Source: a virus. Taken from it: a stretch of DNA of 39,311 nt. The stretch lies in IMG/VR virus record IMGVR_UViG_3300000976_000010. One strand, given 5' to 3'. This document shows positions 1 to 39,311 of this stretch, piece by piece. The notes under the pieces were generated by a model, which did no database searches, was not told where the DNA came from, and saw only the letters and a list, made by a program, of their open reading frames with translations. Position 1 is the stretch's first letter. The number at the start of each line of letters is the position of its first letter. The translations under genes and the position numbers were made by a program.

Positions 1-227
1 ATCATTTCTGCCATGATGCTCATGCTCGTCCTCATTTCGGTTAAGGCTATACCATGCTTCTTTAGTTCTTGCGTTTGTTGATTGGATGCTGAATTAATAC
101 TCGCCACCAATGATACATTGGCTTTGGACAGCACATCAGCAAGCATTTCTTCGCGCTGCTGCTTGGTTTGTACGTATTGAATGATGTTGTCCGATAGACT
201 GCTTATGTTAACATCCTGAATTGCCAT
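1..227 (-). CDS. 5' part of a helical protein running off the window edge (possibly a late/structural gene)
   Basis: Read by hand, not in the ORF track: ATG at 227, open to the edge, MAIQDVNISSLSDNIIQYVQTKQQREEMLADVLSKANVSLVASINSASNQQTQELKKHG...; TACATA motif 12 nt upstream. Confidence 0.75.
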   Translation of the reverse strand, partial: MAIQDVNISSLSDNIIQYVQTKQQREEMLADVLSKANVSLVASINSASNQQTQELKKHGIALTEMRTSMSIMAEM

Positions 228-554
228 TCGTTTTTAATTTATGTATCTATTGAGTTAGACCAAAATAATGCAATAAAGTATATTTAAGGTTTATATAGTA
301 ACCACACCTCTAATCATATTATTATTATTTATATAACATCCATTTAAAGCGTCCTTATAAACTTTAATTTAGCAACCAACATCGTTAATTAAAACACCTC
401 TAATCATTTTTTGTAGGATACACTCCTTTATAAGCTAAAATTATGAAACAATATGGTTTATTATGGTTTATTATTATTTTTTAGATGATTATTTTACTTA
501 TTTTTTTAATAAAAAAACCTCACAGAAGCACCATGGATAAAAGGATTAGGCCAA

Positions 555-598
555 TTTACTGTAATAGGATTATTGGTAAAAAATGCTATTACAGTAAA
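555..598. repeat. 13-bp perfect inverted repeat in the AT-rich intergenic region
   Basis: TTTACTGTAATAG (555-567) and CTATTACAGTAAA (586-598), 18-nt spacer. Confidence 0.85.
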
Positions 599-778
599 AA
601 GAGAAAAGGCTTATTTTTTGAAACAATAATGTTTTATTAAATTCATTTGTTTTTATTTTTTAAATATATTTGGGCATCCATTCAGCCACTAATAAGGATT
701 CCTGTATTTGGGTTAATGAAGAATGTTATTTAATCGCACCTTTGGATAATAATTTTATGGATTTTTTTTGTAAAAAAA

Positions 779-810
779 TTTGGTAGGTTCACACTTTCAA
801 CTTATATTGT
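779..810 (+). promoter_or_regulatory. Bacteroidota-type sigma70 promoter variant
   Basis: TTTG-N20-TATATTGT upstream of the LRR gene; the same variant occurs at 30894-30925. Confidence 0.55.
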
Positions 811-837
811 GGTATTGGTAAACAAAAATTGGAAAAA

Positions 838-1635
838 ATGAAATCATTACAGGAATTAAACGATCTTGTGAACTCAGAGGAAAGCGAAAACATAGAACTA
901 GCCTTGATGCTGTGTGAGAGTCAGGACATAATTTTTGAGGGACTTGATAGTGTGCAGAAATATGTTCCTATCATTAGGTGGTTGAACACTCACCTTGACG
1001 GGTATAATGACATTAAAGAAGGATTGGTGAATGCAATCAATCTGTCATGTCTTAACTTGTGCAATGCAAAAATAGATTCACTTCCCGAATCAATAGGAAC
1101 TTTGAAAAATTTAACATTTCTAGATTTATCCTACAGTACATTAACATCACTTCCCGATTCTATTGGAGATCTAAAAAATTTGACATCGCTCATCATATCC
1201 AATAGCAATTTAAAAAATCTCCCCACTTCAATCGGAAGTTTAACCGAACTCTCAAACCTTTGTTTGTTTGACAATAATTTGGAGGCTTTGCCCGATTCTC
1301 TTTTCAATTTAGAACATTTAGAAAGTCTTGATTTATCAAAAAACCGAATCAATAAAATCCCTGATTCAATCATTAAATTGACAAATTTGACAAATTTGTT
1401 ATTAGAGAAAAATCCAATTCAATTTTTGCCTATAAAAATTTCTGAGTTTAAAAATTTACAATGGCTTGGAATATCAAAATATGAATTGTCCGAAATATCG
1501 ACAAGCGGTACGAACGATGGAAAAAATGATTCTAACAACCCACACGAAAACATGATAGACCTATCAGAACCAACGAAATCCACAGCACTGATAAATTTAA
1601 TAGATAGTGGTTTCGTTTATGTAGATTTGAATTGA
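838..1635 (+). CDS. Leucine-rich repeat protein (6-7 repeats of 23 aa) with a helical N-terminal domain
   Basis: LxxLxLxxNxLxxLPxSIGxLxx repeats. ATG 838 is preferred over TTG 829 because it aligns with the paralogue at 11056. Confidence 0.93.
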   Translation: MKSLQELNDLVNSEESENIELALMLCESQDIIFEGLDSVQKYVPIIRWLNTHLDGYNDIKEGLVNAINLSCLNLCNAKIDSLPESIGTLKNLTFLDLSYSTLTSLPDSIGDLKNLTSLIISNSNLKNLPTSIGSLTELSNLCLFDNNLEALPDSLFNLEHLESLDLSKNRINKIPDSIIKLTNLTNLLLEKNPIQFLPIKISEFKNLQWLGISKYELSEISTSGTNDGKNDSNNPHENMIDLSEPTKSTALINLIDSGFVYVDLN

Positions 1636-1736
1636 TTGCAATAATTAACTAAGACAGGTAATGGGGATTAACCCACAACCAACGCATGAGTAGAATAAAC
1701 AAAATTGTAGGACTTTTTTCGATAAAAATAAAAATA

Positions 1737-1928
1737 ATGACTAAAAAAATAGAAGAGTTGGGAACAATAGCTAAGATAGACGAAAGTGTGGAGTTATCCA
1801 TCCAACAACAAGAAGGTGATGTAGTATCAAAACAACGCTTTAATGGTGTTGGTATTTTGAACTATGTTGACTTAGAACCTAATGAAATGTATAGATTTAT
1901 TTCCCAATTTGATAGCGGATTTAGATAG
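1737..1928 (+). CDS. hypothetical protein
   Basis: ORF track 1686..1928; the A-rich leader favours ATG 1737 (MTKKIEELG). Confidence 0.55.
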   Translation: MTKKIEELGTIAKIDESVELSIQQQEGDVVSKQRFNGVGILNYVDLEPNEMYRFISQFDSGFR

Positions 1929-2186
1929 TTAATGATATATTTAGTTATCAGTTAAACTTCTAAACCTATCAGACCCAACAACAAAAAGAAGCCATAGCCA
2001 AATTAAGGAATAGAGGCGTTAAGTTATAATTAGGCTAGTCGCCAAATCCTCAAGATAAAGCTAGTCCATACAAAATAATTCAATTTAAAAAGTATGGTTT
2101 TGCGCGTTATTATTTTTACCTTCGCTACAATGTAAATTAATTCAGATACTAGGCTGAATAGACCCATAAAAAATCATTAACACTAC

Positions 2187-5100
2187 ATGGACGCATTTTG
2201 GATGTTATCAAAAAGACTTTTCTTTAATAGGGATACCAATGATATTGATGTATCTCTATTGGAAGATAGTTTATTGAATGGTAAGTCCATGCTATTTCAA
2301 AAAATGAAGGTTGATGTAATAGAAAAAAACAATAGCGTAGAATTTGTCCAATCAAAGTATAGTGTACGCCTACAGTCTTTTGGCGCGAAGGATTCTATAC
2401 TTTATACCATTGCCTTTTTGAAGTGTTATAGATATTCTGAAATTGATAAGAGTTATTATAAGTCCGCAAAAAAAAGAGGCTCAATCGAAGAAAAGAAAAT
2501 AGTCGCTTTTATGGAAGAAATAGGATTTAATAAACCCCTATTTTCCGAAAATACAAAAATACCATACGAGTTATCGGGCTTGGAATTACAATACGCTATA
2601 GATGAAAACATAGAAGCGGAAAACATTTTACTTGGTGTATTTTATTCCTTACATAAAAAGCTTTCGGGTGAAGAGGGGTTAAAATTCGCTAATGAACATG
2701 ATATAGGAATTCAAACACTTCTAGATGTCACAAATCCTAGATACGGACTATCAAATTTAATAAATAGTACATCAAAAAACGCACGTAGTTCAACAAAAAG
2801 GGCACTAGATAATAACATCAAAACGGGTAGTTGTGAGTTCCTTTCACTCTTGGAACTCATACTGCTGACAGATTCTTATAATAGCAAGTACAACTTTGCC
2901 AATATGGCACACACAAAAACACTTTCAAAGTTCCTATCCAAGAAAATAGAGCTTGAAAGCGCAAGTTCTATTGAGTCTTTTTTTGGTACTCGCTACTCCT
3001 TAGTTCTTAATCTTTTTAGCAAGGACAACAGAAAGTATTGGTCTAATCCCTTCCCTTTGTTTGGAAAGTATTTCACCTACTCGAACGCTTCTAGTATAAC
3101 AGACAAAAAGTTTGAAATACACACAAACGAATCAAAATATAAAGGCTATTGGGAGCGTGCTTGTGGAATGGTGGATGGTTATAAAAGTAAGAAGGATGGG
3201 AGTGCTAAATACCGCGTTGGTGAGTTATTGGAAGCATTCGTTAATATAGCTCTTCCAAAAAGCGCAGACACTCCTAAAAAGAAGAGAAAGGTCTTTTCGA
3301 TAATGAAAGATGTTTTTAAATTTGTAGAACCATATATAACAGATTCAAAATTTTTGAAATCTGAAAAAATATCATATATATATCAAACACACTCCCCTGT
3401 TCGCCCGAATACAAATTTTGGAATTGGTGCTGAGATGTGCAACGGTCTTATTTTTTTGGATCTTGACTTAAAATACACAAAGGGGCTTGGTGATGTAATT
3501 GATCGTGTTGGCGATAGCGAATTAGTTAAAAAAACATTTGCCTCACGAGTTCTTGAATATATACACGATAGGCTATCTAGTAGCTACTGTGAACCTTATT
3601 TACTCTCCAAATTGTCCGTTTCCGAGACAGGTGCTCACGTTTTTTTTAAATACTTACAACCTTTAGCCATGAACAAAGAAGATGGTGGGGGAATATTGCC
3701 AAGATACACCAATAAAGATGTTGATTCAATCCAAATTTTACAAGAGTTGGGATATGCTCATGCTTTCAGCTTGGTTATGGAAATTCTAAAGGAGGTCGAG
3801 CTGAAAGATTTTTTTGGAGAAACATTTAAAATTCCCGAAGAATCGCTTGGGGGCTTAGTTAAAAAGGGGGGTGGGGATACTATTTTGGATGGGTCTATGC
3901 GAAAGATAGAGCAGGGCTTGGCACTACTGTACTCTGATAGTATAAGGGTCAATAAGCACCACAAGCAGTTTTTTGTTTTATCTGCCATACCCACATGCTA
4001 TGTTACCAAAAACGTTGTAAAAAATAGAGGGGCGTTGAATACTAGGAAGAGCAACAATGAAGCTAGGTTAAGAGAAAATTTTGATAATTATAAATATATT
4101 TTAACGGGTTCGGAGCAATTAATTTACACTGTAGAAACGTCTGATGGTAATGATTTAAAAATGACATCAGATCAAATACGCTCACAAAGAAAGCTAGGGA
4201 AGCGCATCAATGCCTCTATTAAAAAGAATAGAGGTGAATTTAACCAAAAGGTGTACGATAAAGTAGACTTCAACTTATTTAAAGTAAATATTAAAAAATT
4301 GAAACCCATTGATTATGATAAATGGGATGTTTGGGGCAAGGATGATTTTAGATACCATATAAAAAGAATGAAAGTTTCTACCTTTCTAAAGGGTCTTATC
4401 CATTCCGAATTTGGGATAAGCTGTCAACCAATTCCCACTCAAGAAGATATTGAAATACTATCAAGAATGGGTGATGATCCGTTTAAATTATTTAGTGAAA
4501 TACGCCTAGCCTTCCTAGAAATAATTTACATACTGTGTTCAGTAAAACCAAAAAAAACAAATGCTCTATCACATGAATGGGAGGAGCATCTTTTTTATGG
4601 AACGGAATGTCCTTGGAATAACACATATTTGACAAACTCTTCTCTTTCTAAAAGTGGGATTGAAATGTTTAGTGCTAGTGGTCTTTATATGAAAAAGAAA
4701 GAGTCCTCCATAACAAAACGAGGACTGCCTAACATTAAAAAGAGCTACTACAAGGAAATGTTAGAATCTGACGAAAGGGTAGAAAAGGTCGGGAATTTGG
4801 TCAAGGATTTGCTTTCTATAGAATCTGACAAAGTTGTAAGTGATAGCGATTTTAAGTATTCCGATTACAAAACCTCTATCAAGTTTTTAAGTGATAAAAA
4901 TCCATTGAATATGGATGTAGAGATTAAAGCAGAAGATGTTGAAGGTGGCTATTTTATGTCTAATTACTCAAAACTGTTCGATGAATTTTTTGATGAGAGA
5001 TGTTTTAATTATATAAATTCTAGAGCAGGATCAGGTAAAACAACTTACTTTACAGAGTTGGCAACAAAGCAAAAAAAACGTGTTTTACTAGTAATGCCTT

Positions 5101-7457
5101 ATACTGCACCGATGGATAGTAAGTTTGGCGATGAAGCTCAGATTAGAGAAATAGCCAAAATAAATAACAATCAAGAAATAAGCCCAAAAAAGAGAGAGGA
5201 GCAGATAGCAGCAACAAAGGCATTCAGGGCTTTTTCGGGTTCCAAGCAAAATAAGGAGATGATGGAAGCACTTAAACTAGGTATTTCTTCGGTAATAACA
5301 TTTGATAAATTTAGCAGAATGGATTCCGAGCTATTACTTAATTATGATTATGTGGCTATAGATGAGATACATATTTTAGCTACCGAGAGTATAAGAAGTA
5401 CTGATTCCGACTCTGTTTGTACAATGGCCTTGAAGAAGATACGAGAGATGTTAGAATATAAAAAGGATAACCCTTATGAACATATCCCATACATGATAGG
5501 TATGACGGGTACACATACATACACGGTTAATTTATTCAGAATGTGTGAGTTGGATGTTAGAGGTGGGAAGGATAAAATGGGTGTTAGGAACATAAAGCTA
5601 ACAATCCCACACAAATCAAGAAAAAATCTAAAGATAGAACTCACAACGACAAGTAAGGAATGTAAGGTTCTTTTATGTAAAAGGATTGCAGAAAGCGTAA
5701 TAGAAAAAAAGACCGTTATATGCCCCACCGATGAGGGTTCTTTTCGAGCGGAAGAGATCATAAAGGGAGTTAACGCACATCTTATAATGAAAAATGAGGA
5801 TTTAATAGAAGTTGATGAGTGGCACTATTACAAAAGAGCCACCAAAGAAAGCCGAACATCTAAGATAATTAATGGGCAGTCAATAATTCCAAAAAAAATA
5901 AAAGTTCTTTTTTGTAGCGTCTATCTTTCTGTTGGTGTTGATATTAAAAACATATCAGAGGAAAAGGATATAGTAGTGTTATCTACCTTTGCTAAATACA
6001 CTGCACAAACACTAGAGCAGTTCGGGAACCGATTGAGAAAACAAAATATTGATACACACCTGATACGCCCTTTATATAATTCCAATGAAAAGCAGGGCAA
6101 GCTCTATTATGAATTAAAGCCCGAATACAACAACAGCCTTGATTATAGATTTTTGAAAGGGACGCACAAAGCTGTTGATGGGGAAATGAAAAGCAGGATA
6201 GACGATGATAAATGTGTGGCTTATTTTAACCACTATATATCTTTAAACGATGATAAAATATCAGAATCGCAAAAAGTCTCTCTTTGGGCTGACCTTAGTA
6301 AACGTTTCACCTTTTCATACGAGGATTATATAGGTGAAATAAAGACTATTCAGGACAATTTGATGATACTTAGGTATGTGGCAGAAGCACAGTATAATAA
6401 ACTAGGTACAAATATAAGATATATTGTTAATATGTTTAGAAAGCACTATAACTATAATGAGGTTGTTGTGGATTTTGTGAAAGTTGATGAGTGGTATATA
6501 TCGGATGCAATTGAAGAAAGCAGAAACGAGAATTCCGATGAAAGAAAGAAGTTTTCCGTAGATGTTACTAAAAATATTTTTGCCTTCATTAATAACAACA
6601 AGCCGAAAGACATAGAGAAGTTCATAAGCTCACACCAAATAGAAACAATTCATAGTGATGAGCATAAGATAACATTAGAAACTGAAAAGCCTGTAAGGCT
6701 TCTTATTGAATACCCCGAAAAACATCACAAACGATTGCGGAGTATAACAGGCAAACTTATGCCCATCGCAAAGCAATACGCGTATAGCCCTCAAAACTTT
6801 AATGTATTAGTGGACATGTGCTTGAATGAGAAATCAGATGGCCTTGTTATAGCAGAATTGGAGAGGTTTAGTAATTTAATAGAATTTAAAAACTATGACA
6901 TCCAAGACACCTATATTATGATTGTACAAAAACTTGAAAGGATGGTTAGAGCTAAACGAGGGAATAGAATGAGCAAGCATATAGAAATAATTGAAAAATC
7001 GGAGTCTAGAATTAAGCGTGAGTTACAGAAAGCCGTCAGTCAAAAAATAGGCGTTAATGGGATCGGATCTACAGGCTCTAGTATAGCGGTTGCGGAAAAG
7101 GTAAGGGCTGAAATGAAAGCTGCGTACAACGCTCTCGTAAAAATTAACTATACGCTAACAGAAGACATGTACACCAATTTTAAAAACACAACTTATAGCA
7201 TTGCTATATCTGAGATGATGAACAACAAGGTGCGAGGTCTGAGCGTGACATCAAATTATAATGATTCTAGGCTTAAGAAGCGCGTGGAGGAGAACTTAAA
7301 AACATTTTTTATGGTGAAAACGAACCCACACACCAAGGATAGAGAGATTAGCTTGAGAATACTACCAAGCGACTTCAAGAAGGTTATGGAGGGTGTGGTA
7401 AAAACACACGGGAATAAAGACATGAAATTTAATGAGTTTGAATTGCATATTATGTAG
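2187..7457 (+). CDS. AEP-type primase (BT4734/VirE-N-like) fused to an SF2 DExH helicase (origin-binding-protein-like), 1756 aa
   Basis: AEP motifs LIFLDLD, SVSETGAHVF, ILDGSM...YSDSIRVN. SF2 motifs SRAGSGKT, VLLVMPY, ITFDKF, VAIDEIH, GMTGT, LSVGVDI, EQFGNRLR. Confidence 0.85.
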   Translation: MDAFWMLSKRLFFNRDTNDIDVSLLEDSLLNGKSMLFQKMKVDVIEKNNSVEFVQSKYSVRLQSFGAKDSILYTIAFLKCYRYSEIDKSYYKSAKKRGSIEEKKIVAFMEEIGFNKPLFSENTKIPYELSGLELQYAIDENIEAENILLGVFYSLHKKLSGEEGLKFANEHDIGIQTLLDVTNPRYGLSNLINSTSKNARSSTKRALDNNIKTGSCEFLSLLELILLTDSYNSKYNFANMAHTKTLSKFLSKKIELESASSIESFFGTRYSLVLNLFSKDNRKYWSNPFPLFGKYFTYSNASSITDKKFEIHTNESKYKGYWERACGMVDGYKSKKDGSAKYRVGELLEAFVNIALPKSADTPKKKRKVFSIMKDVFKFVEPYITDSKFLKSEKISYIYQTHSPVRPNTNFGIGAEMCNGLIFLDLDLKYTKGLGDVIDRVGDSELVKKTFASRVLEYIHDRLSSSYCEPYLLSKLSVSETGAHVFFKYLQPLAMNKEDGGGILPRYTNKDVDSIQILQELGYAHAFSLVMEILKEVELKDFFGETFKIPEESLGGLVKKGGGDTILDGSMRKIEQGLALLYSDSIRVNKHHKQFFVLSAIPTCYVTKNVVKNRGALNTRKSNNEARLRENFDNYKYILTGSEQLIYTVETSDGNDLKMTSDQIRSQRKLGKRINASIKKNRGEFNQKVYDKVDFNLFKVNIKKLKPIDYDKWDVWGKDDFRYHIKRMKVSTFLKGLIHSEFGISCQPIPTQEDIEILSRMGDDPFKLFSEIRLAFLEIIYILCSVKPKKTNALSHEWEEHLFYGTECPWNNTYLTNSSLSKSGIEMFSASGLYMKKKESSITKRGLPNIKKSYYKEMLESDERVEKVGNLVKDLLSIESDKVVSDSDFKYSDYKTSIKFLSDKNPLNMDVEIKAEDVEGGYFMSNYSKLFDEFFDERCFNYINSRAGSGKTTYFTELATKQKKRVLLVMPYTAPMDSKFGDEAQIREIAKINNNQEISPKKREEQIAATKAFRAFSGSKQNKEMMEALKLGISSVITFDKFSRMDSELLLNYDYVAIDEIHILATESIRSTDSDSVCTMALKKIREMLEYKKDNPYEHIPYMIGMTGTHTYTVNLFRMCELDVRGGKDKMGVRNIKLTIPHKSRKNLKIELTTTSKECKVLLCKRIAESVIEKKTVICPTDEGSFRAEEIIKGVNAHLIMKNEDLIEVDEWHYYKRATKESRTSKIINGQSIIPKKIKVLFCSVYLSVGVDIKNISEEKDIVVLSTFAKYTAQTLEQFGNRLRKQNIDTHLIRPLYNSNEKQGKLYYELKPEYNNSLDYRFLKGTHKAVDGEMKSRIDDDKCVAYFNHYISLNDDKISESQKVSLWADLSKRFTFSYEDYIGEIKTIQDNLMILRYVAEAQYNKLGTNIRYIVNMFRKHYNYNEVVVDFVKVDEWYISDAIEESRNENSDERKKFSVDVTKNIFAFINNNKPKDIEKFISSHQIETIHSDEHKITLETEKPVRLLIEYPEKHHKRLRSITGKLMPIAKQYAYSPQNFNVLVDMCLNEKSDGLVIAELERFSNLIEFKNYDIQDTYIMIVQKLERMVRAKRGNRMSKHIEIIEKSESRIKRELQKAVSQKIGVNGIGSTGSSIAVAEKVRAEMKAAYNALVKINYTLTEDMYTNFKNTTYSIAISEMMNNKVRGLSVTSNYNDSRLKKRVEENLKTFFMVKTNPHTKDREISLRILPSDFKKVMEGVVKTHGNKDMKFNEFELHIM

Positions 7458-7535
7458 CGACGTAACAAATAGCAATTTTAACCGTTATTTAAAAACTTTC
7501 AATTAAATAAATCTTTTCAATTAAACTAAAAAAAA

Positions 7536-7721
7536 ATGACAAGAGAGCTAGTCCTAAATTTTGGACAAGAAGAAAATGTGATATTTAGAATTAAACCATT
7601 AGATGAGGCTGTGTGTTTAACAATAACAGACAGCACCAAGAAGAGGAAATCAGAGATAAATTTTGATCTTACAAAAACGGAATTAGAAGAGCTTATCATG
7701 GAACTGAAAGATTTTTTATAA
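7536..7721 (+). CDS. hypothetical protein
   Basis: 61-aa ORF with an A-rich leader, same strand as its neighbours. Confidence 0.7.
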   Translation: MTRELVLNFGQEENVIFRIKPLDEAVCLTITDSTKKRKSEINFDLTKTELEELIMELKDFL

Positions 7722-7791
7722 ATTTATAAATAGGCTTACTCTCAGTTATTTATATTTCAATAGTGTGTATCGCTATTGATTTATGTAGCAA

Positions 7792-7837
7792 AAAAAACAC
7801 GTACTTATAATAGTTACGTGTTTTTTATTTTTTTTTT
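7792..7837 (+). terminator. Intrinsic terminator-like hairpin (possibly bidirectional)
   Basis: AAAAAACACGTA (7792-7803) / TACGTGTTTTTT (7815-7826), followed by a long T tract. Confidence 0.7.
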
Positions 7838-7844
7838 AAATTAC

Positions 7845-7875
7845 TTTGCCATCTCGATTAATAGTTGTATATTAG
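7845..7875 (+). promoter_or_regulatory. Bacteroidota-type promoter
   Basis: TTTG-N19-TATATTAG. Confidence 0.6.
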
Positions 7876-7904
7876 AGCTATTATAAACTAAAAAATAGAA
7901 TAAA

Positions 7905-8399
7905 ATGAAAGATTATTATATTGTAAGTAACGGAGATGTTATAGTATCCAAGGAATCGGAAGTGGAGAGTTTCTTTAAAACTGCTTATTCGAGCGATTTT
8001 AAATATTACCCTTTAAGGTGGTCACACTTTGATGGTGGATTTGTTAAAGTATTTGGGGCATTAGCGCATAGTAGATGTTGGGCTGAAATGGATTTTAAAG
8101 AGGATGGAACACTTTACCAAAAATATAGAAATTGGCTAAATAAAAATTTTTACGATGACACTAAATGGGATATACTTGATCGCGAACTAGGTGACAGCTT
8201 TGAAAATTCTTATGATATATTATATTTATCCACACTATGTGGCGGAAATAACGTTAATTACAAATACATAAAACCGCACATAATACCACATACACTCTTA
8301 TCCAAACTTCATAATAACTATTCTTCTGAGACCGTAGAAAATTTCATCTCGGGTCTTAAGGAATCGGGGTGTTTTAGAATTAATAGAGATTCGGTATAA
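7905..8399 (+). CDS. hypothetical protein
   Basis: 164-aa ORF behind its own promoter. Confidence 0.8.
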   Translation: MKDYYIVSNGDVIVSKESEVESFFKTAYSSDFKYYPLRWSHFDGGFVKVFGALAHSRCWAEMDFKEDGTLYQKYRNWLNKNFYDDTKWDILDRELGDSFENSYDILYLSTLCGGNNVNYKYIKPHIIPHTLLSKLHNNYSSETVENFISGLKESGCFRINRDSV

Positions 8400-8413
8400 A
8401 AAGGGATTCTTTA

Positions 8414-8445
8414 TTTGTAAAAGTCTTTAGTATTCTGTATATTTG
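8414..8445 (+). promoter_or_regulatory. Consensus Bacteroidota sigma70 promoter
   Basis: TTTG-N20-TATATTTG matches the -33/-7 consensus TTTG...TAnnTTTG. Confidence 0.8.
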
Positions 8446-8476
8446 AGATATTACTAACATAAACAAAACCAAGAAT

Positions 8477-9280
8477 ATGGAAAATATATCAATAGAAAAA
8501 TCAAGCAACAAAGCCTATTTAAAAAAACTATCCGAAACTGCGGCTAATTATCATTTTTGTGAAGGAGAGATGTTAAAATATCAAAAGGAAGGGAGTAACA
8601 TGAAAACATTTGATATTTCATACATCAAAATGGGGGCGATGGCTAAGGAACAGTTTAATCTTTATGTTAAAATGATGTCGAAAATGCCCAATCTTCAAGA
8701 ATCAGAAAGCATTAGAGAATACATTAAACATGCCGATAAAACTCCGTGCATGTTTGGAAAAGAGCTAGAGGAAAGGATTTCACAGGGGAGATTTGGAACA
8801 GTCAGTGATTTTGAAAATTCGTGGAATTGTATTAGTGTTATCGGTTCTTGGTTGACAGAGAACTTTGAGGAGTGGTTGGGCATTTTCGGGGGATTTGAAA
8901 ATCTTAAGGAATTGACTGTCTTGGATTTGTCAATGTTTAATGATAGCCAAATTCCTGATAATTTAGAGCTTCTACAAAAATTGGAGTTTTTGGATCTAGG
9001 AAATAAAAATATAACAAAATTGCCCCATAGTGTTTTAGAGCTTTCTTCCCTAACCACACTATTTATTGAAGATTCGGGTATATCATCACTACCTGACACC
9101 TTGGATAAGCTCACCAATCTTGAATTTATCTCACTTCACTGTAGCGAAATAAATAGCCTGCCAAAATCCATTCTTAACTTAGAAAAATTGGAAACGGTTA
9201 TTTTACAAGAAACAAATATTGATGAAGACAATAGCATAGTTCTAAGTTTACTATCAAAGGGTGTTGATGTTGTCTTTTAG
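8477..9280 (+). CDS. Leucine-rich repeat protein (about 5 C-terminal 23-aa LRRs) with an unrelated N-terminal domain
   Basis: LKELTVLDLS, LEFLDLGNKNITKLP, LTTLFIEDSGISSLP, LEFISLHCSEINSLP, LETVILQET. Confidence 0.9.
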   Translation: MENISIEKSSNKAYLKKLSETAANYHFCEGEMLKYQKEGSNMKTFDISYIKMGAMAKEQFNLYVKMMSKMPNLQESESIREYIKHADKTPCMFGKELEERISQGRFGTVSDFENSWNCISVIGSWLTENFEEWLGIFGGFENLKELTVLDLSMFNDSQIPDNLELLQKLEFLDLGNKNITKLPHSVLELSSLTTLFIEDSGISSLPDTLDKLTNLEFISLHCSEINSLPKSILNLEKLETVILQETNIDEDNSIVLSLLSKGVDVVF

Positions 9281-9337
9281 AAAATTGGGGGTATAGCCCA
9301 ATGTGCATAATTTATGTTTATTACGAGCTAGGGGCTA

Positions 9338-9937
9338 TCATTTAATGATAGTCACTAGCTCTTTTTTTAAGTCTGCAAGCATGGCGTTCAATTCTTTATG
9401 TTTTTCAATATTCCATGTTATATTCCAATTGGACACATACTCCTGCAAACTTTCGAGTCCTAGTAAAGCCCTTCTTTCGTCAACATTTTTCGGGTCTTCT
9501 AGTGGTGCAACATAATACTCACCCGTTTCTACACTTTTTAAAATTTGACTACCATAAATCTGTCTTTTATTAGTCCTTAAAGCGACTCTATCTTCTAATA
9601 ATACCAATTCACTTGCTTGAGCATTATTATTCATAACTGCGTCTCGCATCATTGGTAAATATCTTTGCTGAATTTCAATTGGTGAATGTTGGATAACCAA
9701 AAATAGCGTCAAATTCCCCTTGGTTCCTATCTTGTCTTGTCCTAGCCAACCTCTTGTATCAAGAATGTTCTGTACTATTTTAAGATTTTCTGAGTCTTGC
9801 TTGTGTATACAATTCCAATGTTTTTTCATTTCTTCCGATCCTGCTCCGTGCTTTTCTTCTAAAATGGCTATTTGCTTTCTTAAGCCTTGGTCTGACTGAT
9901 ATATTGTATCAAGTGTTGAAATTAGGAGATTGTTCAT
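9338..9937 (-). CDS. DUF6624-family protein (Bacteroidota type)
   Basis: LDTIYQSDQGLR, ILDTRGWLG, LFLVIQHS, LLEDRVALR, QIYGSQ, DPKNVDERR match the family as recalled. Confidence 0.8.
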   Translation of the reverse strand: MNNLLISTLDTIYQSDQGLRKQIAILEEKHGAGSEEMKKHWNCIHKQDSENLKIVQNILDTRGWLGQDKIGTKGNLTLFLVIQHSPIEIQQRYLPMMRDAVMNNNAQASELVLLEDRVALRTNKRQIYGSQILKSVETGEYYVAPLEDPKNVDERRALLGLESLQEYVSNWNITWNIEKHKELNAMLADLKKELVTIIK

Positions 9938-10050
9938 TAATCTTTTGGTTTATTACACTAAAAAAAACCCTTAATAACTACCTCTAAATCGTGGTTTTGT
10001 TAGACTTAAAATTAATTATTCTAGTTTATTTAAAAAAAGTGATAAATAAT

Positions 10051-10081
10051 TTTGCAGGGCTTTATATTTTAATTACCTTTA
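10051..10081 (+). promoter_or_regulatory. Bacteroidota-type promoter
   Basis: TTTG-N19-TACCTTTA. Confidence 0.65.
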
Positions 10082-10120
10082 TAGTAACAACAATTACTAA
10101 AACACTTAAACACAAAAATT

Positions 10121-10327
10121 ATGACTCCTAATACTTTAAATATCGCCAAAGTTTCTAAAAGAGGTAATAAATTTGCTATTATTTCAGGAACCTCTATTTT
10201 AGGAAAGTTCAAAACTGTAGAAATGGCGCAATCGTCTCTTAAAGATAGAAGAGGGTTTTATGAATATTGGGCTGAATCCGTCTCGGCTGCCGTTGACAAC
10301 TCAAAAAATTACGTAATTATTGTGTAG
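10121..10327 (+). CDS. hypothetical early protein
   Basis: 68-aa ORF behind a promoter and an A-rich leader. Confidence 0.8.
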   Translation: MTPNTLNIAKVSKRGNKFAIISGTSILGKFKTVEMAQSSLKDRRGFYEYWAESVSAAVDNSKNYVIIV

Positions 10328-10390
10328 GGATGCGTCCCTTCCTATGAAACACTATTAACTTTATATATAAAATAAAAAATTATTTAAAAA

Positions 10391-10599
10391 ATGTCAACAA
10401 ATTACACAAATCAGAAGGCTCATTATTATTTAGCCAACTCTTTTCCAAAGAAGGGCAGGTTAAAAGTAATGAAGAAACAGTAGAAATGATTGAAAACGTA
10501 TTGATTGAGATCGTTAAAGACCAAAGGAAGGTTGGTGAAATGCAAATTCTAAATCAAATTGACTCAGAAGTCAAGAAATTAAGAGAAGACGAGCTTTAA
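10391..10599 (+). pseudogene. small gene split by a 1-nt deletion (or two tiny ORFs)
   Basis: MSTNYTNQKAHYYL then the -1 frame SQLFSKEGQVKSNEETVEMIENVL...EDEL*; 209 nt, one short of 70 codons. Confidence 0.5.
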
Positions 10600-10658
10600 T
10601 AAAATCTTCAGTTATATTATTAGTTTTATAAACACAGTTCTTAAACAGATAAATTATT

Positions 10659-10814
10659 ATGAAAAGTTCTATTTGGAAAATAAGTGACCAAGACGGAAAG
10701 GAATTAGGCTTATTAACCGTCCCCTCATTCCTTGATGTTATTGATGTGATACGACGCGCTGAAAACGTGTATGGTTGCAAAATATCAAGTGCTATTTATG
10801 TTGGTGATGTGTAA
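10659..10814 (+). CDS. hypothetical protein (51 aa)
   Basis: Read by hand: MKSSIWKISDQDGKELGLLTVPSFLDVIDVIRRAENVYGCKISSAIYVGDV. Confidence 0.65.
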   Translation: MKSSIWKISDQDGKELGLLTVPSFLDVIDVIRRAENVYGCKISSAIYVGDV

Positions 10815-10836
10815 TTAATAAAAAAGAGAAATAATT

Positions 10837-10998
10837 ATGAAAACAAGAGAAAGCGCGCTAATCAATTTGGCGTTAGATTATAAAAAGCAGTATCAGGAAT
10901 GCTGTTGGTGGAATTTTAAGAAGCGTTCCGATTTGTACAAAAAAAGGAAGGAAGTTTTAGCTATTCTTGAGCATAAGAGTATAGTAAATCATTGTTAG
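10837..10998 (+). CDS. hypothetical protein (53 aa)
   Basis: Read by hand: MKTRESALINLALDYKKQYQECCWWNFKKRSDLYKKRKEVLAILEHKSIVNHC. Confidence 0.65.
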   Translation: MKTRESALINLALDYKKQYQECCWWNFKKRSDLYKKRKEVLAILEHKSIVNHC

Positions 10999-11055
10999 AT
11001 AGAGGGGGAAGGTAATGTAGTATTCATTAAATTTATGCCTGTTTAATACAAAACC

Positions 11056-11310
11056 ATGAAAGAAACATTAGAACACCTAAACGACCTAGTAAACGCAGGA
11101 ACAACCGAAAACATAGAATTAGCCTCTATGCTCTGTGATAGTCAGGGGTTGGTATTTGAAGAACTTGAGAGTGTAGAGAAGTATGTTTCTATTATTAAGC
11201 AGTTGAGCAAATATCTTGATGGGTATGATGGTATTAAGGAGGGCTTGGTTAAGACCACGGATCTAACAGCAGTAGCTCGATTGTGGAACAGGGAAACTAC
11301 GATCTTTTGA
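11056..11310 (+). CDS. LRR-less paralogue of the N-terminal domain of the 838 LRR protein; frame stays open past the TGA to 11409
   Basis: LNDLVN...ENIELA.MLC.SQ...SV.KYV.II..L...LDGY..IKEGLV is shared with 838..1635. Confidence 0.85.
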   Translation: MKETLEHLNDLVNAGTTENIELASMLCDSQGLVFEELESVEKYVSIIKQLSKYLDGYDGIKEGLVKTTDLTAVARLWNRETTIF

Positions 11311-11573
11311 ATACGATATGATTATGAAAGAAATACTAGAACACCCATGTTGAAATTGAGTGCGGAGTTGACGAATTTGATTATGAATATGGGGTTTGTA
11401 CCGCAATAATCCAAGGACTTGAAAGTGATGAGGAGTATAATAAAAGGATTAGATCTTACGAAGCCCAACTAGAAAAAGAGTGAAAGTATGATTTAGAACT
11501 CTTAGCAAGGTTAAAGATGAAATACGAAGGCGACGATTCCCCAATTGAATAAGCTTAACATATTAATTAATAC

Positions 11574-12515
11574 CTATTTCCTGAATTGTTCGTAAAAAAC
11601 ATGTTTTCCAAGTAAATACAGTTCCTTTAATCTAGAGGGGTTAGTGTCATAAGTATTTGATAAAATTTTTGGTATAAAAATCTGTGACAGGCTAATTCCT
11701 CTATAATCACATTTAAATCGTTCTTCGAGTGCGTCATTCTTTCCGACGTTTTTTACAAGTGCTTCTATAATCCATATTATAGCCCCTATAACACCCCTAA
11801 CAGCCTTACCCTCAACTTTATTGCCTTTTCCAAATGGATATATTGAAACTAGCTCCTTTACCACCTCTCCGCGCGAATTAAATTTATCCAATAAAAGACA
11901 TGAGGGGTTTATATCAGTCACACCTCCATCGTAATATTCATTCCCTTCAAGTGTCATCGGCTGTGTCCAAACGGGAATCCTAGAACTAGCAGATGTTATA
12001 TCTAACCACTGTTGATAGGAAACAGACTTGTCTTTTATATTAAACAATTCAGGTTCCATATTACATACCTTCACAGCACATATAAATATTTCAGGGAGTT
12101 CTGAATTTTGATACCATAAAAACTCTTTCTCTGAGACGTAATTTTTTAGTAGTCCCTGTATATCTTGAATTCCGACCGACTTTATTTTATTTGGGAAAAT
12201 TAATGAAGCTATTGACCTAATTATGCCAATGACCGTTATTCCTCCCTTTTTGGTCATGGGCACAACTTTAAAAAAATTTTTGTGATCTATTTCCAATGTC
12301 ACCCTCTTGATGTCCTCCAATTTACCCAACACAAAAGGAAGTGCCACCACACTACCATAAGAAGTACAGACATAATGTGTTGCTTTGAAGTCAGATCTTT
12401 GCAACTCTTCCAAAACACCGCAAACTCCTGCACCTGCTGTTGAAGCACCACATATAGACAAAATATTCATTTCTTTTGTTGATGTGATTTTTTCGTCTCT
12501 ACTCATATCTCTCAC
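11574..12515 (-). CDS. Patatin-like phospholipase
   Basis: ILSICGASTAG (degenerate Gly-rich loop), CTSYG nucleophile elbow, ASSRIP, YYDGG catalytic Asp. Start uncertain (GTG 12515 or a downstream ATG). Confidence 0.85.
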   Translation of the reverse strand: MRDMSRDEKITSTKEMNILSICGASTAGAGVCGVLEELQRSDFKATHYVCTSYGSVVALPFVLGKLEDIKRVTLEIDHKNFFKVVPMTKKGGITVIGIIRSIASLIFPNKIKSVGIQDIQGLLKNYVSEKEFLWYQNSELPEIFICAVKVCNMEPELFNIKDKSVSYQQWLDITSASSRIPVWTQPMTLEGNEYYDGGVTDINPSCLLLDKFNSRGEVVKELVSIYPFGKGNKVEGKAVRGVIGAIIWIIEALVKNVGKNDALEERFKCDYRGISLSQIFIPKILSNTYDTNPSRLKELYLLGKHVFYEQFRK

Positions 12516-12543
12516 TTTTGCTTGGGTTTACTATTGTTCTGTA

Positions 12544-12572
12544 TATGTATCATTCGTTGTGAATAGTACATA
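12544..12572. promoter_or_regulatory. Back-to-back candidate late promoters (TACATA on each strand)
   Basis: Minus-strand TACATA at 12544-12549 faces the patatin; plus-strand TACATA at 12567-12572 faces the virion operon. Confidence 0.5.
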
Positions 12573-12587
12573 TTTTAAAATCGTAAG

Positions 12588-12857
12588 ATGGTTTTAGATA
12601 GAGACACACAAATACCAACATTAGTTTCACAAGGAAAAGTATTTTTAAGAGATGGTAGAAATGACATAGAAATAGAAGGGATAAATATTGTAAGCATCAA
12701 CCCTAACAATGAGGACGGTTCTGCTACATACACCACAAAAACACCTAAAAATGGTGTTTTTAAGGTTTTTGTTAAGGATGGCTTGGGGAATCCAATAGAG
12801 CCTGATGCCTCTTCTATGGATTACTGCATTCGCATAGCCACCTCGCTTGATGCTTAA
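12588..12857 (+). CDS. small putative virion protein
   Basis: First ORF of the structural cluster, beta-rich composition. Confidence 0.7.
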   Translation: MVLDRDTQIPTLVSQGKVFLRDGRNDIEIEGINIVSINPNNEDGSATYTTKTPKNGVFKVFVKDGLGNPIEPDASSMDYCIRIATSLDA

Positions 12858-12884
12858 TAATTTTAAAAAAAATATTTTTAATAT

Positions 12885-14219
12885 ATGTCACTTTTTAATT
12901 CAATAGGCTCAAGTTGGCTAGAGTATACCCCCACTAAAAGATTACTTAGAGTAGATGCTATTTCTTTTATAAATAAACAGGAACCAACACTTTCTATATC
13001 CCTATTGGACGGGAGTATACTAAGAATAAAAGAAGTTGATTGGGAAAATGAGTATGCCAATTTTAATGATTTGGTCAGCGATGTAAATACACTATTTAAT
13101 ATAGGCGTTGGTGGCGGTGGGACGTTTGATCCTTCTTTGTATTCTGTAACAGAGCTGAATGATGTAACAAATTCAGGCTCAGGTGCTATTATAACAACAA
13201 CAGAGAGGCAGCAAATAACCACCAATCAAAATACAATAAACGCGCTGTCTTCTAGCTACAACAGAAGACAAACTGTTATAAATTTATCCGACCCAACCTT
13301 ACCGCCTGTCACAGAAATAACAGGAGATAGATATATTCTAGACTTTGCATCGGGATTTATTGACAACAATTGGGATGGGGCTTCTAGGGGGGATATTGTT
13401 GAATATAATGGAATTTCATGGGACAAAACAAGCCCCGAAGAAGGGTGGATTGTATATGTAGACGCACTGAACAAGGACGCGCTTTATATAGATGATGGCG
13501 CGCCCAATTGGGAAATGAGGGAAGTTTCCATTACCAACCACAACGATCTTGGTGGGAAGCAGGGCGGTTCATTGGGTGAATACAACCACCTTACGAATGC
13601 ACAAATAGACAAACTCGTCAATATTTCGGATAATGCAAATAGATACATACACCCAAATCACACAGGAGATGTTACAAGTGATGGTGATGGGAATACAGCT
13701 ATAAGCGACGGTGTAGTAACAAACATCAAACAAGCGAATGTTCCTGCTAACACAATAAAGGGAAACAATACACTCCTTTCAGGCTCCCCCAATGATTTAA
13801 CAATTTCTCAAGTGAGGTCAATGCTATTCCCTGAAAGAATAGTTTTATCTAGGACGGAAGCTATAGACGAGAGTACTACGACCACTAAAGAATATTTCAC
13901 CTTTGTACAAAATGGTACTGAAATATCTAACATCGTTACTGTATTAGGGGGGAATTATGAAATGGAGATTTTTTTTATTTGTAGAAATACATCTAATAAT
14001 GGTAGTATAGTTGTAACACCCAACATAGGAGGTGTGAATGTATTTTCAGAATCTTATCGGTGGGAACCCAAAGACGGTGAAAATATAAACTATGTTACTA
14101 TAAAGAAAGACGTAGCACTGCTTTCAGGTAACAACACCATAAACTTGAATTTTTCTAACATTAATAATGGAATCTCTAGAATTTACGAGGCTAATATAAC
14201 ATTAACACAATTATTTTAA
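12885..14219 (+). CDS. Tail fibre-like virion protein with a DUF2793-like domain
   Basis: GDRYIL...WDG...IVEYNGISW...PEEGWIVYVD; fibre-type segment HTGDVTSDGDGNTAISDGVVTNIKQANVPANTIKGN. Confidence 0.7.
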   Translation: MSLFNSIGSSWLEYTPTKRLLRVDAISFINKQEPTLSISLLDGSILRIKEVDWENEYANFNDLVSDVNTLFNIGVGGGGTFDPSLYSVTELNDVTNSGSGAIITTTERQQITTNQNTINALSSSYNRRQTVINLSDPTLPPVTEITGDRYILDFASGFIDNNWDGASRGDIVEYNGISWDKTSPEEGWIVYVDALNKDALYIDDGAPNWEMREVSITNHNDLGGKQGGSLGEYNHLTNAQIDKLVNISDNANRYIHPNHTGDVTSDGDGNTAISDGVVTNIKQANVPANTIKGNNTLLSGSPNDLTISQVRSMLFPERIVLSRTEAIDESTTTTKEYFTFVQNGTEISNIVTVLGGNYEMEIFFICRNTSNNGSIVVTPNIGGVNVFSESYRWEPKDGENINYVTIKKDVALLSGNNTINLNFSNINNGISRIYEANITLTQLF

Positions 14220-14224
14220 AAAAA

Positions 14225-17023
14225 ATGGCAAATCAATTTCTATTGACGAACAACACGTCTAGCATAATAACAATAAAATCACTTGACAATTATGAATTGC
14301 TTGTGGGAGCTACAGATGTTGATATGTACGCCCAAAGTCAGGGGGATTTTTACTTATCGGATGCAATAGACAACGAAGAGTTGCAGAGCCTGATTGATTC
14401 GGAGGAAATTACAGCCAAGGATGAAAACGGGAATCTTATTAAAAGCACAGGTTCAATATTACCCGATAAGAATAATTTATACAATAGAATAGTAGTTGAT
14501 AAAAAAGGAGGGGATTACAATAGCCTATTCGCTGCAATATCAAACATATCAGATAGTTCCGTAAACAATAAATACAGCGTATTTATTGGTGGAGGTGTTT
14601 TTATAGAACCACCAATCATTGTTCCAACAGGCATTCAAATAGTTTCAACAGGTGCTACCACACTTGTCCCTAGTGACAATGACACACCATTCTTAACCTT
14701 TCCAAACGAACAGACAAGTGGTAGATTCGGTGGGGCTTATATCGTCTCTCCGAGCAATTCTGACGGAATTCTAATTCAAAACGAAACCACCTTTATAGAA
14801 AACGTTAACTTCGTGGGCGGAAATACGGGTGTTAGGGTTAATAGCAATGGTCGTGGGATAATTGCCACATGTCTAGCTACAGCTAATTTAGCGTTTGGCT
14901 TTGTTGCAGAGGACACAGGTCAGTGCGATTGCTCTAATATTATATCTAGTGCAGTTACGGGGTTTTATGCCGACGGAGGAAGCATGTGGATACAGAACTG
15001 TGCAACCAATAATGACACCAATTCACTTTACGCTAACAATAGTGGTTATATTAAGGCGTATAGTATAGCATGTGAGGACTCAACAAATACATTTAGAACA
15101 GGGTTGAATGGTTTAAATGTAATTGAAGGTGTTTCCGTCTCTTCTCTGAATGCTTCTAGTCATGATATTTGGCAAGAAAATGCAGACAGTAAAATACAGA
15201 TTGTCGGTGGTCAGTCTAGAATAACAAATTTGGAGGTAGTTAATTGGGATAATATATATCTTGAGTATAGCACTTCATCTGATACCGAGCGTTTTCATTT
15301 TAAAACAGTCGAAGAACATATTGGAGTCATAGAAAAAGGGGCTGAACTTTCTGTTGGTGAAGGGGACAGCACATCATTAAAACTGATGGTTTATACCGAA
15401 TCTTCTTTGGGGGTCTTCAATGACGTAACGTCACAGGCTGTAAGCGAAAACGGCTCCACGTTTACATTCTCCGATAACTCATTTAATAGTGCTTTGTACA
15501 TCTCCATCGACCGTTTGCAAGATGGTGATTATTATAAGTTTGGGGGGATAAAAATCAAATACACACAGCCTATGGTGGTTGGTGGTGGAGGCTATGTTAT
15601 GGAGTATTGGAATGGTTCATCTTGGGTGGAAATTAAATGTATGGCAACTAATGCAAATACTCCCTACGAATCATACGCAAACGAGTATTTAAAACACATA
15701 CCATCTCCATCTTATGAACATACATATTTTAATGCTAGGATACAAGAGTCTTGGATGAGCAATGACCCCACATCAACAGGAATAGACAGGTATTGGGTGA
15801 GGCTTCGGATAACAGATACAGTTTCTACACCAATAGTTATTGAACACATTAAAATACACACAAACCACACAGAAATAAACCCTGATGGTTGGAAGCAGAT
15901 GCAGGGTAAAGCTAGAGATGAAAGGAAGTTGGATTGGGGTCTAGCGGGTACACAGGCTTTTGGGGGAAACACACCATCAAATATTGATCTTTACTTAGGC
16001 GATCGGTTGGGGTTTGGTGCTAATGAAAATAGATTTCAAAACAATGCTCTTGATATAGTAGGATTTAGAACAACACTTCCATTGGATATAGATACATCTA
16101 CACCTATTCGTTTAATATTATACGCTATGACACCCGACAACCCAACGGGAACGTCTAACATAACCATAAGATATGGTTATGTTAATACAACATCATATTC
16201 AGACATATACACATCTACGGGTTCTTCACCAACAACCGCCAACAATGAGATTTCTATTTTTCAAGAAATACAATTTTCTGAATCAAATAAACTACAAGTA
16301 TTTGAATTTGATATTGATGTAAGCGACTTAAAGGCTAGGAATGTTGATAGTACACCTCCTGACATGCTAGTTCTTTCAATAGAAAGGGATGGCTCTGAAG
16401 ACTCATTTTCAGGCAATTTTATTTTAGTAGAGATTGAAGGGAGATATAGGGCTTGGTGTGATGGCGGGTTTCCGATACTTCTATCCAAAACTTCCGCACT
16501 TAATGAAACATGGGAAAGTGGTGACTTTTCTTCAAATTCATGGAACGTGTTGCCCTCATCTAGTCCTAATCGGTGGGTTGTGGGAACTTCCGATCCATGC
16601 AGTGGAGCTTATTCAGCATATATAACAAACAATGAATCCGCGACACCGCCACCAACAACATACACATCATCCAATAATACCTTTAACACAATGTATATTG
16701 ATGTTTTCATTCCTAACACGGCTAAAAGTCCTCGAATAGCGTTCGACTTCAAGGGGGAGGGGGAGTTGGGTTACGACTACATGAATGTATATGCCATGCC
16801 TACATCTGTCACACCAATCACGGACGAAGAAATTGATATTTCTTATAGAGTTGGTCAGGCAGAGTATAACAGCATAAGCACACATACTAATTTCTCAATA
16901 CCCATTTCACCGATATATATAGGTCAAACATTAAGAATCGCTTTTCAATTTAGATGCGACAACTCCGTTGAGGGTTCTACGGGGGCTAATGTTGATAATA
17001 TTGATGTTTGGTACTTATCATAA
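14225..17023 (+). CDS. Tail spike / receptor-binding-like protein: pectin-lyase-like beta-helix plus a C-terminal MAM/cleaved-adhesin-like beta-sandwich
   Basis: VVDKKGGDYNSLFAAI beta-helix cap and Asn/Gly-rich strands; C-terminal ETWESGDF...WVVGT...SAYITN...FDFKGEGELGYDY...RIAFQFRCDNS...VDNIDV. Confidence 0.7.
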   Translation: MANQFLLTNNTSSIITIKSLDNYELLVGATDVDMYAQSQGDFYLSDAIDNEELQSLIDSEEITAKDENGNLIKSTGSILPDKNNLYNRIVVDKKGGDYNSLFAAISNISDSSVNNKYSVFIGGGVFIEPPIIVPTGIQIVSTGATTLVPSDNDTPFLTFPNEQTSGRFGGAYIVSPSNSDGILIQNETTFIENVNFVGGNTGVRVNSNGRGIIATCLATANLAFGFVAEDTGQCDCSNIISSAVTGFYADGGSMWIQNCATNNDTNSLYANNSGYIKAYSIACEDSTNTFRTGLNGLNVIEGVSVSSLNASSHDIWQENADSKIQIVGGQSRITNLEVVNWDNIYLEYSTSSDTERFHFKTVEEHIGVIEKGAELSVGEGDSTSLKLMVYTESSLGVFNDVTSQAVSENGSTFTFSDNSFNSALYISIDRLQDGDYYKFGGIKIKYTQPMVVGGGGYVMEYWNGSSWVEIKCMATNANTPYESYANEYLKHIPSPSYEHTYFNARIQESWMSNDPTSTGIDRYWVRLRITDTVSTPIVIEHIKIHTNHTEINPDGWKQMQGKARDERKLDWGLAGTQAFGGNTPSNIDLYLGDRLGFGANENRFQNNALDIVGFRTTLPLDIDTSTPIRLILYAMTPDNPTGTSNITIRYGYVNTTSYSDIYTSTGSSPTTANNEISIFQEIQFSESNKLQVFEFDIDVSDLKARNVDSTPPDMLVLSIERDGSEDSFSGNFILVEIEGRYRAWCDGGFPILLSKTSALNETWESGDFSSNSWNVLPSSSPNRWVVGTSDPCSGAYSAYITNNESATPPPTTYTSSNNTFNTMYIDVFIPNTAKSPRIAFDFKGEGELGYDYMNVYAMPTSVTPITDEEIDISYRVGQAEYNSISTHTNFSIPISPIYIGQTLRIAFQFRCDNSVEGSTGANVDNIDVWYLS

Positions 17024-17035
17024 AAAATTAAAATA

Positions 17036-18385
17036 ATGTCTAAGGATAAAATACACATTTACAGCAGATTATACAACACAAAGTTAAATTATCCGAATAT
17101 TTATAGCTATGGATATAAAGGCGAAGCCTTGGATATTTGTGATCTTATACATCAAATTATAGGCATCTCTTGTATATCAGTTAACTATGTGGGTGATAAT
17201 TTAATAATTAGAATGAATAGTGCTTTAGATGTGGGGCAAAAGAGCCAATTGGATTTATTGGTTGCGCAATTTGTAGAAAAGGATAGCATAACACCAATCG
17301 AACAGCTACAAATTAATTGGAACAAAGACGATAGGGCGGTTTTAAACATGTTGGGCACTATTGAAAGTGATTTAAGAACTATTTATCTGTCCGCGCCATG
17401 GTCTAGCTTTTCCATAATAGAAAAGATGATTTTGTCATCATGGCACATACCAAGTCAAATTGAAAAGTTAGAAGTCTTTACACAAGAACAATTAGATAGT
17501 TTTAGATATTATAAAATATATCGCGGAACCTCTGAATCTATACGTTACGGATTAAATAAAGCAGACATATACAAAATTCCCAATAGTATTGATTTTAAAA
17601 AAGATTTGGGCGTGTCGTATCACAAAAAGAGAGATGATATGATAAAGGGGAGGCCAACCAAAAAAGAGTACTACTTTAATTATGACAATATTAATTTTGA
17701 GTATGGTGATATATTTGCAGAAATAGAATTTACATTTATTGACGATCCGTCATCTAAACTAATCTTACAAAAACAAGCGTTTATTTCATGGTATTGGAAT
17801 GATAATACAACTGACACGAATAATAAAAAGGACATAGGGGAATCTTTTCACCCTGTCTTAGACGGAAAATTGAGAATAGTAGAGGGGGAAACTAGGCGCG
17901 GGAATATATACACCAACATAAAATTTAATGTGGTTGGTATGGTTGGCATGACAGAGGTTGGTGGTGATTTTGTAAAGGCTGAAACGCTTATTAAGCCCGT
18001 TTTAGAATTACTTAAAGATGATTTTGAGACTTGGATTCAAACAGGTTCAACTCACCAATCGGATTTGATAGCGGCTATTTTAGCAATACCAACAGACAGT
18101 GTGTTTATAACAGGTAGCGCAGACCCAACAACATCCAATGTTTTAATTGGAGTTGGTACTTTATTCTCGACTGAGCTTTCTGTTGGGGATAGGATAAAGG
18201 TAAGTGGTGAGATTAGGACAGTCGTTTCAATAATTGACAATTTAAGCTTGACCGTAGACATTCCATTCTCTGACACAGGTAATGACACTAATATCGAAAA
18301 ATTGGAAAGTGGTTGGCTATTGAATGTAATAGCAGCACCATCAACAACAATAAGAGATTTTGTAATATCCGAACTCTTGATATAA
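17036..18385 (+). CDS. putative virion protein with a small beta-barrel module common in tail proteins
   Basis: GVGTLFSTELSVGDRIKVSGEIRTVVSIIDNLSLTVDIPF; operon context. Confidence 0.65.
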   Translation: MSKDKIHIYSRLYNTKLNYPNIYSYGYKGEALDICDLIHQIIGISCISVNYVGDNLIIRMNSALDVGQKSQLDLLVAQFVEKDSITPIEQLQINWNKDDRAVLNMLGTIESDLRTIYLSAPWSSFSIIEKMILSSWHIPSQIEKLEVFTQEQLDSFRYYKIYRGTSESIRYGLNKADIYKIPNSIDFKKDLGVSYHKKRDDMIKGRPTKKEYYFNYDNINFEYGDIFAEIEFTFIDDPSSKLILQKQAFISWYWNDNTTDTNNKKDIGESFHPVLDGKLRIVEGETRRGNIYTNIKFNVVGMVGMTEVGGDFVKAETLIKPVLELLKDDFETWIQTGSTHQSDLIAAILAIPTDSVFITGSADPTTSNVLIGVGTLFSTELSVGDRIKVSGEIRTVVSIIDNLSLTVDIPFSDTGNDTNIEKLESGWLLNVIAAPSTTIRDFVISELLI

Positions 18386-18435
18386 TTTTTGGATGGGGGT
18401 ATATGAGTTTTAAATGTACATAAACTAAAATAAAT

Positions 18436-21400
18436 ATGCTCCTTGCCAAAAATGATTTGCAGAATAAGGCTGTAAAAATATCTGATACTTCATACAATCA
18501 GATCAAGTATAATTTGGAAATGAGGCCAACATCGTATGATGTTAATAATGTAACCTCTTTCTCTTTAATGATTCCGAATTCTAGTGTAATATCTGACCTC
18601 TCGGTGGACATTGTATCAGAAGATAATGATTGTTGGAATATTATATATAGAAGCAGTACAACGGGTCAGGTGGAGATATATAACACTCTGTCATTTTCTA
18701 ACATAACTAAAAGAGTGGGTTCGATTTATTGTTCTATTCCATTTGGTGTTTGTTTTTGTCCAAAATACATCAATGAAAATCCTTTAATGGATGAATATTC
18801 AAAATCGGTTTTATTTATACAATACACCATAGATGGGACTTTATTTAGTGTTGAGTTGGATTTGTTTGGCAGAGTCATAGACTATGATACACACCTGCCT
18901 GAACAATTAGAAGTCTTTGGCTTAGAGGTTGATAATAGGATGTATGAGTCTTTTAAAGACACAGAGATAAACCAACCATACAAGGATAGGAAAATACTTA
19001 ACCAAAAACGAAGAGAGCTTTTAATCCGACAACACCAAATAAAATCTTTTCAAGGGACATACAAATCTCTGTTCAACGTGTTGGATTTTTTTGGTTATGG
19101 TGAGCTATTAGAAATAAGAGAGCTTTGGATCAACGCGGATAAATTCATATCAACCGAAGTCACAAATGAAGTATTAGATAGTATAGATAATAGGTTAGCG
19201 GGTTTCACAAAAACCAATAACCTTCAGTTGGTCTATCAAATTAATGCTCCTGACGGAACTGTAGATGATGATGGAATACCATATTATGTAAATGTTTTAA
19301 TAGACACATGTCTAGTCCTGTATAAACTTTTTTTAATAAGAGACATATTAGAAGAAGACTTCCTTCCCTTTAATATTAAAATTTCTGATGTTGTAGGAGA
19401 GTACACACAACCGATTAAGCTACAAACTAGCACTTGGAACAATCCGACATATTGCCAAACTATACAGGGGAGTGGTGCTAAGGATAATAGTTACATAAAA
19501 GTAGAGGATAGCAATTTGGTTATATCCAATAGATTCGTTTTAACAGAAGAGGGTGTATTTACGGATTACTTCCCAAATAATGATCCAAAAGATAGAACCG
19601 ATTTTGTTCTTGGGGTAAACACCTTCAAGCAATTGGTAGCCTACTTTTTGGAGGATGGGAGGCAGCGTGTTTTGGTTAGTGAGTGGCATTACACTTCAAA
19701 TATAGCATTCGATTTAAATGAAAGAATGGTGTTCACAGTTCAAAAAACTAGTGATGTGGATTGGTTATATCAATTAACATCAATTGATTTGAACACTAAT
19801 GAAGTCTTAAAGTCCGATTTATCCATATCCTTTGAACCTAACAACCTTTGTTTTCATAACGGATTGTTGTACACTATTAATAGTAGTTCATTATACACAA
19901 TAGACCCAAACAACGCAAGTGTTATAAATTTAGGAGCAATTAATTGGTCGGTCAATCCTGTTGGAGAGTTGGACTTGAGTATAGATTCTATAAACAGTGA
20001 CGTTTTTGTTTCGAGTGGAAGCACACTTTATTTTTTCAACCTTTCCGATTTAAATGACATAAAATCCATTGAAGTCGATGTTGATAATGTCACGGGCATC
20101 TCTGTTTTATATAATGTTATTAACACTCAGTCCGAAAGGTTGGTCTTTTCGGCTAATACAAAAGAGTATAACTCTTCTTTGTACGAGATGGACATAACTG
20201 ATATTTTAGGAGCATCTGATAGTGATTTTTTAAATACAAGAGCCACCAAATTCATTAATATGCCTGTTATCATTAAAGATTTGGCATCCTACGGATTTGA
20301 TAGATACAATGAACCTTTGGTGGTTGATAGAATTGAAACCATTGACAATTTTTATGCACTTGAGACGGGCACATCTAATGAATTATCACTACTAGATGAA
20401 AATTTAGGGAGGGGGGTTCTAGGTGTTAGCGTTCCGATACAAACAAACAGCTATATTGATGCTGATGGGGGATTTATATATTCAATAAATTCTTCACAAG
20501 AATTGGAAATATATGATTTAGAAACACAAACCATTCAAAGTGTCACACAGATAATAGGCTTACCAAATGAATCATTTAACAGCATTTCATTTTATCAGGG
20601 TCATTTATTTTTAGTAAGTGAATACATGTATCATATTAAAATTGGGGGGATTGAGGCTGAACGTTATGACACCAATTTAAATTTATTATACGGCTCAGAT
20701 TCAACTTTTTGTATTTGGATTGATTCCACACTTTCTAGGGTTTATATTGCTAATGGTACTAATGTATACATGCACGAATTCAACTATAATGAATTGAGTG
20801 TGTCTAGTGATTACGAACAATACAGCTCAACTGAAAATATATTATCTTTAACAGGGAAGCACAGTAATGGAGAATCTTTGTTATACTTTGTCTCTAATGA
20901 CGATTCGTTGTATAATTTTGAATTATCAACTGAAATAACTAGTTTACTTTATACTTATGCACAGCCTGTGTTCAGTCTTAATTTGTTTCAATTGGTTGAA
21001 TATAGACCAAAAAAGGCTTTTTGTTATGACGATACAGATTTTTTGTTTATAGAATCAGAAGTATTTGAAGATTTAGATGAACAGGGTTCGACCATACAGC
21101 CATACGAAGATTATAAAATGCTCAACAACTTCCACTCTCTTGATATTGCACTACTCAAAGTTGAGCTAGGATTTGAACCCGAAGAGTACACATCATTTGA
21201 TTTAAAAATATTCAATACTGTTGATTTAATTTCTGAAAATTTCAACATACTTCCTACTCCTATTTGGAATTCTGAAATAAGGCCAATTGGTAGCCTAAAA
21301 TCGGAAATTGTTTTGGGATTCTTTAAAATAGGAGATTATAGCGTAAGATTTACTTTACAAGATAAACATGGAGGTGTGACAGTGCTACAGGAAGATTGTA

Positions 21401-22911
21401 TTGTATCAACAAGTCCTCCCGATTTTAGCCTTTGTTTGATTGATAGGTCAAGCATAAACTATTATACCAAGGAGTATCAATACAATAAAAAACGGGTACA
21501 GGACTTGGATATTCACAATATACAAACATTTCATAGAGGCGACATAATTAGCCAAAGGGACAATGTAGATCCAACCATAATAAATTTTAACAAAGAGCAA
21601 TTGCAGTCAATCGGCTTTCAAGATGATTCCATAGCAACCGATCCACTATTAAAAATTTCTAACTTAGGAAAAGTAGGAAACATCGGATCTAACCCGTTTG
21701 AGAACTACACTACACTTTGGGGGGCTTTCCCTAGTAGTGAAGGATACCCATTTTTCACATGGACAGACGATGATTTAGACATAAACGAATACCCACTAGT
21801 TAATGCAACTTCACCAACAAGCATTCATGTCAAGTCGCTTATGCACAAATCTCCCGATTCCTACCAAAGAGAAACACACATAGGCAAATTTTCCTTAATA
21901 CCAATGATTGATATTAGAGATAGCAGAATGGATGATTATGGTTATTCATATCCAAGGTGGTATATTGATATTTTAGGAGATGGAATGGATGGTATTAAAG
22001 AGTTTTCTATAAGCCTTTATGGATTGGATGGGACTTTTTCGGCCACGTACACCACCGCTTCTCAAACACATATCGAATTTGTTGCTAATGCTGTTAATGT
22101 TTTGAATAATTCCACCAATAACCTTTTAAAGATGTTCACTTTTGCACTAGAGTATGTAAATAGAGATGACATCAATGTGGAGGTTATGATAAGAGCAACT
22201 TTCAGATTTAAAGGATATAAAAGCGATTGGTTTGTATTTACTAGTACGCATGATGTTATTGTGGATGATTATCAATCATACGGGAGCTTGCAAGGCTTTA
22301 GTAGAACACCTATTAACACAACTATAAACTCAGGAACATTGACTATTCAAGCAGTAGATGAAACCATACTAGGATTAGAAATTGAACAGGACAAATATTT
22401 AATTTACTCAGGCACTGTTTCATATACAGATGTGTATGACCTAGCGACTAAATTGAGAGGTGTATCCACCGATAACAACTTTGACCTTGAAGTCATAGTC
22501 ACAGAATCAGATGAAATACATTTAATAACCAAGGATAATTTAATCATAGATCACCCCTGTTTTGGTACACAGGCCATTAAGTGTATAGGACTAGAGGGGG
22601 TGGTTTTAAATGTTGAGCCTGTAGGAACTCACGTACAGATGGGTCAGCCTATATATGCCTTTGTTAACACATATTCAAGAAAGACAGACGCATTTATTGT
22701 ATGGGAATTGAAAAATTCTCTAACCAACGAAATTGCTGTAACGCAACACTCTATATGCTTTAGGTATATGATCTTTGAAAGGGGAACATACGATTTAAGT
22801 GTTAGTATAACCGATAAAAATGGTACACATACAAAAACAAAAAGGGGATTTATTACCGTTGGAAGAGGGGAAACCATCAATCGAGTTTCTGACATAACCG
22901 CTAGAAATTAA
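18436..22911 (+). CDS. Large baseplate wedge-like protein with a probable beta-propeller insertion and Ig/PKD-like C-terminus
   Basis: FQGTYKSLFNVLDFFGY..LEIRELW resembles the KGTxxS wedge motif (P2 gpI / T4 gp7 type); short-strand repeats in the middle; GTYDLSVSITDKNG..TKTK.GFITV at the end. TACATA at 18417-18422. Confidence 0.65.
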   Translation: MLLAKNDLQNKAVKISDTSYNQIKYNLEMRPTSYDVNNVTSFSLMIPNSSVISDLSVDIVSEDNDCWNIIYRSSTTGQVEIYNTLSFSNITKRVGSIYCSIPFGVCFCPKYINENPLMDEYSKSVLFIQYTIDGTLFSVELDLFGRVIDYDTHLPEQLEVFGLEVDNRMYESFKDTEINQPYKDRKILNQKRRELLIRQHQIKSFQGTYKSLFNVLDFFGYGELLEIRELWINADKFISTEVTNEVLDSIDNRLAGFTKTNNLQLVYQINAPDGTVDDDGIPYYVNVLIDTCLVLYKLFLIRDILEEDFLPFNIKISDVVGEYTQPIKLQTSTWNNPTYCQTIQGSGAKDNSYIKVEDSNLVISNRFVLTEEGVFTDYFPNNDPKDRTDFVLGVNTFKQLVAYFLEDGRQRVLVSEWHYTSNIAFDLNERMVFTVQKTSDVDWLYQLTSIDLNTNEVLKSDLSISFEPNNLCFHNGLLYTINSSSLYTIDPNNASVINLGAINWSVNPVGELDLSIDSINSDVFVSSGSTLYFFNLSDLNDIKSIEVDVDNVTGISVLYNVINTQSERLVFSANTKEYNSSLYEMDITDILGASDSDFLNTRATKFINMPVIIKDLASYGFDRYNEPLVVDRIETIDNFYALETGTSNELSLLDENLGRGVLGVSVPIQTNSYIDADGGFIYSINSSQELEIYDLETQTIQSVTQIIGLPNESFNSISFYQGHLFLVSEYMYHIKIGGIEAERYDTNLNLLYGSDSTFCIWIDSTLSRVYIANGTNVYMHEFNYNELSVSSDYEQYSSTENILSLTGKHSNGESLLYFVSNDDSLYNFELSTEITSLLYTYAQPVFSLNLFQLVEYRPKKAFCYDDTDFLFIESEVFEDLDEQGSTIQPYEDYKMLNNFHSLDIALLKVELGFEPEEYTSFDLKIFNTVDLISENFNILPTPIWNSEIRPIGSLKSEIVLGFFKIGDYSVRFTLQDKHGGVTVLQEDCIVSTSPPDFSLCLIDRSSINYYTKEYQYNKKRVQDLDIHNIQTFHRGDIISQRDNVDPTIINFNKEQLQSIGFQDDSIATDPLLKISNLGKVGNIGSNPFENYTTLWGAFPSSEGYPFFTWTDDDLDINEYPLVNATSPTSIHVKSLMHKSPDSYQRETHIGKFSLIPMIDIRDSRMDDYGYSYPRWYIDILGDGMDGIKEFSISLYGLDGTFSATYTTASQTHIEFVANAVNVLNNSTNNLLKMFTFALEYVNRDDINVEVMIRATFRFKGYKSDWFVFTSTHDVIVDDYQSYGSLQGFSRTPINTTINSGTLTIQAVDETILGLEIEQDKYLIYSGTVSYTDVYDLATKLRGVSTDNNFDLEVIVTESDEIHLITKDNLIIDHPCFGTQAIKCIGLEGVVLNVEPVGTHVQMGQPIYAFVNTYSRKTDAFIVWELKNSLTNEIAVTQHSICFRYMIFERGTYDLSVSITDKNGTHTKTKRGFITVGRGETINRVSDITARN

Positions 22912-22928
22912 ATAAAGCGTGTATTGTT

Positions 22929-23372
22929 TTAAGATATACACGCTTTTAAATATTCCAATTCTGTTTCTAGCTTATCATAAAGATAAATTCTTAATTTTCT
23001 CAGGCTACTAACCGCTTCTTTCTTTGTTGAGTAAACTAAAGCAGGAAGTACATTTAAATCCCAACGTTCAAAGAAAGATAGGAATTTTTCTCCATCAAAA
23101 TCAATAGCCATGAATTTTTTATTTAGGTTGTAATTCCTACCGTCACCTTTTGATACACACTTCCAATAACAATGATTAAGTGCCTTTATTGTATTCTGCT
23201 TCTCTAGTATTTTAGTTGGTGTTATTTGGTAGAAATAAGAATCACCATCATCAATAACCTTTTGAACAATCCCAACAAACATAAAATAGCGATAAACCTT
23301 GTTTGTTGGGCAAACAAGGAAATAAACCTTGTCGTTTGGTTGGTATATCTTTTTATCAAAGAAGCTTATCAT
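22929..23372 (-). CDS. hypothetical protein (SH3/KOW-like N-terminus possible)
   Basis: 147-aa ORF whose start overlaps the end of the upstream gene. Confidence 0.75.
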   Translation of the reverse strand: MISFFDKKIYQPNDKVYFLVCPTNKVYRYFMFVGIVQKVIDDGDSYFYQITPTKILEKQNTIKALNHCYWKCVSKGDGRNYNLNKKFMAIDFDGEKFLSFFERWDLNVLPALVYSTKKEAVSSLRKLRIYLYDKLETELEYLKACIS

Positions 23373-24132
23373 CGCCTTTCATCTTTTTTTCAAACGCCCC
23401 CTTAACTATGGCCTCTACTACAATTAACATGGTTGGTTCATTGACCAAAGCCTTGACATAATCGTTTAATTTAACATCAGGGAACATTTTTAGTAAGTTA
23501 ATAGCAGTGCTTAGGTCAGGAGTTTCACCCTCTTCAAATTCGTTAAGACTTTTTTTGCTTAGTGTTATGACACTTTTTAATTCAGGGTTTGTATTATCCG
23601 ATTCATAAGTTTGTCCCTTACCATTATTATCCGATTCATAAGTTTGTCCCTTACCATTATTATGGGAAGTATCAACTAAAAGGTGATCCGTTTTAATTGG
23701 TGATGTAGTCTCAATAACAACCGTTTCTTCAAAAGGATTTGGAATAGGTTCTACTTTTGGTGTTGGTTTTTCGGCTTGGGAGGACGTTTTGTTTAAATCA
23801 CTTCTCATAACTTTTGTTTTGGGACTGCCCTTCCCAAGTGAATTTTTAAATCCTCCTAAAGTTTTTGAAAGATAGTCTGATACCGAAATTTTTTTTGGGG
23901 GATTACGCATTATCTCATAGTTTTCAAGAAATGAATTTATATCTTTGGGTTGTGCAGGCTCAGACCTTATTATAACCTCCTTTTTAAGTCGATCTACACT
24001 AATAACCTCCACATACCCTACTGATACATTTGAATCTTCAACTCCTATTGGTATAGAATGGTTTATCGGGGCAATTGGAGTCCAAAAAGAACCCTTCACC
24101 AATAAATTATTTTTGTTTAGCATATAGCACAT
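23356..24132 (-). CDS. hypothetical protein with a low-complexity linker
   Basis: 258-aa ORF; Pro/Thr-rich middle containing an exact 11-aa duplication. Confidence 0.8.
   Translation of the reverse strand: MCYMLNKNNLLVKGSFWTPIAPINHSIPIGVEDSNVSVGYVEVISVDRLKKEVIIRSEPAQPKDINSFLENYEIMRNPPKKISVSDYLSKTLGGFKNSLGKGSPKTKVMRSDLNKTSSQAEKPTPKVEPIPNPFEETVVIETTSPIKTDHLLVDTSHNNGKGQTYESDNNGKGQTYESDNTNPELKSVITLSKKSLNEFEEGETPDLSTAINLLKMFPDVKLNDYVKALVNEPTMLIVVEAIVKGAFEKKMKGDDKLL
23592..23663. repeat. Perfect 33-bp tandem duplication (about 2.2 copies)
   Basis: TATTATCCGATTCATAAGTTTGTCCCTTACCAT at 23592-23624 and 23625-23657, then TATTAT; encodes NNGKGQTYESD twice. Confidence 0.95.
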
Positions 24133-24219
24133 CTTTAATTAATCATAAAATCATTAATAATAACGCTTAAAAAATAACTTTGTACATAATTTAACAAATT
24201 CAACTCCAAAGTTTTAATA

Positions 24220-25803
24220 ATGGCCTTAACACCTTCTGAATATAAAAAATTGAGAATTAATATGGATTATGAAACATCCAAATTGATGACAGGTCGATAT
24301 GAAAACTTGGAAGGTGTTGATATGCCAAAGGGCGCAGATAAACAAGTTCTTGAGAACGGGACAACCAAAAACATACAATTAGAAGACCAACCACGTTCTC
24401 TTTTTTCAAAACATCACCTATTCTATTTAAATAAGTTTGGGGGGAGTGGGGGGAATTACCCAATAACAGAAGAAGACATTGGCAATAATTCCGACCTATT
24501 TAAAAATTTAACCCCCTTGGATTTAATTGATAATCCTAGAGGTGGCCTAATATACAACGCCAATGATTTTTTATACTTAAAGGACATTGATAATATTCCA
24601 CTTAACAGGCTCATAACAGTCAATAAGTTTGCGTACCCCTGTTCGGATAATATATTCGACTCCAACTTCCACCAAGAGCCGCCCATTTCAACAATGCTAA
24701 CCTTTGCAGGTAAAAATTACAACAAACTTAGTGAAATTACTAAGATAGAAATGGGTCTTAGATGGAAGGAATTGACGGCAGGTATGGAACAAATGTCTAC
24801 TATTGGTTCTCAGAGCGGCTTTAATGCAGGTCAGGGTAGAGCAGGGGGCGTAGCTCAAGGAATACTTAATGTAGCTAGTCCTGAATTTGGTAACAATGCC
24901 ATAGCAGGGTCAAACAGGTTAAATTATGATCCCACGCATGATAAGAATAAAGTGTATGGTCAAGTAGACTCAATAGAGAAGACACACATAAGAGATGTGG
25001 GTCTTGATTGGAATCAGTCTATTGCGCTAACATTCAAATATGAAATGCGATCACATAATGGACTTAGTGGAAAACGAGCTTTCATAGATTTGATGTCTAG
25101 TATATTAGTAATGACTACCAACGATGCTACGTTTTGGGGTGGTAGCAGGTTTTGGGTTGGACAAAGACCAAGTAAGATGGCTACAAATTTAAGAATGATG
25201 CAACCTAGTAATTACCAAGAATTTTTAAATAGAGGCCACGCTTCTATGAAAGGTTTTTTGGGGGGGATTAATAGTGGGAGTGCATTGGAGACACTTAAGA
25301 AAGTAGCAGGTAATATACTTAACATGGCCTTTGGTAAACTCCTAGACACCGTTGGTCGTCCTAGTATACCTCTAATGAATTCTCTGCTAACAAACGATCC
25401 TGTAGGGAATTATCATATAACAATCGGCAACCCTTTCAACCCTATAATGAGTGTGGGTAATATGATTAATGATGGTGTTTCTTCTATTCGATTTGGTGAT
25501 GAATTGGGATACGAAGATTTTCCTAATGAAGTGTTTGTTGAGATGAAATTCAAACCTGCTATGGGGAGAGGTAGAGCAGGGGCAGAGGCGTTGTATAATG
25601 GAGGTTCTAGGACATATTGGAAACCGAAGGATGTTTACAAGGGTAAAACCACCTCAATAGGGAGCAGTAGCAATGATCCTGCGCTATTGGGTGATTTTGT
25701 TTCTAATGGAATCAATGGACTTAAGTGGGGCGATTTTTCTAAGGAGGCTGTTCTTAGAAATAGCCAATCAGTTTTTAAATACATTAATAGAGATGGGAGG
25801 TAG
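24220..25803 (+). CDS. Conserved large-phage structural protein, probably baseplate/tail-tube cap-like
   Basis: HITIGNPFNPIMSVGNM...F...LGYEDFP.E..V.M..KPA.GR recalls tail-tube-fold baseplate proteins; Gly/Ala-rich helical insert; TACATA at 24183-24188. The function is an inference. Confidence 0.55.
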   Translation: MALTPSEYKKLRINMDYETSKLMTGRYENLEGVDMPKGADKQVLENGTTKNIQLEDQPRSLFSKHHLFYLNKFGGSGGNYPITEEDIGNNSDLFKNLTPLDLIDNPRGGLIYNANDFLYLKDIDNIPLNRLITVNKFAYPCSDNIFDSNFHQEPPISTMLTFAGKNYNKLSEITKIEMGLRWKELTAGMEQMSTIGSQSGFNAGQGRAGGVAQGILNVASPEFGNNAIAGSNRLNYDPTHDKNKVYGQVDSIEKTHIRDVGLDWNQSIALTFKYEMRSHNGLSGKRAFIDLMSSILVMTTNDATFWGGSRFWVGQRPSKMATNLRMMQPSNYQEFLNRGHASMKGFLGGINSGSALETLKKVAGNILNMAFGKLLDTVGRPSIPLMNSLLTNDPVGNYHITIGNPFNPIMSVGNMINDGVSSIRFGDELGYEDFPNEVFVEMKFKPAMGRGRAGAEALYNGGSRTYWKPKDVYKGKTTSIGSSSNDPALLGDFVSNGINGLKWGDFSKEAVLRNSQSVFKYINRDGR

Positions 25804-25806
25804 ATT

Positions 25807-26118
25807 TTAGTCCTCAAATACTTTGTTGGTGTCATAAAGGTTGTTGGGAAGCGGAGTGTATTTATTATTAAACGATTCAAGTTGGCGTGATATATTAACC
25901 ATCTTCACATGTCTCCTATTAGCCATTGCCTTGCAGGATTCTACTATTTCATCTACTAGGTTAATATCATGCCCCTGTTTTATCGTTACGATTTCATCCT
26001 CGTTTTCAACAATAGCCCTATATTGTTTTCCGAACTTCAATTCTATTGTGACATCATATATTTCGGCCAATTGTCTTATATTTGTAATGCTTATTTTTTT
26101 TAGATCCCGCTTTTTCAT
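25807..26118 (-). CDS. hypothetical protein
   Basis: ORF track 25807..26169; ATG 26118 (MKKRDLKK) has the A-rich leader. Confidence 0.7.
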   Translation of the reverse strand: MKKRDLKKISITNIRQLAEIYDVTIELKFGKQYRAIVENEDEIVTIKQGHDINLVDEIVESCKAMANRRHVKMVNISRQLESFNNKYTPLPNNLYDTNKVFED

Positions 26119-26278
26119 TTTTATTATTTTCTGAATTAATAGTCTCATTAACCCTTGTCTCAAATTCATCCCTTAGTGGTGTCCCCACTTTTCCATAACG
26201 CAAATCTAGCAAATCGTCAAATTTTTCAATTCCTGCTAAGTTTTCGGGTGTCAGATGTGTTGGTTTATTTTTATCCAT
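26054..26278 (-). CDS. Small protein resembling the N-terminus of Bacteroidota HigA/XRE antitoxins, without the HTH
   Basis: FDDLLDLRYGKVGTPLRDEFE motif; no HTH follows. Confidence 0.6.
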   Translation of the reverse strand: MDKNKPTHLTPENLAGIEKFDDLLDLRYGKVGTPLRDEFETRVNETINSENNKNEKAGSKKNKHYKYKTIGRNI

Positions 26279-26316
26279 TGTTTTATTTTATGATTATTAA
26301 TAGACTCATTAAATTC

Positions 26317-26475
26317 CTACAAAAATGTGTCATCCTTTTCCAAAAATTTATTTATAGCCTCTATCTGCTCTTCCAACGCCATGTCATTCAAATCGAGTAC
26401 AGGAATCATATCTTTGCGTAATGTTATATCATGACGCGTGTATAAATTCCTGTTGTATGCAATTAAAAAAGACAT
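26317..26475 (-). CDS. hypothetical protein (52 aa)
   Basis: Read by hand: MSFLIAYNRNLYTRHDITLRKDMIPVLDLNDMALEEQIEAINKFLEKDDTFL; starts inside a cassette-junction-like site. Confidence 0.45.
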   Translation of the reverse strand: MSFLIAYNRNLYTRHDITLRKDMIPVLDLNDMALEEQIEAINKFLEKDDTFL

Positions 26476-26606
26476 ACAACAATAAATATAAGTAATAGTG
26501 GTCGTTTGGAACGCCTAAGCCAATTAACATTCGTTAGGCTATGCAAGCGCACTTGCCGAATGATACTGTTTGAACCACTACTACTCATATTCTTTGCCGT
26601 TAATGG
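26473..26606 (-). other. attC-like / Flavo-1-like structured element
   Basis: Minus strand: CATTAAC-N7-AATATGAGTAGTAGTGGT...ACCACTATTACTTATATT-N4-GTTGTATG. 18-bp stem (26574-26591 with 26485-26502) containing two G-T/G-U pairs and internal hairpins. Confidence 0.7.
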
Positions 26607-26824
26607 TTAGACTGAATACCTTTTTGGATCTTGAATAATTTTGTAAGTAAAACTATCGTGTATAGTAGACCAACCTTCTTTAAGCATAAAATCGCTCAAG
26701 GTGCTAAAACTTTGTTCGTCTGTGATAATGTTATTTTGATGTTCTTGTGGTTTGATTTTTCTTGTTTTTTTATATAAATTATTAGAATCATTAAATTCCT
26801 ATTAAAGCACGTCCTTCCACCAAA

Positions 26825-27058
26825 CTAAGAAACTATTTTGTATTTCTTGTAAAAAAAGTGTACCGCTTCCCTGTCTTCTGTAATATAGTCCATTATATTC
26901 TCCGCATCTACATCGGTTACTTCATTAAATGCTTCTTCTCTTGTAATTCCGTAGTTTCGCGCAATTCCGTCAAGTATTTCATTCATTAGTTTAGTACTTA
27001 GCGACATCAAGAAATTGGCGGTGTCTGCTTTCATTGTATAAGGATTGGTAATTGTCAT
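26825..27058 (-). CDS. hypothetical early protein
   Basis: 77-aa ORF behind a consensus promoter. Confidence 0.8.
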   Translation of the reverse strand: MTITNPYTMKADTANFLMSLSTKLMNEILDGIARNYGITREEAFNEVTDVDAENIMDYITEDREAVHFFYKKYKIVS

Positions 27059-27101
27059 GTCTTATGATTGTTTATAACTAGGCTTATGTGCTTTCGATAC
27101 T

Positions 27102-27133
27102 CAAATATAAGACAATTCCCGATTCCTTGCAAA
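27102..27133 (-). promoter_or_regulatory. Consensus Bacteroidota sigma70 promoter
   Basis: TTTG-N20-TATATTTG on the minus strand. Confidence 0.8.
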
Positions 27134-27174
27134 TATTTAGCTACTTATTTTATTTTAATTGAGACTCGACCAAA

Positions 27175-27405
27175 TCAATAAGTAACAAATTCAAATTCGT
27201 CTTCCAATAAATCTAAGCACCTAATCACCTTTATGCCTCTGTACTTCATATTTTGTTCGTAAAGGTTAATGGACATGCCACCATTATTGGATATTTCTTT
27301 TACAAGATCACACCATGTTTGTGGATGTAATAAAATAAGCCTTGGAATTCTTTTCGATTCCATAAATGCGCTACGCATTCTGTTCTCCAATTTTTATTGT
27401 ATCAT
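27175..27405 (-). pseudogene. small gene with an in-frame TAA at codon 4 (may still be expressed from TTG 27390 or an internal ATG)
   Basis: ATG ATA CAA TAA AAA TTG GAG AAC...; the ATG at 27405 is in frame with the 71-aa ORF. Confidence 0.55.
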
Positions 27406-27417
27406 AGTATTTATTTT

Positions 27418-27675
27418 TTAACACGAAAGGGTTCTATATTCAACATCAAGTTCAATTAGTTTGAGTCTAACACCAAGATTAAAACCTGTAAATTCAGGAG
27501 TACATATAACCAATTCCAATCCGTCAAAATTTATAGACTCATAATTAGCCACTTTTATTAGGAACCTCGCCACCTCTTTTACATCCTCCCCCTTGTCGCA
27601 TTCTTCCTTTTCTAATCGAATTATTTGTTTGTCAAGCTGTTTCTTATTGATTACTAACATAGGCACATAACTCAT
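27418..27675 (-). CDS. hypothetical protein
   Basis: 85-aa ORF in the array. Confidence 0.75.
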   Translation of the reverse strand: MSYVPMLVINKKQLDKQIIRLEKEECDKGEDVKEVARFLIKVANYESINFDGLELVICTPEFTGFNLGVRLKLIELDVEYRTLSC

Positions 27676-27739
27676 ACTTTAGTCTTTTTTTTAATAACAG
27701 TCATTAATCAATACTCGCTGTCGTTTATTATAAAATATT

Positions 27740-28222
27740 CTAAATTTCTTCACCTCGTCCATCAAAAATTACGATCATAGAATCGTGCATACCGCTATTT
27801 TTTACCAAAGGCATCCCAATGGGCGGAATTCTATCCCAAAGATGCCAATTAACCGCTTCGTCTTTGCTATTGATGCCTATAAATTTAACTCTACCCCTTA
27901 AAAATCTTATGTCTGACGAATTGGGTAATATATGCTCATGGAATAATAATGTAGAAGTGCTAACAGGAATTAACATAACACAAAGTCTACCCTTTTTTGA
28001 TTCCTCAATTGCCTTTTTAACAAAAAGTTCCTTAAGTTTCCTTCTATATGGAGGATTGATAAAGTTTCTTTCTTTCCAATCAATTTTTAGACCATCCCAA
28101 TCATTTATATTGTGCATGTATGGGCAAGGGTCAAAATTAAAATTGAATTCGTTATTGAGCTGTTGCAATAATTGGGGGGGGGTAGCCCAATCATCTCTGT
28201 GATCCAAGTTTCTGTTTTTCAT
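27740..28222 (-). CDS. Phage Dam-family DNA N6-adenine methyltransferase
   Basis: DDWATP, FNFDPCP, DGLKIDW, FINPPY (motif IV), VMLIP, IRFLRGRVKF. Confidence 0.9.
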   Translation of the reverse strand: MKNRNLDHRDDWATPPQLLQQLNNEFNFNFDPCPYMHNINDWDGLKIDWKERNFINPPYRRKLKELFVKKAIEESKKGRLCVMLIPVSTSTLLFHEHILPNSSDIRFLRGRVKFIGINSKDEAVNWHLWDRIPPIGMPLVKNSGMHDSMIVIFDGRGEEI

Positions 28223-28282
28223 AATTATTTGTTTATTTCGTGACTTTAGTCTTTCAATTTTACGTACCCAAAATGCTAAACG

Positions 28283-28657
28283 TTAGTACTCATAGTCAAC
28301 ACCAAGCAATATTATATCTACAGATTCAGAGTAGTACCCGTTGCTTTCGCCAAACCATCTAATATCCACATAGCCTTTAATTGTTGCGAATTTATAATAA
28401 GTCCAAGTACAAGAACCATAGTCTTCCGCCTCTTTACTTCTTTGAATATCTTCTTTTGAAGTTGGTTCGTAATTTGAAACTTCTTCGGCTTTTAATATTG
28501 GGCTTCCAACCAAATACTGTAAATCGCCAACTATATCTTCAATGGTCACGCTTTCGCAGCAATATTGTCCGTGATACATTTTATATTTATTTCCATCTTC
28601 GCAAGCAAATATTATATAGTCATTATCACTGTTTCTACTTTGGTAAGTTTTTACCAA
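28283..28657 (-). CDS. Conserved phage hypothetical protein (CCES...GESNGYYSE family) with a damaged 5' end
   Basis: [56 protein letters not shown]. No proper ATG; upstream frames appear shifted. Confidence 0.7.
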
Positions 28658-28711
28658 TCAACCCTTTTAATCTTTACAACTTATTTAATATTTTAATAGC
28701 GTTATAGCCAA

Positions 28712-29002
28712 TTAAATATATTCTTCAATTTCAAAGTCATCATTCACTTTAGCTATATCTTTGCAGATTTGCTCAAATGTCTTACTGTTCAAATCATCAA
28801 GTTGCTCTTTTGTAGTTATGTAAATAAATCCGTCAAGTCCTTCAAGACTATCGCATTTGGTAGGTTTATTTCCGCATACCGTTAAGCAGCTTAATTCAAG
28901 TCCATTTTTTAATGTGTAATTGTTTTGTACATCATCCCAATCAGGTCTGTTTGTTGTTTTTTCAAACCCGTAACTTTCAATAATTTCTAATGTTAAATCC
29001 AT
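28712..29002 (-). CDS. hypothetical protein
   Basis: 96-aa ORF; LT.EI...YGF start typical of small phage proteins. Confidence 0.8.
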   Translation of the reverse strand: MDLTLEIIESYGFEKTTNRPDWDDVQNNYTLKNGLELSCLTVCGNKPTKCDSLEGLDGFIYITTKEQLDDLNSKTFEQICKDIAKVNDDFEIEEYI

Positions 29003-29067
29003 AATTCGTTTTTCTGTTTAATAAAAGGATTTATAATATTGTAATGACTTAATATCTCAGAATGGGG

Positions 29068-29331
29068 TTACTCTTCATGCTCTTTTAACGCTTCCTCTAC
29101 CTTGGCTAACTCCTCCTTCATTTTGTCACGTTGGGTTATATTAAGTGCTGTTAAAATAACTATAAATTCTCTTTCTTTAAGGAATTCATTATAAGTATTG
29201 AATAACCCCGTATCCTTCCAATCATTAATTCCTTCAAGTTGATAATCGAATTCAATTGCCATGCTTTCGTGGTGATCTACACACTTCTTTATACTATCCC
29301 TCTTAGCTGTTAAATATTGCTTTTGGTTCAT
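29068..29331 (-). CDS. hypothetical coiled-coil protein
   Basis: 87-aa ORF in the array. Confidence 0.75.
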   Translation of the reverse strand: MNQKQYLTAKRDSIKKCVDHHESMAIEFDYQLEGINDWKDTGLFNTYNEFLKEREFIVILTALNITQRDKMKEELAKVEEALKEHEE

Positions 29332-29379
29332 AAGTTGAATTGGTTTTAAAATGTAATTTTATAAAAGTAATAAATAATA

Positions 29380-29586
29380 CTACCTGTATCGTTTATAAAC
29401 TTCATTATATACAGCATCGGCAATTCTCATAGCATCAACTGTATCGTCTAACATACCTTCTGCCATTTCTTCACATTCTTTTAAGGTCTTGTAAGGTTCA
29501 TTAATACACCATTTTCTCCAAAAAAAAGGCTCGATGTTATTTTTAAACCTTATCTGCAAGTACCATCTTTGTTGTTCGTTTTTCAT
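29380..29586 (-). CDS. hypothetical protein
   Basis: 68-aa ORF in the array. Confidence 0.7.
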   Translation of the reverse strand: MKNEQQRWYLQIRFKNNIEPFFWRKWCINEPYKTLKECEEMAEGMLDDTVDAMRIADAVYNEVYKRYR

Positions 29587-29594
29587 AATCCGTA

Positions 29595-29900
29595 TTATTT
29601 TCCACTGTTATACTTAGCGTTAGCAACAGCCCAATTTATATTAAATACATAATCATTATACTCTTTATGTCTTTGCCTTAAATGGGATAAACAACTACTG
29701 CTTTTGCTTATTATTTCACTAGGAGCATCGTTATCAATCAACCAATTTAAGTGCTCATTTTCCCTTTCGGCCATTTCCAAAAGTCTAGATATTAGATGTT
29801 GTTTCATCTGTTCTTTAAATGAAAGGCAGTTGCTAACACTATCTATAGCACATTTCTTTTCCTTCCCCCCTTCACCAAATATTCTTTTAATACAAGTCAC
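29595..29900 (-). CDS. hypothetical protein spanning two cassette-junction-like sites
   Basis: 101-aa ORF; AIDSVSNC and WAVAN are encoded by an inverted-repeat pair. Confidence 0.6.
   Translation of the reverse strand: MTCIKRIFGEGGKEKKCAIDSVSNCLSFKEQMKQHLISRLLEMAERENEHLNWLIDNDAPSEIISKSSSCLSHLRQRHKEYNDYVFNINWAVANAKYNSGK
29619..29837. repeat. 219-bp cassette-like segment bounded by a 12/13 inverted repeat
   Basis: GTTAGCAACAGCC (29619-29631) and GGCAGTTGCTAAC (29825-29837). Confidence 0.75.
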
Positions 29901-30127
29901 TTGTTTAAGTTTTGTTTGTTCTTAAATACATACAGCAGATGAAAATGTGTATATTGCATAGCCTATCAACATAAGCAGCATACACAATGCGTTATACCCT
30001 GTTTTGGTGCTTCCTAGCATTCGCAACAAGGTAAAAATAGCACTAAAAGACATCGTTGACTGCAATTCCCCTAGCTTTTAAATGTACTTATTCTATTCAT
30101 CTGTCACTTTTATATCTCGGCATACAC

Positions 30128-30592
30128 CTACTTCAATTGGCTACACACTTTTTTAAATCTTGAAGAATAGTTTTCTACTATCTTTGAAATATGTCCTGAA
30201 ATGTAAAAGTCATAAACCTGAGAATCAAACAGGGCTTGGGCTTGTAAGTTGTTTGTGCCTGTAAAAACATATCCATGCGAACACAACAATTTTTTGGTGT
30301 ACCCAAAGCTTCTTCGTGCAAATTTGCTTCTAACATAATTGTACTTATCTTCTTCCGATGACGGAACTTCTTCATCCCAACTCAAAACAATATCTTCCCA
30401 AGCATCATATCCATTATCCACACCATCAAAGCAGGCGGTCGGAGGAATCCCTTTTTCCTCCATAAATTTTATTAAATCAATGGGATTCACATCAAGTATG
30501 CTAATTGTTCTTGTAGCAGAGCGCGTTTTAGGAGCAGCGTTCTTTAGTATTTTAAATACTTCATCAAATGCGGCTTTAATTAAATTTTCCAT
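30128..30592 (-). CDS. hypothetical protein
   Basis: 154-aa ORF in the array. Confidence 0.8.
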   Translation of the reverse strand: MENLIKAAFDEVFKILKNAAPKTRSATRTISILDVNPIDLIKFMEEKGIPPTACFDGVDNGYDAWEDIVLSWDEEVPSSEEDKYNYVRSKFARRSFGYTKKLLCSHGYVFTGTNNLQAQALFDSQVYDFYISGHISKIVENYSSRFKKVCSQLK

Positions 30593-30631
30593 GTTTATCT
30601 TTGTGTTTATTGGTTATTGGGTAATCATTAA

Positions 30632-30849
30632 TTAAATATCGGTTAAAATTTCAATGTTTTTGCAGTAGTACGGATTTAAAAGAGTGCTAAATGATAAAAC
30701 GGCCTCGTCTCTCTCTTTATTTTTGTAAATCATTTTTCCCTAAACGAATCATTTGTTATTTCGTCAGCCCTCATGATTAGCCCATTGGCTTTGATGAAAT
30801 ATCCTATTTGTACCTTAGCAGCGAAACGTATTGCATTTAAATTAATCAT
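30632..30849 (-). pseudogene. small gene split by a 1-nt deletion (or two ATGA-coupled peptides)
   Basis: MINLNAIRF...NDSFR then the -1 frame GKMIYKNKERDEAV...ILTDI*; 218 nt, one short of 73 codons. Confidence 0.5.
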
Positions 30850-30893
30850 AGTGCGTTAAATTTAGATTTTGTATAGATATTTTATTCGATAGT

Positions 30894-30925
30894 ACAATAT
30901 ACAACCATTTGCTCACTTATGCAAA
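30894..30925 (-). promoter_or_regulatory. Bacteroidota-type promoter variant
   Basis: TTTG-N20-TATATTGT. Confidence 0.6.
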
Positions 30926-31035
30926 TTATTAAAGGGAAATTTAAAACGCTAGGATTAATTTAAAAATAATACAGGATGAAAAATATAATACACAAATTTT
31001 ACCACAATTATGTATTTTACAAATATTCGGTCTAA

Positions 31036-31725
31036 CTAAGCCAATTTGGTTGTACTCTCAATAGTAAGCAAATCCCCATTATCGTCATATTCTTTATACA
31101 ATATCGTTTCTCCAACTTCTTTTGGATTATGTGGAGAAAAATAACTATTGTGTTCACTTAGCGGTTTTGTTAATATATTTTGGTTTTTATCAGGGCTAAA
31201 CTTTAATTTTTCATTGGTACGTTTAAATCCTAAAAAACGTTGCGTGGCTCTCCACAATGACACAACATTTTCTCTTAGACGTTTTGATTTATTATTTAAA
31301 ATACCTATAAAAGTATTAAGGGTGGGATGGACATGTTTAAGACATGGTTCTGACTTAATAATAATACTAAATACGATTTCCCCCTCCCTCTTTATATCGG
31401 TTAAGTATTCTGTATTGTAGTGGAATAAATACTTATTTTTGGTTTCTTCGCTAAGTCCTTCTTTTATTGTGTGCCTTATAAATAAGTAGCTTCCTACGGG
31501 ATTATCCTTACCAAAAACTTTGTTTATACGTAATATATTGATGCCAATATAGTTTTTATCTACTTCCATTTTATTAATTTGGGAAGGTATTTCCCTAAAA
31601 CCATGAACTGAACAAGTGAGTTCATTGAAGCCTAATTCTATATCATTTAAAGTGATTGATTCATTTTTTAAAATGGATTCCGCTTTTCATTTTAGGAATT
31701 TATCCGTTTTTGTCAAGTTAACCAT
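31036..31725 (-). pseudogene. hypothetical gene interrupted by an in-frame TGA at codon 13 (31687-31689)
   Basis: ATG 31725 MVNLTKTDKFLK*KAESILKNESITLNDIELGFNE...INK continues in frame into the 177-aa ORF 31036..31569. Confidence 0.65.
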
Positions 31726-31869
31726 AATCAGTTTTTATTGTTTTTAATTATATTTATAAACGTGTTTTTTAGCCGATGTAAAGACTTAATGAGTTGTCTA
31801 ATTTTACAACGATCCGCCTTTAATCTTTATCATCTGCTTTAAGCCCCCAAACCAAGGTTTAATTTTCAC

Positions 31870-32205
31870 CTAAAAATCATCACTTTCAAGAATTCTTAAA
31901 AGACTTCCATCAACATCCAAACGACCACTATTATACCAATCCCCTAAACCATACCAACCACCACAAACTGTCCTTGCAAATGTTCCACATTCGCCATTTT
32001 CCCCCTCAATAGTTGATATAAAGAAGTCAGTGCTTTTCGCGAAAATCCAAGGACACTCGCTTCTTTTAATGAGCCACATATTTATAATATTACTGTCTGC
32101 TATATCAAAAGGTATCACCTCGCTAACTTTCACGCTGTACATTCTAGAATAGCTAATCTTTCCATCATCAAAGCAATAGTATATTTCTTTTTCTTTCGGT
32201 ATCAT
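31870..32205 (-). CDS. conserved phage hypothetical protein
   Basis: Y.CFDDGKI..SR, FART..GGWY, GRLDVDGSL. Confidence 0.8.
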   Translation of the reverse strand: MIPKEKEIYYCFDDGKISYSRMYSVKVSEVIPFDIADSNIINMWLIKRSECPWIFAKSTDFFISTIEGENGECGTFARTVCGGWYGLGDWYNSGRLDVDGSLLRILESDDF

Positions 32206-32222
32206 ATCATTCTATTGTTTAA

Positions 32223-32531
32223 CTACCCAAGACGTTCAAAAAATCCCAAAAGCGTTTTGAAATAACTAAGATACAAATCTGTATTGTAATCATTCAGGGT
32301 GTCATATTTATTTATACCCGTATTCATTTTGGCTCTTTTCTTGATTACAAATTCTCTATTTATAACAGTTAAAGCAGTCTTAATGAATCTATCTAATTTA
32401 TCGTTGAGAATATCAATATCACAGTTTCTATATTCTCCTTTTTCAAGTTTAGATATTGTATCCTCTAAGGGCTTCACAATTGAAAGAGTGTATATAGCGT
32501 TTTGCTTGAATGTAGCGTTATCGAATTGCAT
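32223..32531 (-). CDS. hypothetical protein
   Basis: 102-aa ORF; TATATTTG element upstream. Confidence 0.75.
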   Translation of the reverse strand: MQFDNATFKQNAIYTLSIVKPLEDTISKLEKGEYRNCDIDILNDKLDRFIKTALTVINREFVIKKRAKMNTGINKYDTLNDYNTDLYLSYFKTLLGFFERLG

Positions 32532-32583
32532 ATCTTCTGTTTTTAAGTTCCTAACAAATATAGTTCTTATTTTTTTCCAAATT

Positions 32584-32808
32584 CTAGACTTTAATTTTCG
32601 GATCCTTTAAATCAACGATAAAATTGAACATACTCGTAGATTCAATATTTAGTCTTTGTATTTGTTTTTCATACTGCTTAATCCTGAATTTCATATCAAA
32701 ATTAGGAGAATTTTTCATTTTAATGAGCTTAATTGCTTCATTCAATTTTTCAATTTCAACCCTATTGGAGTTTATGATGCTCTCGTACTTATCTATTAAT
32801 TTAACCAT
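32584..32808 (-). CDS. hypothetical coiled-coil protein
   Basis: 74-aa ORF in the array. Confidence 0.7.
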   Translation of the reverse strand: MVKLIDKYESIINSNRVEIEKLNEAIKLIKMKNSPNFDMKFRIKQYEKQIQRLNIESTSMFNFIVDLKDPKIKV

Positions 32809-32842
32809 GACGTTTGCTTTTGTTAATAATTATATGGTGTAA

Positions 32843-32894
32843 ATATACAAAAATAGCTCGACAATTAAAAATATGTCGAGCTATTTTTGTATAT
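32843..32894. terminator. 21-bp perfect inverted repeat (terminator or operator)
   Basis: ATATACAAAAATAGCTCGACA / TGTCGAGCTATTTTTGTATAT, 10-nt loop, intergenic. Confidence 0.75.
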
Positions 32895-32911
32895 AATTTT
32901 AAACACAGTTT

Positions 32912-33346
32912 TTATCTTATCGCCCGTTTTAGAGAAACAATAAGACTTCGCAGATGATTCATTTGACTTCTCCCAATAAAAGTTGTTTGATTGTTTTCTA
33001 AAGTGTCCAAATCATTAATTAACCTTCTGCCAATAACCCCAATATACCCCCTTCCCGTTCCATTGAGGGCGTTGTCAATTGTTTTAGTGTATAAATCCCT
33101 GAGATTGTTAAAGCTCATATCTTCATTATATTTAATGGAATATGCGATATGATTCCCCAATAAAGCATACCAAATTGTTTGAATAACAAAATCTTCAACT
33201 ATATTAACACCTCTTAAGAAGGGATTTCTTTTTTTAAAATCAGAAAATCCATCAGAATTTCCAATTATTCTAATAGCCATTTCGTCATTGAGTATTCTTG
33301 CAGCCTGTTTAGCCACATCTATTGCTTCTACCTTGCTAATTGACAT
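32912..33346 (-). CDS. hypothetical protein, possibly late-expressed
   Basis: 144-aa ORF; TACATA at 33375-33380. Confidence 0.8.
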   Translation of the reverse strand: MSISKVEAIDVAKQAARILNDEMAIRIIGNSDGFSDFKKRNPFLRGVNIVEDFVIQTIWYALLGNHIAYSIKYNEDMSFNNLRDLYTKTIDNALNGTGRGYIGVIGRRLINDLDTLENNQTTFIGRSQMNHLRSLIVSLKRAIR

Positions 33347-33415
33347 CTTTATATGTTTTTTTTAAATAATAAAATATGTACTACTATTAAAGGATTCGGT
33401 AAAAAATAACATAAT

Positions 33416-34345
33416 CTATTCTCCAAAAACAGCAGTATAACCCCTCCATCTTTTCAGACGTGTTTCATAAAATTCTAAATCCTCTTCATACAGCTTATAA
33501 ACCTCCAAGCCTAAAACAAAATTTATTACTTGAACACATTCATCGGGCATGTCTCTGATATTTAAAAAGTATGTGTTACCATCAATACTAGTTTCCAAAG
33601 TGTATGATTTATCATCACCCCCATCAAAAATTCTAATCAAGTCTAAAGATTTGTACACAACAGAACTTTCGTATTCGGAAAATATAACTAGATGTAGTTT
33701 TAAATCGCCATTGTTCTTGACCAAAGTTGCTTTGAAACAATAATCATCCCCATCACACTTATAATGCAGATAATGTGTTCCGTATTCAGGATAAACTTCC
33801 AAATTGTCAACGGTATTAATTTTCCTACACCCCGAACCCCGTATTTGTACCATCTCTCTGTTCTCCTCTTCTTTGAGTTTGTCTTCCAAATGGGAGTCAT
33901 ATTTATACTTATGCAATTCTTTAAATAACTCCCAATCAACTTTACCATCCCAATCAATAGTACTCATGTCCACTTTTTTAATGGGATGGGCATTAAGTCC
34001 CAAAACGAAATTTAGTGCTGTTATTAGTTTATAATCAATTTCTTCAAAATACACAAATCCCAATTTGTTTGTTGAGTCTATATCGTACTCGTATGTGAAT
34101 GAGTTAAACAATTCTTGGAAACTGTTATATTCAAATGTATTACTTGATTCAACGCTTTCTTCATAGTCAAACATTGATATGCGTAGATAAACATTATCTG
34201 AATTTTTATTTGAAGTGACCAAAAACCCATAATCATAATCTCCCCCCTCATCTCTTAATAGATACGTCCCATATTTAGGTCTTATTTCCACCGATTGAGA
34301 ATCAAAAACCTCTTCCCAATATGTCTTTTTTAATTTAAAGTTCAT
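33416..34345 (-). CDS. hypothetical protein with two diverged copies of a ~100-aa domain
   Basis: P.YGT...DY.F...NFVLGL occurs twice. Confidence 0.85.
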   Translation of the reverse strand: MNFKLKKTYWEEVFDSQSVEIRPKYGTYLLRDEGGDYDYGFLVTSNKNSDNVYLRISMFDYEESVESSNTFEYNSFQELFNSFTYEYDIDSTNKLGFVYFEEIDYKLITALNFVLGLNAHPIKKVDMSTIDWDGKVDWELFKELHKYKYDSHLEDKLKEEENREMVQIRGSGCRKINTVDNLEVYPEYGTHYLHYKCDGDDYCFKATLVKNNGDLKLHLVIFSEYESSVVYKSLDLIRIFDGGDDKSYTLETSIDGNTYFLNIRDMPDECVQVINFVLGLEVYKLYEEDLEFYETRLKRWRGYTAVFGE

Positions 34346-34371
34346 AATAACTGTTTTATATATTGACGTTT

Positions 34372-34857
34372 TTATTTGAATATATTTGAATATTTTTTCT
34401 TAAATTGTTCAAGGTCTTCTGTGAGCTTGGATAAGTCTTGCATTGAAAATCCATCGCTGATAGGCAACCTTACCACTGATAATAAAGCGTTTAAATTGAC
34501 AATCGCATTCTTTTTTTTAATAAACAACAACAATTCAGCACTATCGTCTTTTATGGGTCTATTAAAATAACTTGAACCAATTGGGTAACATCCTCCATTG
34601 CCTCCAATTTCCCGCCCTGTAGACTTTTTATATCGCTTTCCATCTTCTAAAGTGAACTGCGTCTTTGTTGTTTTAGTTACCTTTTTAGGTATAAAAAATA
34701 CTTTTTTCCTTAAACCATATCCAAGGTTAACTGAGGTCAGTAAAAAAACCGTTTCTCCTGTCTTAATGTCTTCAAATCTCATGATGTTGTTTATTTTTTT
34801 TTGATTATCAATAAACACAATATAGCTATAATTTTTCACAAAATCAAATATAGTCAA
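34372..34857 (-). CDS. hypothetical beta-barrel-type phage protein
   Basis: KVTKTTKTQFTL..GKRYKK..G motif; the true start is probably MRFEDIKTGE. Confidence 0.75.
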   Translation of the reverse strand: MTIFDFVKNYSYIVFIDNQKKINNIMRFEDIKTGETVFLLTSVNLGYGLRKKVFFIPKKVTKTTKTQFTLEDGKRYKKSTGREIGGNGGCYPIGSSYFNRPIKDDSAELLLFIKKKNAIVNLNALLSVVRLPISDGFSMQDLSKLTEDLEQFKKKYSNIFK

Positions 34858-35242
34858 TAAATTTATCAGGAATAACCCAATAACCGTTTATACAGCTACC
34901 GTAAATAGCCTTACAATCCTTTATTATGGTTCTGTCAAACTTAGAGCCTATAACTCTTCCTGTGGGCAGCTTGTGTCTACCACGCGTGAGCTGACAAACG
35001 GATAAGTCGTTGCCAATACAATCAAGTATAAACGGCTTTCCATAATCCACGAATTGATCTAGCGTTATTTTAGACTTCTTAGCAGCCGTTTTGCAAAATC
35101 TTTCGACATCTGCTGCGGTGAATGCCTTTGTTATTTTAGGCTCGTATCCTTTTTTGGGTGGATAAAAATCTTTATATGTTATATCATTAATTAGCCAATT
35201 CTCTAAACCTATATAATCAATTATATATTTTTTGTATTTCAT
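34844..35242 (-). CDS. hypothetical protein
   Basis: 132-aa ORF in the array. Confidence 0.75.
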   Translation of the reverse strand: MKYKKYIIDYIGLENWLINDITYKDFYPPKKGYEPKITKAFTAADVERFCKTAAKKSKITLDQFVDYGKPFILDCIGNDLSVCQLTRGRHKLPTGRVIGSKFDRTIIKDCKAIYGSCINGYWVIPDKFIDYI

Positions 35243-35261
35243 GTTGATAAATTTTCACTTT

Positions 35262-36029
35262 TTATAAAAACTTAAATTGTGCCAACTTAACACGTACCTT
35301 AAATACGGTGTCATACCCACGCACATAAACTGTCAACCTACCCTTATAATAAGTCCGTGGCCTAAATTCCTCAAAATCCATTCTCTTAATCCAATCGGAA
35401 CATAGAGTACCAATCCTCTCTTCATCATTGGGCGAATAGCTATTGACATTAAACCAATTATATAAACTATATTTTATGTAATCAATCAAATATGGAGGAT
35501 GTTTGTATATTAAGCTCCATCTATTTTCTAATTCATCTTCTTTTAGTCCGATAATTCTCATAAATATAGAACTCCGACCTTCCTTTATTTCAAAGTCGAT
35601 AGGCAATTTAAGCGGTTCAGTTTTAGGCTTTGACAAGAAATATTTAACGTCTCTTAATTTTCCTTTCCTCGGCCGTCTTTGATGTAAACACCCATTCAAA
35701 ACATGTGTATTAAGATGCCTTTCGGTATATCCCAATTGAAGCACTTTGATCCCGTTTATTAAATAAGCATCACTCTTTTTTGGATTTTTATCAGTTTTAT
35801 AACCTCTGCAATATTTCTCTTTAAGTTTGTACTTAGTACTCAAATGGATGAACTCGAATTCTTCCGAGAATCTTTTAAAAACGCCCTTTACGTCAGATGA
35901 AAATGAATTATCGCCCTGTATCTTTCTAAGATAGATTTGGCATAAATCAATAAAATTTAATGAGTAGCCATTATCCTTTATAAAAGTTTCAATTTTTTTC
36001 TGTATTTTTTTAACTCGTTCAAAATCCAT
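35262..36029 (-). CDS. hypothetical basic protein
   Basis: 255-aa ORF starting 1 nt after the ATPase stop. Confidence 0.8.
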   Translation of the reverse strand: MDFERVKKIQKKIETFIKDNGYSLNFIDLCQIYLRKIQGDNSFSSDVKGVFKRFSEEFEFIHLSTKYKLKEKYCRGYKTDKNPKKSDAYLINGIKVLQLGYTERHLNTHVLNGCLHQRRPRKGKLRDVKYFLSKPKTEPLKLPIDFEIKEGRSSIFMRIIGLKEDELENRWSLIYKHPPYLIDYIKYSLYNWFNVNSYSPNDEERIGTLCSDWIKRMDFEEFRPRTYYKGRLTVYVRGYDTVFKVRVKLAQFKFL

Positions 36030-36030
36030 G

Positions 36031-37278
36031 CTATTTTTTATTTTTTACATCAAGTTTGTCCAACACCTTTTCATAATCGTCAATATTGTATTTGCACCAA
36101 TTGGCCAACTTTGAGAAAGATTTGGGAACATTTCCTATTTCTATATTTTCATCCACCACCGATCCATAAAATATTTTTAGGTAATCCAAGGTTGATTTTT
36201 GGTCGGGAGGAAGAACTTCTACTACCAAATCAAACCGTCCATCCCGTAAAAGAGCATCATCTAATTGGTCTATTTTGTTAGTAGTTCCTATCAATAGCAT
36301 ATTATCTTTGGCAATAACACCATCCATGAAATTCAAAAATGTAGAAAAGGGAACTTTGCAATCAGGATTAATCGGATTTCTGTCTTTGTCATAAAGAGTG
36401 TCAATTTCCTCTATAAAAATAGCTGAATTTGGCAAAATCTGAGACATTGCTCTTGTCAAATCACTCGCTTCTCTCATGCCATTGATGTCTAAATAATATA
36501 CATACATATTAAGTTTAAAGGCAATAGCGGCAGCCAAAGAAGACTTACCGTTCCCTGCTCCCCCATGCAGCATTATACCCAATTTATTTTTTATTCCCAT
36601 TTCTTTCAAGCGAGGGGAGTTCTTTTTCCATGTTTCTATTTTATCTGTAATTAGCTTTTTTGTATTTCCTGTTGAAGCTATATTTTCCAATTTAATAGGC
36701 GAAAAATTATCAAAGTTGTCCCATTCCCTTGAATGTGTATCGTACATGTAAGTACAAATTGTCTTGTTTTTGTTTTCCCTTAATAAACGCTGCTCCACGA
36801 GTTCGTCACATAGGCTTCGTAGTAAATCTTTTTTAAATAAGGTCGTTATTTTATATATTCCCAACCTAGCATTATAGATATTATTAGCCCCCTTCAATTC
36901 CTTTATTGTTTTGCTAATGAATATTGGGTAGCCTCTATATAATATGAAATACGAATCAAAGCTTTGGTCATGTGCTATAGTAGTATTTGCTCCCCCTGTA
37001 ACTTCGTTTATTTGGGTTTCTATTATTGGAATTGTATTTCTGAATTTATGAGAGTATTTATTATTCAAAAATATATTAAACTCATCGTAAATTAGTTGAC
37101 CACCTTCAAGAACTATAGAGTGTGAAAAAAAACGCCTGATAGAAGCAGCTAAATATTTTGGGATTTTTAAAAGGGCATAACCTAAGCTAGAAATAGCAGC
37201 TAAAAGGAGTCCTGCAATAGCAAATTCATTCGTTTGTATTTGTATGCTTAAGTATTCGTAAATTTTATCGTATGACAT
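36031..37278 (-). CDS. BCS1-like membrane-anchored AAA+ ATPase
   Basis: N-terminal TM (NEFAIAGLLLAAISSLGYALL), ~170-aa middle domain, GIMLHGGAGNGKSS, AIFIEEID, FLNFMDG, TTNKIDQLDDALLRDGRFD. Confidence 0.85.
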   Translation of the reverse strand: MSYDKIYEYLSIQIQTNEFAIAGLLLAAISSLGYALLKIPKYLAASIRRFFSHSIVLEGGQLIYDEFNIFLNNKYSHKFRNTIPIIETQINEVTGGANTTIAHDQSFDSYFILYRGYPIFISKTIKELKGANNIYNARLGIYKITTLFKKDLLRSLCDELVEQRLLRENKNKTICTYMYDTHSREWDNFDNFSPIKLENIASTGNTKKLITDKIETWKKNSPRLKEMGIKNKLGIMLHGGAGNGKSSLAAAIAFKLNMYVYYLDINGMREASDLTRAMSQILPNSAIFIEEIDTLYDKDRNPINPDCKVPFSTFLNFMDGVIAKDNMLLIGTTNKIDQLDDALLRDGRFDLVVEVLPPDQKSTLDYLKIFYGSVVDENIEIGNVPKSFSKLANWCKYNIDDYEKVLDKLDVKNKK

Positions 37279-37312
37279 TGATTATTTTTTATGTTGGTGT
37301 AATTTATACTTG

Positions 37313-37343
37313 CAAATGTAAAAGATAATTCTCATTAAACAAA
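37313..37343 (-). promoter_or_regulatory. Consensus Bacteroidota sigma70 promoter
   Basis: TTTG-N19-TACATTTG. Confidence 0.8.
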
Positions 37344-37414
37344 ATTATTAAACGATTATTTTTTTTTTGCGTTATTATGACCTATTGATTAATTTTTAAA
37401 TTAAAACTATCCTT

Positions 37415-38257
37415 ATGAAAAAGGTTAAGGGGTTATCAGGTAACAAACCACCTGAAAAAATTACAGTTCCAACCGAAGCTACAACGGCCGATGATATGCT
37501 TTTTAGCAAAAAACCATTACATGAACACACCATCGAAGAGTTAGAAGATAAATTGGTTCGATATGATGCAGCGTTGTATAATATGGTGTACGAAATACCC
37601 AAAAGCACCAAGACAATTGTTGGGCGCATGGTTGACCAATTAGGAAAGTCTATCAAAGGATTGGGTTTGGCTGATGCGGAATCTGTGTGGTTTTTGAAAC
37701 TAAAGTTGTCGGGAAATTCCTTTACGTGTATCAGTGACCATAATCTTCATAAAAGTGATTATTTCAAAAATAATTCCGTTGAAGCAATCGGCTTTGGCGA
37801 GAAAGAAGTAGGAGAATCCACAAAATTCTATTATAAAGTATCTTCAAGTAATGTTCAATTATTAACCAAAACCGCGAACACATTAAGCGAAAAGGGAGGC
37901 GTGGATGTTTACTATAAAAACGGCTCAAGCAGCGATAATTTATTTTTGGACATGTTGGATTTGCGGATTATGCAAACTATGATGTCACATTACGAACTAG
38001 ATAGTCAGACCTGTGAATCTGCTGCTTCATGGGTAAAGCATTTCGAGGTGGCAAATATTTCAATTTATAAGTTGCATACTGCCATTAAACAAGCTACCTC
38101 ACTTCTAAAAGAGAAACGAGCAGAAGTTAGCGCACAGATGCAATTGGATAAAATTGCTCATAAAGGCGGAAAAGAGGGATTTACTGTAGATGAAATGGCA
38201 GCAAAAACACTAGATAAAGAAAAGGCTGTCCTAGTACCTGTTCAGGATGATAAGTAG
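37415..38257 (+). CDS. hypothetical protein
   Basis: 280-aa ORF, divergent from the ATPase operon. Confidence 0.85.
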   Translation: MKKVKGLSGNKPPEKITVPTEATTADDMLFSKKPLHEHTIEELEDKLVRYDAALYNMVYEIPKSTKTIVGRMVDQLGKSIKGLGLADAESVWFLKLKLSGNSFTCISDHNLHKSDYFKNNSVEAIGFGEKEVGESTKFYYKVSSSNVQLLTKTANTLSEKGGVDVYYKNGSSSDNLFLDMLDLRIMQTMMSHYELDSQTCESAASWVKHFEVANISIYKLHTAIKQATSLLKEKRAEVSAQMQLDKIAHKGGKEGFTVDEMAAKTLDKEKAVLVPVQDDK

Positions 38258-38273
38258 TTAATATATAATAAAT

Positions 38274-38316
38274 AAGCATGAAACATGTTCATTGAAAAGG
38301 GGGTGTTTCATGCTTT
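38274..38316 (+). terminator. 12-bp inverted repeat downstream of a stop codon
   Basis: AAGCATGAAACA (38274-38285) / TGTTTCATGCTT (38304-38315). Confidence 0.55.
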
Positions 38317-38330
38317 AAAAGCAATAGAGC

Positions 38331-39287
38331 GTGAAGTACTCATACATTAATGACAAGAGCGTTTGGTATAAGGATGTTAAGGATGGCAGTTTGATTCTAG
38401 GGAATGAACTTAAGATAAACAAAAAAAACCCCAAGCATGATTTAATAATTGAGGCAAAAAGGCGTGTGAATGAATCTATGCTAGATGGTGAATCGGGTGA
38501 CAATAAATCTAGTAAGATTGTAGTATATAATAAACTGATTAGGTCGGATAAAGACGGTAGGTTGTTTATCACACGCGAAGTAATAAAAGATGTGTGCTTG
38601 GAAGAAAAGTTGTATATAAACGATTTCATCTCTGAAAAATTAATATCCAAATATAAACTGATAAAAGAAAAGTCAAAGAATTACAAAAGAGGGGGGAACA
38701 AATCCAAGATGTTATTGGTAACGTCTTTTTACAAATCATTCTTATTGGATAATAAGCATAATTCAAATATTTTTGATTTGTTAGAAGATGTCTTTGAATC
38801 AAAGCAGCATAGAAAATTGTTCACATATAAAACATGGTCTGAATATGGCTTTCCTATATTAACTAATAGTGTCATTATAACCAATTCAACGGAAGAGTAT
38901 ACGCATACAATAAAAAAAACTACTAAGAATGGTAAAAGAGAAAGCCTAGTCTTTAGAGGGGATGTGTACTCTATGACTGATGGGAGGTGTAATTTAGACA
39001 TAGTTGTTGATTTTATAAAGTTATCAACATTAGTCGAATTGCCTATAATAGCCTTTTTGGAGCCAAGTAATATAAACAACACTTTTTACTTTTTTAGTAG
39101 TGTGATTGCTTTGAGAAATTTAGAAATAATTGGGGGAGCAGATACTAGTAATTATAAAAAAAATAAATTCCCAACTGATAAATTTGTGCCATTTTTTCAG
39201 GATGTCCACCAAAGTTTTACATATTGGTCGAAAAATCAAATATTACAGATCTATAATAGAACACATTTCAAAAAGAGGGATTCTTAA
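38331..39287 (+). CDS. hypothetical basic protein
   Basis: 318-aa ORF with a GTG start. Confidence 0.8.
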   Translation: MKYSYINDKSVWYKDVKDGSLILGNELKINKKNPKHDLIIEAKRRVNESMLDGESGDNKSSKIVVYNKLIRSDKDGRLFITREVIKDVCLEEKLYINDFISEKLISKYKLIKEKSKNYKRGGNKSKMLLVTSFYKSFLLDNKHNSNIFDLLEDVFESKQHRKLFTYKTWSEYGFPILTNSVIITNSTEEYTHTIKKTTKNGKRESLVFRGDVYSMTDGRCNLDIVVDFIKLSTLVELPIIAFLEPSNINNTFYFFSSVIALRNLEIIGGADTSNYKKNKFPTDKFVPFFQDVHQSFTYWSKNQILQIYNRTHFKKRDS

Positions 39288-39311
39288 TAGGGCTACTAAA
39301 TCAAAAACAGC

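Follow-up and report, generated by a model that had tools for sequence, protein, structure and literature searches.

Probable attC-type cassette recombination sites, mostly decayed, in the early-gene block of an uncultured Bacteroidota jumbo phage

The AAC...GTT sites in the hypervariable early-gene block of an uncultured Bacteroidota jumbo phage are real for the most part, probably comprising one intact and at least four decayed copies of an attC-type folded recombination site among cassette-derived genes, in an array that is now largely fossil. The block lies in a 39,311-nucleotide stretch of viral DNA (IMG/VR record IMGVR_UViG_3300000976_000010; hereafter the window), for which an original prediction had proposed an integron-like gene-cassette system on the basis of ten short strings. 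All ten strings occur on the minus strand where they were reported. The motif as it was worded is no more frequent than expected by chance, with 35 copies of YAAC against 32.1 expected, 36 of GTTR against 32.1, and two of the spaced form YAAC-N6/7-DTAT against 1.6. Most copies of YAACG lie inside open reading frames. For TAACG there is an excess confined to the coding strand (9 copies against 3.7, P ~0.008, with 1 on the other strand).

The hairpin site family and its intact member

We trained a covariance model of the hairpin (R1) on 20 IMG/VR elements, with the window excluded from training, and position weight matrices for the left and right boxes likewise only on elements from other contigs. 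The family follows a plan of a 13-nt box ending in AAC, an arm, a loop, a second arm and a 13-nt box starting with GTT, over a total of ~70-210 nt. The left box ends in YAAC and is followed by a G, a spacer, a TATG-bearing arm, the loop, a TATA-bearing arm, a short spacer and a T that precedes the right box, which starts with GTTR. YAACG...TGTTR is invariant across the family, the stem contains a conserved G-T pair, the left spacer exceeds the right by 2-4 nt, and compensatory changes occur at 11 of the 13 stem pairs in the family alignment. This is the architecture of attC sites in classical integrons, an imperfect R''-L''...L'-R' palindrome with AAC and GTT cores and extra bases on one arm. 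Many open reading frames begin inside the loops, which carry AAACTTAAA and then ATG, and stop codons are placed within the TAAC of the box, an overlap that had been predicted.

Each cassette in this family consists of a gene flanked by a right and a left box that are specific to it and complementary to each other, which is the signature of an integron cassette. On phage contigs, the GTT... and ...AAC boxes across a gene are complementary at a mean of 7.7 of 10 positions, compared with 4.2 of 10 within one hairpin and 3.6 of 10 for random pairs, 0.9% of which reach 8 or more. Across-gene pairs in three bacterial arrays match at 6-9 of 10 positions, with at least 7 in all but one. The end-to-end complementarity originally noted for two pairs in the window is real and recurs in further cassettes, and the bracketing of each gene by gene-specific boxes in relatives bears out the idea of an integron-like cassette system.

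One member of the family in the window is intact, and a further box lies beside it:

26468 to 26611, minus strand: intact hairpin element (R1 50.3 bits, E 1.7e-9)
26611 to 26599, minus strand: its left box TCTAACCATTAAC, ending in AAC
26480 to 26468, minus strand: its right box GTTGTATGTCTTT, starting with GTT
26452 to 26464, minus strand: left-box-like AATTGCATACAAC, 3 nt past the right box; weak (matrix score 5.0 bits)

The two ends of this element, at 26605 and 26491, are both among the ten original sites. It forms a stem of ~22 bp with G-T pairs on the minus strand only, closed by a 69-nt loop that holds two small hairpins. Its fold is stronger on the minus than on the plus strand both as RNA (z -5.8 vs -1.7) and as DNA (z -2.8 vs -1.25). 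A 41-codon open reading frame inside the hairpin (26463-26588) is probably spurious. In one of the two originally noted pairs, GTTGTATG at 26480 and CATACAAC at 26452 are complementary at 7 of 10 variable positions and share a perfect core of 8 bp, and the box at 26452 to 26464 possibly marks a cassette emptied of its gene. Because R1 matches the other copies in the window at E 0.42 or worse, we regard them as relics.

Decayed sites and cassette-derived genes

Left boxes of at least 8 bits occur five times in the region, compared with 1.15 in shuffles (P 0.007) and none on the plus strand, while right boxes are not enriched (2 vs 0.85). Models trained elsewhere support about eight of the ten original sites, and those at 26460 (5.0 bits) and 30041 are weak. 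The decayed sites and the genes between them are as follows:

27740 to 28222, minus strand: Dam-type N6-adenine DNA methyltransferase gene (PF05869, 2.2e-18; phrog_111)
28263 to 28281, minus strand: right-box remnant GTTTAGCATTTTGGGTACG, apparently fused directly to the preceding AAC with loss of the hairpin
28282 to 28294, minus strand: left box TATGAGTACTAAC, 8.3 bits; the DUF7448 gene terminates at its TAA
28283 to 28700, minus strand: DUF7448 gene cassette (ORF 28283-28657), with AAC/G at both borders
28701 to 28713, minus strand: left box AATTGGCTATAAC, 15.4 bits, the best left-box score in the window
29595 to 29807, minus strand: 70-codon open reading frame with its likely ATG at 29807, running through a left box
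29619 to 29631, minus strand: left box GGCTGTTGCTAAC, 8.8 bits, closing the cassette opened by GTTAGCAACTGCC
29825 to 29850, minus strand: right-arm remnant TGCTATAGATAGT and right box GTTAGCAACTGCC (29837-29825, 12.5 bits), which opens a cassette
29931 to 30003, minus strand: decayed element; left box AACAGGGTATAAC, stem weakened, right box changed by mutation to TTCATCTGCTGTA
30015 to 30027, minus strand: GTTGCGAATGCTA, a right half-site in the original prediction; weak, without score support
30055 to 30067, minus strand: left-box-like AATTGCAGTCAAC, 12.6 bits, the second best in the window, 60 nt past the stop of ORF 30128-30592

The box AATTGGCTATAAC overlaps the TAA stop of ORF 28712-29002 and is identical at 12 of 13 positions to the boxes of L008 and L009; the hairpin and right box expected after it are absent. 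The cassette that follows encodes a DUF7448 protein (ORF 28283-28657; Pfam PF24240, 3.5e-24; phrog_2650) and shares 83-87% nucleotide identity with cassettes in eight otherwise unrelated IMG/VR contigs, over 28692-28280 only. Homology to L001-L003 stops at most 2 nt past the AAC of the box at 28282 to 28294 and, in L001-L003, right past their own AAC. Divergence between phages thus begins right at AAC/G, and the predicted tie between homologue breakpoints and the sites is borne out. The remnant GTTTAGCATTTTGGGTACG is similar to GTTAGCATTAGTACGG, the opening sequence of cassettes in L002, L003 and L006, and L001 has the same hairpin-less AAC-TGT-GTTAGC junction as the window. The Dam gene comes after this remnant, with no recognisable box at its 3' end.

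In the second cassette, GTTAGCAACTGCC at 29837 and GGCTGTTGCTAAC at 29619 are complementary at 9 of 10 variable positions, the other originally noted pair. The opening remnant and box at 29825 to 29850 belong to a weak R1 match at 29825-29960 (E 0.42) and to an inverted repeat, I2, of 26 nt with 81% complementarity. After GGCTGTTGCTAAC comes a left-arm remnant and then TACGGATTATG, a conserved leader of cassettes that contains the start codon ATG of ORF 29380-29586. The true start of the frame annotated as ORF 29595-29900 is probably 29807, and profile searches with the resulting 70-codon product returned no family match. Further upstream, the element at 29931 to 30003 is 81.7% identical over 91 nt to DNA of Synechococcus phage S-CBS2, whose homologue matches R1 at E 7.3e-8 and retains GTTACCTGCTGTA; the copy in the window has lost its fold (z +1.0). 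The weak half-site GTTGCGAATGCTA falls in a 33-nt stretch that is missing from the S-CBS2 homologue.

Distribution, array-linked recombinase and rival explanations

A strict DNA pattern for the family, with an estimated chance expectation of ~13 matches, exceeds 120 loci both in IMG/VR and in genomes, the latter belonging almost entirely to Bacteroidota. Family matches number 12 in Polaribacter phage P12002L, which is cultured and virulent, and two in the cyanophage S-CBS2. A 368-kb relative is syntenic with the window up to 25800 and then carries a wholly different replacement block, in which no element of the family was found; the jumbo phage PTm1 likewise has none. Across 127 decided viral flanks, the folding strand is that of the gene in 119 and opposite in 8, and in bacteria the relation is reversed, with 17 the same and 186 opposite. 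The fact that the folding strand stays constant while gene orientation flips argues for a role at the level of DNA over a purely RNA-level one.

The tyrosine recombinase that had been anticipated to co-occur with the sites is found beside long arrays of them in Flavobacteriaceae. One genome (G009) has 81 matches, and among the matches listed ~50 fall within 70 kb starting 0.9 kb past the recombinase gene; the same layout is repeated at four more places, and this recombinase is found again in at least 15 of the bacterial loci chosen by DNA pattern alone. Against the integron integrase model TIGR02249, the array recombinase scores 192-222 bits (cut-off 265), with the alignment split around model positions 181-239. 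It aligns end to end and gap-free with the XerA structures 5hxy and 4a8e and is without the IntI-specific segment. By these sequence comparisons, it is a XerA-like protein and a candidate enzyme for the folded sites. No recombinase was found in the window, as the original prediction had said of an integrase, or in the complete P12002L genome or eight other viral records.

Exchange would proceed by strand cleavage at AA/C of the left box, on the folding strand, with the XerA-like recombinase encoded beside the Flavobacteriaceae chromosomal arrays as the putative catalyst. Phage cassettes are flipped, with the hairpin ahead of the gene and often holding its start, and end on the stop codon TAA. 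A crossover at AA/C, like that of the classical attC bottom strand, would move the hairpin together with the downstream gene, so that starts within loops would stay with their own reading frames; chimeric proteins, which had been expected from starts inside the loops, would then not be required. On this reading the DUF7448 gene and the 70-codon gene (29807-29595) entered the phage as such cassettes, the Dam gene probably did too, and most hairpins of these cassettes have been deleted since, leaving the array in the window largely fossil. The suggestion that the phage shuffles its gene repertoire is therefore supported as to cassette origin but not as to ongoing shuffling in this phage, given one intact site, others without hairpins and a different block in the closest relative. 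A wider proposal, doubtful as it stands, is that virulent Bacteroidota phages, including jumbo phages and at least one cyanophage, share their hosts' Xer-like cassette-exchange system, with all cassettes inverted, the site preceding the gene and giving its translation start, the cassette ending on the stop codon, and a host recombinase borrowed during infection to swap early genes such as methyltransferases.

The orientation data also bear on whether the phage elements act mainly as RNA, as structured spacers in polycistronic early transcripts whose likeness to recombination sites reflects ancestry. Such spacers might expose the start of the next gene within a loop, contribute to the stability or processing of the mRNA, or bring the 5' and 3' ends of each gene unit together by base pairing. 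The predominance of the coding strand in viral flanks, G-U pairs that favour the sense RNA fold, the many starts behind AAACTTAAA and the lack of a phage-encoded recombinase in the records searched would all fit. In bacteria, however, the folding strand is antisense to the genes (186:17), so the strand asymmetry is not an mRNA feature there; several window copies are without hairpins while their genes remain intact, so expression does not need the hairpin; and gene-specific box pairs with exact AAC/G breakpoints point to DNA exchange. We consider a mainly RNA role unlikely.

Still less probable is shuffling by ordinary homologous or microhomology recombination between conserved promoter-terminator stem-loops, with no site-specific recombinase, as proposed for the promoter-early stem-loops (PeSLs) of T4-type phages. 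PeSL-mediated modular shuffling is documented (PMC2839356, PMC4122927), and both the whole replacement of the block between relatives and the repeated hairpin loss that leaves AAC-GTT junctions are compatible with it. The intergenic regions (25500-31000) nevertheless contain no conserved common repeat, the stems offer little homology because their sequences differ and co-vary, and this process predicts neither gene-specific complementary boxes nor arrays beside a dedicated recombinase. An origin of the sites as random occurrences of a short AT-rich motif, selected by eye, is scarcely credible. YAAC, GTTR and the spaced motif do occur at shuffle frequency and independent support extends to only eight of the ten sites, but for most of the sites chance is already refuted by the independent R1 match (E 1.7e-9), the left-box enrichment, the 9-of-10 box pair and homology to model-positive elements elsewhere, including that in S-CBS2.

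Significance and comparison with known systems

Bacteroidota are considered almost devoid of integrons (PMC9024848), and attC clusters carried by phages count as rare curiosities. One site family here is common to small early genes in many marine phages and to long arrays on chromosomes, next to a XerA-like recombinase, and its orientation relative to the genes flips cleanly between the two. If active, the sites would explain concretely how phages replace accessory genes, anti-restriction methyltransferases among them, and would amount to a second, IntI-independent solution to structure-specific cassette recombination; were the wider proposal true, bacteria and phages would share a gene market run by a non-IntI recombinase. 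For the window itself the practical value lies in annotation, namely the probably spurious frame at 26463-26588, the probable start at 29807, and the DUF7448 gene and the gene at 29807, which are horizontally acquired modules.

The likeness to Flavo-1 suggested originally does not hold: searches of the window, the phage arrays and the bacterial arrays against Rfam 15 gave no match to Flavo-1 or any other family, at gathering score or up to E 10, which rules out identity with it. PeSLs (Arbiol et al. 2010, PMC2839356; Comeau et al. 2014, PMC4122927) are likewise stem-loops; they flank small genes in the hyperplastic regions of T4-like phages and have been put forward as a means of modular shuffling. 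They are conserved promoter-terminator sequences acting via homology, whereas the present family has varying, co-varying stems, gene-specific boxes and a recombinase-linked chromosomal form. No single repeated promoter-plus-stem-loop, nor any shared intergenic repeat, was found in 25500-31000, and we rejected identity with PeSLs.

Classical and sedentary chromosomal integrons share with the family a folded imperfect palindrome, AAC/GTT cores, asymmetry of arm length, first bases of a cassette that can pair with the inverse core closing the same cassette, stop codons often in the core, and arrays beside a tyrosine recombinase. Unlike in IntI integrons, the boxes measure 13 nt rather than 7, and an IntI integrase with its additional segment is represented neither in the window nor by the array recombinase. 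Having no integrase, the window can have no attI site or Pc promoter beside one. Recombinase and cassettes point the same way in the bacterial arrays; phage cassettes are inverted and come without a recombinase.

Two related systems are already published. In the rAID-1 (recombinase-associated acquired interbacterial defence) arrays of Bacteroidales (Ross et al. 2019, bioRxiv 10.1101/471110), genes that all run in one direction, with a XerD-family tyrosine recombinase at their 5' end, are separated by repeats "reminiscent of integrons"; the Flavobacteriaceae arrays resemble them in this layout. The rAID-1 arrays were described from gut Bacteroidales chromosomes, with immunity genes, rather than from phages, and gene orientation in our phages is opposite. 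CALINs, clusters of attC sites without an integrase, have been described in virulent phages including P12002L (Qi et al. 2023, Front Microbiol, PMC9892861), with phage attC clusters in 21 of 10,705 genomes. There too, small accessory genes, frequently for methyltransferases, are separated by hairpin sites whose cores are of the RYYYAAC/GTTRRRY type, and the phages have no integrase. Qi et al. reported IntI1-mediated recombination at GTTAGGC of a P12002L site, which we mapped to the left box of a methylase cassette, and no recombinants with IntI1 for the family-typical P12002L_attC1, a member of the R1 family (PMC9892861). They list two sites in P12002L, compared with 12 by the R1 model. The family differs from CALINs in its 13-nt boxes, sites that can be long, stems of at least ~18 bp and a uniformly sense orientation to the genes, and in place of a clean cluster the window has one intact site and relics within 3.6 kb.

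Setting of the sites in the window

The AAC...GTT sites lie among small genes on the minus strand, of which two in the element region are recognisable.

Genes around the sites in the window
Up to 25803, plus strand: large genes
22929 to about 37300, minus strand: small ORFs, most without a family match
27740-28222, minus strand: Dam-type methyltransferase
28283-28657, minus strand: DUF7448 gene

The closest relative (368 kb, L053) is syntenic with the window at 65-71% nucleotide identity up to window position 25800 and not beyond, and this limit (25800 in the window, 11590 in L053) is the exact stop of a 527-aa gene. Because the small-gene block after it is wholly unlike its counterpart in the relative, the sites are, as judged from this sequence comparison, located in a hyperplastic region. 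The relative's equivalent block holds no R1 element, the hairpin type described below. Its upstream flank carries genes for a response regulator and a PAS/HATPase histidine kinase, both missing from the window. For the large proteins encoded nearby (527 aa, AAA ATPase), a pattern search of IMG/VR returned no relatives. Among cultured phages, a DUF7448 protein search gave distant homologues only (in phages of Bacillus, of Pseudomonas and others), which are uninformative on context. The search for tRNA and tmRNA found none.

Several further features of the block are recorded here in their own right. A run of about nine C near the start of the Dam methyltransferase ORF (about 28165-28190, minus strand, within its first 20 codons) may be prone to slippage or mark a weak spot in the sequencing. 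Direct repeats at 26135-26151, 26296-26312 and 26781-26798, reading ATTAATAGWCTCATTAA on the plus strand and AGGAATTTAATGAKTCTA on the minus strand, are located where three small ORFs of the minus strand begin, as a common leader and start region. A perfect 16-nt inverted repeat, AATTGTCTTATATTTG, occurs at 26069-26084 (plus) and 27102-27117 (minus), 1 kb apart, and includes TATATTTG, which matches the Bacteroidota -7 promoter box TAnnTTTG. The pair may represent a single early promoter present twice in facing orientation; transcription of the plus strand over 26085-26420 would then follow.

A hairpin element family and its remains in the window

All ten strings on which the original prediction of an integron-like cassette system rested were found where it had placed them. 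The motifs as it worded them are not enriched relative to shuffles (YAAC 35 vs 32 expected, GTTR 36 vs 32, the spaced motif 2 vs 1.6), and YAACG copies fall mostly within ORFs; TAACG is the one enriched motif (9 vs 3.7), on the coding strand only. We dropped the chance reading of these counts after homologous elements turned up. Eight otherwise unrelated contigs of IMG/VR carry relatives of the DUF7448 gene, with 83-87% nucleotide identity confined to 28692-28280. Each small gene in these contigs has a hairpin after it, with ...TAATGCTAAC and GTTAGCATTA... as its boundaries, as at 9000-10800 of L003.

A scan for stems bounded by AAC...GTT yielded about 30 strong cases with one common plan. The 5' half consists of a 13-nt left box, wATTgnnnnYAAC, then G and a spacer, then an arm with TATG; the loop is about 7, 30 or 70 nt long and often contains AAACTTAAA; the 3' half consists of an arm with TATA, a shorter spacer, T and a 13-nt right box, GTTRnnnnnnGTw. 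Compensatory double changes occur in 11 of the 13 predicted stem pairs, and one G-T pair is conserved. The covariance model R1, built from 20 elements with window sequences excluded, matches the window at 26468-26611 on the minus strand (50.3 bits, E 1.7e-9). The window had initially yielded two long inverted repeats, one of them the strand-specific hairpin 26476-26600, whose RNA fold has a z of -5.8 on the minus strand vs -1.7 on the plus strand.

Element-related sites in the window, all on the minus strand
26464-26452: left-box-like AATTGCATACAAC, 3 nt after the intact element
26468-26611: intact element, R1 match
28282/28281: hairpin-less junction in the sequence, left box abutting a right-box remnant; same junction type in another IMG/VR contig, L001
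28713-28701: top left-box score of the window, 15.4 bits with the matrix from relatives; overlaps a stop codon
29837-29825 and 29631-29619: boxed cassette, GTTAGCAACTGCC and GGCTGTTGCTAAC
30003-29931: decayed copy, 82% identity over 91 nt to a site of Synechococcus phage S-CBS2
30067-30055: second left-box score, 12.6 bits with the matrix from relatives

The models built from relatives, a check that had been proposed at the outset, independently supported about eight of the ten sites. Left boxes of at least 8 bits number five in the region vs 1.15 in shuffles (P 0.007), and the plus strand has none; right boxes, scored with matrices from relatives, are not enriched in the region. The complementarity originally noted between cassette ends holds for the 29837/29619 pair, whose boxes match at 9/10 positions and enclose a 70-codon ORF with a likely start at 29807, and for 26464-26452, which is complementary to the right box of 26468-26611. 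By their sequence, the intact element and AATTGCATACAAC may together represent a cassette that has lost its gene. A 41-codon ORF at 26463-26588 (minus strand), wholly within the hairpin element, is probably not a gene. In the decayed copy the right box is mutated and folding is lost. The AAC...GTT finding is real, and its integron-like reading is largely correct in kind; the window itself, with only one intact site, is mostly a fossil record of cassette acquisition and not a demonstrated working system.

Membership in an Rfam family of the Flavo-1 type, which had also been suggested, was not borne out: Rfam searches of the window and of both the phage and the bacterial arrays, with the gathering cut-off as well as permissive ones, matched nothing but spurious miRNA-like hairpins. 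We also rejected as a family member the near-perfect palindrome at 32831-32910 (located between two ORFs of the minus strand, with a stem of about 22 bp), which R1 matches with E 0.021 and 0.35 on the two strands but which lacks the AAC core; it is probably a bidirectional terminator-like hairpin.

Cassette logic, breakpoints and orientation

In 24 pairs of adjacent elements from phage contigs, the right box preceding a gene and the left box following that gene, the latter read as its reverse complement, agree at 7.7 of 10 variable positions, vs 4.2 for the two boxes of one hairpin and 3.6 for random pairs. Such gene-bracketing pairs match at 8 or more positions in 18 of 24 cases, vs 0.9% of random pairs. 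Integron cassettes have the same gene-bracketing complementarity, here extended from 7 to 13 nt. ORF stops in the family are usually the TAA within YTAAC, and many ORF starts lie within long loops.

Homology breakpoints coincide with the sites. Similarity between DUF7448 cassettes stops directly after the left-box AAC in four contigs, where the next bases are TGTG, GCTT, GATT and GGTT, and for the window cassette it stops after GTACTAAC at 28282; upstream in three of the related contigs (L002, L003 and L006), it starts directly after the AAC preceding the hairpin. By analogy with classical integrons, this layout and these breakpoints suggest AA|C in the left box as the cleavage point. Each phage cassette would then begin with the hairpin and finish on its TAA stop codon, an arrangement that would account for starts located in loops without the chimeric proteins originally envisaged.

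In bacterial arrays the ORFs lie opposite the model strand (186 flanks vs 17 on the same strand), and this makes the folding strand the bottom one, as it is in classical integrons. In viral contigs the ORFs lie on the model strand (119 vs 8 opposite). That the folding strand is conserved while the direction of transcription flips argues for a DNA-level function of the element; in phages, where its orientation is sense, it could have an RNA role as well.

Occurrence in phages and bacteria, and relation to known systems

The S-CBS2 homologue of the decayed window copy (R1 E 7.3e-8) adjoins a dcm methylase gene. This cyanophage has two R1-type elements, 1528-1599 and 2578-2654 (both minus strand), on either side of gp006 beside that gene, and the family therefore extends beyond phages of Bacteroidota. 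The Tenacibaculum jumbo phage PTm1 encodes a homologue of ORF 29380-29586 (76% identity) and has no R1 element. In the cultured virulent Polaribacter phage P12002L, the early/methylase region contains 12 R1 matches, all with E at or below 1.5e-4, and the complete genome has no tyrosine recombinase; Pfam PF00589 had no match in nine viral records. Qi et al. 2023 (PMC9892861) described a CALIN, a cluster of attC sites lacking an integrase, in P12002L, of which attC1 gave no IntI1 recombinants and attC2 recombined. Their attC1 is the R1 match at 30065-29999, and attC2, read on the gene strand, maps to the left box AATTGTGCCTAAC closing the methylase cassette that GTTAGGCAC opens.

A strict 22-base pattern, with a recall of about 13% of known copies and about 13 estimated chance matches, gave at least 120 matches in genomes and at least 120 in IMG/VR; the genome matches listed are almost all from Bacteroidota, mainly Flavobacteriaceae. 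Whole-genome searches of five Flavobacteriaceae returned 17-81 R1 matches per genome. In one of these (G009), about 50 of the matches listed lie within 469410-538035, beginning 0.9 kb past a recombinase gene at 467755-468522, and the same layout recurs at further places in Flavobacteriaceae genomes (G009 C9, G010 C9 and C13, G011 C13). Homologues of the array recombinase occur at 15 or more bacterial loci selected by DNA pattern alone. The window has none, in line with the absence of an integrase noted originally. Homologues of 36-50% identity are also found in seven 'viral' contigs with the element (L202, L207, L209, L277, L194, L232 and L240, one of 246 kb), which are either phages encoding the enzyme or misfiled bacterial DNA.

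With 223 bits, the array recombinase passes the model NF040815 (XerA/integron integrase), but it stays below the cut-off of the IntI model (192-222 vs 265 bits), the match being split around positions 181-239, and aligns to XerA structures without gaps. On these model and alignment results, it is not a canonical IntI. We found no literature linking integrons to the flavobacterial genera with arrays. The rAID-1 arrays of Bacteroidales, reported with 'integron-like' repeats by Ross et al. 2019 (bioRxiv 10.1101/471110), have the same layout as the Flavobacteriaceae arrays beside the recombinase. Phage CALINs are already published, and the bacterial side resembles rAID-1; the apparent novelty lies in the sharing of one site family, in how broadly that family occurs among phages and in the orientation flip.

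Follow-up and report, generated by a model that had tools for sequence, protein, structure and literature searches.

A strand-asymmetric hairpin element between small ORFan genes of an uncultured jumbo phage is a candidate structured RNA module

RNase III processing hairpins lie between the early genes of phage T7; these are simple, contain an internal loop and recur along the genome. ERIC, a palindromic intergenic unit, is similar to the Correia elements of Neisseria. These Correia repeat-enclosed elements, as PMC2649163 describes them, span ~100-150 bp, consist of inverted repeats around a conserved core and are co-transcribed with their neighbours, the RNA hairpin being a substrate or a binding site of RNase III. 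In T4-type phages, promoter-early stem-loop (PeSL) cassettes are defined by a strong sigma-70-type promoter and are present at ~50 per genome (Arbiol et al, 2010; PMC2839356).

Here we analyse a stretch of 39,311 nt (the window), which belongs to a 148,449-nt contig of an uncultured jumbo phage and encodes a phage-type Dam methylase, PHROG families, LRR proteins and very large virion-type ORFs. Between ~25.8 and 37.3 kb the minus strand carries all plausible genes, mostly small ORFans, and within this block a ~350-nt stretch without a convincing gene, extending from ORF 26825..27058 (77 aa) to ORF 26317..26475 (52 aa), contains a hairpin element of 125 nt (26476..26600, minus strand). With the PeSLs it shares a stem-loop with G-T pairs, a stop-to-ATG intergenic unit and ORFan flanks, and a direct repeat of ~55 nt brackets the unit, as recombining PeSLs would be bracketed. 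In contrast to PeSLs, there is no sigma-70-like site in 26476-26600 and no TAnnTTTG-type box common to the element and its only homologue (see below); the element is single-copy in 39 kb and has a 70-nt multi-hairpin core in place of a simple G/C stem-loop. Since it lacks a promoter and is single-copy, it falls outside the PeSL definition.

The ORF directly downstream of the outer helix (26317..26475, minus strand) encodes a 52-aa ORFan without homologue among 1.8 billion representatives. No relatives of the proteins neighbouring the element were found in IMG/VR, and the AAA ATPase of the window has a single relative, at 41% identity, outside IMG/VR. ARAGORN detected no tRNA or tmRNA, relaxed thresholds yielding only one meaningless call. 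The upstream copy of the ~55-nt direct repeat lies at 26745..26801 (minus strand) and its partner at 26262-26319 (score 55 versus 22.5 ± 3.3 for shuffled sequences). With the core TAGGAATTTAATGAnTCTAnTAATAAT, the repeat is present in only two copies in the window, which enclose the hairpin element together with the 52-aa ORF, and the second copy extends into the start of ORF 26054..26278. Such a layout would be expected for a unit gained or duplicated via recombination between similar intergenic leaders. We also considered 26607-26800 as a decayed paralogue of ORF 26054..26278 and rejected this because BLASTP returned nothing and only the ~55-nt DNA repeat was supported.

Beside the element, a 27-mer at 26631-26657 (plus strand) is 85% identical to 37385-37411, just before the ATG of gene 37415..38257; the pair may represent a plus-strand start region, or chance in AT-rich DNA. 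An exact 33-nt tandem duplication (23592-23657) in ORF 23356..24132 (minus strand) amounts to an in-frame duplication of 11 residues. Finally, a 190-nt direct repeat links 842-1031 to 11063-11252 at 74% identity; its first copy lies in the LRR gene 829..1635, and the other may be a remnant of an LRR gene because it is located where there is no ORF of at least 90 aa.

Folded as RNA of the minus strand, the hairpin element consists, by the fold and its pair list, of an outer helix of 27-28 bp around a core of 69-71 nt. The 5' arm of the helix (26573..26600, minus strand) comprises a conserved 15-bp part (26574-26588) and an extension found in this phage only (26589-26600), and the 3' arm (26476..26503, minus strand) is correspondingly divided into a conserved part (26488-26502) and an extension (26476-26487), stopping one base ahead of the ATG of ORF 26317..26475. 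RNAfold places six G.U wobbles and one A.A mismatch in this minus-strand helix. The original prediction, made from the letters of the window, had described an outer stem of 18 bp with two G.U pairs; this stem is present, but it is the middle of the longer helix. That its wobbles pair on the minus strand only holds for the helix as a whole, every one of them being an A.C on the plus strand. The 12-bp lower extension pairs at 11 of its 12 positions, three of them G.U, although it is built from flanking sequence that is not homologous to that of the other copy, which hints that RNA pairing may be selected for in this phage.

The core opens with an unpaired 5' junction, CAAACAGUAU (26563..26572, minus strand), which is the same in both copies, followed by CAUUCG (26557..26562, minus strand), the 5' arm of a candidate pseudoknot helix that is stacked directly on the hairpin GCAAG-UGCG-CUUGC (26543..26556, minus strand). 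In the homologue, the loop of this hairpin reads UGCA and its closing G-C is replaced by G.U. A second hairpin, GCCUAA/UUAGGC (26513..26539, minus strand; arms 26539-26534 and 26518-26513), encloses a 15-nt loop that contains CGAAUG (26528..26533, minus strand), the 3' arm of the candidate pseudoknot helix. The 3' junction, GUUCCAAACG (26503..26512, minus strand), is the most variable part, with four of its 10 bases differing in the homologue. Read on the minus strand, the inner stem sequences of the original prediction all lie where it had put them, including the placement of the 3' partner of CATTCG within the loop of the GCCTAA hairpin (26533-26528).

If CAUUCG paired with CGAAUG, an H-type knot would result, and its loop lengths of 17, 0 and 9 nt are sterically acceptable. 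In the window copy, the energies of the two nested alternatives are -25.6 and -29.2 kcal/mol, and by our estimate a 6-bp complement is expected by chance about half the time in a core of 71 nt. As both arms are identical in both copies, they provide no covariation by which to judge the pairing, and we regard the pseudoknot as possible.

The stability of the fold was compared with that of shuffled sequences on both strands. As minus-strand RNA the element folds with -47.3 kcal/mol (z -5.5), a value that none of 200 shuffles attained, compared with -32.0 kcal/mol (z -2.0) for plus-strand RNA; DNA folds of the element gave -19.6 (z -2.3) and -15.8 (z -1.3). Among 3918 sliding segments of 140 nt, covering both strands of the whole 39 kb (mean -20.7, sd 5.8), the element ranks first in stability (residual z after GC correction, -4.6). 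The minus-strand fold therefore exceeds chance and is strand-asymmetric, as had been proposed, and from the shuffle z-scores together with the rank among the 140-nt segments we take the structure to be real and unusual. The wobbles are biased likewise, with six wobbles and zero A.C on the sense strand of the window copy; in the homologue there are three wobbles versus one A.C. The homologous copy folds alike on both strands (-26.8 versus -26.5) and hence has no strand bias in energy; in the window, the 12-bp lower extension of the helix accounts for much of the bias.

Within 26440-30070 there are no further strong folds except a moderate one at ~29940. A 228-nt gap between minus-strand ORFs (29901-30127) has a minus-strand fold of -36.7 kcal/mol; all that it has in common with the element is a 12-mer (29953-29964), which was dismissed as chance level. 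The second most stable fold of the window, at 32843-32894, is formed by a perfect inverted repeat of 21 bp around a 10-nt loop; it resembles a two-way terminator, and the gap between minus-strand genes in which it lies measures 380 nt. Strong strand bias also occurs inside a coding region, at 31881-31951 in ORF 31870..32205, where the minus strand folds with -33 to -37 kcal/mol and the plus strand with -8 to -20.

Because the neighbouring proteins are without relatives, the element itself was searched for via DNA patterns. A scan of metagenomes with one pattern, GCCTAACGAATG-N5-12-TTAGGC, returned 52 loci, of which 51 were chance matches and one was a true homologue, situated on a 1027-nt JGI metagenome contig (L028). 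The homology covers a block of 101 nt (26488..26588, minus strand) that is 89.1% identical with 11 differences, between flanks that are unrelated; outside the block identity drops at once to the random level, and the limits of the block are those of the upper 15 bp of the outer helix. Comparing the contig with the 39-kb window by blastn gave 88% identity over 108 nt (E 3e-34) and no other similarity. The genes of the two contigs are unrelated as well. The homologous element is also sense-oriented and fills the gap between two small same-strand ORFan genes; on that contig, ATGA overlaps couple the genes, and a plus-strand terminator lies after them. Neither a promoter nor a terminator is conserved along with the element. 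The 83-aa protein encoded next to the homologue (116-364 of that contig) has no relatives in IMG/VR and belongs to a cluster of 22 members at 90% identity, which are encoded on ENA/Logan contigs as long as 20 kb. The ENA/Logan contigs with relatives of this gene probably carry additional copies of the element.

Searches of other collections returned only chance-level matches or none. At gathering thresholds Rfam gave no match over the window, and at E ≤10 only chance-level hits; the best of these were microRNA-precursor models matching only the long hairpin, with no family reaching E 0.5, so the Infernal search suggested for the original prediction assigned the element to no known family. By blastn, neither the region nor the element matched GenBank phages or PLSDB plasmids. 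IMG/VR, searched with two DNA patterns and once with a translated frame, yielded only chance matches in coding regions, and six chance matches came from scanning one genome per GTDB species with a pattern. A covariance model built from the two copies and run without filters on the window found no second copy in the 39 kb, the next match being a generic perfect hairpin at 32.8 kb. It likewise found nothing in the 151 genomes searched from the phylum of one chance match, which is probably not Bacteroidota, so that this result is uninformative, and nothing in four IMG/VR records. A match of this model in Tenacibaculum phage PTm1 (19 bits; none in pT24) was rejected, as it lies inside a helicase gene. 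The original prediction had presented the element as the best-preserved member of a site family; since the covariance model finds only this element in the window, such a family has no support here.

The 11 differences between the two copies affect five of the 32 proposed pairs, and four of the five changed pairs still pair. One change is compensatory (G-C to A-U), two are wobble-compatible (G.U to A-U and G-C to G.U), and one breaks a pair (A-U to A.C); the six remaining changes are unpaired and fall in the hairpin loop, in the loop between the pseudoknot arms and, four of them, in the 3' junction. GCCUAA, CGAAUG and UUAGGC were preset by the search pattern, so that their identity in the homologue is uninformative. 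The 5' junction and CAUUCG are identical as well, and CAUUCG was not required by the pattern; the other conserved block is made up of the junction CAAACAGUAU and CAUUCGGCAAG. Once the pattern-fixed bases are set aside, the long identical blocks are not significant (P ~0.1 by our estimate). In a covariation analysis, proposed as a check of the original prediction, most changes in stems keep the pairing, but with a single homologue this carries no statistical weight, 271 of 500 shuffles being as good.

As the 101-base core recurs at 89% identity in an unrelated contig, a small structured RNA module is probable here, and not an integron-type site. In its full form, to which we assign a probability of roughly 50%, this reading holds that the element is a self-contained structured RNA module of the sense strand, with the conserved core as its working part and a helix that is here long enough for processing of the RNase III type. 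The original prediction had left open whether the element is a folded single-stranded DNA recombination site or a structured RNA, and it is the RNA half that is favoured by the strand asymmetry, the confinement of homology to the element, the sense setting, the changes that keep pairing and the lack of a coding signal.

According to this model, a non-coding module of ~101 nt would act as a folded RNA on the sense (minus) strand and would be transcribed within the leftward block of small ORFan genes. A long helix would close the compact core, with 15 conserved base pairs lengthened here to 27-28 bp by flanking bases that pair through G.U. The core, a UNCG-type hairpin and a second hairpin with possibly an H-type pseudoknot between them, would be the functional part, presumably recognised by a partner, with the outer helix as its clamp. 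At 27-28 bp, the helix in the window reaches the ~two turns (at least 20 bp) of near-perfect double-stranded RNA that a double-strand-specific RNase of the RNase III type could cut; cleavage there would set the neighbouring cistrons apart and either free the core or stabilise it. The helix of the homologue, with 15 bp and an A.C mismatch, is too short for a typical RNase III site. Because the module occurs in unrelated gene contexts, we infer that phage genomes have exchanged it as one unit.

The main rival is a small palindromic mobile DNA element, MITE-like and of the Correia or ERIC kind, in which a 101-bp unit with 15-bp terminal inverted repeats would be moved by a transposase or by recombination, and any RNA fold would follow incidentally from the inverted repeats. 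In its favour, the block shared with the homologue is delimited exactly by the 15-bp inverted repeat, with unrelated contexts and 89% identity, and the size and layout (inverted repeat plus conserved core) fit Correia elements as PMC2649163 characterises them. Yet there is one copy in 39 kb, the patterns used found none in IMG/VR, GenBank phages, plasmids or one genome per GTDB species, the borders of the two copies have no consistent target-site duplication or common direct repeat, and the window encodes no transposase. The ends bound by a transposase are usually the best-kept part of mobile elements, whereas here the inverted repeats hold four of the 11 changes, and the wobble bias favours one strand. 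We consider this origin unlikely; the structured RNA and the mobile DNA readings are not mutually exclusive.

Less probable still is a site for a protein that binds double-stranded DNA at the inverted repeat, such as an operator, an origin or a replication-initiation site. The conservation of the inverted repeat at the DNA level and the equal folding of both strands in the homologue would agree with it. However, a dimeric DNA binder needs no conserved, non-palindromic core of 71 bp, the helix extension depends on G.U pairs that are meaningless in duplex DNA, and no candidate gene for a binding protein is linked to the element in both contexts; we therefore regard this as improbable.

Since an ATG opens the homology block in both copies, we also considered a small protein gene of 38-41 codons. 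From the same ATG, a frame is open through the element in the window (ORF 26463..26588, 41 aa) and in the homologue (385..501 of L028, 38 aa), but its pN/pS is ~1 (0.112/0.109), with eight of 34 residues changed, from which we conclude that the element is not coding. Such a gene would moreover need an inverted repeat of 15-28 bp joining its ends, and no protein of this frame is on record among 5.8 billion, the window's own contig included, so that a coding function is highly improbable. A translational bypass across the element was also rejected: 134 nt separate the flanking ORFs, which do not share a frame, and the one landing codon that matches opens into a frame of 13 codons.

Largely refuted is a folded single-stranded DNA recombination site of the integron attC kind, one of a family bounding gene cassettes in a phage array: the element resembles attC sites in its size, in being an imperfect palindrome with one better-folding strand, in its position between small ORFan genes and in the AAC and GTT triplets near its base, but its basal 7-mers CATTAAC and GTTGTAT do not fit RYYYAAC/GTTRRRY, the better-folding strand is gene-sense and not the bottom strand, the sole unpaired position of the helix is a symmetric A.A without extrahelical bases, the window's ORFs of at least 90 aa contain no recombinase, integrase or tyrosine recombinase domain (Pfam), and the covariance model detects no further member in the window. 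The flanks that had been read as AAC-N7 and N4-GTT do exist (AAC at 26601-26599, GTT at 26480-26478), but the two triplets are not partners in the helix and both are missing from the homologue. Without complementary R''/R' boxes or an integrase, as a single copy and with flanks that are not conserved, the recombination-site half of the original prediction fails, and with it the main support for an integron-like cassette system in this phage array is removed.

Returning to the structured RNA module, the two copies might be the first examples of a class of pseudoknotted phage RNAs, so far undescribed, with a specific molecular partner, a self-contained cassette that would travel between the plastic early regions of Bacteroidota jumbo phages. 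This extension is tentative, as are the roles it could imply, for example a small ribozyme, a protein- or defence-decoy RNA or a ligand sensor. To our knowledge, Bacteroidota jumbo phages have hardly been explored, and ORFans without understood regulation crowd their early regions. If the structured RNA reading is true, a mobile, strand-specific folded module would provide a handle on the processing and insulation of early transcripts in these phages, and would also inform how phages exchange non-coding parts. With two copies the case is modest, and it becomes interesting only if more homologues covary or the RNA has an activity.

In comparison with the other known systems, the element has the size range and the inverted repeats around a conserved core of Correia elements, which are, as described in PMC2649163, bacterial, present in tens to hundreds of copies and accompanied by TA duplications and IHF sites, none of which is seen here. 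By the features of MITE-like elements, terminal inverted repeats are found at the limits of homology, whereas target-site duplication and dispersed copies are not. From attC sites the element differs in lacking their defining boxes, extrahelical bases and bottom-strand polarity, and the window contains neither an integrase nor an array of such sites. Like the RNase III sites of T7, it places an intercistronic helix of at least 20 bp between a stop and a start codon; its conserved helix, in contrast, is only 15 bp and encloses a complex core. By our own comparison it also differs from HDV-like folds, the arms being ordered a-hairpin-b-a'-b' in the element and a-b-hairpin-a'-hairpin-b' in HDV-like folds, and with the self-cleaving ribozymes and riboswitches of Rfam it has in common a closing helix around a compact, possibly pseudoknotted core.
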